Assembly (NCBI RefSeq): GCF_006345805.1
Contig: NC_043003.1
Coordinates: 7,378,001-7,442,000 of the forward strand
Direction: 5' to 3'
DNA from: Octopus sinensis
Taxonomy: Eukaryota
Length of the DNA: 64,000 nucleotides
Made by a program: the position numbers and the translations under genes. Under the pieces are notes generated by a model that made no database searches, was not told the origin of the DNA, and saw nothing but the letters and a program-made list of their open reading frames with translations. Each line of letters opens with the position of its first letter. Within the stretch, counting starts at the first letter, position 1. Of this stretch, positions 1-64,000 are shown in pieces.

Positions 1-198
1 TAACAAGGAGTTACAGAAGATTCCAAAGTCATCTGAAGGCAGTGCTTGAAGCCAATGGCAATTTTATTGAATAAATCTACTCTTTGGTATTTCAAGATAT
101 TTTTTATGTAATTTTGGTGAATATATATGTCAAAATGAGATGTCGGCGTTATTTTAATTTTTGCATAATTTAGACGACAGTTCATTCACCGCACCCTG
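1..198 (+). mobile_element. 3' end of a Tc1/mariner-superfamily transposon (transposase C-terminus plus right TIR)
   Basis: Frame 3-74 reads TRSYRRFQSHLKAVLEANGNFIE*, a typical Tc1/mariner C-terminus. Sequence ends ...CACCCTG followed by TA (199-200). Confidence 0.75.
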
Positions 199-342
199 TA
201 TATGCATGAGCATGTATGCACACACATATTGCAACCAGAAAGTTAAATTCAAAATAATTTCTCGACATTTTTTTTTTTTGTCTCTGAATGCAGTCACTTT
301 TTCCTTTTTCTACTTTCTAAATGATGTCCTTTGTAATTTCAG

Positions 343-422
343 TGCGGGAATCTGGTTTAATTCTTCTGCAGACAGTACCAACACATATCCAGGTGAAAGA
401 TATCAAAGAAAAATTAGAAAAG
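343..422 (+). CDS. SLC30A1: ZnT1/ZnT10-clade zinc transporter, internal exon (xRESGLILLQTVPTHIQVKDIKEKLEK)
   Basis: Acceptor tttcAG at 341-342, donor GTGAGT at 423. Matches the ZnT1 'ILLQTVP..I' motif after TM6. Ends in phase 0, joining the next exon. Not in the ORF track in this frame. Confidence 0.9.
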
Positions 423-724
423 GTGAGTTTTTTTTTCTTCTTTTTCTTTTTCTTTTATTGATCTGCAACCTGACAGCTACTGACAGCGAACAGTAATGGA
501 ATCCTGGTCTGTGGATAATGAGAATGCTTGTGTCTGTCAGTTTTATATCCATGCAGGGACATGTTCTAGATAGAGGTCAATCTGTTTTTTAACCTTCAAT
601 AAAAGACTAGGTTGTTGTTTTTTGTATTAAATGTAATTTAAGTTTTTTTCTTTTTTTTTAAGTATGTCTTTGCATTTTTAAGCAATCAAATGCTCAGTTT
701 CTTTTTGTTTTTTTACGTGTTAAC

Positions 725-1175
725 TTTAATTTCAGCCATTGGATTATGGCCATGCTTGAGCACTACTTTGGAGGGTTTAGCTGAACAATCAATCCCAGTA
801 CTTGTGTGTGTGCGTTCTTTGGCCATGCTGGAGCACTGCCTTTAGTTGAACAAATCGACCCTAGGACTTATTCTTTGTAAGCCTAGTATTTATTCTACCG
901 GTCTCTTTTGCCAAACCGCTAAGTTACGGGTTCATAAGCACACCAGCATCGGTTGTCAAGCAATGTGTGTGTGGGTGGGGTGACAAACACACACACACAT
1001 ATATATATACGATGGGCTTGTTTCAGTTTCCGTCTACCAAATTTACTCACATGGCTTTGGTCGGCCCAAGGCTATAGTAGAAGACACTTGTCCAAGGTGG
1101 CATGCAGGGGGATTGAACTTGAACATCATGTGGTTACACTATTAGCTTCTTAACCACACAGCCATGCCTGTGCCT
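725..1175 (-). mobile_element. SINE family A (degenerate/composite)
   Basis: Homology by eye to 41547-41966. Confidence 0.75.
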
Positions 1176-2315
1176 TTTGCAGAACAATTTGGTATTGTTG
1201 GTATATGTGATTGTTGACTAATAGTTATGTTTTAGTTTTCCAAATGAGTGTGGTCATTGCCAGTGCCGCCTGACTGTCTCCCGTGCCGGTGGCACATAAA
1301 AAGCACCATTCAAATGTGGCTAATGTCAGTACCGCCTGACTGGCCCCCTTGCCGGTGGCATGTAAAAAGCACCATTCAAATGTGACCGATGCCAGTACTG
1401 CCTGACTGGCCCTTGGGCCAGTAGCATATACCAAAGCGCCCACTTCACTCTTAGAGTGGTTGACATTAGGAAGGGCATCCAGTTGTAGAAACACTGCCAG
1501 ATCAGATTGGAGCCTGGTGCAGCCTCCTGGCTTACCAGCCCTCAGTCAAACTGTCCAACACATGCCAGCATGGAAAGCGGACGTTAAACGGCAAGGATGA
1601 TGATGATGGTCAAGCTACTTAAATAGCAAAGTTACTTTTGATGTGCTTAGGTTAAGACTTCTAATCTGTGAGATGTTTTTTAAGTGCATGGTTAATAAAA
1701 AAGATTTTTTTTTGTGCTTTGGAAGGGTCATTGTGCCAATAATAACACATGCACTGGCTGTATTTCACTTATCTATTATTCATCATTAGTATCATTGATT
1801 GTGTGTTTAACATTGAAGAGTCAGGCAGGCATGAAGCTGACCTGGAGGAGTGAGGGCATGTCATTGAAGAGGGCATGAATAGCAAAGAAAGGACTGTGAC
1901 AAACCTAATTGATTGAATGATTAATCAAAAAATTAATGAGTTGATTAGATAATTAATCTATTGACAAAGATTAAAGAAGTGAAACTGAACTAGTGTGTGT
2001 TTACTAGCATAATGACCCTCCCAAGATACAAAATTTGTTTCAACACATGGGTTCACATCAAGAATCTTGCAAAGCAAATATAAAAATGAAATAATAAAAA
2101 TGAATTTCCTCAAATTATTTTATCACTGGTATATTGAGATAAATTTCTCTGTTGTTGGTATTTCTAAGTATTCTCAGTTTTAATCTACTGTGAGGATTGT
2201 ATTTTTCTGCTTCTTGGAAGATAATATTGGGTAATACCAAGCCAGTAGCAAAGTCTAGCTAAGCATTGATTGGCTGAAATCTAGTCAAATGTAATGGTCA
2301 ATACATGCTGAAATT

Positions 2316-2714
2316 AAGGCGGCGAGCTGGCAGAATCGTTAGCATGCCGGCAGAAATGATTAGCAGTATTTCGTCTGCCGCTATGTTCTGAGTTCAAATT
2401 CTGCCGAGGTCAACTTTGCCTTTCATCCTTTTGGGGTCGATTAAATAAGTACCAGTTACGCACTGGGGTCGATATAATCAGCTTAATCTGTTTGTCTGTC
2501 CTTGTTTGTCCTCTCTGTGTTTAGCCCCTTGTGGGTAGTAAAGAAATACGTATTTCATTTGCCGTTTCGTTCTGAGTTCAAATTCTGCCGAGGTCGACTT
2601 TACCTTTCATCCTTTCAGGATCAATAAATTAAGTACTAGTTGCATACTAGGGTCAATCTAATCGACTGGTCCCTTCCCCCAAAATTTCAGGCTTTGTACC
2701 TAAAGTAGAAAAGA
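2316..2714 (+). mobile_element. SINE family B dimer (full unit plus headless second unit)
   Basis: Flanked by a 15-bp TSD, ATACATGCTGAAATT (2301-2315) and ATATATGCTGAAATT (2715-2729). Confidence 0.85.
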
Positions 2715-2872
2715 ATATATGCTGAAATTGCTGTAGTGGTTTTCATATGAAACGTGCAGGATGTGAACGTCTGTGGATGTACACGTGCACACACACACGT
2801 ACACGTAAAATAGACAAATTTTATGTTTTTGGTTCTAATTGTTCTTTATGTCTTGTGTTCCAATGCTTCCAG

Positions 2873-3055
2873 ATTAGTGGTGTTCTTGCTGTTCATGAGT
2901 TCCATGTCTGGCAACTGGCAGGCAACAGAATTATTGCATCTGCTCACGTCCGTTGCCAGAACATTGAAGAATACATGCATGTAGCCGTTAAAATCAAAGA
3001 ACTCTTTCATAATGAAGGAATCCATTCGACGACCATCCAGCCTGAATTTGTTGAA
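2873..3055 (+). CDS. SLC30A1: ZnT1-like zinc transporter exon (ISGVLAVHEFHVWQLAGNRIIASAHV...FHNEGIHSTTIQPEFVE)
   Basis: Acceptor cttccAG at 2871-2872, donor GTAAG at 3056. 183 nt, phase 0/0. Contains the CDF C-terminal motifs VHEFHVW and GIHSTTIQPEF. Confidence 0.95.
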
Positions 3056-3789
3056 GTAAGTGTCATTTTATTTCCCCTGTTGTTGTTGTTATTTCTTGTA
3101 CTTAAACTTTTAGTGGTTACTGTTACAGGTTTGTAAATATTTTGCAGCACTCTTTGTGCCGGTGGCACGTAAAAGGCACCATTCGAACGTGGCCGATGCC
3201 AGCTCCGCCTTGACTGGCTTCTGTGCCACTGACACGTAAAAAGCACCAACCAATCGTGGCCGCTGCCAGCCTCCCCCGGTGGCACATAAAAAGCACCTAC
3301 TACACTCATGGGGTGGTTGGCGTTAAGAAGGGCATCCAGCTGTAGAAACACTGCCAGATCAGACTGCAGCCCTGGTCGAACCATCCAACCTGTGCTAGCA
3401 CAGAAAACGGATGTTAAACGATGATGATGATGTGTGTTACAACACTCTTGGAGTGGTTGGTGTTGGGAAGGGCATCCAGCTGTAGAAACTCTGCCAGATC
3501 AGATTGGAGCCTGGTGCAGCCATCTGGTTCGCCAGACCTCAGTGAAATCGTCCAACCCATGCTAGCATGGAAAGCGGATGTTAAACAATGATTATGATGA
3601 TGTATGTGTGTGTGTGGCTCTGTGTTCAGTTGTCCTTGTATGCCTGTCTACACTGCCAAAGGTTTATTATTCATTTTTGGCAGTCTCACAATTGTACCAT
3701 TGTTTATGTAACTCAATCTGTGCGCATGTGTCACAGCTACTGCTCCTTTTTACTTGACGTTAATGGTGTGTATCTCAGCCCAATATTCC

Positions 3790-3975
3790 CTTGTGGGAAT
3801 AAAGCAACACCAAATATGTCGTCCCAAGGCCGAATATCCTGCGGAAATAAAACACAACACCAAATACGTCGTCCCAAAGTCCAATATCTTGCGGAAATAA
3901 AGCAACACCAAATACGTCGTGGCGAAGCCTTAATGTCTTGCGGAAATAAAACACAACTCCAAATAAGCCGTGCCG
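3790..3975. repeat. Four ~48-50-bp tandem units
   Basis: Conserved CTTGCGGAAATAAA(GC/ACAC)AACACCAAATACGTCGT with a variable remainder. Confidence 0.85.
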
Positions 3976-5524
3976 TGATGACTCATGCCCTTATATCCAC
4001 AGCTATTTGTGTGTGTGTTTTTAAGGTTGTCTAAACTCGGTAGCAAAGAGGCCGGTGGGTGAGACAGAAAAAGAGAGTTTCTAAGAAGTTATTTATAATT
4101 GCAGTGAAAATATGCATTGTTCGTATGTTGCAGCCTGTTTATTGCTTGTACATACAAGTATGGTTGTTAATATTATTTTGTAGCACCAGATAACCGTTGA
4201 TTAAACAGGCTTTTTTATGGCTCACAGATATTTAACCAACTGACCAGGTGCTCTTCACAGACCTGTTTTTCCAGTTATACCACTATCTACCTGAGTGCTA
4301 AATTGCTGCTCACTCTTACATGAATTGCAGTGTGACAGTCTAAACATACTACACTCTCTTCATTGAATGATTTAGTACTTGTACACCTGAAGATTCTAGT
4401 GGTGACTACAAGTGAATGGAGGGCAAGGGTGGATTTAGTAAATGTTACAGTCGCTGCCCCTCTTGGCTTGTTAATGGTGTTCATCCCAGCATTGTGTTTT
4501 GGTGGGAGAGCCAAGCTTCTTTTTATCTCTTATTCTTTTGCCTGTTTTGGTATTCGGGCAGCGCTTGAGTTTCTTACACCCTGCCCCCCCTGTCCTTGGA
4601 GGATGAGTGGGAAGGGCCAATAAATAGGCCTATACAGGATTATACACTAGGCTCAAAATTGCTGCCATCATAGAAGTGCCACTGAGCCAGGCTGTGGCCC
4701 ACACTGGCCCTATCTCTTAGCTACTGGTTGGGATTTTTTGTCTTATATCTTTTACTTGTTCAGTAATCCAACTGTGGCCATGCTGGGGCACTGCGTTGAA
4801 GAATTTTTAGTTGAATAAATCAACCCCAGCACCTATTCTTTAGGGCCTGGTACACAGACACAAACACAGACACACACGTACATACATGTGATGGGATTCT
4901 TTCAGTTTCCTTCCACCAAATCCACTCACAAGGCTTTGGTTGGCCCAAGGTTATAGCAGAAGACACTTGCCCAAAGTGCCACGCAGTGGGACTGAACATG
5001 GGACCATGTGGTTCCAGGGCAAGCTTCTTACCACACAGCCACACCTAAGGGTCCACGCATGACTGGTATCATTCATAAAGAGCTAATGTATTTTTTCGCT
5101 ACGCTGTTGTTGAACCCCCCCCCCCACATACATGCGCACACACGCATGGATGCACATGCACAAACACGTTTGTGTTCTGTATATATTTATGCACTTTGCT
5201 TTCAGTTTTCTTATCCTGTCTCTGGTGTCCATTGTTGTCCATTTGTAACTCTTTGGCAGTTCTGTGTACACCATGAATGCGACATTGTCGAGTGTGGCGG
5301 TCGCTTGTCTTTGATGTTGTCTAGTGTCACCAGTACAAAGGGAAACTGTGGATTTAAGAGATAGTCTTTTTTTTATTTGGGGGCCCACGATTTTATGGAG
5401 TCAGTGGAGAGTAAGGCCCTCGTTCAGCTTTGCCTGTAGAACAACAGGCAGGTGGGTGCCTATTATCAGCACGTTTGTATCATAAGTGTGTGGTGTGGGT
5501 TTTATCTCGTGCTGGTTGTGTGTG

Positions 5525-5632
5525 ATATATCTATATATAGATATATATATATTATATACTATATATATATATATATATCTTATATATATATATATCTATA
5601 TATATGCTAATATATATAATATATATATGCTA

Positions 5633-5670
<38 letters not shown>

Positions 5671-5841
5671 TATATATATATATATATATGCTATAATATA
5701 TATATATAATATATGCTATATATATATATATATATGCTAATTATATATATATGCTATATATATAATATATGCTATATATATATATATATGCTATATATAT
5801 ATATATATATATATGCTATATATATATTATATATAATATGC

Positions 5842-5874
<33 letters not shown>

Positions 5875-6075
5875 TATATATATATGCTATATATATATAT
5901 ATGCTATATATATATATATATGCTATATAATATATATTATATATATTAGATATGCTATTATAGATATATATATGCGATATATATATATATATATATATAT
6001 ATATGCTATATATATATATATGCTATATAGATATATATATATATAATATATGCTATTATATATATATAAGATATG

Positions 6076-6115
<40 letters not shown>

Positions 6116-7244
6116 TTATATATATATATTATATATGCTATATATAATATATATATATATATTATATATATATTGCTATTATATATTATATGCTATATAT
6201 ATATATATATATATGCTATATATATATATATATAGCTATATATATATATATATGCTATATATATATATATATATGCTATATATATAATATGCCTATAATA
6301 TATATGCTATATATATATATGCTATATATATATATATATGCTATAGTATTATATATACTATATATATAATATATGCTATATATATATATGCTATATATAT
6401 ATATATATATATATATGCTATTATATATATGCTATATATATATATATATATATATATATAGATATATATATATATGCTATTATATATATATATATATGCT
6501 TATATATATATATATATATATGCTATATATATATATATATATTGCTATATATATATATATATATATATGCTATATATATATGATATATATATATATATAT
6601 GCTATATATATATATGCTATATATAGTATATATATATATATATGCTATATATATATATATGCTATATATATAATATATATATATATATGCTATATTATAT
6701 ATATATGCTATATATATATATGCTATATATATATATGCTATATATATATATGCTATATATATAATATATATATATGCTATATATATATATTGCTATATAT
6801 ATATATATATATATATGCTATATATATAATATATATGCATATATATATAGCTATATATATATATGCTATATATATATATATATATAATATATATGCTATT
6901 ATATAATATATATATGCTATATATGCTATATATATATGCTATATATATATATATGCTATATATATATATATATATATATATGCTATATATCTATATATAT
7001 ATGCTATATATATATATAATATATATGCTATATATGCTATATAATATGCTATATATATATATATATATATATATGCTAGATATGCTATATATATATGCTA
7101 TATATATATGCTATATATATATATATATGCTATATATATATATATATATGCTATATATATATATATATATGCTATTATAATAGCTATATATATAATATAT
7201 GCTATAGATATATATATATGCTATATATATATATATATATATGC

Positions 7245-7265
<21 letters not shown>
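5525..7265. repeat. ~1.7-kb compound microsatellite, unit approximately GCT(AT)n
   Basis: Directly visible; lies in the last ZnT intron. Confidence 0.97.
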
Positions 7266-7277
<12 letters not shown>

Positions 7278-8535
7278 TTTCTGATATATGTGATGTACAC
7301 GTATTAATGTTGTCATAGCTTTGTGATTGTGACCTCTGCTTCTGGACCACGTGGTCTCAGGTTCAATCCCATTCTTGTAAGTGGATTTGCTAGGTGGAAA
7401 CTGAAAGGAACCCATTGTGTGTATATGTATGTGTGTGTGTGTGAGGGGGGGGTGTCATGTGAATGCCAGCATGGAAAACGGACATTAAATGATAACGATG
7501 GTTTATATATGTAAGCTTGCTTACCAACCACATGGCTCGGAGTTCAGTCCCACTGTGTGACACCTTGGGCAAGTGCCTTCTACTACTTGTGATTTGGGAG
7601 ACAGAAACTGAAAGAAGCCCATTGTATATGTGTGTGTGTGTATGTGTTTGTCCTCTCACTATCGCGTGACAACTGATGTTGGTGTGTTTACGTCCCTGCA
7701 ACTTAGTGGTTCGGCAAAAGAGACTGATAGAATAAGTACTAGGCTTACAAAGATTTGTTTGACTAAAGGCGGTGCTCCAGCATGGCTACAATCAAATGAC
7801 TGAAACAAATAAAAGAATAAAAATATATATATATATATATTTAAATGATAAGGGTAAAGATTGGTATTAATTAGATTAATATCAATTTAAACCAGTGGCC
7901 TAACATACTGAAAAAATTCCACCTAGTGGTCATTCCTCTCATATGCATGTTTTTTTTTTTTTTTTGCTGAACCACTAGGGGACATAAACAAACCAACACT
8001 GGTTGTCAAGTGGTAGTGGAGGACAAACACAAAGACACGCACTTGGATATATTAATATATATATATATATATCATCATCATCATCATCATTTCATTTAGC
8101 GTCCGTTTTCCATGCTAGCATGGGTTGGACGGTTCTACTGGGGTCTGTGAAGCCAGAAGGCTTCATCAGGCCCAGTCAAATCTGGCAGTGTTTCTACGGC
8201 TGGATGCCCTTCCTAACGCCAAAGGTGCCCTTCCTAATATGTATATGTATATATATATATATATACACGCACACATGCATGACTGGCTTCTTACAGTATC
8301 TGTCTACCAAATTCACTGACAAGACTTTGGTCGAGCCAAGGTGCCACGTAGTGGGATTGAACCTGGAACCATGTGGTTGGAAAGCAAGCTTCTTACCACA
8401 CAACCACACCTGCAGAATGAAATAATTTTAAAACTTTCCTGTTTCTCACCTGCTTACATATTTGTCCTTTTTTTCATTCTTTCTTTTGCCCTTTATTTTT
8501 ATTTATTTATCGTGTTTTGTTTTTTGTTTTTACAG

Positions 8536-8859
8536 TTTGAAGAGATTATTCCTGGTCGGGACTGTGCTTTGGAGTGTGGGCCAGACAAAAAATGCTACAC
8601 AGACACCTGTTGCCCCACAACGCCATCCGCCTCATCGATGAACCAAAATGAAACTGATTATGAGCAAAGTACTTCCAATAGGAACCTGACAGAGTTGCCC
8701 AACAATATTGAACAAAATGTGGACCCTAAAAAATTGGTTGTGGCTTATGACACCAACAAAGATGAGACTCGGTCAGAATTAACTTTTAGCTTGAATTCTT
8801 CAACAGACTTTGAAAACAAAAGAAGTAGTCAGACCGATTCCCTCAAAAGGACAGTTTAG
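8536..8859 (+). CDS. SLC30A1: ZnT1-like zinc transporter last coding exon (FEEIIPGRDCALECGPDKKCYTDTCC...KRTV*)
   Basis: Polypyrimidine tract and tacAG at 8534-8535, in phase with the previous exon. Cys cluster resembles the ZnT1 CxLxC...CC tail. Stop TAG at 8857-8859. Confidence 0.88.
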   Translation, partial: FEEIIPGRDCALECGPDKKCYTDTCCPTTPSASSMNQNETDYEQSTSNRNLTELPNNIEQNVDPKKLVVAYDTNKDETRSELTFSLNSSTDFENKRSSQTDSLKRTV

Positions 8860-8879
8860 CTTTGTTACTATGCAAAATA

Positions 8880-8982
8880 CTTATATGGACACACATCACA
8901 TATACATACATACACATACACACATATATATATACATACACACACACACACACACACATGCCCACATATGTATATGTGTATA

Positions 8983-9020
<38 letters not shown>

Positions 9021-9365
9021 GATACATACACATGTGTATATATATATATATAGATATATGTATGTATATGTATACACATAGATACATACATACATATGTA
9101 CACATATACACCCATATATGTATAGATACATGCATACATGTCAAGTCACTCTATACACATGCATATGCATCTAGTATGTATAGAGATTGACTGCCATATA
9201 TTCCTATATATATATGTGTGTGTGTATATAAGAGGTGAGCCCATAAGTATATGTGGAAAATGACCATTATATATATACATACACATATGTATGTATGCGT
9301 GTATATATATATACATATATATATATATATACATATACACACATGTATGTATATATATGTATAAA
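8880..9365. repeat. Compound (CA/TA/TG) microsatellite just 3' of the ZnT stop
   Basis: Directly visible. Confidence 0.9.
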
Positions 9366-10039
9366 CCCTATATATCTTATGTTTAATCACTATGTGGTGA
9401 TCTCATCCAAATGAGATTGATATCTAATTAAGGGACTAATTTAATTTTCTTCCATATTTTTTTTACTACTTTCTCATTCAAAATTTGTTGTAATTTTTTT
9501 GTAATTTAATTATAAACAGGAGTTATTTATTTTCTCTACTCATTGTTGCCGTTTTTGTTGCTAACGACACAGCACACCTATGCAGCCATTTTAATAATAG
9601 AATTAATAATTATTTTTATGGTCATATCTGTGCTGTAGATCGTGAGGGGGAAGTCGAGGGAGAGGTGTGGAGACAGCTAGGTCACTTGCCTGGATAGGCG
9701 AAGACTATAAGAGTAGCAAGTCTGGTGGAAGAAATTGTCTTGTGTGTTGATCTTAAACTGTATATAAGTGATTGTGTGTGTGTGTGTGTGTGCATTAATG
9801 CAGTTAAGTGAGAAACTAGTTTTGGCTTGTTTTTCACACGGTTGCTTCACCTTTTTACTTTGAATGGTTATAATAATTTGGAGTACAACCATACTCCATG
9901 AAAGGGGAAAAAAAAAGGCCATTAAATAAAGAAAAAGAATAATCACCACCTGGCCACGCCCATGGGAAACCCTTTCACAAGACCAATTAGTCATCGACTC
10001 TCTCTGAATGTTTGCACTTCAAGGTATATATGGCCTAAG

Positions 10040-10255
10040 AAGGCGGCGAGCTGGCAGAAACGTTAGCACGGGGGGTGAAATGCTTTGTGGTATTTCGTCC
10101 ACCGCTACATTCTGAGTTCAAATTCCGCCAAGGTCGACTTTGCCTTTCATCATTTTGGGGTCGATTAAATAAGGACCAGTTACGCACTGGGGTCGATATA
10201 ATCGACTTAATCTGTTTGTTTGTCCTCTCTGTGCCCTTGTGGGTAGTAAAGAAAT
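10040..10255 (+). mobile_element. SINE family B
   Basis: Head and tail as other copies. TSD AGGTATATATGGCCT (10022-10036) / AGGTAGACATGGCCT (10256-10270). Confidence 0.85.
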
Positions 10256-10849
10256 AGGTAGACATGGCCTGATATTCAACACATTCCTGTAATACGGTTC
10301 TCAATGTCAGATCTTTATTCTTGTTCTGACACAATACCTTCAACTCTGTTCTTCTATTTATATCTTTTCTTTTGTTCTGACTTTTTTTTCCGTTTGTCTT
10401 TCTTATATGTCCCTCTCACTCTCTCTCGGTTTTAAGATGCATCCATTAATTTTGATGCAGATCTTGTGTGCCTTTAACAAACTCCTTTCTGCTGCATGGA
10501 TGCAAGAATTTGGACTAGATCCTGATTTCATATTACCCCATAAGTTGTGCTTTATTCTCTACCCCATTCCATACTAGTCTTGGAGACCCTGCAATAAAAT
10601 CTAAGTACTGCCCTCCTGCCTTCTGATTAATATATAAACACTTATATACTCCCCTGGCACCTGTGCCGGTGGCATGTAAAAAGCACCCACTACACTCACG
10701 GAATGGTTGGCGTTAGGAAGGGCATCCAGCTGTAGAAACACTGCCAGATCAGACTGGAGCCTGGTGCAGCCTCCTAGCTTCCCAGACCCCGGTCGAACCG
10801 TCCAACCCATGGTAGCATGGAAAACGGATGTTAAACGATGACGATGATG

Positions 10850-10884
<35 letters not shown>

Positions 10885-10886
<2 letters not shown>

Positions 10887-11280
10887 TACTCTTTTACTTG
10901 TTTCAGTCATTTGACTGTGGCCATGCTGGAGCACTACCTTTTACTCAAGCTAATTGACCCCAGAACTTATTCTTTATATCCCTAGTACTTATTCTATTGG
11001 TCTCTTTTGCCGAACTGCTAAGTTACGGGGACGTAAACACACCAGCATCGGTTGTCAAGCGATGTTGTGGGGAGGACAAACACAGACACACAAACATACA
11101 TATATATATATATACGACAGGCTTCTTTCAGTTTCCGTCTACGAAATCCACTCACAAGGCTTTGGTCAGGCCAAGGCTATAGTAGAAGACACTTACCCAA
11201 GGTGCCATGCAGTGGGACTGAACCCGGAACCATGTGGTTGGTAAGCAAGCTACTTACCACATAGCCACTCCTATGCCTTT
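10885..11280 (-). mobile_element. SINE family A
   Basis: Homology by eye to 41547-41966. Confidence 0.8.
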
Positions 11281-12176
11281 TATAGATATATACATATATG
11301 TGTATATATGTATATATATATAAAATATATATGTATATACACATATAAAATACATATACACACACGCATGTGTGTGCTTTAATAGGTTTGTGTTGAGGAT
11401 AGACTGAAGAACCCAGATACTGTTCATATATTTACATAGACTGTGGCCATACTGGAGCACTACTTTGAAGAGTTTAGTCAAACAGATTGACTCCAGCATA
11501 GATCTCGTTCAAGTATGGGAGCATAAACAAACTAACAATGGTTTTCAAACAGTGTAGACACACACACATGCACGTGCATATTATATGACAAGCTTCCACA
11601 CAGTTTCCATCTACCGAATTCATTCCTAGAACCCCACTGGATGTCCTGGGCTTATTAATGGATGACCCTTGCCCGAGATGCTGTTCAGTGGGACTGAACC
11701 TAAAACATTGAAGTCCTAAAGCAATATTCTTAACCACACTACCATGCTTGCACCTATACAGTGAGAATAGTAATAATATTTAATATTTTTAACTTGTGAC
11801 TGTAACTTCGGAGTTTAACCGTTTTATGTCATAGTGGAAACGCGACCTATGCCGCAAATAGGCATACGAATATTGTATAAATTTTATAATGGAAAATTTA
11901 CTATATTCTGTACATACGAATATAACAGCCTGCAGGTGCAATAAAATGGACACGCGGGGCGGGGGGGGGGGGGGGCTCCCTGCTTTAATATATACCTGCT
12001 GACCCAGAAGCCTACTACAGATCCCCAGCTCCAGCCTCTGTTGTGAGCTTGGACCCTAACAGATTACCAATTATAGAAAACTTACACAGTGTACCCATCG
12101 GTTTAGATCATCAGTGAAGTAAACCCCTCATATTCTCTCTCTGTGTATATATATGGTTTGGACCAAGCTCCAATAT

Positions 12177-12555
12177 CTCTCTTACTTGTTTCAGTCATTT
12201 GACTGTGGCCATGCTGGAGCACCACCTTTAGTCGAGCAAATCCACCCCCGGACTTATTCTTTGTAAGCCCAGTACTTATTCTATCGGTCTCTTTTGCCGA
12301 ACCGCTAAGTGACGGGGACATAAACACACCAGCATCGGTTGTCAAGCAATGCTATGGGGACAAACACATACATATATATATATACATACATACGACAGGC
12401 TTCTTTCAGTTTCCGTCTACCAAATCCACTCACAAGGCATTGGTCGGCCCGGGGCTATAGCAGAAGACACTTGCCCAAGATGCCACGCAGTGGGACTGAA
12501 CCCGGAACCATGTGGTTGGTTAGCAAGCTACTTACCACACAGCCACTCCTGCGCC
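12177..12555 (-). mobile_element. SINE family A, head-to-head with a partial + copy at ~12587-12745
   Basis: Homology by eye to 41547-41966. Confidence 0.82.
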
Positions 12556-13064
12556 CATCTGCTTATAAAATATATATAAAACCCTAAGTGCTTACCAACT
12601 ACATGGTTCCGGGTTCAGTCCCACTGCGTGGCATCTTGGGCGTGGCATCTTGGGCAAGTGTCTTCTACTATAGCCTCGGACCAAGACCAAAGCCTTGTGA
12701 GTGGATTTGGTAGAGAGAAACTGAATGAAGCCCGTCATATATGTGTATAGTATTGCGATCAATACTACGTGTACACGAGAAAAATGCACATGCAGTTTGC
12801 GCAAAAAAAGCCGGCTGGCTTGAAATAATGCCACAAAATGGAACAGTTGAACAAGTTGTTTTGAGAAAATTTGGTTTAAATGTTTAACAACTTAGCACCG
12901 TCAATTGGACGGGGCGGGGACGTTTTTTTTGTATATATCTATATATGCATGTGTGTATGTTTGTGTGTCTGTTAGTCCAGTGAGCTAACGAGTCTACCAG
13001 CTCGCTGCCTTAATAATAATGATTTCTAATTTTTGCCACAAGGGCATCTTTGAGGTGGGGTTTT

Positions 13065-13925
13065 ACTCTTTTACTTGTTTCAGTCATTTGACTGTGACCA
13101 TGCTGGAGCATCGCCTTTAGCCGTGCAAATCGACCCCAGGACTTATTCTATCGGTCTCTTTTGCCGAACCGCTAAGTTACGGGGATGTAAACACACCACC
13201 ATCGGTTGTCAAGCGACTTTGGGGTGGGGGAACAAACAGACACACAAACATATACGCATACATTCATATATATATATATATATATATATATACCAGGCTT
13301 CTGACAGATCAAGATTGAAGCCTGGTGCAGCCATCTGGTTTGCTAGTCAAATCGTCCAACCCATGCTAGCATGGAAAGCAGATGTAAAACGATGATGATA
13401 CATATATACTGCGGGCTTCTTTCAGTTTCCGTCTACCAAATCCACTCACAAGGCTCTGGTCGGCCCGAGGCTACAGTAGAAGACACTTACCCAAGGTGCC
13501 ATGCAGTGGGACCGAACCCGAAACCATGTGGTTGGTATAACAATATTTGTATTCTTTTATTTGTTTCAGTCATTTGACTGTGGCCATGCTGGAGCACCGC
13601 CTTTTTAGTCAGACAAATCGATCCCAAGACTTATTCTTTGTAAGTTTAGTACTTATTCTATCGGTCTCTTTTGCCGAACTGCTTAGTTATGGGGACTTAA
13701 ACACACCAACATTGGTTGTCAATTGATGGTAGGAGGGACAACACAGACATATACACACACATATGATAGGCTTCTTTCAGTTTCCATCTACCAAATTCAC
13801 TCACAAGGCTTTGGTCGGCCCGAGGCTATAGTAGAAGACACTTGCCCAAGGTGTCACGCAGTGGGACTGAACCCAGAACCATGTGGTTGGTAAGCAAGAT
13901 ACTTACCACACAGCCACTCCTGTGC
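13065..13925 (-). mobile_element. Two adjacent SINE family A copies, the first interrupted by an RTE-tail fragment
   Basis: Two successive tail-to-head runs homologous to family A. Confidence 0.75.
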
Positions 13926-14490
13926 TTATAATTAGATTGATCCTAGTGCGTAACTGGTACTTATTTAATCGACCCTGAAAGGAGGAAAAGTAAAAGTCAA
14001 CCTCAGCGTAATTTGAACTCAGAATGTAGCTGCCATGCTAACGATTTTGCCAGCTCACTGCCATAATAATAATAATAATCCTTTCTACTGTAGGTACAAG
14101 ACTTGGGATTCTGGGGGAGGAGTTAAGCCAATTACATTGGCCCCAACACATACTGGTACTTATTTTATCGACCCTGAAGGGACGAAAGGCAAAGTTGACT
14201 TTGGTGGAATTCGAACACAGAACATATAGATTGATGAAATGCCACTAAGCATTTTCCTTGGCATGCTAACAATTCTGCCAGCTTTCTACTCTAGGCACAA
14301 GGCCTGAAATTTGAGGGGAAGGGGCTTGGTGATCACATCAACCCCAGTGCATAACTGGTACTTATTTCAATTGACTCTAAAAGGATGAAATGCAAAGTCA
14401 ACCTTGGCGGAATTTGAACTCAAAACCTAAAGATGAGCAAAAGCATTTTGCCCAGTGTGCTAACAACTTTGCCATCTTGCCTCCTTCTGA

Positions 14491-14827
14491 GACCCCCTTT
14501 GGTCACAACACTGACCATAGGATTGCACCTAGAAAGTTACCCTCCCAGGCACAAGTCCAAACAAGGTTGTTTATGGAAGACCAGCAGTTGCCCATGCATA
14601 CCCACCTCTCCTTTCCATGCCACTGATGTTACCCAGGGAAAGGCAAAGGGGCCGATACAGCTTGGCGTCATTGACGTCAAAACTCATTTCTACAGCTGAG
14701 TGAACTGGAGCAACATGAAATAAAGTGTCTTGCTCAAGAACACAACACGCAGCCCGGTCCTGGATTTGAACTCACAACCTCACGATTGTAAGCTTCACGC
14801 TCTAACCACTGAGCCATGCCACCTTCA
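14491..14827 (-). mobile_element. tRNA-derived SINE 'family D'; similar copy at ~62054-62353
   Basis: Head GGCTCAGTGGTTAGAGCG...GAGTTCAAATCC, CORE-like TTGAGCAAGACACTTT, tail ...CTAGGTGCAATCCTATGG. Confidence 0.8.
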
Positions 14828-15032
14828 CTGCCATTAAAATAACATAAATGATTTGAACTATTTATTTTCTTTTTCCTAACATTATTTTTCGATTGGCATA
14901 TTTTTTAATCCTCTTCAGGTGCTTATTTCCATAAAAGTTACAATACCTATCACTAGGATTGATCTTATGAACTTGTATTAGATTACGAAATCCAAGTTTT
15001 GTAGTTCTATATTTAAGAGATGAGAAATTATG

Positions 15033-15350
15033 TACATTATTTACATTTGACAGGGGGTATATCAGCCGAAATGTTGTGTTAACAACAAGGAATGGGAACC
15101 CAGGTTCAAAATTTCCCCAAGTCACCTGATGAAGGTATATCAGCTGAAATGCTTTAACAAAAAGGAATGAGAACCCAGGTTCAAAATTTCCCCAAGACAT
15201 CTGAAGAAGGTATATCAGCTGAAACGTGTTTACAATGGAACGAGAACCGAGGTTTGAAATTTCCCCAAGACACCTGAAGAAGGCTGTTAACAGCCAAAAC
15301 GTGTTAACAACAAACAAGATGAGGACAAATATCTGTCAAATGTAAATAAT
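15033..15350 (+). mobile_element. Penelope-like element terminal remnant: ~74-bp tandem hammerhead-like units between 18-bp inverted repeats
   Basis: CTGA(T/A)GA...GAAA repeated at 15126, 15201 and 15274. ATTATTTACATTTGACAG / CTGTCAAATGTAAATAAT flank the array. The PLE assignment is inferred from the motifs. Confidence 0.6.
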
Positions 15351-16665
15351 ATCCAAGTTTTGTTACAAAATTTTATGAGTTTAAGTCCAATATACGGAAT
15401 GTTGTATACATCAAAATAAAACACCTGAAGAAGAATTTAGAATATGTGACTTGTGAAATATTGTCAACGATATAAAAATTTAGGTTAATAGTTTTATGAT
15501 AATTGCTAAGGTTAGATGTCATTGCTGAGATTTTAGAATCTTTACATTTGATTGTGCGACTCTGTTTTGCTTTCTTTATAATTTACTTGTTCGTTTTGTC
15601 CTTAAATCTTTATTTTCATCATCATCATCATTTAGCATCCACGTTCCATGCTGTCATAGGTTGGCTGGTTTGACAGGAGCTGGTGAGGCCCCTCACTTCA
15701 CCAGCCTCTGTTGTCTGTTTTGGCATGATTTCTACAGCTGGATGCCTTTTCTAACATCAACCACACTACAAAGGGTATTGGCTGCCTTTTATGTGGAACC
15801 AGGCTCACATGTGGCTGTGTGGTTAAGAAGCTTGTTTCCTAACCATGTGGTCTTCAGTTCAATCCCACTGCATGCCTCCTTGTGCAAGTGTCCTCTACTA
15901 TATCCCTGGGCCAACTAAAGCTGTGTGAGTAGATTTGGATGGAAACTAAAAGCAGTGTGTTGTGTGTGTGGTTTAGTGGTTAGCGTTTTCAGCTCACAAT
16001 TGTAAGGTCGTGAGTTCAATTCCCAGCACTGCATTGTGTCTTTGAGCAAGACACTTTATTTCATGTTGCTCCAGTCCACTCAGCTGGCAGTAGTGAGTTG
16101 TACCAGTAATTCAACGGGCCAGCCTTGTCACATTCTATCATCATCATCATCATCATCATCCAATGTTTTAAATCTGGGTTTTGTCCCCGTTAATAGGAAT
16201 GGCCAGATCTACCTCAATGCCATAGCAACTAAGGCAGTCAGGTGCAGCCCACCCCAACCTTTGGGCTGGCTGGTGCCCATTCTCCCTTGCTATCACCAGG
16301 GTTTTTGGAGTTGGTTTTTCTACGTGGAACATGCCCTTGCTTACCCTCAACCTCAGTTTCTAGACATGAGTGGTCCCAAGACCAAGGCCTCTATCACGAT
16401 TTTTAAGAAATGTGGTGGAAAACTGTATGACACTGTAACTGCCGAGGGCATGCGTAGTTACTGCATCTATTGGAAAGGTTGATGGAGCTTGGAATACCAA
16501 TTAGGAGTGTCAAGTTGGAACATATCATGTACTTAATGTAGAGTGAAGGATATTGGGAGAAGAAAATTTTAAAACAAATTAAATTTAATGATTCCATTAT
16601 ATTTGGGAATCATTTTGGTAGATACTGTTTATAGTTGTAAGTGACTATATTCTTAATGGTGGATA

Positions 16666-17062
16666 TCTTTATATATAAAAGAGAGGTTGTGTGCTGTCTG
16701 TCTCCTACAATTTAGATTCCTAACTACTCCCACATTTTGCGGTGCAGTTTAACCAAAACCGGGTATCTTATAGTCGTGATTCATATCGAGCCCTTCTGGG
16801 TATTAGCGCGCGTCTACGAAGAGTCTACGATTTAAAAAAAAATTTACCATAAATTTTTCCCATTTTTAATGAATTTTTGGCATATATAAGGGAAGTAACT
16901 CTCTAAAAATTTATTATTAAATCTCAGAATGTAAAAAGCTACAGTAACACCCCGCCCCTTGTGGTTAGCCATTTTGAGATGGCTATTATACTTTACATCT
17001 CTAAAAATGCTTATATAGTTATTTCCCTTACAAGCCCAAGCAACGCCGGGCGATACTGCTAG
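16666..17062 (+). mobile_element. Non-autonomous Helitron
   Basis: Starts A|TCTTTATATATAAAAG and ends CCCAAGCAACGCCGGG-N8-CTAG|T: 5' TC, 3' CTAG, subterminal GC hairpin, A/T insertion site. Confidence 0.85.
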
Positions 17063-18666
17063 TTAATGATATTAAGAGAATACATTAAAGCAAATTTAGA
17101 TGAAAGATGTATTTAAAAATTTTTTTTCTTCAGTTATTATTAGAGAAGTTACTAATTATGTCTGAAGTCAAACTAAATAAGTAACTGAGGGATTTCTTCC
17201 TTAAGACCCCTTTCCAGAGCCCCCCTCCCACGCACACGCACACCTAACTGTATGTTGAAAGCTTTATTATATCTAGGGATAATCATATTTCTGTCAATCA
17301 CTATACATTTGGCCAACACTTCAGTTTCAGTTATTATTATTATTATTTTACTGTCCTTTGTCTAAGCTCTTTTGTCCACAGTATGGACTAAACAGAACAA
17401 GAGGAGACACGTGGGATAAAGAGTGGCTGAAGAGGTCACAAGATGCGTGACAAAAGAGCTTAGACACGTCAAGCTGAACCTCTCTGAGAACAACATTATG
17501 GGTTACACGTGTCTGTAGAGTGCTCAGCCACTTATGTGTTAATTTCATTGGCATTGTGTTGTACTTGAGAAGAAGACCCATCAAGCTGAGCAAAGTTGCA
17601 GTCGAGGCAGATACTGGAGTCACGCAAATTGGCACCCGTGCTGGTGGCACGTAAGCACACCCTTGTGTCATGCAAATGGTACCCATGCCGGTAGCACGTA
17701 AACACACCCCGGTGTCATGCAAATGGTACCCGTGCTGATGGCACGTAAACACATCCAGTTGTCACACAAATGATAACCGTGCCAGTGGCACATAAAAGCC
17801 CTCTGGGAGTGGTTGACATTAGGAAGAACATCCAGCCATATAAAACCATGCCGAATCAGTAGAGTCTGGTGCAGCCTTCCAAACCGTCCAACCCATGCCA
17901 GCATGGACATCATCATCATCATTGTTTAACATCCGCTTTCCATGCTAGCATGGGTTGGACGATTTTGACTGAGGGCTGGCAAACCAGATGGCTGCACCAG
18001 GCTCCAATCTTGATCTGGCAGAGTTTCTACAGCTGGATGCCCTTCCTAACACCAACCACTCCGAGAGTGTAGTGGGTGCTTTTTACGTGCCACCGGCATG
18101 GGGGCCAGTCAGGTGGTACTGGCAACGACCTTGCTCGAATCTTTTTACAAATGCCACCGGCACAGGTGCCAGTAAGGCGACATTAGTAACGATCACGCTC
18201 GAATGGTGCCCTTTTACGTGCCACCGGCACAGAGCCAGTTAGCCGCTCTGTCAACGATCACGCTCGTATGGTGCTCTTTGCACCCCGCTAGTACGGATGT
18301 CAGTCATCGAATTTGATTTTGAATTCACTTGCCTACAGACGTTAAATGATGATGATGATGATGTTGCTCTATTGGTTGGATCAACCAGAATCCTCTGTGC
18401 CAGTGTGTGTGTGTGTATATATATGTTTGTGTGTATCCTTGTCTAGACATCATGTAGTGGCTGTAAATGAGCATCACCGTCATACAAGCGAGGTTGTTTG
18501 CCTCCTTCCAGTCTTCCATGAAAAACATGTCTGGCCTTGAGGAAATACGACCTTGCCTGGAAACAGGTGAGGGTTGATGACAGGAAGGGCATCCAGCTAT
18601 AGAAAACTGGCTTCAGCGAATTCTATCAGACCCCTGCAAGTGAGCGCTAAATGATGATGATGATGA

Positions 18667-18875
18667 TCCCTGGAGAAGGACATCATGCTCGGAATGGTCA
18701 GTGGCAAGAGAGGAAGAGGTCGACCAAGAACCTGCTGGCTTGACACCATCAGGAGTGATACCGGAATGGACATGGCCAATCTGAAGGAAGCTGCCCAGGA
18801 TAGAACTGACTGGAGGACACTGATCCAATGAGTGACCGAGAGTCGACTTCGACTGAGCGGATAGAGAGAGAGATA
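18667..18875 (+). mobile_element. RTE/BovB-like LINE extreme 3' end (different family)
   Basis: SLEKDIMLGMVSGKRGRGRPRTCWLDTI...KEAAQDRTDWRTLI, then an (AG)n tail. Confidence 0.82.
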
Positions 18876-18963
18876 ACGATGATTCTGGCATTACAATGTC
18901 AAAAGGTAGACTAGTGATATCTCTGCCTTTGTTGCTGCTTGTTTGAACATGTTTGGTAAATTT

Positions 18964-19362
18964 CTCTTACTCTTTACTCTTTTACTTGTTTCAGTCATTT
19001 GACTGCGGTCATGCTGGAGCACCGCCTTTAGTCAAGCAAATCGACCCCGGGACTTATTCTTTGTAAGCCCAGTACATATTCTATCGGACTCTTTTGCCGA
19101 ATCGCTAAGTGACGGAGACGTAAACACACCAGCATCAGTTGTCAACCAATGCTAGGGGGACAAACACACACATACATATATATATACATACATATATACG
19201 ACAGGCTTCTTTCAGTTTCCGTCTACCAAATCCACTCACAAGGCATTGGTCGGCCCGGGGCTATAGTAGAAGACACTTGGCCAAGGTGCCACGCAGTGGG
19301 ACTGAACCCGGAGCCATGTGGTTGGTTAGCAAGCTACTTACCACACAGCCACTCCTGCGCCT
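18964..19362 (-). mobile_element. SINE family A, full length
   Basis: Head ends ...ACTCCTGCGCCT at 19362; the (TTACTCT) tail is at the left. Confidence 0.87.
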
Positions 19363-19662
19363 ATTGTATAACTTGTCTTTCTCTTTTCCATATCCTCCCT
19401 GCTTCCTTCTCCCTTCCACCCCCCTCCTCTCTCTCGCCACTTTCTTTTATGTTCATGTGGGTACATGTTAATAGTTTTGCAGGGCCTTTTTTAAAAAATT
19501 TTATATACAAATTATTTTGTTTGTTTCTATGTTTATGTATTTGTTTTGAAAGATTCTTATTGTGAAACTGTGTCTTGAAAGAGTTATTGTTATATCTAGG
19601 GATAATCATATTTCTGCTAATCAAACACATACACTCCACACATGGCCTACACTTCAGTTTCA

Positions 19663-19831
19663 ATTATTATTATTATTATTATTTTACTGTCCTTTGTCTA
19701 AGCTCTTTTGTCCACAGTATGGACTAAACAGAACAAGAGGAGACACGTGGGATAAAGAGTGGCTGAAGAGGTCACAGGATGTGTGACAAAAGAGCTTAGA
19801 CAAAGGACACTAAAATAATAATAATAATAAT
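19663..19831. repeat. Short palindromic element (MITE-like); truncated copy at ~17333-17466
   Basis: Arms (ATT)n-TTTA(C/G)TGTCCTTTGTCTAAGCTCTTTTGTC are inverted, with one mismatch, around a ~70-bp spacer. Confidence 0.75.
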
Positions 19832-20124
19832 GATAAAGTTGAAGTGTGTTTAAATACATCTGTTTAATTGGCACAAATATGTCCATTCCCAAGTACTTAA
19901 CAATATTTCATTGTATTCTTTTGTTTCAGTCATTTGACTGTGGCCATGCTGGAGCATGGCCTTTAGTCGAGCAAATTTACCCCAGGACTTACTCTTTGTA
20001 AGCCTAGCACTTATTCTATTGGTCTTTTTTGCCAAACTGCTAAGTTACAGGGATGTAAACAGCACCAGTTGTCAAGCGATGTTGGGGAGACAGACACAGA
20101 CACACAAACATATATATATATAAA

Positions 20125-20159
<35 letters not shown>

Positions 20160-20160
20160 A

Positions 20161-21161
20161 GTCCAAGTTAATGGTTTGCGGTGCGAGCAGTGGCGTGCCT
20201 CAAGGTTCAGTGCTTGGGCCCTTATTGTTCTTAGTCTTCATAAATGACTTGCCCGACGACCTCACGCAACACACCCTTCTATTTGCCGACGATATCAAAC
20301 TGGTCGCTCCTCGCGGTGATATAGAGGATCTTCGTCGATGCCTCCACCAAATTTGGAGGTGGTCTAACGAATGGGACCTGTGTCTGAACGTGTCAAAGTG
20401 CTGTCATCTGCCTGTTGGCTCTCCTCCTGCAACTCAACTTGATTTCGAGCCGGGTCGTCTGCTGCTGGAGAGGACCGATCAGGTAAAGGACCTGGGTATC
20501 TTGGTGGATTCCTCCTTTTCGCCTTCGGCCCAGTGCGTCCATGCTGCCAACAAAGCACGCGGAATTCTGTTCTTGATTCGACGGTCATTCGGAATGCTCA
20601 CAGCAGCCATATTCCTACCACTCTATGTCACGCTGGTGAGACCCATATTGGAGTATGGGATTCAAGCCTCTTCTCCTTATCTCCTCAAAGACATACAGCA
20701 TCTCGAAAGAGTCCAGAAGCTGGCTACCTGCATGGTTCATGGTCTCAAAAATTTGTCCTATGAAGAAAGGCTGAGGACACTCGACCTTTATTCTCTAGAA
20801 AAACGCCGCCGCCGTGGTGATCTCATTCTCGCCCACAACATCATAAACGGAAAGTGTAACCTCTCGAAAGAGCTGTTCTTCACTCCTGCTCCAGAGCGTC
20901 GCCTGCGGGGTCATTCCGAAAAGCTCTACCTGCGACGATTTCATCTCAATCGAAGGAGAGGAGCTTTCTCCGTCCGGGTTGCGGATCCGTGGAACAAGCT
21001 GCCAGACGAGATGGTGACGACCGCTTTGTTCAAAGCCTCCCTTGACCTCAAGTGGCCTGAACTCTTTACATGAACACCACCCTGTACTTAACACCATGTC
21101 CCCCTACATGGCCTTGCTATTTGCTTTTGAGCCAAATTAACTAACTAACTAACTAACTAAC
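20161..21161 (+). mobile_element. 5'-truncated CR1-clade LINE: RT C-terminal ORF, 3' UTR and (TAAC)n tail
   Basis: SGVPQGSVLGPLLFLVFINDLP...LFADDIKL...LERVQKLAT...YEERLRTLDLYSLEKRRRRGDLI reads open to the stop at 21073. Inserted in a SINE microsatellite. Confidence 0.93.
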
Positions 21162-21179
21162 ATATATATATATATATAA

Positions 21180-21350
21180 GGATGAAAAGGAACACGCGAG
21201 TTGATATATATGAAAAAACAAGTCAAGATAGAAAATGCTAAAATAATTTTATAAAGAACATTTCAGTACCGGTTTCAGTCATTTTGAGACCTTTTCAACT
21301 GTAATGATTAAATAATTAAATTTAGAAAAATTAAAAGAAAAGTTTTTTTA
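21180..21350 (-). mobile_element. Probable Penelope-like remnant carrying a hammerhead-like motif
   Basis: Minus strand CAG-TTGAAAA-GGTC-N7-GACT-GAAA-CCGG-TA-CTG. Confidence 0.5.
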
Positions 21351-22875
21351 AAAGAATATTTGTATAGTGTTCAAATATAAGTGGTATTTTCCTTGTTTCT
21401 GCCTGTCTCTGTCTCTCTTATTTACACTTGTGGGTTCGAGGTTGTTGTGGTTTATACATATATATATAAAAAGAGAGAGAGAGAGCAATAAGAAAATGGA
21501 GGGGATCAATAGGTGGTTCATCATCTTTTAGATATTATATTATGTCAGTTTATTTATTTATTTACCAAAATGACAATTACAAGAATATACATACATGTAT
21601 AACATATTATGCTTTACAAATAAAATATATAAAGATACCAGTAATTATTAAAATATAATGTACAGGACAGTGCCGCCTTGATAGGCTTCTGTGCCGGTGG
21701 CACGTAAAAATCACCAACCGATCGTGGCCATTGCTAGCCTCCCCTGGCACCTGTGCTGGTGGCACGTAAAAAGCACCCACTACACTCATGGAGTGGTTGG
21801 CATTAGGAAGGGCATCCAGCTGTTGAAACACTGCCAGATCAGACTGGTGCCTGGTGCAGCCTCCTGGCTTCCCAGACCCCGGTCGAACCGTCCAACTCAT
21901 GCTAGCATGGAAAACAGACATTAAACGATGATGATGAACTGAAAATAGATAAAGTTGTAAATAATAACATGTAAATGTTTGGATTAGAAAATTCCTTTGG
22001 TTAGTAAATTCGAAGGCTAAACACATTTTTCTGTGTTTATCAGGTTTATATCTTAATAAATGTGTGTATTTGTGTAGACATACTTTTCTGTGTTCCAATA
22101 CATTTCATGATGAATTAAATTCTCTATTTCCTTATATTGTCTGATTATACTTGCAATCTTTCTAAGTATTTTTACTCTGCCCCTAAACATGTTTGTTTAG
22201 TTTTCTCTTCTAGGCTTCTTTCAATAGGGAGATACATTTTGTTATCACAGACCCAAGTACATTTTTTTTGTCCTTTCTTGACTACAATTGAAACTATAGA
22301 GTTCAAAGGTCAAAAATTAACTCTGCAGTTGTATTTGTTGATTCAAGGAGAAGGAGCAGTGCCCATAGCCTTTCTAGGCACTCAAAGACTGACCAAAGTC
22401 TGAACAACAGTACTTATAACCAGTGTGGTGCTAAGTTTATTATTGGTGAAATGATATTGTTAAAGACAAAGTTGATCACAGCTGGATTCATTCAGAGTTC
22501 ACATCCTGCCCTTGTCAACTTTGCCTTTTATACTCTCAGGGTCATTAAAATATAATACATCTATTCTCTTTTATTACTGATCCAAGATGACATGGTCCAC
22601 TAATTGGGAACTGTGTTATGCTTATCACAAATTAATGTATGATTACATGGGTTGGTGATTGATCAAAAATTCTACTTTAAACATAAAAACATCTCAGTGA
22701 CCATCCACAATCCTCAAGACAACTTGAGTCTCAGAATGAAACCTATTTTCCCCACTGCTGTATAAAGATGTTATTAAAGTCAAAGCTGACCTCTGTCAGT
22801 AGGATTCATCCTGAGTTCACATCCTGCCAATATCTACTTTGCCTTTCATCCTCCCAGGGTCAATAAAATAACGTA

Positions 22876-23430
22876 CATCATCATCATCGTTTAACGCCCG
22901 CTTTCCATACTTGCATGGGTTGGATGGTTTGACTGAGGACTGGCAAGCCAGGAGGCTATACAAGGCTCCACTCTAATCTGGCGAGGTTTTTACAGCTGGA
23001 TGCCCTTCCTAATGCCAACCACTCCAAAGGTGTAATGGGTGCTTTTTACGTGCCACTAGCACAAGGACCAGTCAGGTGATATTGGCATCGACCACACTTT
23101 GAATGGTGCTTTTTATGTGCCACTGCCATGGGTGTCAGTCAGGCAGCATTGGCATTGGCCACGTCAAAGACTTCACTTGCCTCAACAATCTTCACAAGTG
23201 CAGTTTATTGCCCAATGATTGAAGGGCACCCTTAAATAGGCCGGTTATGCTGCACTGGCATAGGCCACAGTTACAGTCTCACTTGGCTTTCCAGGTCTTC
23301 TCAAGCACAGCATACCTCCGAAGGTCTTGGTCACTCATCATCGCCTCCGCAAGGCACAACTTTTGAAGGTCATGCTTCACCACCTCATCCCAGGTCTTCC
23401 TGGGTCTACTTCTTCCACAGGTTTCCTCTA
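22876..23430 (-). mobile_element. RTE-clade LINE 3' end; links the very abundant '(GAT)n-tailed' repeat to an RTE ORF
   Basis: Minus frame EETCGRSRPRKTWDEVVKHDLQKLCLAEAMMSDQDLRRYAVLEKTWKAK* (stop 23281-23279), then a 3' UTR with ...AGGAAGGGCATCCAGCTGTAAAAAC... and a GATGATG tail. Dozens of 5'-truncated tails occur in the window (e.g. 1230-1610, 3150-3600, 17560-18370, 37560-38250, 44510-45090, 50790-51590). Confidence 0.85.
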
Positions 23431-25594
23431 ATCACTGATCTAAAATGATACAGTATGCTCAGTTGTGAGCCTTGTTTCACTCATCACAGAGAGATCTGTG
23501 ATGACACAGATTGGTGATCGTTCAAAGAATCTGCTTGGACTGCAAAAAATGAACCCCGAGGACCATCCACAATACTCAGGACAACTTGACAGGTCTCAGA
23601 ACAAAACTTATTTATTCCATAGGTTCTATTATTCATTTAACATGGTACCTTTTGTGTGGGGGCGGGACCAAACACCTATGATAAACAAAAAGAGACGTAA
23701 CTGTCAAGTACTGGATTCCCATATTGGTAAGTTACCTATTTTAATACTTGGTTGCAATTCTCTTCTCGGAACCTTCTTTCCTCAATTTGCTGCTTTCTGG
23801 AACTCACTACTATCGTCTCGTTTCCAAATTCAGAACTGGGTTGTTAATATATTGGATCCTCTTCTTTCTACTGGGCTGGAATCTTTGAGTCATCATCAAA
23901 ATGTATCTTCGTTGTGTCTTTTACGTAAATATTTCCTTGACCAACCTGTGCTGGTGGAATGTAAAAAGCACCATCTGAACGTGGCCGATGCCAGCGCCAC
24001 CTTGACTGACTTCCGTGCTGGTGGCATGTAAAAAGCATCATCCGATCGTGACCGTTGCCAGTCTCCCCTGGCACCTGTGCCAGTGGCACATAAAAAGCAC
24101 CCACTACACTCATGGAGTGGTTGGCGTTAGGAAGAGCATCCAGCTGTAGAAACCTTGCCAGATCAGACTGGAGCCTGGTGCAGCCTTCTGGCTTCCCAAA
24201 CCCCGATCGAACCGTCCAACCCATGACAGCATGGAAAACGGACGTTAAACGATGATGATGATGATGATTTCCTTGACCGTTGTCCTGATGACCTTTCTGG
24301 TTTACCCCTCTCTGTCAAATGTTTTAAACTTGTCCCTCGCTTCCCTGCCCAGCTGCATCATTTCTCTGTTCAGCTTCCTGTTAGTCACAAGTCCTTCTCT
24401 TCTAATTGCTTCTTTCCTTGAACTGGTGCTTTCTGGAACCCACTACCATAGTCTTCTTTTCCTCTGGTCTATTATATTCAGTCCTTTAACTTGTTAACAT
24501 TTAAACACACCATATCCAGCCCAAACATTCTAAATGCTTGTGGTATTTCGTCCGCCACTGTGTTCTGAGTTCAAATTCTGCCGAGGTCGACTTTGCCTTT
24601 CATCCTTTCGGGGTCGATAAATTAAGTACCAGTTATGCACTGGGGTCAATGTAATCAACTTAATCCATTTGTCTGTCCTTGTTTGTCCACTCTGTGTTTA
24701 GCCCCTTGTGGACAATAAAGAAATAAGAAGCCTGCACCAAACTTCTGTGGGTGTTTTGGCAGGAGTTTTACAGCTGGATGCCCTTCCTAACACCAACCAC
24801 TTAACAGAGTTGACTGGCATTCTGAGTGGTCAAGGGTTAAACCAGCCATATCCAGCCCAGATATTCTACTTGTTGTATGTTCAAACTAACCAGATATAGC
24901 CTCTCACACCTACCCAACAATGCCATTCTAAAAATAAACAATCACATCATTGAAGTCTCAAAATTGTGAGATAATGCATAATTAATTTGAAACAATGTAA
25001 ATAAATAAGCAGCATTGCATTTGACAGAGTGATCTGAATGCTAAAGGATTAAGCTTTCATCCCTTTTGAATTTGTTGGTCCCTTCTTTTCCTTCCTTGTA
25101 GTCCCTTACACTACAATGGCTTTGTGCCTTGTTTACAAAAAAAATTACTTAAAAATAAAATTAATTCATGTAGCTTTCTGATATGAAAGTCACACATCCT
25201 TTTGTCCTTATAATTTTAAGGGATGGCACCCCCTGTTGTTAATAGTGGAAGAAGAAGGATTGGTTCCTGGGAAAGAAATTCCAGGGTTTCTCTTTTTTTC
25301 TCAACAATTGAGGGTTTAATTCTTGACTGAGTCACACACACATTTATTTGTCAGTGTTACTGATAAATCTTTTATCTTTCATCTTTTACTTGTATCAGCC
25401 ATTGGACTGTGGCCATGCTGGGGCACCATCTTGAAGGGTTTAGTTGAACAGATCAACCCCACTACTTATTTTATAAGTCTGGTACATATTCTATCTGTCT
25501 CTTATGCTAAACTGCTAAGTTATGGGAATGTTAACAAACTAATACTGGCCATCAAGTAGTGGAGGGACACAAACACACACACACACACACAGTT

Positions 25595-25790
25595 TAAATT
25601 TACAGAAAAACAAAAGATGAAGACAGGTGTATAAACAACAAACAGATGTATTAGTTTAATGCTCAGGAAGGTGAGAAAGTCTTTTACGTTTCGAGCCTTT
25701 GCTCTTCAACAGAAAGAAACGTGAGGAAATAAACAGGGAGAGAATAAAAAACTTTGGAGCTAGTGGTCAATCATGGCAGCTTATATATAT
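25595..25790 (-). mobile_element. Dispersed repeat carrying a hammerhead-like motif (probable Penelope-like end); second copy ~63150-63320
   Basis: The two copies align by eye over ~170 bp. Both contain a stem I/core/stem II/GAAACG/stem I arrangement. Confidence 0.6.
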
Positions 25791-27616
25791 ATATAATGGG
25801 CTTCCACACAGTTTCTGTCTACCAAATTCACTCACAATGCATTGGTCAGCTCAGGGCTATAGCAGAAAATATCCGAAGTGTTGCACAGTGGGACTGAACC
25901 CAAAACCACATGGTTGTAAAGCGAACTTCTTAACTATACAGCCAACTAACCTAAAACCATCTCCACACTTCCTAATATTAAGCCCACCCCCTGGCAGGGC
26001 TTTTTTCTGTTTCCTATATCCATTCTTTTTCTGTCTTGCAAATTACTTGGCAACCTTTGTATGTGTGTGTCTTTGTCTCCCTCCTCAACCAGTGTTGGTT
26101 TGTTACCATCCCCATAACTTAGCAGTTCGGCGTAACAGATGGATAGAAAGTATACACTGTAAAGTGATTGCCATTAGAAAGGGCATCTAGTTGTAGAAAC
26201 CCTACCAAAGATGAGACATCGGAGCTCAAAACAGCCCTGCAGTTCGCTGGATTCTGTTGAACCAACCACTGCATGCTGCCAACATGGAACCTGGACATTA
26301 ATCCTTTCGTTACTGTATTTATTTTGAGATTCCCTGTGTTTCTTTCAATCAATTTTAAATCATCATCATCATCATCGTTTAACGTCCGTTTTCCATGCTA
26401 GCATGAGTTGGACGGTTCAACTGGGGTCTGTGAAGCTGGAAGGCTTCATCAGGCCTAGTCAGATCTGGCAGTGTTTCTACGGCTGGATGCCCTTCCATAA
26501 CAAAGAATTTAGTAAAATAACTTAGTTATCATTAAGCTAGTGTTAGGAACATAAATTGTGACTAAGGTTTAGTGGAAGATTTTAATTCAAAACTTAAGAA
26601 AACAAGACATTTGTACTACAGAGCGAGAGGCGGTTTCAGCGGGGTTGGTATCAAAAGGGTTAAATAATAATAATATTCATAATAATAATGATGATGATGA
26701 TGATGATGATATGTGATGACTGATTTACAGATAAAATCCGTCCAATGGACTTCCTCTGTATAATTTGCTTCTGTTCACCCAGTTACGCTTGCATGGCTTA
26801 GGTCAGCTCAACCCAAACTTCGAAAGTGAAAATGAGTGGTGAAAATAATACTGTATCTGATAACGAGAGGTCAAATGATTTGCACTATTTACTTCTGTCT
26901 TTTCACCTTCTGTGTCTTCAAGTCCTATCAATGTCAACTTCACTTGTTATTTTTACCAAGGTAAATAAATTTAGTATTAATCAAATAATGGATCAGTTTT
27001 ATCAGTTGTTCCCTTTCCCAAAATGTGTGGCTTTGTGCCTCTGTGGAAAGACTATTCATGATGATCATCATCATCGTTTAATGTCTGTTTTTCCATGCTA
27101 GCATGGGTTGGACGGTTCGATCGGGGTCTGGGAAGCCAGGAGGCTGCACCAGGCTCAAATCTGATCTGGCAGAGTTTCTACAGCTGGATGCCCTTCCTAG
27201 TGCCAACCACTCCGTGAGTGTAGTGAGTGCTTTTTACGTGCCACTGGCACAGGTGCCAGAGTAGGCTGGCAATGGCCACGATCGGTTGGTGCTTTTTACG
27301 TGCCACCAGCATGGAAGCCAGTCAAGGTGGTGCTGGCATCGACCCGGAAAGACTAGACTATTATTATTATTGGTGGTGGTGGTCGTGGTGAGCTAGCAGA
27401 ATCGTTAGCACGCTGGGCAAAATGCTTAGCAGCTATTTGTCCGTCCTTACGTTCTGAGTTCTAATTCTGCTGAGGTCAACTTTGCCTTTCATCCTGTTCG
27501 GGGTCAATAAAATAAGTACCAGTTATGCACTGGGTTCGATGTTGGGGTGGTGGGGTTGGTCCTGTTAACTACAACCTTCTTCACAAATGTTTGGCCTTGT
27601 GCTAATGTTATAAAAT

Positions 27617-27917
27617 GGAGGCGCAATGGCCCAGTGGTTAGGGCAGCGGACTCGCGGTTTCAATTCCCAGACCGGGTGTTATGTGTGTTTATTGAGCAAA
27701 AACACTTAAAAGCTCCACAAGGCTCTGGCAGGGGGTGGTGGCAACCCCTGTTGTACTCTTTCACTCCAACTTTCTCTCACACTTTCTTCAAGTTTCTTGA
27801 GTAACGCAGCGATGGACTGGCGTCCCGTCCGGCTGGGGGGAACACATATACCATAGAAACTGGGAAAAACAGGCCCATGAGCCTGGCTAGGCTTGAAAAG
27901 GGTGCATAAATAAATAA
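27617..27917 (+). mobile_element. tRNA-derived SINE 'family C' (tail type 1)
   Basis: Head GGAGGCGCAATGGCCCAGTGGTTAGGGCAGCGGACTC with A/B boxes; TAAA-repeat tail. Confidence 0.8.
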
Positions 27918-28806
27918 AAGTGTTATAAATAGTTTTCTCTTATTTGTCTCGTAGCTCAAGCAGTAAAATTCTCTCCAAAAGTGTATTTTTGCCCCAACAT
28001 AACTTGGAGATTTAAGTTCTAAATTATGACACCCCAAACTAATTCCATTAACTGTTTTGATACCAGCCCCTCTGAGACTGAAATTGACCCTGGTTCTTAT
28101 TTTACAAACATCCTGCTTTAAAGGGAGTTCAATTTAAACATCCTATTAAAATTTCATGTTATGTTCTAAACACCATTTTAATAAAATGTGAGATAATAAA
28201 ATTGTGAAATGTGAATATATAAGTATAATATTTGACAAAATAATCTGAATGCTACAGGGTTGAACACCAAAAGAATTTAGGAAAAGACCGTGATACCTCA
28301 CAGGATGAGTTTAATTCATTCCATGACCAAAGTCATTCTTAAGATTTACTTTTTTTATAAATCAATTTTCCCCACTGAAATTAATTAAAATATAATTAAT
28401 CCATTCCAGCCCCCCTCCCCTGCCAACCACTCAAAAATAATATTTTATGGGGTTTAAAACAGAAAAGGTGTAGTTACAAGTAAAATGTGTGGTGTTAGTG
28501 GTGTTATAGGCTGTGATGAGCTATGTGGTGTTGGAGGAGGGGATTGCAGATGAGGTGAACGGAAGTAAGGACTGCAGGGGCCTGTGACACAGGTACAGGG
28601 CATGCGTGGGCAGGAAGCACGTGTGGTCAGTTCGAGCAGAGACGGTAGCGAGAAAAGACGTGTTTATTTCTTGAGAGTGACCTCTGATTCCACCGAGGTC
28701 AACAGGTCAGGCCTTTTGTATTTCTTTCTCCCGTTTGCTTCTTTTTTTCTGTTGTCCTTTTCCTCCATCACACTACAAAATGACAATTATGATTAAAAAA
28801 AAAGAG

Positions 28807-29172
28807 AATAATAATAATAATAATAATAATGAAATTATTGTATACAGTGCTCAGGTGCACCACAACTTGCCAGAAAGTGCATATAACGCATATGCAGTAA
28901 TGTACAAATGTCTGGGAAGTGAACATGCTTGTGTGTGTATGGAGGGAGAAAATCAAGTGTAGTGTTGGCGAATCTCAGGAAGCATGGAAGTTTTGAAGGA
29001 TGCAGTGCTCCGACAACTAACAACTGATGCTGGCAATCTGTTCCATGCTTCAGCAACCCTTAGCGTGAAAAAAGGTTTCCGAAAATCATGGGAGGAACTG
29101 TGCTGTTTTCTGACTTTGTAAATATGTCCACGGGTATTAGACAGGTGGAGTTCGAAAAGGTACTCAGAGTTA
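28807..29172 (-). mobile_element. CR1 family-2 3' end
   Basis: Near-identical to 43830-44174, with a (TAA)n tail. Confidence 0.88.
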
Positions 29173-29454
29173 TGCAAAAGAAATATGTAAACTGGTTTTA
29201 TTAACTGAAGGGATAATCTGTGTACTCATACTGCGGATTTCTGCTTATACTTCAAGACAAAAATTCCCATGAGTCTCAGCTCGTACAGAAAATTACTCAT
29301 ACAATGGTGCACTCATACTGTGAGGTTCTGTATTTGTTTCTGTGGAGCTGGGTGTAGATAAAACTACAAAATGGCATGTAAATATTGGGTTTAAAAGTCC
29401 ATTTGGGGAGTAAATTTGACAGCGAAACACACATTTTTCTGTATGTATGTATCT

Positions 29455-29870
29455 TTTATTTATTTGTTTCAGTCATTTGGCTATGGCCATGCTGGAGCAC
29501 TGCCTTTAGTTGAGCAAATTGACCCCAGGACTTATTCTTTGTAAGCCTAGTACTTATTCTATCGGTCTCTTTGGCTGAACCGCTAAGTTACAGGGACATA
29601 AACACACCAGCATCGGTTGTCAAGCGATGTTGGGGGACAAACACAGACACACATACATATATACATACACACACTTATATATATATATATAAATATCTAT
29701 ATATATACACGACGGGCTTCTTTCAGTTTCCGTCTTCCAAATCCACTCACAAGGCTTTGGTTGGCCCAAGGCTATGGTAGAAGACACTTGCCCATTGTTC
29801 CATGCAGTGGAACTGAACCCAGAACCATGTGGTTGGTAAGCAAGCTGCTTACCACACAGCCACTTCTGCA
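29455..29870 (-). mobile_element. SINE family A
   Basis: Homology by eye to 41547-41966. Confidence 0.8.
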
Positions 29871-30257
29871 CCTGATCAGGTTTCTATCTTAGTAGTGTGT
29901 ATTTGAGTAGATGCACATTTTTTGTATTCCTAGACAATGTTGAATCGTATCTGACAGAGGCGAAAATGCTGCTCAGTGGCCCAATATTTACCATATTGCA
30001 GAAACATTCTATGGGTAAATAGTAATTCAGTACAAGAATGCTGTAAATGAGGAATTAGGTTGCAGTACAGGACACAAATTCTCTGAAAGCATGAATTAAA
30101 AAGGATGGGTACAGGATATCATATTTTTTGTTCGTCCAAGAAATATTAGATGCAAATTAAGTTTCCAGTGAAAGCCATTTAATTTCATTTTGTCAGTTCT
30201 TTGGGTCTGCATTGAGTGATGAGGAGTCATCACTGTTGTCATCATTTAATGTCCACA

Positions 30258-30690
30258 TCTGTGCCGGTGGCACGTAAAAAGCACCAACCGATTGTGGCCG
30301 CTGTCAGCCTCCCCTGGCACGTAAAAAGCACCATCTGAATGTGGCCGATGCCAGTGCCTCCTTGACTGGCTTCTGTGCTGGTGGCACATAAAAAGCACCA
30401 ACCGATTGTGGCCACTGTCAGTCTCCCCTGGCACCTGTGCCGGTGGCACGTAAAAAGCACCAACCGATTGTGGCCACTGTCAGTCTCCCCTGGCACCTGT
30501 TCCGGTGGCACGTAAAAAGCACCCACAACACTCACGGAGTGGTTGGCATTAGGAAAGGCATCCAGCTGTAGAAACCTTGCCAGATCAGACTGGAGCGTAG
30601 TGCAGCTTTCTGGCTTCCCAGACCCCCAGTTGAACCGTCCAACCCATGACAGCATGGAAAACGGATGTTAAACGATGATGATGATGATGA
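30258..30690 (+). mobile_element. RTE 3' UTR copy with internal ~63-bp tandem units
   Basis: Repeated AAAAAGCACCAACCGATTGTGGCC...CCCCTGGCACCTGTGCCGGTGGCACGT, then the standard tail. Confidence 0.8.
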
Positions 30691-31040
30691 TTTCCTTGAC
30701 CGTTGTCCTGATGACCTTTCTGGTTTACCACTCTCTGTCAAGAATTTTAAGCATGTCACTCGCTTCCCTGCCCAGCTGCATCATTTCTCTGTTCAGCTTC
30801 CTGTTAGTCACAAGTCCTTCTCTTCTAATTGCTTCTTTCCTTGAATCGGTGCTTTCTGGAACCCACTACCATAGTCTGGAGTCTAGTGCAGCCTCTTGGC
30901 TTCCCAGACCTCAGTCAAACCGTCCAACCCAGGCTAGCATGGAAAACGGACGTTAGATGATGATGATGATGATGATTTTCATTCTTGCATAAATCGGATG
31001 AAATTTTTTGGGGAAAATTTTGATTGGCCTGATGCCCTTC

Positions 31041-31742
31041 CAGTGCGTAACTGGTACTTAATTTATCGACCCCAAAAGAATGAAAGGCAAAGTCGACCTC
31101 GGCAGAATTTGAACTCAGAACATAACGGCAGACGAAATACCTATTTCTATTTCTTTACTACCCACAAGGTGCTAAACACAGAGAGGACAAACAAGGACAG
31201 ACAAACGGATTGTCGATTATATCGACCCCAGTGTGTAACTGGTACTTAATTTATCGACCCCGAAAGAATGAAAGGCAAAGTCGACCTCGGCAGAATTTGA
31301 ACTCAGAATGTAACGGCAGACGAAATACCTATTTCTATTTCTTTACTACCCACAAGGTGCTAAACACAGAGAGGACAAACAAGGACAGACAAACGGATTG
31401 TCGATTATATCGACCCCAGTACGTAACTGGTACTTAATTTATCGACCCCGAAAGAATGAAAGACACAGCCGATCTTGCGGAATTTGAACTCAGAACGTAG
31501 CAGCAGACGAAATACCTATTTCTTTACTACCCACAAGGTGCTAAATACAGAGAGGACAAACAAGGACAGACAAATGGATTAAGTCAATTATATCGACCCC
31601 AGTGCGTAACTGGTAGTTAATTTATTGACCCCGAAAGGATATGTCGACCTCGGCGGAATTTGAACTCAGAACGTAATGGCAAACAAAATACCGCTAAGCA
31701 TTTTGTTTGGCATGCTAACGATTCTGCCAGCTCGCCGCCTTT
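31041..31742 (-). mobile_element. Tandem array of SINE family B (one head, ~183-188-bp headless units)
   Basis: The motif CAGT(G/A) recurs at 31041, 31229, 31417 and 31600. A single head GGCGGCGAGCTGG lies at ~31740. Confidence 0.88.
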
Positions 31743-32414
31743 AAATATTTTATTTCTTGTTGATCCAGTCCATTCAGCTATAAATGGGTGATCCAGTGAC
31801 AGACTAGGCTCCCCCAATCAGGGGGGAATGTTGGCCTTCTCGCCTAGCCAGTAGGGTGGCATCACTTGAAAGCTAAAACGATGCAAAGTGTATTGTGACA
31901 AGCAATGTGTAACAAACCTCTGATAGTTTGGTTGATACCACAATAGTGCCTTAGTGATTAGGGTGTTGCACTCACAATTGTGAGGTCGTGGTTTTGACTC
32001 CCAGACCAGGCATTGTGTTCTTGAGCAAAACACTTCATTTCACATTGCTTTGCTATCGTTTTGTCATCTGACATGCGGCACATCATGCACCTGTACAGGT
32101 AACGCCGATTTGATGGCGAGAGGGAGCTTATGGGAACACAAACATTTGATCTCTATAAACAAATCATGTGTGTAATGGTTCAACAAGAAATTGTAGAACC
32201 CTTATACATCATCTGACCTTCCTCTCCCCTCATGCACTTTCCAATCACGCTTCTTTCACAATATCCTGCCACTTATATTATGTAGGTTTGATAAAACAAA
32301 GTACCGGTGATATACTGGGGGTAGATTTAACCCTTTAGCATTCAGATTACTCTGTCAAATGTAATGTTTATTTATTCACATGGCTTTGAATTAATCCTGG
32401 CTTATCTCATCACT

Positions 32415-32809
32415 GTGTGGAGGCGCAATGGCCCAGTGGTTAGGGCAGCGGACTTGCGGTCGTAGGATCGCGGTTTCAATTCCCAGACCGGGCGTTGTGA
32501 ATGTTTATTGAGCGAAAACACCTAAAAGCTCCACGAGGCTCCGGCAGGGGATGGTGGTGATCCCTGCTGTACCCTTTCACCACAACTTTCTCTCACTCTT
32601 ACTTCCTGTTTCTGTTGTACTTGTATTTCAAGGGGCCGGCCTTGTCACTCTCTGTGTCACGCTGAATATCCCCGAGAACTACGTTAAGGGTACACGTGTC
32701 TGTGGAGTGCTCAGCCACTCACACGTTAATTTCACGAGCAGGCTGTTCCGTTGATCGGATCAACCGGAACCCTCGTCGTCGTAACCAACGGAGAAATAGA
32801 GAGAGAGAG
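32415..32809 (+). mobile_element. SINE family C (tail type 2), nested in a piggyBac-like MITE
   Basis: Same head as 27617. TSD ATCTCATCACT at 32404-32414 and 32810-32820. Confidence 0.85.
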
Positions 32810-35802
32810 ATCTCATCACTTTAAGACTTTGATGATGTGATCGTTTATTTTGAGAATGACATTGTTGGGTAGGTTTGAGAGGCCAGATCTGGTCAATTTG
32901 AACTTAAAAAACGGGGCTGGATATAACTGTTTAAATGCTAAATGATTAAATATTACATGTTTTAAAGTACTAAAAACAATTTTCTTGAATATGCGATTCT
33001 GGGTATATTCTAAAATACCCAAACATGTTTTATACTATCAAATACCTAAGTCAACTGCAGGTTTTACCTATGTCTAGAGATGGAAACAAGCCTTAGAAGA
33101 TAATTCTTTTTATTAATAATTAATTCTTTTTATACAAGCCTTAGAAGATAATAAAAACTGATCAATTACATATCCTCTTATAGAATATGGTACTAATTAA
33201 TGACCTGGAAATTAACGAGCATGTAACCTAATTATGGTTAAATATAGTTCTTGTCCACATTCTGGGATTTCTACAAATGAGATTTTAAATTAATTTTCCT
33301 GTTTGGAACTTAATAATAAGTGGTGAAAGTACTGTCTTAATTGTTAATAATTGCCAAGCTCGTCAGAGCATCGGACAAAACGGACCGCAGTGTTTTATCA
33401 TGACTCTTCAAGTGTTGAGTTCAAGTACTGTCAGAGTCAACTTTGTTATCCTTCCCGAATGGGCAGAGAGAAAGTTGACCAAAGGGGCAGAGGCGTGGTT
33501 GTGTGGTGAGAAGTTTGTTTCCCAACTACATGGTCCTGGGTTCAATACCAGTGTGTGACACCTAAGGCAAGTATCTTCTACTATAGCCTTGGGTCGAACA
33601 AAGCCTTGTCAGTGAATTCGGCAGATGGAAACTGAAAGAAGCCCAATGTAAATGAGAGTGTGTGGGGGGTTTCTGTGTTTGTCCCCCATCACTGCTGGAC
33701 AACCAGTGTTGGTGTGTTTACATCCCCATGACTTAGTGTTTCAGGGAAAGAGACTGACGGAATAAGTACCTGGCCTAAAAAAAAAGTCTGGAGGGGGGGG
33801 GATCAATCTGTTTGATTAAAATTCTTCAAGCTGGTGCCCCAGCATGGTTGTTGCCAAACGACTGAAAACAAGTAAAAATTATAAGAGATACATACATATA
33901 TATATCATCATCATTGTTTAACATCCACCTTCCATGCTGGCATGGGTGGAATGGTTTGACAGGAGCTGGCCAGGCTGGAGCCTGCACCAGACTTCTGTGA
34001 CTATTTTGGCAAGGTTTTTACAGCTGGATGCCCTTCCAAATGCCAACCACCCAGCAGAGTGGACTGACTGCTTTTTATGTGGCGCAAGCACAGGTGAGGT
34101 CAGTTTTGGCAAGGTTTTTACAGCTGGAGGCCCTTCCAAATGCCAAACCGCTTTATAGTGTGGACTGGGTGCTTTTTAAGTGGTACCTGTACTGACAGGG
34201 TCACTAAGTACTTGCAAGACAAGGAATTTTGAGAGAGGGGAGGGGGCATTGGAGGAGGTGATCTTGTGTCAAATGATGAAAGGCTGTAGTGAGACAGAAA
34301 CAGGTGTCTTGCTGTAGAGGAGGTACAAAGTTACCTGGCTGGAGAGAGAGAGAGAGAGGTCAAGAATGAGGACAGAAACAGGTGTGCTTCTGCAAAGGAG
34401 ATACATGGTTATCCAACCTGAGGGAAGGAGAGAGAGAGAGTGGGATATGGCAGGATAGAGGTGGTGGCAAAGTGCCAGGCATACTCACAAGGGATGAGGA
34501 TTGGAATATAAATGGGATGGTTGAGGAGATAGAGATGGTGGCAAATTCATTATGTAAAAAATGGGCATAAGGTCAAGACTAAAAATGTGAAGACTTGGCA
34601 ATAACGCAAGCAAATTTTACTGTGAATATATAGATTTTTATTGTAATATATGACTAATTTTTGTATTAGTCTATTTATTGTATGTGGTGTTAGCGGTGTT
34701 ATGGGCTGTGATGAGCTATGTGGTGTTGGTGGAGAGGATGACAGATGAGGTGGGCGGAAGTAAGGCTTGCAGGGGCAGGTGAAAGAGTGAAAGGGGCATG
34801 TGTGGGCAGGAAGCACATGTGGTCAGCAAGCATGTGTGGTCAGTTCCAGCAAAGAGCGCAGAGCTATAAGACGTGTTGACTTCGTGAGAGTGACCACTGA
34901 TTTCGCCGAGGTAAGGCCTATTTTATTTCCTTCTCCCGTTGCTCATTTTTCTGTTGTCCTTTTCCTCCATCACCCTGCATTGTACTAACTAATTATGTAC
35001 TACTATTATTTTTAAAAACTTATTTTCGAATTTCTAATTATTAATTAATAATTAAAAAAATGAATTTTTTTAAAGTGTAAAAAATATTATCATCATCATC
35101 ATCGTTTAACGTCCGTTTTCCGCGCTAGCACGGGTTGGACGGTTCGACCGGGGTCTGGGAAGCCAGGGGCTGCACCAGGCTCCAGCCTGATCTGGCAGAG
35201 TTTCTACAGCTGGATGCCCTTCCTAACGCCAACCACTCCGCGAGTGTAGTGGGTGCTTTTTATGTGCCACCTGCACAGGTGCCAGGGGGTCCGGCATCGG
35301 CCACGATCGGTTGCAGCTTTTAACGTGCCACCGGCACGGGAGCCAGCCTAGGCGGCACTGGCAATCGAGTTATTTTTATTTTTGATAGAAGTAACAATAA
35401 CAAATAGAAGTAATAATTTGTAATAAAATTTTAGTTTTAGTAAAAGCTAAAATTTTTTTCGTCTTGGGATTTTTAAAAAATCTAAATATTTTATTTGAAA
35501 TTTTATCCTTAGCTGTGATATTCTAAGTAAACAATTTCTTGTTCTGTACTTTACCAGATGTAATAACCTGTCTTGTACTTCCTAAGGTTTGTAATCTTAA
35601 GGATATCATTTCCCTTGCTTGCACTTTTCCATGTAATAGATATGTGTGTGTGTGAGCCACGTAAAATCCATCTGTGCTGTCATGTAAGCACCCAATACGC
35701 TCTGTAAAGTGGTTGGCATTAGGAAAAGTATCCAGCTGTAGAAACCATGTCGAAGGAGCTGGTGCAGCTCTCCAACTTTGCCAGCTCCTGTCAAACAATG
35801 TA

Positions 35803-36315
35803 CCATGAATCCTCGAGTATAGTCCACCCTTGAGTATAATACGCAGGGAATTTTTGGGGGGCTGTACCTCTGAAAAGCCTAAACCTTGTGTACTATACGC
35901 ACCCCTTCTCTAACTTGAGTCAAGAAGGTCTATATAATGTCCTTGGTTTGTAAAACTGTATACGGTAACGTCCTTTATTATTATTGTATATATAACATAA
36001 TGCAAACGTTTAGCGTTTTTGTGCCTTTTGTTTGCAGAAAATAAAGAAATAACTGTAATAACGTTTGATAAATGTTGCTTACTGCAAGTTATGGATGATA
36101 CTTTTATGACTTCATTGCTTTTAAGCTTAGCTTAAGGTATTTTCACGCCCGACATCACAAAATGTGTCTGAATAACGATTGCCGGACAGCAAATAGAGAC
36201 TCAGACATTGCTTAGAAAATAATTTTCATTTTTAACCTCATATATAGTAAGCACTACGGATTTTGACCTTTAAATTTTTGGGGAAAAAATGCGGATTATA
36301 CTTGAGGATTTACAG
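35803..36315. mobile_element. Tc1/pogo-type MITE
   Basis: Imperfect TIRs CCATGAATCCTCGAGTATAGTCCAC / GCGGATTATACTTGAGGATTTACAG, with TA on both sides. Interrupts an RTE tail. Confidence 0.78.
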
Positions 36316-36952
36316 TAATCCATGACAACATAGAAAACAGATGTTAAATGATGAGGAGGAGGAAAAGGAGGAACAGGATGTGTATGTGTGTGTGTAGGTG
36401 GGGTTTTTTTAAAATTGAAATTAAAACTAAGAGAGTCAAGACTATTGAAAAGGTTTCAAGACGCAACGAAAATTTTAGGGAATTAAAAATAGGAAATAAG
36501 TAGAAATTTTACCGGTGAATGCGTTAAATTATAAGGCACCAAAAGAAAATGATTCTCCCCAGACACAACAGAATAAAACTAAGAGTTTGTCTTGCAACTC
36601 AAGCTTCAAGTCCCTGCTATCTAGGTTCTCATCTGAAGGTCAAAGTGACATGGAACTCACAAAATTACAATTTCAACAAAAGAAACTATAGCCTCTACAA
36701 TATGTATTGAGTACTCTTATCTCATTTGCCTGTTATAAACCGAAACACACACACACACACGTTTATATATGAGTGGCACTCAAGAGTATAGGAGCAGTTC
36801 TTATTCTCTTTGAGTGGCTAAAATTCTTTAAAGAGAACAAAAGTCTAAAGATGTTTTTGGTGAAAAGAGGACATTTAGAAAAAATACACATTGTGCAAGT
36901 TTTGACCTACTTTTCTGTTTGTGAGAAACATTCATATAATTTTATAAATATA

Positions 36953-37445
36953 AGGCACAGGAGTGGCTGTGTACTAAGTAGCTTGCTTACCAACCACATG
37001 GTTCTAGGTTCAGTCCCACTGCATGACACCTTGGGCAAGTGTCTTCTACTATAGCCTTGGGCCGACCAAAGCCTTGTGAGTGGATTTGGTTGATGGAAAC
37101 TGAAAGAAGCCTGTCATATATATATGTATATATGTATGTATATATATATATGTGTGTGAGTATATATATATATATGTAAGTATATGTATATATGTATGTA
37201 AGTATATGTATATATATATATGTATATATATGTATGTATGTATATGTTTGTATCTGTGTTTGTCCCCCAACGTCGCTTGACAACCGATGCTGGTGTGTTT
37301 ATATCCACATCATCTAGCGGTTCGGCAAGAGAGACCGATAGAATAAGTACTAGGCTTACAAAGAATAAGTCCTGGGGTCGATTTGCTTGACTAAAGGCAG
37401 TGCTCCAGCATGGCTACAGTCAAATGACTGAAACAAATAAAAGAA
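36953..37445 (+). mobile_element. SINE family A
   Basis: Head AGGCACAGGAGTGGCTG, expanded internal microsatellite, tail ...GACTGAAACAAATAAAAG. Confidence 0.82.
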
Positions 37446-38419
37446 TAGAATAAAAAATCTTTCTGCCTGTCTATATTTCTCTCTCCCTCTCATGTACACA
37501 CACACACACACACACACACACAGATATACAGTACTGTAGCTAAAAGGGGCCATTCTTTTGGCAGGGTGGACACTAAACTCTGCTTGTGAAGACCTGTTGA
37601 GGCAAGTGAAATCAAAATCAAAGTGAAATTCGATGAGGGGCACGAGCACCATATGAATGTGATCGTTGACAGAGCAGCTAACCGGCTTCTGTGGCAGTGG
37701 CACATAAAAAGCACCATTCGAGTGTGATCGTTGCCAGCTTCTCCTTACTGGCACTTGTGCCCTGTGCTAGCCTAACTGGCTTCTGTGCTGGTGGCATGTA
37801 AGAGGCACCATTCGAGCAGGATCGTTACCAGCATCGCCTTACTGGTACTTGTGCCCCATGCTAGTAGGGTGCTAAGAGCATCATACGAACGTGATCGTTG
37901 CCAGAACAGCTAACTGGCTTCCGTGCCGGTGGCATGTAGGAGGCACCATTTGAGCGTGATCGTTACCAGCATCGCCTTACTGGCACCTGTGCCGTTGGCA
38001 TGTGTAAAAGATTCGAGCGAGGTCATTGCCGGTACCGCCTGACTGGCCCCCATGCCAGTGGCACGTAAAAGCACCCACTACACTCTCGGAGTGGTTGGTT
38101 GACGTTAGGAAGGGCATCCAGCTGTAGAAACTCTGCCAGATCAAGACTGGAGCCTGGTGCAACCATCTGGTTCACCAGCCCTCAGTCAAAACCATCCAAC
38201 CCATGCTAACATGGAAAGCGGACGTTAAACGATGATGATGATGATGATGTTGTATTATGTTGTATATTTCATGTGGTGGGCTTCCCCAAACAGTACAAAC
38301 TTGTTATATTGCTGTAGTCTACATGTCTATGTGTATAATACAATTACACACACACACACAATGTGTGGTATTATTCGAGGTGTAAATTACATTCGTTGAA
38401 GCTATTTCATTTCATTTAA

Positions 38420-38640
38420 CCCTTTTGTTGCCAACCCAGCTGAAACCGGCTCTGACTCTGTAGTACAAATGTTTTGTTTTCATAGGTTTTAAATTAAAAT
38501 CATCCACCAAACCTTAGTCACAATTTATGTTCCTGACAATAGCTTAATGGTAACCAGGTTATTTTACTAAATCTTTTGTTGTATTTAAAATAATTAAAAG
38601 AAACACAGAGCATCTTAAAATAAATACAGTAACGAAAGGG
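38420..38640. mobile_element. piggyBac-like MITE family A (~220 bp); also 26302-26659, 45709-45919, 53869-54088
   Basis: TTAA|CCCTTTTGTTG...GTAACGAAAGGG|TTAA. CCC termini with a TTAA TSD are piggyBac hallmarks. Confidence 0.85.
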
Positions 38641-39812
38641 TTAAACCATTGAACCCAACAAATGAATCTCTACGTGGTCCATAAAGCTGCTAGAAATAGC
38701 AACAAGTCTTCGCAAGCAGAGTTTAGTGTTCACCCTGCCAAAAGAATGGCCCCTTTTAGCTACGGTACTGTATGTGTGTGTGTACATGAGAGGGAGAGAG
38801 AAATATAGACAGGCAGAAAGATTGTTTTATTCTATTTTATTTGTTTCAGTCATTTGACTGTGGCCATACTGGAGCACAGCCTTTAGTCGAGCAAATCAAC
38901 CTCAGGACTTATTCTTTGTAAGCCTAGTACTTATTCTATCGGTCTCTCTTGCCGAACTGCTAGGTGACGTGGAGGTAAACACACCAGCATTGGTTGTCAA
39001 GCGACGTTGGGGGACAAACACAGACACACAAACATATACATATATATATATATATACATACATACTTATTGTCTTCAGAAAAAATATCTCAAATTTTATT
39101 GGAATAATGTATTAGAAACATGATGTTTGAGGGCGGGGGTGGGGGTGGGAAGAAAATCATGAAATGTTAGAACTCTTATGATATCTATTCTGTCTGAGAC
39201 GAACTGTGCCACCGAAGTGAACTTGTAACCTAATAATTCAGCTGTTACAGCTTGAACTGGATACTTGACATATGAATGTTAAAAAATGCCTTCACATTCA
39301 CAAAACTGTCAAAGTCCGTGAGTCAAATCCGAAATTATTTTACAACCAGCTCAGCTTGAAGAAAGGAAAGGGAAATTCCAGTTCATAATCTGCCGCTTTG
39401 TTTGACGTTTGACTACGTCAAACTTCAAATACCATTTTCTGAGTCACAATCTTCAGCATGGATCCTGGAGATGAGTCACAACCTTCAGCTGTGATTCTGA
39501 CTCTTGTGGCGGTTGGGGGGGAGCTGCCTTGATTAAAAGAAGAAAAAAAAATCAAAATCAAACAAGGTGTAAGAAATATATCAAGAGAGAGAGAACATGT
39601 AGTATTTTAGGTCGATTCTCTGGATTCTAAACATGTCTGGAAAATTTGTCAACAGCATTTTTATCCCTTTTTGCAATAGGAAACCTTGCTGTTTTAAGAA
39701 ATATCACCACAAGACAGATTCACCATATGGACAATGATAAAGTATATTTTACCAGCATTTAAAAAAAATCTATATTAATAAATGTGAAATTCTGTCTGTT
39801 TGTCTGGGACCT

Positions 39813-39970
39813 CTATATTTCAGTGGAAACTGGGTTCTCAAGGTGATCGTTAAGCACTGCAGTAATTTTGGAAGCTGTACTTTTGTGATCCTTTCTAACA
39901 ATTTGCATAAAACACCGATGGTCCCTATCTGAAAGTTTTGGTTTTCTTCCATGAAGGGGAGAAAAAGGTA
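39813..39970 (-). mobile_element. Tc1-family transposase fragment (DNA-binding region)
   Basis: GRKPKLSDRDHRCFMQIVRKDHKSTASKITAVLNDHLENPVSTE resembles the Tc1/Tc3 HTH linker. It abuts a Helitron-like 5' end (TCTATATTAATAAA...) at ~39770. Confidence 0.72.
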
Positions 39971-40034
39971 ACAGCAAACAAAATGAGGACACATAATGTA
40001 AGTAATACATATATGGTCACCATCCAGTGTCAAG

Positions 40035-40611
40035 TTGATCACAGAGCTCCAGGCGATCCAACGTAGCTACATGAAGAAGATAGCCTCTATGCAGAATGTG
40101 AGCTACTGGGAAAGACTCAAGAGATTAAAACTATATTCCTTGGAGCGTAGCCGGGAAAGATATGCCATAATATACATCTGGAAGATCCTGGAGGGACGTG
40201 TCCTAAACTTTGGCATCGAGAGTTACGCAAATGCCAGAACTGGGCGCCACTGCGTGGTGCCTAGGACTCCAAACTTGCCATCAAGATGTAGGACAAGATT
40301 CTGTGATAGCCTGGGCTTCCGAGGCCCACAGCTCTTCAATATCCTCCCGAAGAACCTAAGAGACCTGCATGGGGTAGATGCAGATGTCTTTAAAATGAAA
40401 CTGGATCTCTTCCTGTCAGGTGTCCCAGATGAACCAACTTCCCAGCAGGAGGTGCAGATGAGGGCAGCTGCATCGAACTCTCTCATGCACCAAATGGCAG
40501 TTGCTAAAAAGCCTTCGTGAAGTAAAACCAAGTAGCAACACCAAATGGCGGTGCCCCAGCATGGCCACAGCTCATAAGCTGAAACTAGAATCAATCAATC
40601 AATCAATCAAT
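40035..40611 (+). mobile_element. 3' end of a third CR1/L2-type LINE, with (ATCA)n tail
   Basis: LQAIQRSY...SYWERLKRLKLYSLERSRERYAIIYIWKILEG...GPQLFNILP...FKMKLDLFLSGVPDEP. Confidence 0.88.
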
Positions 40612-40777
40612 ATGTATATATATTATATATATACTGGGCCTCATCAAACCAGTATGATCTCAAGCTCAAATCAAGGCCTCGACATCAGACCGTGGACGGT
40701 GGAGAGAACATGCTGAGGCCTTTGTCCTGCGGTGGGACTGAACATGGGCAATCCAAACCAACACAAAAATAACTTAA

Positions 40778-42307
40778 TCCTTTCGTTACCAAACTGCCCG
40801 AAAACAATTTTGGTTAATGTGACCAAACCACCCAAAGCTGCCCGAATTTACCTGTTCATATTTAAATGAGAATATCAGAGCAAATCTCTTTAGTACATTC
40901 GTGAAAACACGTGATTATACTTCGTAAACAGTTTATCCACAGTTTTATACAACGATTGACGTGTAATTTTAATTCCCTGAATTTTGGGAGATTTTTTTCC
41001 ACATTTTTTCGGCATCGATTTTTCTTCAACTTTGAAAATGGATTGGAGTTTCATGTTATCAAGCATTGATTCCAAATTGGAAAATTTGTGAAGCAAATAC
41101 TGGGTACTGTTGTGGATTTAGTTTTTATACAGGGAAACTAATGTTAGTCAGCATGGCTTAGGGTATGATGTGATCTGGAAGTTATTGTTTGAAGCGATCA
41201 ATGCGGAAACAAACTTACGCAAAATGTAAACAAAAACAAAATGGGGGTTCAAATTTCGGAAAATTTGTGAATCAAATACTAGGTACTGCGTGGATTTAGT
41301 TTTTATACAGGGAAAATAATGTTAGTCAGCATGGCCTTAGGGAACGATGTGGTCTGGAATTTATCACTTCCATACCATAACCAGGGCCGTATATTATTTT
41401 TTGACCGATTTCTTTAGTTCGGTCAAACTTGCGATGGATTCCAGTTTTTCACTTTATTCCACCTTTATGGTACACCTGTTGTGCATTAAATTCAACTGAT
41501 GATATAGTGATGTGCACAATTCTTCTTTATCAAAATTTTGTTGCATAGGCGCAGGAGTGGCTGTGTGGTAAGTAGCTTGCTTACCAACCACATGGTTCCG
41601 GGTTCAGTCCCACTGCGTGGCATCTTGGGCAAGTGTCTTCTGCTATATCCCCGGGCCGACCAATGCCTTGTGAGTGGATTTGGTAGACGGAAACTGAAAG
41701 AAGCCTGTCGTATATATGTATATATATATATGTGTACGTGTGTGTGTGTTTGTGTGTGTGTGTTTGTGTGTCTGTGTTTGTCCCCCTAGCATTGCTTGAC
41801 AACCGATGCTAGTGTGTTTACGTCCCCGTTACTTAGCGGTTCGGCAAAAGAGACCGATAGAATAAGTACTGGGCTCACAAAGAATAAGTCCCAGGGTCGA
41901 TTTGATCGACTAAAGGCGGTGCTCCAGCATGGCCGCAGTCAAATGACTGAAACAAGTAAAAGAGAGTATACCCATTTGAATATTAGCTGACGATTCATTT
42001 TCTATGGTGATGTTTAAATAAAATTTTAATATTTTTACCTTTTGCTCAATTTAAAATTTTAATATTTTGACCTTTTGCTCAATTTACCTGGATTTACCTG
42101 TAATTAAAGTCACTTTGAGACAAAAGTTATGCAATATAATTGATTAAGAACCCTTTCTTTAATTATGTTCCAAATATCACATTAATATGTTGATAAGTAA
42201 AAAAGTTACAGTTATTTAATGAAACAAGCCTAGATTCATGATTACTTTAGAATTTAATTGAAACTCATGAGGGGTGTATTTTGGTCAGAAATATAGTAAC
42301 GAAAGGG
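40778..42307. mobile_element. 1.5-kb piggyBac-like non-autonomous element containing a nested SINE
   Basis: TTAA at 40774-40777 and 42308-42311; TIR (T/C)CCTTTCGTTAC at both ends. Confidence 0.75.
41547..41966 (+). mobile_element. tRNA-derived SINE 'family A' (~420 bp, internal TA/TG microsatellite), best full-length copy
   Basis: Head AGGCGCAGGAGTGGCTGTGTGGTAAG with B box GGTTCAGTCCC, CORE-like CTTGGGCAAGTGTCTT segment, tail ...CAGTCAAATGACTGAAACAAGTAAAAGAG. Resembles described octopus tRNA-derived SINEs, but the exact family name was not verified. Confidence 0.88.
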
Positions 42308-42456
42308 TTAAGCATGGAAGGTAAAAAGGAATATCACAAAAGCTAGACTTAATTAATGTTTGCCTTGCTGTTTTTTGGCTTTCTTTAATTTGAGAAATAA
42401 TGAGCAGTTGCCATTTCAGCTTCTAACATTCCATTTAGATAATAGATGTCGCTGCT

Positions 42457-42829
42457 TGTTTGTTTGTTGAGCGAAGTGGTCTTCGTCCCAGAGTGGGAGA
42501 AGTCCGAAATGTGGTCCTTTGCTATTCGTAAGACCCGCAGAAGAGAAAGCAGGTCAACCCCCTGATACCGAGAGCATCGACCGATGGATGAGTGTGCATC
42601 CAGGATCAGCGGTTGCGTAGGAAGTCGGGGACAAGAAACAGGAAGAAAGAGTGAGAGAAAGTTGGAGCGAAAGAGTACAACAGGGGTCGCCACCACCCCC
42701 TGCTGGAGCCTCATGGAGCTTTGGGTGTTTTCGCTCAATAAACACACACAACGCCCGGTCTGGAAATCGAAACCGCGATCCTCCGACTGCGAGTCCGCTG
42801 CCCTAACCACTGGGACATTGCGCCTCCAT
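42457..42829 (-). mobile_element. SINE family C (tail type 3, (AACA)n end)
   Basis: Same head. Perfect 14-bp TSD TAGATGTCGCTGCT at 42443-42456 and 42830-42843. Confidence 0.88.
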
Positions 42830-43545
42830 TAGATGTCGCTGCTGGAGACGATGGTGAGCAGTGATCTCTTAACTCTCACCACCACCACCACCACTACTAC
42901 TATGGTGATGTTGGTAGTAGTACTCCAATGAAAGTGGCTTTAAGTAACAGAAATATAACCACCACCACTGCTAGTAGTAAGAACAGAGCGATTACTAGCA
43001 CTACTATAACGGTTATAATTATTACTAATTAGTTAATGTATTTGGTTGCACCGTTTAACATCAGGAAGATAGCAATTAATTTTTATTGTTTTGCTTTTTA
43101 TCCACCATTTCTGTTTTATTTTTATTTCATCTCGTGGTAGTGGTCTCTATTTCTTGTCATTTTCTGAGTGGGTCGATGATGTTTAAATCTATTTCTTTAT
43201 TTCCACCACAATGCAAAAAAAAAAATCTAAAAATAAATTTGAACCCCCCCACTTTCCTAATATAAGAATTACCATTTCACACTAACCAGCTATCTTTACC
43301 ACACCCTTCTTTTCAAAATTGAGGTGCCTTAACTATAATTAATTCAGTAATTAAAAAACAATTAGTGTCCAATAGTTAGTTCACTAGTTAATCCCTCAGC
43401 ATCTAATCTGGCCAAATCCAGCCCCAAAATTCTGTTTTATTTTCAAACCAACTGGATCTGACCCCTCAGACCTACCCTACAATATCGTTCTAGAAATAAA
43501 TAATCCCACCATCAAAATCTCAAAGCTATGAGATTATCTAGGATT

Positions 43546-44174
43546 AAATCACTCACCAAGTCCTTTGTGAGCCGCTCTCCGGCTATCTATCTGTGGCTTT
43601 ACATAGCTATGGTAAGACCTCACCTGGAATTTGCATCACCAGTCTGGAACCCTTATCTTGCTCAGAATATTAATCGTCTGGAAGAATACCCTGCATCAGG
43701 CATTTGCCATATTCTGAACGCCTTACTTCCCTGGGCATGGATACATTGAAACTCCGACGTCTGGCAGCTGACTTGGCAGACACCCATAAAATTATTAACC
43801 ATCTTACAAACAATAACTCTGAGCACCTTTTCAAACTCCACCTGTCTAACACCCGTGGACATGTTTACAAAGTCAGAAAACAGCACAGCTCCCATGACTT
43901 TCGGAAACATTTTTTCACGCTGAGAGTTGCTGAAGCATGGAACAAACTGCCGGCATCAGTTGTTAGTTGTCGGAGCACTGCATCCTTCAAAACTTCCATG
44001 CTTCCTGAGATTCGCCAACACTACACCTGATTTCCTCCCCTCCATACACACGCAAGCATGTATCTGACTCATACACTGTTCACTTTCCAGACATTTGTAC
44101 ATTACTGCATATGCTTTATATGCACTTTTGACAAGTTGTGGTGCACCTGAGCACTGTATACAATAATTTCATTA
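43546..44174 (+). mobile_element. 3' end of a second CR1-clade LINE family
   Basis: MVRPHLEFASPVWNPYL...(deletion)...YSERLTSLGMDTLKLRRLAADL...FFTLRVAEAWNKLP...HYT*, followed by a 3' UTR ending in ATT repeats. Confidence 0.9.
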
Positions 44175-47100
44175 TATATAAATCAAATGAATAAGTAAGC
44201 ATTGCATCTGATAATCTGAAAGCTCAAGAGATACAGAAGTGCTCCTTATCAAGTATTAGGGTTCCATCTAAACAAGCAGGGCTTGTCTTTAGCTCTGTCA
44301 CCATCACTTTCTTCATGCTGCCCTTTCAAGATTTTTCTTCGTCTCTTCTCTTCATCGTTCCAATTATTCTTTAAATTTCTTTAACACCATTTCTCAGATT
44401 TCTCAGCTCCAGCTTTTAACCTCCAAACCATGTTCCACATCCGGTCTTTTGTGATTCTAATAAAATTCTTTGAATAAATATTTATAAAAGCTGTTAAAAC
44501 AAAAACTACTTCATCATCATCATTACTGTTGTTTAACGTCCGCTTTCCATGCTGGTTGGACAGTTTAACTGGTGAGCCAGAGGGCTGCACAAGGTTCTAA
44601 TCTGATCTGGCAAAGGTTCTACAGCTGGATGCCCTTCCTTACGCCAAGTGTAGTAGATGCTTTTACTTGCCACTGGCACAAGGGCCAGTCAGGCGGTACT
44701 GGCAACGGCCACGCTCAAATGGTGTTTTTTATGTGCCACCTGCACAGGAACCAGACGGGCAACGACCACACTCGAATGTTGTTTACCACATGCCACCGGC
44801 ACAGGTGCCAATAAGGTGACACTGGCAATGATCACGCTTGAATTGTGCTTTTTATGCACCACTGGCAACAATCACGCTCGGATGGTGCTTTTAACATTCC
44901 ACTGGCATGAGTGCCAATCAGGTGGTACTGTCATCGGCCACATCAGTGATTTTGATTTCAGTTGCCTCAACAGGTCTTTGCAAGCAAAGTTTATTGTCCA
45001 ATGAATGAATGAAGGTTACTCATAAGTGGGCTGGTTATACAGCACTGGCATAGGCCACGGGTTATGGTCTTACTTGGCTTGCTGGGTCTTCTCAAGCACA
45101 GCATATCTCTATGAAATCAAAAGTTATGAAATTGTGTTTTTATTTTGCTTTTTGTGTCTTTTTTTTGGAAGTAGTTTTTTAATTATTTTTTTTATAATCA
45201 GTTGCAGATGTAACTGTGCGGTTAAGAAGCTTGATTCCCAACCATGGGGTCTTGTGTTCAATCCCACTTCCCCAGGTTCCATAGTCTGTTTTGGCATGGT
45301 TTCTATAGCTGGATGCCCTTCCTAATGCCAACCACTTTACAGAGCATACTGGGTGCTTTTTATGTGGCACCAGCACCTACAGGGTCACCAAGTAACTTGC
45401 AAATGCCAAACACCCCTTCAGCAGCTGGGAGGAGGGAGTGAGAGGGAGATGTGGCTTTGTGTCAGTTGATGAGAGATTAGGAGGATAGGGGTAGGTGTCA
45501 TGCTGCAGAATAGATACATGAATACTCCAGTTGAAAAGGAAAGGATGTTTTTGCATGGTAATTTGCCTGACAGCAGCATCTGCCATGATTGTGATTTTGC
45601 TTGGCTTGATGTTGAGTGTTTTGCGACTAGAAACGCTCTTAGCTGAAGAAAAATCTGTGGCAACGACATTTGTCTAACACATGCAATCATGGAAAAAATG
45701 GATGTTAACTCTTTTGTTACCAAACCGGCTCTGGCTCTGTAGTACAAATGTCATGTTTTCATAACTTTTCAATTCAAATCTTCCACCAAACTTTAGTCAC
45801 AATTTATGTTCCTAACACTAGCTGAATGATAACTAAGTTATTTTACTAAATTCTTTGTTATATTTAAAGTAATTGAAAGAAATACAGACCATCTCAACAG
45901 AAATATGGTAACAAAAGGGTTAAAATAATGATGATGATGACGATGAAGATATTCATGTAGGAATGACTGTCTGATTAAAAAGTTGATTTTGCAATATGAT
46001 TCCAGACAAAACAAAAAAATTTTGAAAAACTATTCTTTTTAAAGAAATATTTTCTGATTTATTTATTTATTAATCAAAAATATTTTTAGGTTAATTTTTT
46101 TCACCCAACTCTCACAGAAAAAAAAATCACATTTAAAGAGGAAAACGTCAATTAAAAATGTTAGTATTAATCAGAAACATTAATAGGAAGTGATTTCAAT
46201 TAACTTTAATTTCAAAATTAGATTGCTCACTTTATATTGATTACAATTAAGAAATACTGATTTTTGCCTAAATTAGCTTTAATTAGATTTGCCATAGATC
46301 TGTATTTTACTGGACGTAGCCTACAATTTAAGTCTTAGAATCATGTGGTGGAACTAAGCTTTAATATTTTCCAAAATATTGTAATTTCAGCTTCTGTAAT
46401 TTCCTCCATGGCAGAGCCACATGGAGCCCTAACAACGAGAGAAAGGCTGTGCTACATGGAGACTAGAGAAAAGCTGTGCTAGGGGACATGGAAATGTAGA
46501 GATCTCGTTTAGTCTTCATCAGTGACGTTATTTCTTATTCTTCAGACACATGCATTATTATAATATTTTTTTATCTAATGTTGTTACCTGTTTTTTTTTC
46601 TAATGGCCTATTTTTTTTGTTTTTTACACTATGGCATTTATTTCCAGGCCCTTTAGCAATTTTTGACCCTAATCTAACCACTGTTGCCGTGTTAGTGATG
46701 TGTTTGACATCTATGATAGTGATTGGTGTTAGTCCAATGGTTAACCTGTTACCATTCAAACTGGCCATATCCGGCCTCAATATTTTACCTCTTTTATGTT
46801 CAAAACCAGTCAGATCCAGTCTCTCACACCTATCCTACAATATCATTCCCAGCGTAAAGAGTCACATCACAGAAATCTCACAGCTATGAAAGGATGCACG
46901 ATTAATTCAATACCATGAGAAACAAATAAGCATCAGATTTGGTAGAGTAATCTGAATGCTAAAGGATTCAACTGCAGTGATGGAGTTTGATCTTCGTCCT
47001 TGATGTGGGTTTATTGCTTACCACCCCAGCTGCTGCCTTTCTGGTTTGTTGTACTATCCTACAGCATCAAAACTATTGTAGGCCCCCAGGGGCAAAATGC

Positions 47101-47826
47101 ACAAGCACAGGAGTAAAATCACTGTAGGGTTAAGAGCAAACTCTTAAGCGGAGACGAATGGAAAGTAATGTATTCATCATCATCGTTTAACGTCTGTTTT
47201 CCGTGCTGGCATGGGTTGGATGGTTTGACTGGGGTCTGGGAAGCCAGGAGGCTGCACCAGGACCCAATCTGATCTGGTGGTGTTTCTACAGCTGGATGTC
47301 CTTCCTAACGCCAACCACTCCAAGAATGTAAAGGCTGCTTTTTATGTGCCAGAGGTTCAAGACTTTGATAATGTAATTGTTTATTTTTGGAATGGCACTG
47401 TAGGTTAGGTGTGAGAAGCTGGATCCAGTCAGTTTGAACATTAAACAGAAAATTCGGCCAGGTTTGGCTGTTTAAATGCTAAAGGGCAAGAGAAAAATGG
47501 TCGCAACAATTGCAAAATAATGTTTGAAAGACTCAGGAGTTATGAAGGCATTGGTAAAGTGGCATTACAAAGGCATGAAATTATTTCTATCATAGAACTG
47601 TTTTAGTGTCATGGCTGCTTCAAAGTTACAGAGCATCACAGTGAGTGATGGGCATGGATAGAAGTGGAGGGAAGGATAAAAAGACTTTGGGGAATGTTTA
47701 GCTTTTAGAAATATTCAGATATGGCAACTCTATCACAAACAAACAACATTCTGAGCATTTGAGAGATTAGAAGAATTAACCCAAATATATGTGTACTTGA
47801 CAAAGATTCACAGATTCATTATTTCA

Positions 47827-47871
47827 TTAGAGTTTTCCAAGTTCATCAAGGTAGGCAGCAAATAGTTTGGT
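47827..47871 (-). CDS. CNDP2: CNDP2 last coding exon (TKLFAAYLDELGKL*)
   Basis: Acceptor tttacAG at 47873-47872, phase 0, stop TAA at 47829-47827. Matches the CNDP2 C-terminus TKMLAAYLYE. Absent from the ORF track. Confidence 0.9.
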   Translation of the reverse strand, partial: TKLFAAYLDELGKL

Positions 47872-48339
47872 CTGTAAATAGAGAGAAAGAGAGAAAAAAA
47901 AAGAAAATATATTTTAACTGTCCTGATTTATACATCCTATAGAATGGGTGCAAACATGGCTATGAGACTGAGAAACTTGCTTCTCACTCATGTGGCCTTG
48001 GGTTCTGTTTCACTGTGGCAACTTAGGCAGGTGCCTTATGATAGATCCTTAGATCAATCAAAGCCTTGTGAGTGAATTTGGTACACAAAAACTCTCTCTC
48101 AATATATATTTTTGAAAATATATATATATATATAATATTATATATATCAAATGGATGTGTTATAATATTCCACACATACAATAACAGCCACATCAACAAT
48201 CCAACATACCTCCATCATCTCAGCTGCCCCATATCAATAAATATATCAATAAATGAACATATATAAAAATAAATATGTAAATATAAATAAGTGAATTATA
48301 AGGAAAGGAAAAATTGCAGGTGTAGCCAAACTTTAATTC

Positions 48340-48389
<50 letters not shown>

Positions 48390-48432
48390 CAGGTAAAATC
48401 CCCAAGATATAAATACATATGAATATTTATAT

Positions 48433-48815
48433 AGGGTGCAGGAGTGGCTGTGTGGTAAGTAGTTTGCTTACCAACCACATGATTGCGGGTTCAGTCCCAC
48501 TGCGTGGCACCTTGGGCAAATGTCTTCTACTATAGCCTCGGGCAGACCAGAGCCTTGTGAGTGGATTTGGTAGACAGAAACTGAAAGAAGCCCGTTGTAT
48601 ATATATATATATGTATGTGTGTCTGTTTGTCCCCAGAACATCGCTTGATAGCAGATGCTGGTGTGTTTACATCCCCGTAACTTAGTGGTTCGGCAAAAGA
48701 GACCGATAGAATAAGTACTAGGCTTACAAAGAATAAGTCCTGGGGTCGATTTGTTCGACTAAAAGCAGTGCTCCAGCATGGCCACAGTCAAATGACTGAA
48801 ACATGTAAAAGAGAG
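48433..48815 (+). mobile_element. SINE family A (in last CNDP2 intron)
   Basis: Homology by eye to 41547-41966. Confidence 0.85.
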
Positions 48816-49314
48816 TGCTTTACACATGGTTTCTGTGGCTGGATGCCCTGCCTAACACCAGCCACTTCACTGAATGTACTGGGTGCTTTTTATGTGGCAC
48901 CAGCACCAGTGCTTTTTGGGGTCTTAGGGAAGGGAATGTGAATGGGGGAAGAAAGCTGACAGAGTGTTGCCCCTCAAGGTCATGCATTACCACGGTGGTT
49001 TTAGGATATTAATTCTGTTGTGGTGGGTAGGCTTTCTCGAGTATCACAGGCTTCTTTCAGTTTCTGTCTAACAAATTCACTCACAAGGCTTTGATTCTAC
49101 TGGGGCTATAGTTAAAAAAACAAAACAAAAAAGAAACACTTGTTCAAAGTGCTATGGAGTAGGACTGAACCAGAAACCACAGGGTTGGGAAGCTAAATCC
49201 TTAATCACACAAATATCCTTCGCAATATTGCGGTTCACCTATTGCAGTTTATTATTTAAGCTTATGTCATTTCCTTCGTGATGTAGTTTTGCATTTATAA
49301 TATAATATATTCTT

Positions 49315-49690
49315 TTATTCTTCTACTTGTTTCAGTCAGTTGACTGCGGCCATGCTGGAGCACCGCCTTTAGTCGAACAAATCGACCCCAGGACTTATTC
49401 TTTGTAAGTGCAGTACTTATTCTATTGGTCTCTTTTGCCGAACTACTAAGTTACAAGGACATAAACACACCAACATCGGTTGTCAAGTAATGGTGGAGGG
49501 ACAAACACATCATACACACACACACACACACATATGACAGGCTTCTTTCAGTTTCTGTCTACCAAATCCAGTCACAAGGCTTTGGTCAGCCTGAAGCTAT
49601 AGTACAAGACACTTGCCCAAAATACCACACAGTGGGAATGAACCTGGAACTATGTGGTTAGTAAGCAAGGTACTTACCACATAGCCATGC
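49315..49690 (-). mobile_element. SINE family A, host of the U6-5.8S-SINE insertion
   Basis: Its head region is interrupted at 49701; head-like sequence resumes after 50185. Confidence 0.82.
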
Positions 49691-49701
49691 CTGTACTTCT
49701 T

Positions 49702-49933
49702 ATTTCTTTATTGCTCACAAGAGGCTAAACACAGAGGGGACAAACAAGGACAGACAAAAGGATTAAGTCAATTACATCGACCCTAGTGCATAACCGGTAC
49801 TTATTTAATCGACCACGAAAGGATGAAAGGCTAAGTCGGCCTTGGCGGAATTTGAACTCAGAACATAGCAGCAGACAAAATACCGCTAAGCATTTTGCTC
49901 GGCGTGCTAACATTTCTGCCAGCTCGCCGCCTT
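49702..49933 (-). mobile_element. Full-length tRNA-like SINE 'family B' forming the 3' part of the U6-5.8S-SINE chimera
   Basis: Head AAGGCGGCGAGCTGGCAGAA, B-box-like GAGTTCAAATTCC, tail ...AATAAAGAAAT, as in other copies in the window. Confidence 0.9.
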
Positions 49934-50078
49934 GGATGGAGCCCCGGGACGATGGGATCCTGGGGCCCGCAATGTGCGTTCGAGGTGTCGATGTTCACTG
50001 TGTCCTGCAATTCACATCAGTTCATGCGGATAGCCGCGCTCTTCATCGACGGATGAACCGAGTGATCCCCTGTCCTTG
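49934..50078 (-). pseudogene. 5.8S rRNA retrocopy (145 nt, slightly 3'-truncated)
   Basis: Minus strand carries GGATCACTCGG...GTCGATGAAGAGCGCGGC...GTGAATTGCAGGACACA...CATCGACACCTCGAACGCACATTGCGG, the conserved 5.8S motifs. No ITS or 18S/28S flanks. Confidence 0.92.
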
Positions 50079-50184
50079 AAAATATGGAATGCTTCACAAA
50101 TTTATGTGTCATCCTTGCTCAGGGGCCATGCTAATCTTCTCTGTGTCATTCCAATATTAGAATATGTACTGCCGTAGCTAGTAC
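50079..50184 (-). pseudogene. U6: Full-length (106 nt) degenerate U6 snRNA retrocopy
   Basis: Minus strand reads GTACTAGCTACGGCAGTACATATTCTAATATTGGAATGACACAGAGAAGATTAGCATGGCCCCTGAGCAAGGATGACACATAAATTTGTGAAGCATTCCATATTTT. About 13 differences by eye from remembered human U6, several of them CpG decay. No U6 promoter upstream. Confidence 0.95.
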
Positions 50185-50396
50185 ATGCCTGCACCTCTTG
50201 CCACACAGCCACGCCTGTGCCTATATATACAAATTATAAAAATAATAAAAAAAATATACAGTACTGTTTCTACTTTGTGGATTTTCACCGGTCATGGGGG
50301 GTTTTGGAATGAAATACCTGTGACAGACGAGGGATTACTGTATATAGAAAATGCAGATTCTAATTAAACAACTCAGATAATTAGTAAGACACTAAC

Positions 50397-50563
50397 CCCT
50401 TTGATGAAATTGCTGATGTTGATTTTCTCATTCTGGGAGTGGGCCCCATCATCACAAGCACCCATGGGAAGCAGCAAAACATTTTTGTTAGTTGCTTGTT
50501 CCAGAGTGAGGGTCACTGGAATGCTACCGCCTTCACGGGTCATGTCAGGTTCTACGTCATACA
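50397..50563 (-). CDS. CNDP2: CNDP2 exon ([55 protein letters not shown])
   Basis: Acceptor ttccAG, donor GTTAGT. 167 nt (2 + 55 codons). Contains REGGSIP and the metal-ligand GAHSQNEK motif. Confidence 0.95.
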
Positions 50564-52015
50564 CTGGAAAAAACAAAAGAGAAATTAAACTTTAGTCACT
50601 GGGAAAATGGGGATCTTTGGTTTTAGGTATATATAATTGTGGAATTGATAATGAAACTGAAATAACCTGGGAAAATACAAAAGCAGACTTGGAATATTTT
50701 GAGTAAATGAAACGAATATTTAAATGCTTAAAAGTCACTTTTGTGAATGTCATTATTTTAAAATCATCATTATATATATATATATATATATCATCATCAT
50801 CATCGTTTAACGTTCGTTTTCCATGCTAGCATGGGTTGGACGGTTCGACCGGGGATCTGGGAAGCCAGAAGGCTGCACCAGGCTCCAGTCTTATCTGGCA
50901 ATGTTTCTACAGCTGGATGCCCTTCCTAACACCAACCACTCCGTGAGTGTAGTGGGTGCTTTTTACGTGCCACCTGCACAGGTGCCAGATGAGGCTGGCA
51001 ACGGCCATGGTCGGATTGGTGTATTTTATGTGCCACCGGCACGGAAGCCAGTCGAGGCGGTGCTGGCATCGGCCACGAGTCGGATAGTGCTTTTTACGTA
51101 CCTCCAGACCAGGGATCCTGGCTGGTTCAATTTGATTTCGATTGCCCCAACATGTCTTCGCAAGCAAAGGGGGTTGGCATGGGTGCCTGTCGTACGGTCG
51201 GATTGGTGTATTTTACGTGTCACCGGCACGGAAGCCAGTGGAGGTGGCGCTGGCATCGGCCACGAGTCGGATAGTGCTTTTTACGTACTACCAGACCAGG
51301 GATCCTGATATATATATATATATATATATCATCATCATCATTTAGCGTCCGCTTTCCATGCTAGCATGGGTTGGACGGTTCAACTGGGGTCTGTGAAGCT
51401 GGAAGGCTTCATCAGGCCCAGTCAGATCTGGCAGTGTTTCTACGGCTGGATGCCCTTCCTAACGCCAACCACTCCGTGAGTGTAGTGGGTGCTTTTTACG
51501 TGCCACCCGCACAGGTGCCAGACGGAGCTGGCAAACGGCCACAAACGGATGGTGCTTTTACGTGTCACCGGCACAGGGGCCAGGCGAGGCTATATATATA
51601 TATATCTGTCTCTCTCTTTACAGGGCCAGCCATCTCTACAATTAGTAAATGCTGTCAGATCTCAAAGGACTACAAAGTCTGGCTTTGGACAAGCAAAACC
51701 TTCTACAGATGTTACAAACATGTTCAGACTGCAAAGTATCTAGGATTAAGATCAAGATTATGTTTATATTTACAAAGTGCTTATTTCAAAATGAACAATT
51801 TTAAAATGTTTTTACAACCTTCTTGTCAGAGTAATTGATTTTCCGTTATCTGCTCCCAGGCTTCAACACCCACAATAAGAGCCTTGATGTTGTTCTTGAC
51901 AACACCCCTAAAATGTTTCTAAGGTTTGTGTCTCATGATTCCAGGGACGGAAATCATACACTTTCCAACCCCCTAACCATGCAGCTGTTTCAGGACTGTC
52001 CTTTCTGCTTTTGCT

Positions 52016-52310
52016 CTCGTGGCTTAGTGGTTAGGGCATTCGGCTCACGATTGTAAGGTTGTGAGTTCAATTCCCAGTGACGCGTTGTGTCCTTGAGCAA
52101 AACACTTTATTTCACGTTGCTCCAGTCCACTTAGCCGGCAAAAATGAGTTGTACCTGTATTTCAAAGGGCCAGCCTTGTCACACTGAATCTTCCTGAGAA
52201 CTACATTAAAGGTACACAGGTGTCTGTGGATTGCTCAGTCACTTGCACGTTTATTTCACGAGCAGGCTGTTTCGTTGATCGGATCAGCTGGGACCCTCGT
52301 TGCTGTAACC
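52016..52310 (+). mobile_element. SINE family D with the tail shared by family C copy 32415
   Basis: Head GGCTTAGTGGTTAGGGC...GAGTTCAATTCCC, then CCTTGAGCAAAACACTTT. Tail ...TTCACGAGCAGGCTG(T)T(C/T)CGTTGATCGGATC is shared with 32700-32780. Confidence 0.8.
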
Positions 52311-52568
52311 GGTTCACCATTACCATCTCTTGGATCACTGCTCTTTGTTCTTCTTTGGTGCTCATTGCCAGTGGGGTGGCCATGCTTATACAGTGAAGCT
52401 AGAAAGGCTCAAACTATGTTCACGTAACTACATTAGTACCAAATATAAGCATGTGTGTGCTGAAGGCAGTGTGACAATAATAAAGATATGTTATGGTGGA
52501 AGTGCGGATAATTTCTGACTTCCCCTTGTGTATCTGAAGTAAATGTATCCTTTATACTCCTATACAAA

Positions 52569-53244
52569 ATCTACAGAAACATCTACACACACATAAATAG
52601 AACTTAAAATGCCGAGAGTGTATTTGACAAGAGATAACCCCTCCCGCCTCTAAATCATAATCAACATATTTCATTATCTCATCCAATCAGAATGAAGCCC
52701 AATACACTGGCAATGTACAAACTGCATGCATTATAATAATAATAATAATGAAGTTATTGTATACAGTGTTCAGGTGCACCACAACTTATCAAAAGTGCGT
52801 ATAAGGCATATGCATTAATGCACAAATATCTGGGAAGTGAACAGTGTATGAGTCAGATACATGCTTGCGTGTGCATGGAGGGGAGAAAATCAGGTGTAGT
52901 GTTGGCGAATCTCAGAAAGCATGGAAGTTTCGAAGGATGCAGTGCTCCGACAACTAACAACTGATGCTGGCAGTTTGTTCATGCTTCAGCAACTCTTAGC
53001 GTGAAAAAGTGTTTCTGAAAGTCATGGAAGGAGCTGTGCTGTTTTCTGACTTTGTAAACATGTCCACGGGTGTTTGACAGGTGGAGTTTGAAAAGGTGCC
53101 AGTGTATTGGGCTTCATTCTGATTGGATGAGATAATGAAATATGTTGATTATGATTTAGAGGGGGGAGTGGTTATCTCTTATCAAATACATTCTTGGCAT
53201 TTTAAGTTATATTTATGTGTGCGTATGTAGATGTTTCTGTAGAT
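52569..53244. repeat. Long inverted repeat (arms 52569-52712 and 53097-53244)
   Basis: The inner ~60 bp of the arms are perfectly complementary; the outer parts have scattered mismatches. Confidence 0.92.
52733..53099 (-). mobile_element. CR1 family-2 3' end, enclosed by a long inverted repeat
   Basis: Near-identical to 28807-29172. Confidence 0.88.
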
Positions 53245-53500
53245 ATTGATATGAACTCAAACAGGAAAATATACAAATAGTATATCTTTTTATACGGCTT
53301 TGTTGAGGATGTAGAAATAATAACACAAAGTTAGTTACAACGAGAGAGGGGGGGGTATCTTTGTCTATATAGTCTTTATACCCTCACATATTCTTTGTTA
53401 ACAGTTACAGGTATTATATCATATGTAAATATGCGCAGACATGTATGCAGGTATATCTACACACATGACGACGGCGTAGTAGTAATATATATCCATTTAC

Positions 53501-53583
53501 CTTTCTGACAGGCTTTTTTAGCAGCATTGTAATTCTCGTGATTAAAATCACTGAGCCAAGCAGGACCACCACTACCAGTGACA
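53501..53583 (-). CDS. CNDP2: CNDP2 exon (VTGSGGPAWLSDFNHENYNAAKKACQK)
   Basis: Acceptor tttacAG, donor GTAAAT. 83 nt (1 + 27 codons + 1), with phases matching both neighbours. Corresponds to GGKPWVSDFxHPHY. Confidence 0.9.
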
Positions 53584-55057
53584 CTGTAAAGTAAAAAGAA
53601 AAAAAAAACATCATTACAGATGGGGCTTAAGAAACTTAAAGATGTCAACCTACCCCTTTGCCAACCCTGTATGTCACAGGAGATGCACAGGACGTATTTC
53701 CCTATTGTCCACACATCACATATGTCACACACTGTGAAGGTAAATGGCTTAATCGTCAGGGCATTTGGATCACAATCTTCAGGTCATGAGTTCAATTCCC
53801 AGCTGTGCATTGTGTCCTTGAGCAAGACACTTTATTTCCTGTTGCTCCAGTCCATTCAGCTTGTTTAACCCTTTTGATACTAACCCAGCTGAAACCGCCT
53901 CTGGCTCTGTAGTACAAATGTCTTGTTTTCATAAGTTTTGAATGAAAATCTTCCACCAAACCTTAGTCACAATTTATGTTCCTAACACTAGCTTAATGAT
54001 AACGAAGTTATTTTACTAAATTCTTTGTTGTATTTAAAGTAATTGAAAGAAACACAGAGCTCTCAAAATAAATACAATAACGAAAGGGTTAAACTGGCCA
54101 TGTCCAGCCAAAATATTCTACCTGCTTTATATTATAACTGACCATATTTGGCCCCTCACACCTACTCTACAATGTCATTCTAAAAATAAACTATCACATC
54201 ATCAAATTCTTGAAGCTATAAAACAATTCATAATTAATTCAAGGAATCTGAATAAATAAGATTACATTTAAGAGAATAATTATTCCTACTCTAGGCAGAA
54301 GGCCTTGAAAATTTCTTTTGGGGAAGGGGGATAGTCGATTATATCAACCCAAGTATGTAACCCCGAAAGGATGAAAGGTGAAGTCAACCTCAGAGGAATT
54401 TGAACTCAGAATGTAGTGGCAGACGAATTACTGCCAAGCATTTCGCCCAGCATGTTAACCATTCTGCCAGCTCGCCGCCTTTAACAGAATAATCTGAATG
54501 ATAAAGGGTTAATTGAGCTTCTCACTTGGGGGTCACAATTCCACCCCACCCCATGATTTCCCTGTTTCATTCTTGCATTTATTGGCACATTGGTGTATCA
54601 GATGACAAATGCCTCTGAGAGTATTGAAGGGTGGGGAGATGTGAAACACATCTAACCCGTGCCAGCATGAAAAAATGGACATGATACAACTGATACAATG
54701 ATGATGATGATGATGAGGTTTTATGGGAAGTGGAAACATGGTGCTGCTCTTCAGTAATTATTATAAGCCTGATATTGTTCAGACATGATGTTGTGAGCCG
54801 ACAGAGAGCTATATTAATACTATAGCTCTCAAACCTTTCTTTAAACAAACACTGATTTACATCAACAACACTTCTGAATATCCAATCATAATAAAATAAA
54901 GACTACTGCACTCTGTTGATGCAGTAAAATGGTTGGTAAGAGATTGGGTGCCCAGCTGTAAAAACCATCGAAAGTAAAAACGAAAATATGAAGGAACAAA
55001 GGGAGATAATACAGGATAGAGGAGACTCTTTAGTCTAATGTGAACAACCTGAATAGT

Positions 55058-55225
55058 TAGTAAGTTAGTTAATTTTTGGTTCAAAAGCAAATAGCAGGGA
55101 CATGGAGTTAAGTACAGGGTGGTGTTCATGTAAAGAGTTCAGGCCACTTGAGGTCAAGGGAGACTTTGAACAAAGCGGTCGTCAGCATCTTCACCATCTC
55201 GTCTGGCAGCTTGTTCCACGGATGT
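55058..55225 (-). mobile_element. Short 3' end of the same CR1 family as 20161-21161
   Basis: PWNKLPDEMV...LFKVSLDLKWPELFT* plus the same 3' UTR and TAAC-type tail. Confidence 0.88.
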
Positions 55226-55348
55226 TGGTATGATAAAATACAATGTTGAAAAGTGATAGGAAGAATATAAAGGTGTAAAATATATGCCTGAAATGATGAT
55301 ATACACAGCCACCAAGATGGCTGTTCTTTCTTGTTTCTGTATGTCTTA

Positions 55349-55694
55349 GATACACTCGCCTCCTTATGAGAGCTCAAAATCTCTCGTGGAAGCGTCATCC
55401 AACCAAAGTACAAATATATGGGAAACTACCACCAGTATCATCTCTTGTGAAAGGTAAGAGAGTCCAGTTTGCTGGACATTGTTGTAGAGCTGCAAACGAG
55501 GTAATTTCTACTCTTCTTCTCTGGAAGCCATCTGCTCGCGATACCAGAGGGCGCACACTCTCCTACCCTGATGTAATCTCCAGGGATACAGGCATCCAGC
55601 AACAGGACCTCCGTAATGCTATGATGGACCGTGAAGTCTGGCGTAACATAGTAAGTTCCATTGTCTCGATCATGGTCGAACAATGATGATGATG
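55349..55694 (+). mobile_element. RTE/RTEX-like LINE 3' end
   Basis: YTRLLMRAQNLSWKRHPTK...RVQFAGHCCRA...LLLWKP...AMMDREVWRNIV, then a (TGA)n tail. Confidence 0.82.
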
Positions 55695-56762
55695 TCTTAG
55701 ATTATGAAAAAACTAGGACATGAGGCAGCACTGCATTTAACCGATACTGCTATGGAAAAACAGATAGTTATGATAGTTTTCCCTCATCTAATCTAGATAA
55801 TCCCAGAGTAAATACACTCCAAAACAGCATTAATAGCTTTATTAATTAAATAGCAATTCTGAGCCAATTTGTCGACTGCCTCTAAATAAACAAGGAGCAA
55901 CGAGTAGGCTACCATCAGAACAGCTTGGACATGTGACTCAAGCACCCAGTGCACTCTGTAAGGTGGTTGGCATTGGGAAGGGCATCCAGCTGTAGAAACC
56001 ATGCCAAAATCAATATGGAATCTGGTGTTGCTCCTGGTTGTGCCAACCCCTGCCAATCCATCCAACCCATGCCAGCATGGAAAATGGACATAAAACAATG
56101 ATGATGACAACTTTAATTCCTATTGCCTAAAACTCAAACAAATGAAAAGTTTATTGAGACAGAGTTTGATCTACAAACTGACAAGTTATGTATCAATATC
56201 TTGTATTTTCACTTCCATTAGCCTCCAAATTAAAGACTCAAAGCACACGATATTATAATGAACGGAGTCCTTCTACTGGAGAGTCAGAAAAATTTCGTTT
56301 TTTCCTATTTATTGTAATCCTTTCCAATGTTATTTGAATTAACATGAAAAATATTTTTATGGTAGTGTTTTGGGGTTTTTTTTTGTCACTCTATTCTTCT
56401 ACAACTTTTGTTTAATCATCATCATTTAACATCCGTGTTCCATGCTAGTATGGGTGGAACAATACCACAAGAGCCGACCAGGCCAAAGCCTGCACCAGAC
56501 TTCTGTAACTGTTTTTGGCAGGATGCCCTTCCTTCCTAACACCAACCACTCAGCAATGTTTTTGAAATTTGAATAAATTTTACCTCTTTTCAAACAAATG
56601 GTAAAAGTGGAGTAAAGATTGTTTGCCAACATAACATGGCAGTCCTGGTTTAGGACGAATGTTGGTGTAATTTAACCCCAGGAGACATTGTCTTCAGCTA
56701 GCTATACGACACGATCTGTGTCCTTATATTTCCAAACAAGGGAATCTAGATTCCCTTGTTTG

Positions 56763-56812
<50 letters not shown>

Positions 56813-57011
56813 ATATATATAATATATAAGGACACAGATCGTGTTGTAAAGCCAGCTGGAGACAATCTTTCCTCCAAAGTACTGTTGTTGAATATCTCTC
56901 ATTATGAGATTTAAAAATAGTAATTTTCAAATGGTGAAAGTGTCCAATAAAAAAAATAAAAGACAAATAAAATTATCTTACAATCCTAAAACAACAAATG
57001 CTAACGCTTAC

Positions 57012-57183
57012 TTGAGTTTGTTTGGTGAGCCTCTTGTCTTGTGGCAATTCTCCAAATAGGATTTTGCCAATTTTGTCACTTCATCAGGAGTTTGGTTTGG
57101 CACTATACGAATGGAGAACTTTCCGGTCACTTTTCTGGGAATAACAGTCTTTGCACCTGGTTCACTGAAAGCCCCTTCAATAC
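57012..57183 (-). CDS. CNDP2: CNDP2 exon ([32 protein letters not shown]...GSPNKL)
   Basis: Acceptor ccttAG, donor GTAAGC. 172 nt (2 + 56 codons + 2). Highly conserved GIEGAF...[14 protein letters not shown] motif. Confidence 0.95.
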
Positions 57184-57404
57184 CTAAGGAAAAAACAAGA
57201 AACAAAATAAAATTTGGTATAACAAAGCACAATGACTGTGTTTCGTTGTATTAAAATTATCAAATGATTGAAATAAGCCATATTTGATCAGAGATGGGGA
57301 CAAATAAAGTAGGATTTTTAGGGTTACTATAACGACATGAACAAATATAGTGTAAGAAAGTGCTTACTAGCAGAACTAGATGTAAAACATTTCAAAGAGT
57401 TTAA

Positions 57405-57623
57405 CCCTTTAGTGTTCTGATTATTGTATCAAACATAATGCTTATTGATTCACATTGATTTTAATTAACCATGCATTATCTCATATCTTCAAGATCTTGA
57501 TGGTGTAATTACTTAATGTAGAATAACATTGTAGGGTAGGTGTGAGAGCCTGGATCTGGTCAGTTTGAACATAAAACAGATTAAATATTTTGGCCGGATA
57601 TGGCCGGTTTAAATACCAAAGGG
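57405..57623. mobile_element. piggyBac-like MITE family B (~220 bp); also 32331-32945 and partial copies near 24840-25050, 46770-46970, 47350-47487, 54093-54508
   Basis: TTAA|CCCTTTAGTGTT...AATACCAAAGGG|TTAA. Confidence 0.82.
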
Positions 57624-58053
57624 TTAAAGAACAGGACAAAATATGGGAAATAGATGTGCAACAGGTGGTTTCCAAGAGGAGTTAGTTCCGAAGAACAGAT
57701 ATTGATCATGTGATATATCTTGGTTAAGGGGTTTAAATATTACCAGTAGCATGGTTTGAGATCATAATATCCAGACCAGTCAATAGCTCAGTGGTGCTGT
57801 CCACCCTACCAAGGAGCATGCTGCTCCTTCCTGGTGAGAGATGTTTCTATACAGAACCCTCTACACTCAACCCCTAAAATTTCTCTCATGTGCTGGCTCC
57901 AAGTGCCACACCCTGGCACACTGCCTCAGCTGGGAAGCTGAATCACAAGGAGTGGTGTTGACACTGCACAACTAGGCAAGGGTGGAGCAATCTCAAGAAG
58001 ATAGATCTTGGTTAAGGGCTCTAAATACCAGTAGCAGAGTTTGAGATAATACC

Positions 58054-58294
58054 TATTTCTTTACTACCCACAAGGGGCTAAACACAGGGGACAAACAAGG
58101 ACAGACAAACGGATTAAGTCGATTATATCGACCCTAGTGTGTAACAGACAAACGGATTAAGTCGATTAATCGACCCCGAAAGGATGAATGGCAAAGTTGA
58201 CCTCGGCGGAATTTGAACTCAGAACGTAGCAGCAGACGAAATACTCCTAAGCATCTCGCCCGGTGTGCTAACTTTTCTGCCAGCTCGCCGCCTT
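58054..58294 (-). mobile_element. SINE family B
   Basis: TSD TTTGAGATAATACC (58040-58053) / TTTGATATAATACC (58299-58312). Confidence 0.85.
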
Positions 58295-58864
58295 ATACTT
58301 TGATATAATACCATTTAGACCAGTCAATAGTCCAAAACCTTTATTTTTCTGTCTTATGTGACAGAGTTAATTGCCTGACTTTCCAAAATGAGAAGTAGAC
58401 CCTCAAGTTATAAACCCATCTTCACTTGAGAGGGATGAGAAATTATGGTTTTTGACTTTCATACCTTTTGCCAGAGAATTAGATGAATAAATTGTTACAA
58501 AGCTGACGAGTAAAACTTGGCTAATTAGGAGATTAATCTCTTATTATGTGGCTTCTACCACCAGCAAGTTATATTTTAATTAATGAAAAAAAATAAAATA
58601 GGAAAAGGTGAGTTACTGATGGCTCAATCATTCTGACTAAACACTATAGTAATGAATCATGCAAAGACACTTGACTCTCAAATCCACTTGCAAGGGTTTT
58701 GTTGGTCCAGGGCTACAGTAGAAGACCCTTGTCCACAGTGTCATGTAGTAGGACTGAACCTAAGCCCACACGGTTGGAAAGCAAGCTGCTTAACCACACA
58801 GCCACACCGAAATTAATATAAAGTTTATAAGTACATCAATAAATATCAAGAGTAAGAGGTTTAC

Positions 58865-58964
58865 CATGAAGTGAGAGAGATGGGTGTCGCCACCTATGTT
58901 TCAGAATTTCATCCTTTGATGAATGCATGAGTTTTTCACAGCCAATATCTTTACGGTAGTCCTC
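58865..58964 (-). CDS. CNDP2: CNDP2 exon (EDYRKDIGCEKLMHSSKDEILKHRWRHPSLSLH-G)
   Basis: Found by manual reading; absent from the ORF track. Acceptor tgtacAG, donor GTAAAC. 100 nt, phase 0 to 1. Matches CNDP2 HRWRYPSLSLHG. Confidence 0.93.
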
Positions 58965-59088
58965 CTGTACAAAGATTAAATAAGAGAGAGAATCACAAAT
59001 ACAGGTCCACATACATATACAAGGTGGATGGCAGAAATAAGGGTTTGGTCAGCACATTAATCCCTTTTGTGATTACGTTTCTAATGAG

Positions 59089-59490
59089 TTACTCTTTACT
59101 TGTTTCAGTCATTTGACTGCGGCCATGCTGGAGCACCGCCTTTAGTCAAGGAAATCGTTCCCCCAGGACTTATTCTTTGTAAGCCTAGTACTTATTCTAT
59201 CGGTCTCTTTTTCCGAACCGCTAAGTAACAGGGACGTAAACAAACTAGCATCGGTTGTCAAGCAATGTTTGGGTGGGGGGAAAAAAAAAACACACAAACA
59301 TATATACACATATATATACATATATACGATGGGCTTCTTTCAGTTTCCGTCTACCAAATCCACTTACAAGGCTTTGGTTGGCCTGAGGCTATAGTAGAAG
59401 ACACTTGCCCAAGGTTCCACGCAGTGGGACTGAACCCGGAACCATGTGGTTCGTAAGCAAGCTACTTACCACACAGCCACTCCTGCGCCT
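59089..59490 (-). mobile_element. SINE family A, full length
   Basis: Head ends ...ACTCCTGCGCCT at 59490. Confidence 0.86.
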
Positions 59491-60794
59491 GTTGACTGTT
59501 TTTCAATTGATACTCAATATAATCAAGGTTTTAGAGGTAATTAGCAAAAAATCTCTAAGTCAGAAGCAACGACCGATTCCTTTGGCATTATGTTGTGCTT
59601 GAGAAGAAGACCCCCTCATGCCATGTAGACCCACAGTCGTGGCATATACTGGTGGCACGTAAAAGTTCTCATTACACTCTTGGAGTGGTTGGCGTTAGGA
59701 AGGGCATCCAACTGTAGAAACTATGCCAAAAAAGACTGGAGTCTGGTGCAGCCTTCCAGCCCTGGTCAAACCGTCCAACCCATGCCAGGATGGACAACAG
59801 CTGTTAAATAATGAGGATGATATAAACATATAAAATATTCTATAATTATATGAAAAGGTTTTTTTAACGTACTGACTACTTGGTAAAATTATTAATTAAT
59901 TAATTTAACTCTATATTATAGTATGTATATATATATATATATATTATATACTGTTTATTTATTATTATGTATTTTTTGTGATCTAGATAAATGTTTTATA
60001 TATTTTATTTTTTTCTATATGATATGCTTTATGTCTATCATTGTTTGAATTACATAATAGTGGTTTTTCTCTAGCCCAGACTGGGCCTGGCGCAGCCTTC
60101 TGGCTTCCCAGACCCCAGTTGAACCCATGCTAGCATGGAAAATGGACGTTAAACGATGATGATGATATATATACACACACATACACATAATTTTACTTAG
60201 GTAAGTATAAAGCGTAATATTAATCAATGAATGACAAAAGGACAGAAGTCACATAATTGCCTTCATTAGCTTACACTTGTTTCTATTGTAAGTAGCAGTG
60301 ACCTGAAAGCCAAGTGCTGGTGCAACATTCTATAGCTTCCTGACTAACTGAAATCTCATGTTATCATGCACGTTACTATAAGACTCTGATTAGTGGTCTC
60401 AGAGAGGTTGTGTAATTCTTTATGATTCTGTCAATTCTTTCATTGCCACCCTTTGCCAACTCCTTCAATTGACATTTTTTGTCTTTAGGTAAGTCCAGAA
60501 ACAACCCCCACCACCACAAAAAAAAAAAAAAAATTCAAATTTTGTATGGAAGCACCTAGAGATAAATAATACTTGAAATAATTTCCTGTTTTCAATGCCA
60601 AAGTCATATTCAAAGGTGTAACTTTTGATAACAGATTCCATTCTAAACAGGTGTCATTAACGAGAGTTTCCTACCTGGAGCAATGCATTTGAGGGGCTGT
60701 TGAACTAGACTTCAGCCCAAAACCCTCACGGTCAGCACATCAAGACTTTTACTTTGTCGAGACAAAAAAGAAGAGTAAAAGACGTGAGGCTTAC

Positions 60795-60939
60795 CAAATC
60801 AAAATCAATACTGCCATACAAGGAATTTTCTTCTGAAGTGATTGATTTCACAGAATCATAAATTCCTGGAATCTGGATACGACCATTCAAATCAACCAAA
60901 GAATTCATCAAAAAGATAAGGTCACTCATTGCTTCATGA
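60795..60939 (-). CDS. CNDP2: Cytosolic non-specific dipeptidase (M20A) exon (HEAMSDLIFLMNSLVDLNGRIQIPGIYDSV...IDFDL)
   Basis: Minus-strand acceptor AG at 60941-60940, donor GTAAG from 60794. 145 nt (1 nt + 48 codons). Matches CNDP2 HEAMxDL...IPGI...DFD. Confidence 0.93.
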
Positions 60940-63786
60940 CTGAAAATAAATAAAGGGAAGGTGAAATATTTGAGGGGATGAGGGAACAGTGGATCTTGAA
61001 GCACATAAACTATAAATAATAGAAGGTAAATATTGTGTAAAAAAAACAAAAAGAAACTCCTTGGGTGGAAAAAATAAATTTTAGGCTCAGGATTTTTAGG
61101 GTTTTAAGGAGGAACCATTTAGTTGCTATAGTTTCTCAGTTCTACTTTGATTCTAAGGTGTAGCACCTACGAGGGTCCCAGGCATGTAACCAGCTAAACC
61201 AGGGTATGCTGAACTCATGGGAGGCAAATGGATCTTGCCAAGAAATTGGTGAATATCACTAGACGCTGAGTGGGACGAACAGACAGGAAACTGCCATTGG
61301 CCAAGATCAACCAGTTTAGGGAACAACAGACCAATATAATTTATAGGTCTGGGTTGCCATATTCGGATGGTTGATTTTTATAGGTACAGAACTGATGGAA
61401 TGTCACAGCAATCCATTAGCATTGTGAAAGGAGAGAGCTGACAGAGTCGTTAGCATGTTGGGCAAAATGCTTCATGGAATTTTGTTCATCTTTACGTTCC
61501 GAGTTCAAATCCCACCATGGTTGACTTTGCCTTTCATCCTTTTGGGGGTTGACAAAAATAAGTACCAGTTGAGCACTGGGATCAATGTAATCATCTTTCC
61601 TGAAAATTGCTGGCCTTGTGCCTAAATTTGAAATAACCCATTAATAATTGTTACAAATACCCAAGGAGTGGCTGTGTGGTAAGAAGCTTGCTTGCTAACC
61701 ACATGGTTCCAAGTTCACTCCCACTGAGTGGCACCTTGGGCAAGTGTCTTCTATTATAACCTCAGGTTGTCAAAAGCCATGTGAGTGGATTTGGTAGATG
61801 GAAACTAAAAAGAAGCCTGTCGTGTGTGTGTGTGTGTATATATATATTCTTTTATTCATTCCAGTCATTTGACTGCGACCATGCTGCAGCACCCCTTTAG
61901 TCAAACAAATCAACACCAGGACTTTGTAAGCCTAGTTCTTATTCTATCGGTCCCTTTTGCCAAACTGCTAAATCTATCATAAAACAAGAGATGAAAGTAA
62001 TGTAAAACTACAACTCAGATCGAGATGAAACAACAAAAAAAAAAAGGGTTAAAGTCCCCTTCAAGTCATGAACAACCATGGGATTGCACCTAGAAAGTTT
62101 CCTTCTGAGGCACAAGCCCGGGCAAGGTTGTTTATGGAAGCCCAGCAGTCACCCATGCATACCAGCCTCCCCTCTCAAGGCCACCAGTGTTATCCAAGGG
62201 AAAGGCCAAGGGGCCAATACAGCTTGGCATCAGTGACGTCGCAACTCACTTCTACAGCTGAGTGAACTGGAGCAATTTGAAATAAAGTGTCTTGCTCAAG
62301 AAAAAAACACACAGCCGGGTCTGGGAATTGAACTCATTACCTCATGATTGTGACCAGTGAGTCAATCACCTTTATCAAAATGGAACAGCAATAATAAATA
62401 GTAATATTAACAATGCATGAAATTCCTATGTTGTTATAGGTTATAAGGAAATTCATCGTAAGAAATGTCATTTCAAATGACCTCATCAGACATTTTCTTG
62501 ATAATATTTGACATTTCCTATTTAGAACTTTTATGAAATCTCTTATCATTTTGCTCTCCCCACCGAAAAAGGAAAAGGAATAAACTTTGAGCAGCTGTAT
62601 TACTTTCAGGTTGTATGTTTTGTTACAGACTGCTGCTTTGTTACACGGGAATGTGTCTTTATATAAAACATGACCTACTACTTTATAAAAACATATGAAC
62701 TACCTGCTATATATAACATTTGAACTTTTATATTATTTCCGATAATAATAATAACAGTAAGAACCCAGCCACTTTGACTGGGCAGGTCTATATATATACA
62801 TATATATAGTTCACTTTTCCTGTTAAGGTAATACCAACAAAAGAAATACTCTTTCAGGTGAGAGAAAGGTATTAATACACAAAGTTCATGGTTATGAGCT
62901 ATCAATAGTTTCATACACTGAAGTTTAATCTAGACAGGGTTTTAAAACAAGCCTAGTGTCTTCAAGTAGTGTTCAGGCTCTGGGCACAGGGATTTGTAAC
63001 TTGTATAGACCATGTGCATAGAACCTGAAAGTTACATGAAGAAATTAGATGCATTTTAAAACCTGCCGAGATAATCTTCAAATTTATGAAACATTTACTA
63101 GCTCATACCTATAAACTGTGTATATTAAACAATATATATAGATAGTGAGAATTCACAAAAACACAAAAGCCGAAGACAGGTGGTGTAGACAACAAACAGA
63201 TGCATTAGTTTAATGTTCGGGAAGTGAAAAAGTCTTTAACGTTTCAAGCCTATGCTCTTCCACAGAAAGAAACAAAAGAGAAAATAAAGAATGTATAGTG
63301 GCTAGTAATCTATCATGGCAATTGTCATTTAACATCCGCTTTACATGCTGGCATGGGTTGGATGCATTTGACTGAGGAGTGGTGAGCCAGAAGGCTACAC
63401 AGTCTCCAATCTGATCTGGCAAAGCTTCTACAGCTAGATGCCCTTCCCAACACCAACCACTCCGAGAGTGTAGTGGGTGCTTTTACATGCTGCGGGTACG
63501 AGGGCCAGTCAGGCAGTACTGACAATGGCCATGCTCAAAAGGTGTTTTTTACGTGCCACCTGCATGGGAGCCAGTCCGGCGGCACTGGCAACGACCACAT
63601 TCAAATGTTGTTTTTCACGTGCCAGTAAGGTGATACTGGCAACGATCATGCTCGAATGGTGCTTTTGATGTCCTGCAAAGGAATGGTGTCCTGTTCAGAA
63701 GAAGTGTCATCATCTCTGTTACTTATATGCCATGGAAAATTGGTAACTTGGCTCTTTGAGTACTGGGACTTGAGATAGTGATGATA

Positions 63787-64000
63787 TAATAAATAATGAA
63801 ATTATTGTATACAGTGCTCAGGTGCACCACAACTTGTCAGAAAGTGCATATAGATTATATGCAGTAATGTACAAATATCTGGGAAGTGAACAATGTATGA
63901 GTCAGATACATGCTTGCGTGTGTATGGAGGGGAGAAAATCAGGTGTAGTGTTGGCGAATCTCAGGAAGCATGGAAGTTTTGAAGGATGCAGTGCTCCGAC
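63787..64000 (-). mobile_element. CR1 family-2 3' end (runs off window)
   Basis: Same 3' UTR as 43546-44174. Confidence 0.85.

Follow-up and report, generated by a model that had tools for sequence, protein, structure and literature searches.

RESULTS

A three-part unit in the last CNDP2 intron

As listed in Table 1, the last intron of the CNDP2 gene (50396-47872 in the 64-kb window, i.e. the whole stretch of Octopus sinensis DNA that was analysed) contains a 483-bp unit in which a U6 snRNA copy, a 5.8S rRNA copy and a SINE copy (SINE_A) follow one another in this order, on the minus strand and in one shared orientation, with a spacer of 0. The unit is in the sense orientation relative to the gene. 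The CNDP2 exons map at 94.6-100% identity to the O. sinensis protein XP_029638577.1, which confirms the intronic location proposed in the initial annotation; for this identification a 157-aa protein query returned only proteins of at most 274 aa, none from a cephalopod, and a doubled query returned full-length octopus CNDP2.

Table 1. Features of the U6-5.8S-SINE_A locus (positions in the window)
Feature	Position	Strand	Basis
U6 snRNA retro-pseudogene, full-length, 106 nt, four terminal T	50079..50184	-	cmscan RF00026
5.8S rRNA retro-pseudogene, 145 nt	49934..50078	-	cmscan RF00002
SINE_A copy, full-length, 232 nt, 3' 'driver' part	49702..49933	-	alignment to other copies
15-bp direct repeat, left copy AAGAGGTGCAGGCAT, adjoins U6 5' end	50185..50199	-	
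15-bp direct repeat, right copy AAGAAGTACAGGCAT, adjoins SINE_A 3' end	49687..49701	-	
Duplicate of the host SINE_B head, 25 nt, GGCACAGGCGTGGCTGTGTGGCAAG, with one additional A	50196..50221	-	
Host SINE_B body, older element that took the insertion	49306..49697	-	
CNDP2 penultimate coding exon, residues 400-455	50397..50564	-	tblastn, 100% to O. sinensis XP_029638577.1
CNDP2 last coding exon, TKLFAAYLDELGKL*	47827..47871	-	exact match after TTTACAG acceptor

The positions first assigned to U6, 5.8S, the SINE and the repeats all hold when examined by Rfam/cmscan and alignments: the Infernal search with RF00026 and RF00002 matched both RNA parts, with boundaries in agreement with those proposed. 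The three parts abut directly, within ±1-4 nt by the alignments, with junctions placed to a precision of ±1-6 nt, and the spacer-free fusion of U6 to 5.8S and of 5.8S to the first base of the SINE is seen, base for base, in O. vulgaris as well. All three parts are now decaying pseudogenes and no function for the CNDP2 host gene is evident.

The U6 and 5.8S parts

The U6 part matched RF00026 at 50184..50078 (-) with 100.1 bits over the entire model (1-105/105). The copy ends in CCATATTTT followed by C; it is complete, has kept the mature oligo-U tract, and its 5' stem is preserved via a compensatory A3-U17 pair. It is 98.1% identical in O. vulgaris, where the copy scores 104 bits; the conserved CCCCUGCGCAAGG segment of the O. 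sinensis copy differs by a change that O. vulgaris lacks. Animal U6 genes rely on upstream promoters. Here the sequence upstream of U6 is the head of another SINE (SINE_B), the copy is absent from O. bimaculoides and the CCCCUGCGCAAGG segment is altered in O. sinensis; the copy is therefore not a functional U6 gene with a Pol III type-3 upstream promoter and under purifying selection.

The match of the 5.8S part to RF00002 extended over 50081..49920 (-) with 80.7 bits. The last ~14-18 model positions (~138-154) fall on the SINE_A head without real matches, so that the 5.8S part is limited to 50078-49934. Its 5' end differs by no more than a few nt from that expected for the mature RNA, and its 3' end is short by roughly 6-16 nt. 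It is 94.5% identical in O. vulgaris, all 7 differences being at CpG. Neither ITS, 18S nor 28S was found near the copy, and cmscan revealed no other rRNA match in the 64 kb: the direct neighbours are U6 and a SINE, not the ITS1 and ITS2 of an 18S-5.8S-28S repeat, and the copy is not the gene of an rDNA unit. Scans of metagenomes for a native cephalopod 5.8S gave a single chance match, which is not rDNA, and public assemblies contained no exact match to the ORF spanning the 5.8S/SINE_A junction or to the adjacent exon ORF.

The SINE_A part

SINE_A aligns over its full length (1-232) with the other copies of its family and is 90.6% identical to the consensus. Its first base is the first base of the consensus (AAGGCGGCGAG) and its 3' end is the consensus 3' end, ...AAAGAAAT(A), with a non-A tail; the 3' part of the chimera is a retroelement with an intact, RT-primable 3' end. 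Ordinary SINE_A insertions have target site duplications (TSDs) of 16-18 bp. Those of two sister copies begin with GGTA; the 15-mer of the unit begins with AAGA, and the alternative TSD of ~25 nt described below begins with GG. The possibility that AAGAAG is a fixed tail of a SINE_A subfamily, which would reduce the TSD of the unit to 9 bp, was considered and is unsupported, another member being placed before unrelated sequence; one SINE_A copy (24706) does have AAGAAG in common with the focal copy. Neither ARAGORN nor lenient searches of Rfam detected a tRNA in the SINE copies or in their consensuses. Pfam gave no match for the LINE-like ORFs of the 64-kb window, and none of these could be named as a partner LINE. 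Elements of the RTE clade are active in octopus (PMC9115989). Pol III transcription of SINE_A is presumed, and so is the identity of its partner LINE.

Direct repeats and the host SINE_B

The two flanking 15-mers adjoin both ends of the unit and are identical at 13 of 15 positions. In O. vulgaris the left copy reads AAGAAGTGTAGGCAT, the right copy being identical there, and the ancestral pair can thus be estimated at about 14/15. In a shuffle test, the direct repeat around the whole unit was significant (p=0.006) and that around every sub-insert was not (p>0.5): none was found around U6, 5.8S, U6+5.8S, 5.8S+SINE_A or SINE_A alone. At the two internal junctions there is no A-rich or LINE-like tail from which a separate insertion could have been primed.

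The insertion site lies, as initially proposed, inside an older SINE: the host SINE_B is 86.9% identical to its consensus versus 90.6% for SINE_A. The host SINE_B begins with the last 11 nt of the right 15-mer. The footprint at this place is more complex than a simple TSD. Upstream, the 25 nt at the start of the host head occur a second time (50221-50197, plus an A at 50196) and form a 22-24-nt repeat with 49695-49673; the direct repeats are nested, with the 15-mer inside a repeat of ~25 nt. No comparable head duplication exists in the other SINE_B copies found in ~270 kb. The empty site of O. bimaculoides lacks the extra 26-nt copy, which is specific to the sinensis/vulgaris lineage. This copy is also the source of the first four bases of the 15-mer (AAGA), which are not beside the SINE_B head in the empty site. 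Two readings can be given of the extra head copy: a 26-bp duplication that came before the insertion, or a long sequence that is itself the true left TSD. It requires that the spot was hit by a second, earlier event or that the 5' junction was resolved in a more complex way. The 15-bp TSD that had been proposed around the 483 bp thus stands in that the repeat abuts both ends and that only the whole unit is flanked; it has to be amended in that the match is 13/15, the repeats are nested and the footprint is not that of a simple TSD.

Another reading of the extra head, as the remnant of a first SINE_B with the host being a second one, was rejected on derived states: the host shares 6/21 of them with the flank-adjoining SINE_B of O. 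bimaculoides, as against 2/34 with the second copy of that species.

The orthologous site in other octopods

In the independent O. vulgaris assembly, the same three-part unit is found at the orthologous site (L001 92511-92992) with 94.8% identity. Junctions, flanks and nested repeats are shared, and the 5% point divergence is spread across the unit. For each of the three parts the sinensis-vulgaris divergence is in the same range as that of the neighbouring intron and of the host SINE; this speaks neither for nor against different ages.

O. bimaculoides has the same flanks, an uninterrupted host SINE_B and none of the three parts (0/3). Its empty site (L003, 26659 onward) displays an intact host head between collinear anchors of 88.8% and 88.4% identity. 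Two SINE_B are present in this species: the one abutting the flank is orthologous to the host SINE_B, as judged from the 6/21 derived states in common, and the second (2/34) is a younger, lineage-specific insertion. No orthologue was found with the SINE and without U6 and 5.8S; O. bimaculoides lacks all three with anchors on both sides. The expectation of an empty site with a single 15-mer was borne out in part: there is one uninterrupted SINE_B head with 11 of the 15 repeated bases, and AAGA does not adjoin the head there. The Argonauta intron is too diverged to be used as outgroup. The presence/absence comparison covers three informative species (O. sinensis, O. vulgaris and O. bimaculoides) and leaves room for an unseen intermediate state.

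DISCUSSION

Origin of the unit

That three unrelated RNAs, a U6 snRNA, a 5.8S rRNA and a SINE, were copied end to end is well supported, and the result looks like a single insertion. The latter reading follows from the direct repeat that flanks only the whole unit, from the lack of internal tails and from the all-or-none distribution across species. The insertion of the three RNAs as one LINE-mediated unit, suggested at the outset, is thereby supported: the unit is shared by O. sinensis and O. vulgaris and wholly absent in O. bimaculoides. It is best dated to the common ancestor of the first two species, after the split from O. bimaculoides. A LINE-type insertion is favoured by the length of the repeat (14-15 bp) and by its position immediately next to the 3' end of the SINE_A consensus, both as in ordinary SINE_A insertions. 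A template jump is favoured by the start of SINE_A at consensus base 1, the point where the RT runs off its template.

We consider that the unit probably arose by a single target-primed reverse transcription (TPRT) of a three-RNA cDNA, with two RT template jumps as the likely way of linking the three parts. In this scheme, the RT of a non-LTR retrotransposon (the LINE partner of SINE_A is a candidate) would have nicked the older SINE_B of the last CNDP2 intron within its head and started synthesis from the 3' tail of a SINE_A RNA, which it read through to the very 5' end. It would next have switched to a 5.8S rRNA shortened at its 3' end, reading this as far as its 5' end or nearly so, and then to a mature U6 snRNA, entered at the oligo-U 3' end and read to its first base; the cDNA would finally have been sealed into the target with a short duplication. 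We infer the order of copying, the recourse to template jumping rather than to a prior RNA ligation, and the LINE partner.

A single insertion is also assumed in an alternative that we regard as unlikely, namely that the chimera, or at least its U6-5.8S half, was pre-formed as RNA by an RtcB-type ligase. The 2',3'-cyclic-phosphate of U6 would have been joined to the 5'-OH of a cleaved 5.8S, and possibly the 5.8S to the SINE RNA, to give a single template. A 3'-shortened 5.8S could leave a cyclic-phosphate or 3'-phosphate end; the 5.8S copy, presumably, may be 4-6 nt short at its 5' end by comparison with the usual metazoan start, which would fit an endonucleolytic 5'-OH end. However, the 5' end of mature 5.8S is a monophosphate. 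The U6 part, complete and with its oligo-U end, is as in the U6/L1 chimeras made by RtcB (PMC6789731), but the hallmark 3' partner of these, L1 or a polyadenylated mRNA, is not found, there being neither L1 nor poly(A) in the octopus unit. In addition, SINE_A begins at the consensus first base, where a Pol III primary transcript would have a 5'-triphosphate; such an end strongly reduces ligation by RtcB (PMC6789731), so that at least the 5.8S/SINE junction fits this route poorly.

It is very unlikely that the unit belongs to a propagating composite element, namely a SINE to whose head U6 and 5.8S were added, or that it was copied secondarily from a chimera formed elsewhere rather than being the primary product of template jumping at this site. 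Some SINEs do have a head that stems from an snRNA or from 5S or 28S rRNA (PMC4494074; PMC11838501). Against this, U6 and 5.8S gave one match each in the 64-kb window; the 98 kb of O. vulgaris yielded no more than the orthologous copy, and the 65 kb of O. bimaculoides and Argonauta none. The ~270 kb of octopod DNA covered contain one locus and its orthologue. Moreover, an element with U6 at its front would have no promoter of its own, and the internal promoter of SINE_A would start transcription downstream of U6 and 5.8S.

We hold as highly improbable that two or three separate insertions took place in the sinensis/vulgaris ancestor, SINE_A first and then U6 and 5.8S, together or in turn, exactly at its 5' boundary, a possibility that Doucet et al. 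2015 (PMC4476161) brought up for tripartite chimeras. The comparison of only three informative species allows for intermediates, and the nested repeats indicate that more than one rearrangement may have struck the spot. Yet the sub-parts have no TSDs of their own, no tail follows U6 or 5.8S, and these two lack the LINE-type or A-rich 3' end needed for solo mobilisation; the successive insertions would also have had to land precisely at the start of SINE_A (base 1) and of 5.8S. Finally, a mis-assembly of repeats that joined the three parts, conceivable in such a repeat-dense region, can virtually be discarded, because the separately assembled O. vulgaris genome has the same junctions, base for base, the same flanks and the same nested repeats, with the 5% divergence spread over the unit.

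Significance

The joining of RNA to RNA during retrotransposition has left its main natural record in chimeric retrocopies. In the debate between template jumping and ligation of U6 by RtcB, nearly all the evidence is from mammalian L1. The octopus unit provides an independent and cleanly dated data point, with an empty site, outside the mammalian L1 system. Its driver is a SINE with a non-poly(A) tail and its passenger a 5.8S rRNA. It shows that co-mobilisation of U6 is not tied to L1, and its passage from 5.8S to base 1 of the SINE is one junction that ligation explains poorly. It also illustrates how a SINE could acquire small-RNA modules at its front, by which new SINE heads presumably arise, and can be used as a presence/absence marker separating O. 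sinensis and O. vulgaris from O. bimaculoides.

To go beyond the two template jumps that we favour for this locus, one may tentatively imagine, while finding it rather doubtful, that an octopod non-L1 LINE RT routinely jumps from the 5' end of SINE RNA onto abundant nuclear RNAs such as 5.8S, a Pol I product, and U-tailed U6. If this were true, routine jumping would generate multi-part chimeras as raw material for new SINE heads, and the co-mobilisation of snRNA and rRNA would be ancient and independent of the LINE clade, with no reliance on the poly(A) biology of L1 or on RtcB.

Comparison with known chimeras

The octopus unit belongs to a kind of retrocopy that is known yet rare. Mammalian U6/L1 chimeric pseudogenes were reportedly described by Buzdin in 2002-2003. 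Tripartite chimeras are already described in a fungus, the mouse and human, and the initial statement that no triple chimera of this kind had been described was wrong in general: WEIRD/Mg-SINE/MGL in Magnaporthe and B2/U6/L1 in the mouse are published tripartite retrocopies with TSDs of 14-16 bp, explained by double template switching of a LINE RT (Gogvadze et al. 2007, PMC2104539). As in these, the octopus unit consists of three RNA copies placed head to tail in one orientation, without spacer and with a direct repeat around the whole, and a retroelement is the 3' part that has the priming end; as in mouse B2/U6/L1, U6 is copied full-length. In contrast to them, the octopus unit contains no LINE sequence, its 3' part is a complete SINE and its middle part is 5.8S; the host is a cephalopod, the mobiliser is neither mammalian L1 nor fungal MGL, and there is an extra 26-nt duplication.

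The mammalian U6/L1 chimeras (Doucet et al. 2015, PMC4476161; Moldovan et al. 2019, PMC6789731) likewise have a full-length U6 joined directly by its U-tract, together with TPRT hallmarks. Unlike in these, the acceptor of U6 in the octopus is 5.8S, not a 5'-truncated L1 or an mRNA, there is no poly(A), the host is not a mammal, and RtcB is a poor fit for the 5.8S/SINE junction. The L1 chimeras with 5S, 28S, tRNA, 7SL, 7SK or Y RNA (PMC11838501; PMC13174262) also comprise rRNA fragments that are co-inserted in one event and are often truncated, but they are bipartite, L1-linked and mammalian, and 5.8S is absent from their catalogue (PMC11838501). More generally, 5.8S is not mentioned in PMC2104539, PMC4476161, PMC6789731 or PMC11838501. 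What appears to be new here is only the composition and the host group, no tripartite chimera with these components, or from a mollusc, being reported in the literature searched.

Finally, SINEU, SINE3/5S and SINE28 resemble the octopus unit in having a small-RNA 5' module fused to a LINE-dependent 3' module, and their heads are thought to result from the same jumps. They differ in being multi-copy and in having an internal promoter in the head, whereas the octopus unit is, as far as seen, a single decaying copy headed by a U6 that has no internal promoter.

Three RNA copies joined without spacers

Positions 50184-49702 of the minus strand hold three recognisable RNA copies, U6, 5.8S rRNA and a SINE (SINE_A), placed back to back with no spacer; this organization, proposed in the initial annotation, is borne out by the Rfam matches and by the ends of the SINE_A consensus (see table). 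The U6 match terminates with ...CCATATTTT, then C, and the U6 and 5.8S matches of the unit are the only Rfam matches within the 64-kb window. The consensus of seven other full-length SINE_A copies begins AAGGCGGCGAG, exactly at 49933, and finishes ...AAAGAAAT(A), exactly at 49702/1. The final ~15 positions of the 5.8S model are aligned only formally, since they really lie on SINE_A; the 5.8S copy is short at its 3' end by roughly 6-16 nt, and 2-4 nt (AAGG) at this boundary are assignable to either partner. As to its 5' end, the Rfam consensus is uninformative over the first ~12 nt, and metagenome scans found no cephalopod 5.8S for comparison.

Coordinates and properties of the features (window numbering unless stated otherwise; L001 is the O. 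vulgaris CNDP2 locus)
Feature	Position	Strand	Remarks
U6	50184-50078	-	Rfam U6 model, whole length, 100.1 bits, E 8e-25
5.8S rRNA	from U6 end to about 49934	-	Rfam 5.8S model, 80.7 bits
SINE_A	49933-49702	-	232 nt; full-length alignment to other window copies
X1Y1	50221-50197		GGCACAGGCGT GGCTGTGTGGCAAG
X2			GGTGCAGGCAT
X3Y2			AGTACAGGCAT GGCTATGTGGTAAG
Last coding exon of CNDP2	47871-47827	-	
SINE_A-fragment array	31042-31741	-	about 4 units, O. sinensis
SINE_A-fragment array	L001 30675-33663	+	about 16 units, O. vulgaris

In the 5' stem-loop of the U6 copy (50184-50166), an A3-U17 pair, common to O. sinensis and O. vulgaris, keeps the stem perfect. The human pair at this position is G3-C17, relative to which A3-U17 is a compensatory change; this suggests that the variant was already in the source U6 gene, and it probably reflects the native octopus gene and not decay.

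Filled and empty sites in octopods

The flanking exons, once translated, are 94.6-100% identical to residues 234-469 of the O. sinensis cytosolic non-specific dipeptidase (XP_029638577.1), and the position of the last coding exon places the last CNDP2 intron at 50396-47872, with the unit in sense orientation. The window is 100% identical to the O. sinensis locus used for comparison (L004). The unit breaks the head of a ~390-nt SINE of another family, SINE_B, very abundant in the window; the host copy shows 86.9% identity to the consensus of its family, against 90.6% for SINE_A to its own, which is consistent with a younger SINE_A nested in an older SINE_B. Exon mapping and consensus identities thus uphold the claim of an insertion into an older SINE within this intron.

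The orthologous loci of O. vulgaris, O. bimaculoides and Argonauta hians were compared. In the separate assembly of the sister species O. vulgaris, the entire unit is present (L001 92511-92992; Rfam scores of 104 bits for U6 and 82 bits for 5.8S), with both junctions and the flanking repeats as in O. sinensis; an assembly chimera is therefore ruled out, and the insertion is older than the sinensis/vulgaris split. Identity between the two species is 94.8% for the unit (U6 98.1%, 5.8S 94.5%, SINE_A 93.5%). On either side of the site, the O. bimaculoides locus (L003) aligns with the window (50607-50222 = 26231-26624, 88.8%; 48419-47353 = 28157-29221, 88.4%), and U6, 5.8S and SINE_A are all absent from its orthologous site: the conserved flank ...TTTTTATAATTTGTATATATA, its TA run expanded, leads straight into an unbroken SINE_B head, GGCGCAGGAGT GGCTGTGTGGTAAG TAGCTTGC. 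This SINE_B has 6/21 derived substitutions in common with the sinensis/vulgaris host SINE_B, versus only 2/34 for another, younger SINE_B lying 370 bp farther downstream; the first is thus the orthologue, and the site a true empty site. The Argonauta intron is too diverged to inform on the site.

The 5' flanks of SINE_B (e.g. 12545, 11267, 48436, 36957 and 50222 in the window; also L003 26600-26658) are nearly always TA-rich or (TA)n, which suggests a target preference for TA repeats; the focal TA run has grown to ~50 bp in O. bimaculoides. There, a lineage-specific insertion (L003 26875-27531) comes directly after the orthologous SINE_B, which breaks off at about position 217; the insertion comprises a fragment (~150 bp) of a different SINE type, ending GATGATGATGA..., and then a young SINE_B of full length, 94.1% identical to consensus. 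As annotated, CNDP2 covers 92 kb in O. vulgaris (L001 3001-94930), 36 kb in O. sinensis (L004 3001-38808) and 26 kb in O. bimaculoides (L003 3001-28748); the larger size in O. vulgaris reflects either intron growth by repeats, of which the SINE_A array is an example, or an annotation that takes in more than one gene. Argonauta has another CNDP2-like gene directly upstream of the first (L002 1-2237), and O. sinensis has a 76%-identical paralogue, so CNDP2 is duplicated in octopods (P0124, P0130).

The target-site footprint

The left 15-mer (AAGAGGTGCAGGCAT, 50199-50185) and the right 15-mer (AAGAAGTACAGGCAT, 49701-49687) abut the ends of the unit and are 13/15 identical. Their reading as a 15-bp target-site duplication (TSD) holds as to presence and position, but the footprint is more complex, with an extra head copy. 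With X standing for the first 11 nt of SINE_B and Y for the following 14 nt, the order is TA-run, X, Y, remainder of SINE_B at the empty site, and TA-run, X1 Y1, A, X2, U6-5.8S-SINE_A, AAGA, X3 Y2, remainder of SINE_B at the filled one. The left 15-mer consists of AAG (end of Y1), A and X2; the right one of AAGA and X3.

Probably, the lineage first acquired a 26-bp tandem duplication of the head, and insertion of the chimera with a regular 15-bp TSD followed. In favour of this, the repeat adjoins the unit directly at both ends, SINE_A insertions of the ordinary kind carry 16-18-bp TSDs at the same consensus ends, and X2 and X3 have in common two derived bases (T3, A10) absent from X1; when O. 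vulgaris is used, the two ancestral 15-mers agree at about 14/15, while X1Y1 and X3Y2 differ at 5/25. Two rare events, no more than 4 nt apart in one lineage, are nevertheless demanded. A single event, which we hold to be possible but less likely, would have left a ~25-bp TSD (X1Y1 / X3Y2), with A+X2 as a 12-nt filler at the 5' junction and another 3-4 bases in the tail. Copying of the right-hand junction, following mispriming on the AAG microhomology, could account for the filler; in favour of a single event, the head duplication is found in no other SINE_B within ~270 kb, and GG also starts the other two SINE_A TSDs. Any other origin of the footprint is improbable. Be it duplication then insertion or a single event, the repeats derive from the target and enclose the unit as a whole.

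At 24706-24730, a 5'-truncated SINE_A belonging to the focal copy's subfamily (CAATAAAGAAAT) likewise has AAGAAG directly after it, either by coincidence or through variable tail extension, which bears on where the TSD starts.

Mechanism of insertion

A flanking direct repeat is found only around the whole unit (p=0.006); around its sub-parts (U6, 5.8S, U6+5.8S, 5.8S+SINE_A, SINE_A) none extends beyond 4-5 nt (p>0.5), and no A-rich or LINE-like tail is present at either internal junction. The requisites for separate target-primed insertion are thus missing from U6 and 5.8S. Separate insertions with intermediates unseen among three species, a caution that Doucet et al. (PMC4476161) expressed about structures of this type, are conceivable, but exact landing would be needed on SINE_A base 1 and at the very first 5.8S base, and the three species show all-or-none states only, none having the SINE without U6/5.8S. 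Within the limits of three informative species, this supports the single insertion of the whole unit put forward in the initial annotation.

The order 5'-U6-5.8S-SINE-3', with the native SINE 3' end at the target, is that predicted by target-primed reverse transcription with two template changes: the reverse transcriptase (RT) would begin on SINE_A RNA at the target, then switch to 5.8S and to U6, as in the model published for TSD-flanked tripartite chimeras of Magnaporthe and mouse (PMC2104539). The alternative is ligation of the RNAs by RtcB before reverse transcription; RtcB joins a 2',3'-cyclic phosphate donor to a 5'-OH acceptor, and a 5'-triphosphate strongly reduces the reaction (PMC6789731). 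The U6/5.8S junction, where U6 ends in a U-tract, is compatible with ligation and with a template jump alike. The 5.8S/SINE_A junction lies at SINE consensus base 1, where an RT would be expected to run off and where a primary Pol III transcript would be expected to carry its 5'-triphosphate; we infer that a template jump is favoured there. Pol III transcription of SINE_A is putative, from A/B-box-like motifs spotted by eye; ARAGORN did not call the consensus a tRNA.

The mobiliser was presumably the LINE partner of SINE_A; because there is no poly(A), its tail requirement differs from that of L1. Octopus has active RTE-clade LINEs (PMC9115989); no LINE with the SINE_A tail was found in the sequence examined. 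By eye, three ORFs (40035-40520, 43528-44030 and 55366-55686, all on the plus strand) resemble the C-terminal part of non-LTR retrotransposon ORF2; Pfam gave no family for them at E<=0.01.

SINE_A sequences in other arrangements

The 3' two-thirds of SINE_A (consensus ~50-232) also occur in head-to-tail tandem arrays of ~183-184-bp units, each junction being ...AAAGAAATA|GGTATTTCG. The pattern resembles the amplification of a satellite, here from part of a SINE, with copy number differing between the sister species. In the orthologous Argonauta intron, SINE-like sequences (L002 28395-28445 and 28600-28655) have a 3' module (...CTCTGTGTTC..CCCTTGTGGC...) in common with octopus SINE_A (...CTCTGTGTTTAGCCCCTTGTGGGTAG...); this points to an old LINE-derived tail or core common to octopod SINEs.

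Comparison with known chimeras

By each structural feature tested, the unit is a LINE-mediated chimeric retrocopy. It is a decaying pseudogene, the sinensis/vulgaris differences within it being mostly CpG transitions, and no function is indicated. The statement that no such triple chimera was known does not hold in general: Magnaporthe WEIRD/Mg-SINE/MGL, with a 14-bp TSD, and mouse B2/U6/L1, with a 15-16 bp TSD, are both tripartite (PMC2104539). The L1 chimera catalogue includes 5S, 28S, tRNA, 7SL, 7SK and Y RNAs; 5.8S rRNA has no mention in it or in the other key chimera papers (PMC2104539, PMC4476161, PMC6789731 and PMC11838501 being those covered, catalogue included). Within the searchable literature, what appears to be new is 5.8S rRNA as a component, a mollusc as host, and a chimera without LINE sequence whose driver is a complete SINE, its tail being non-A.
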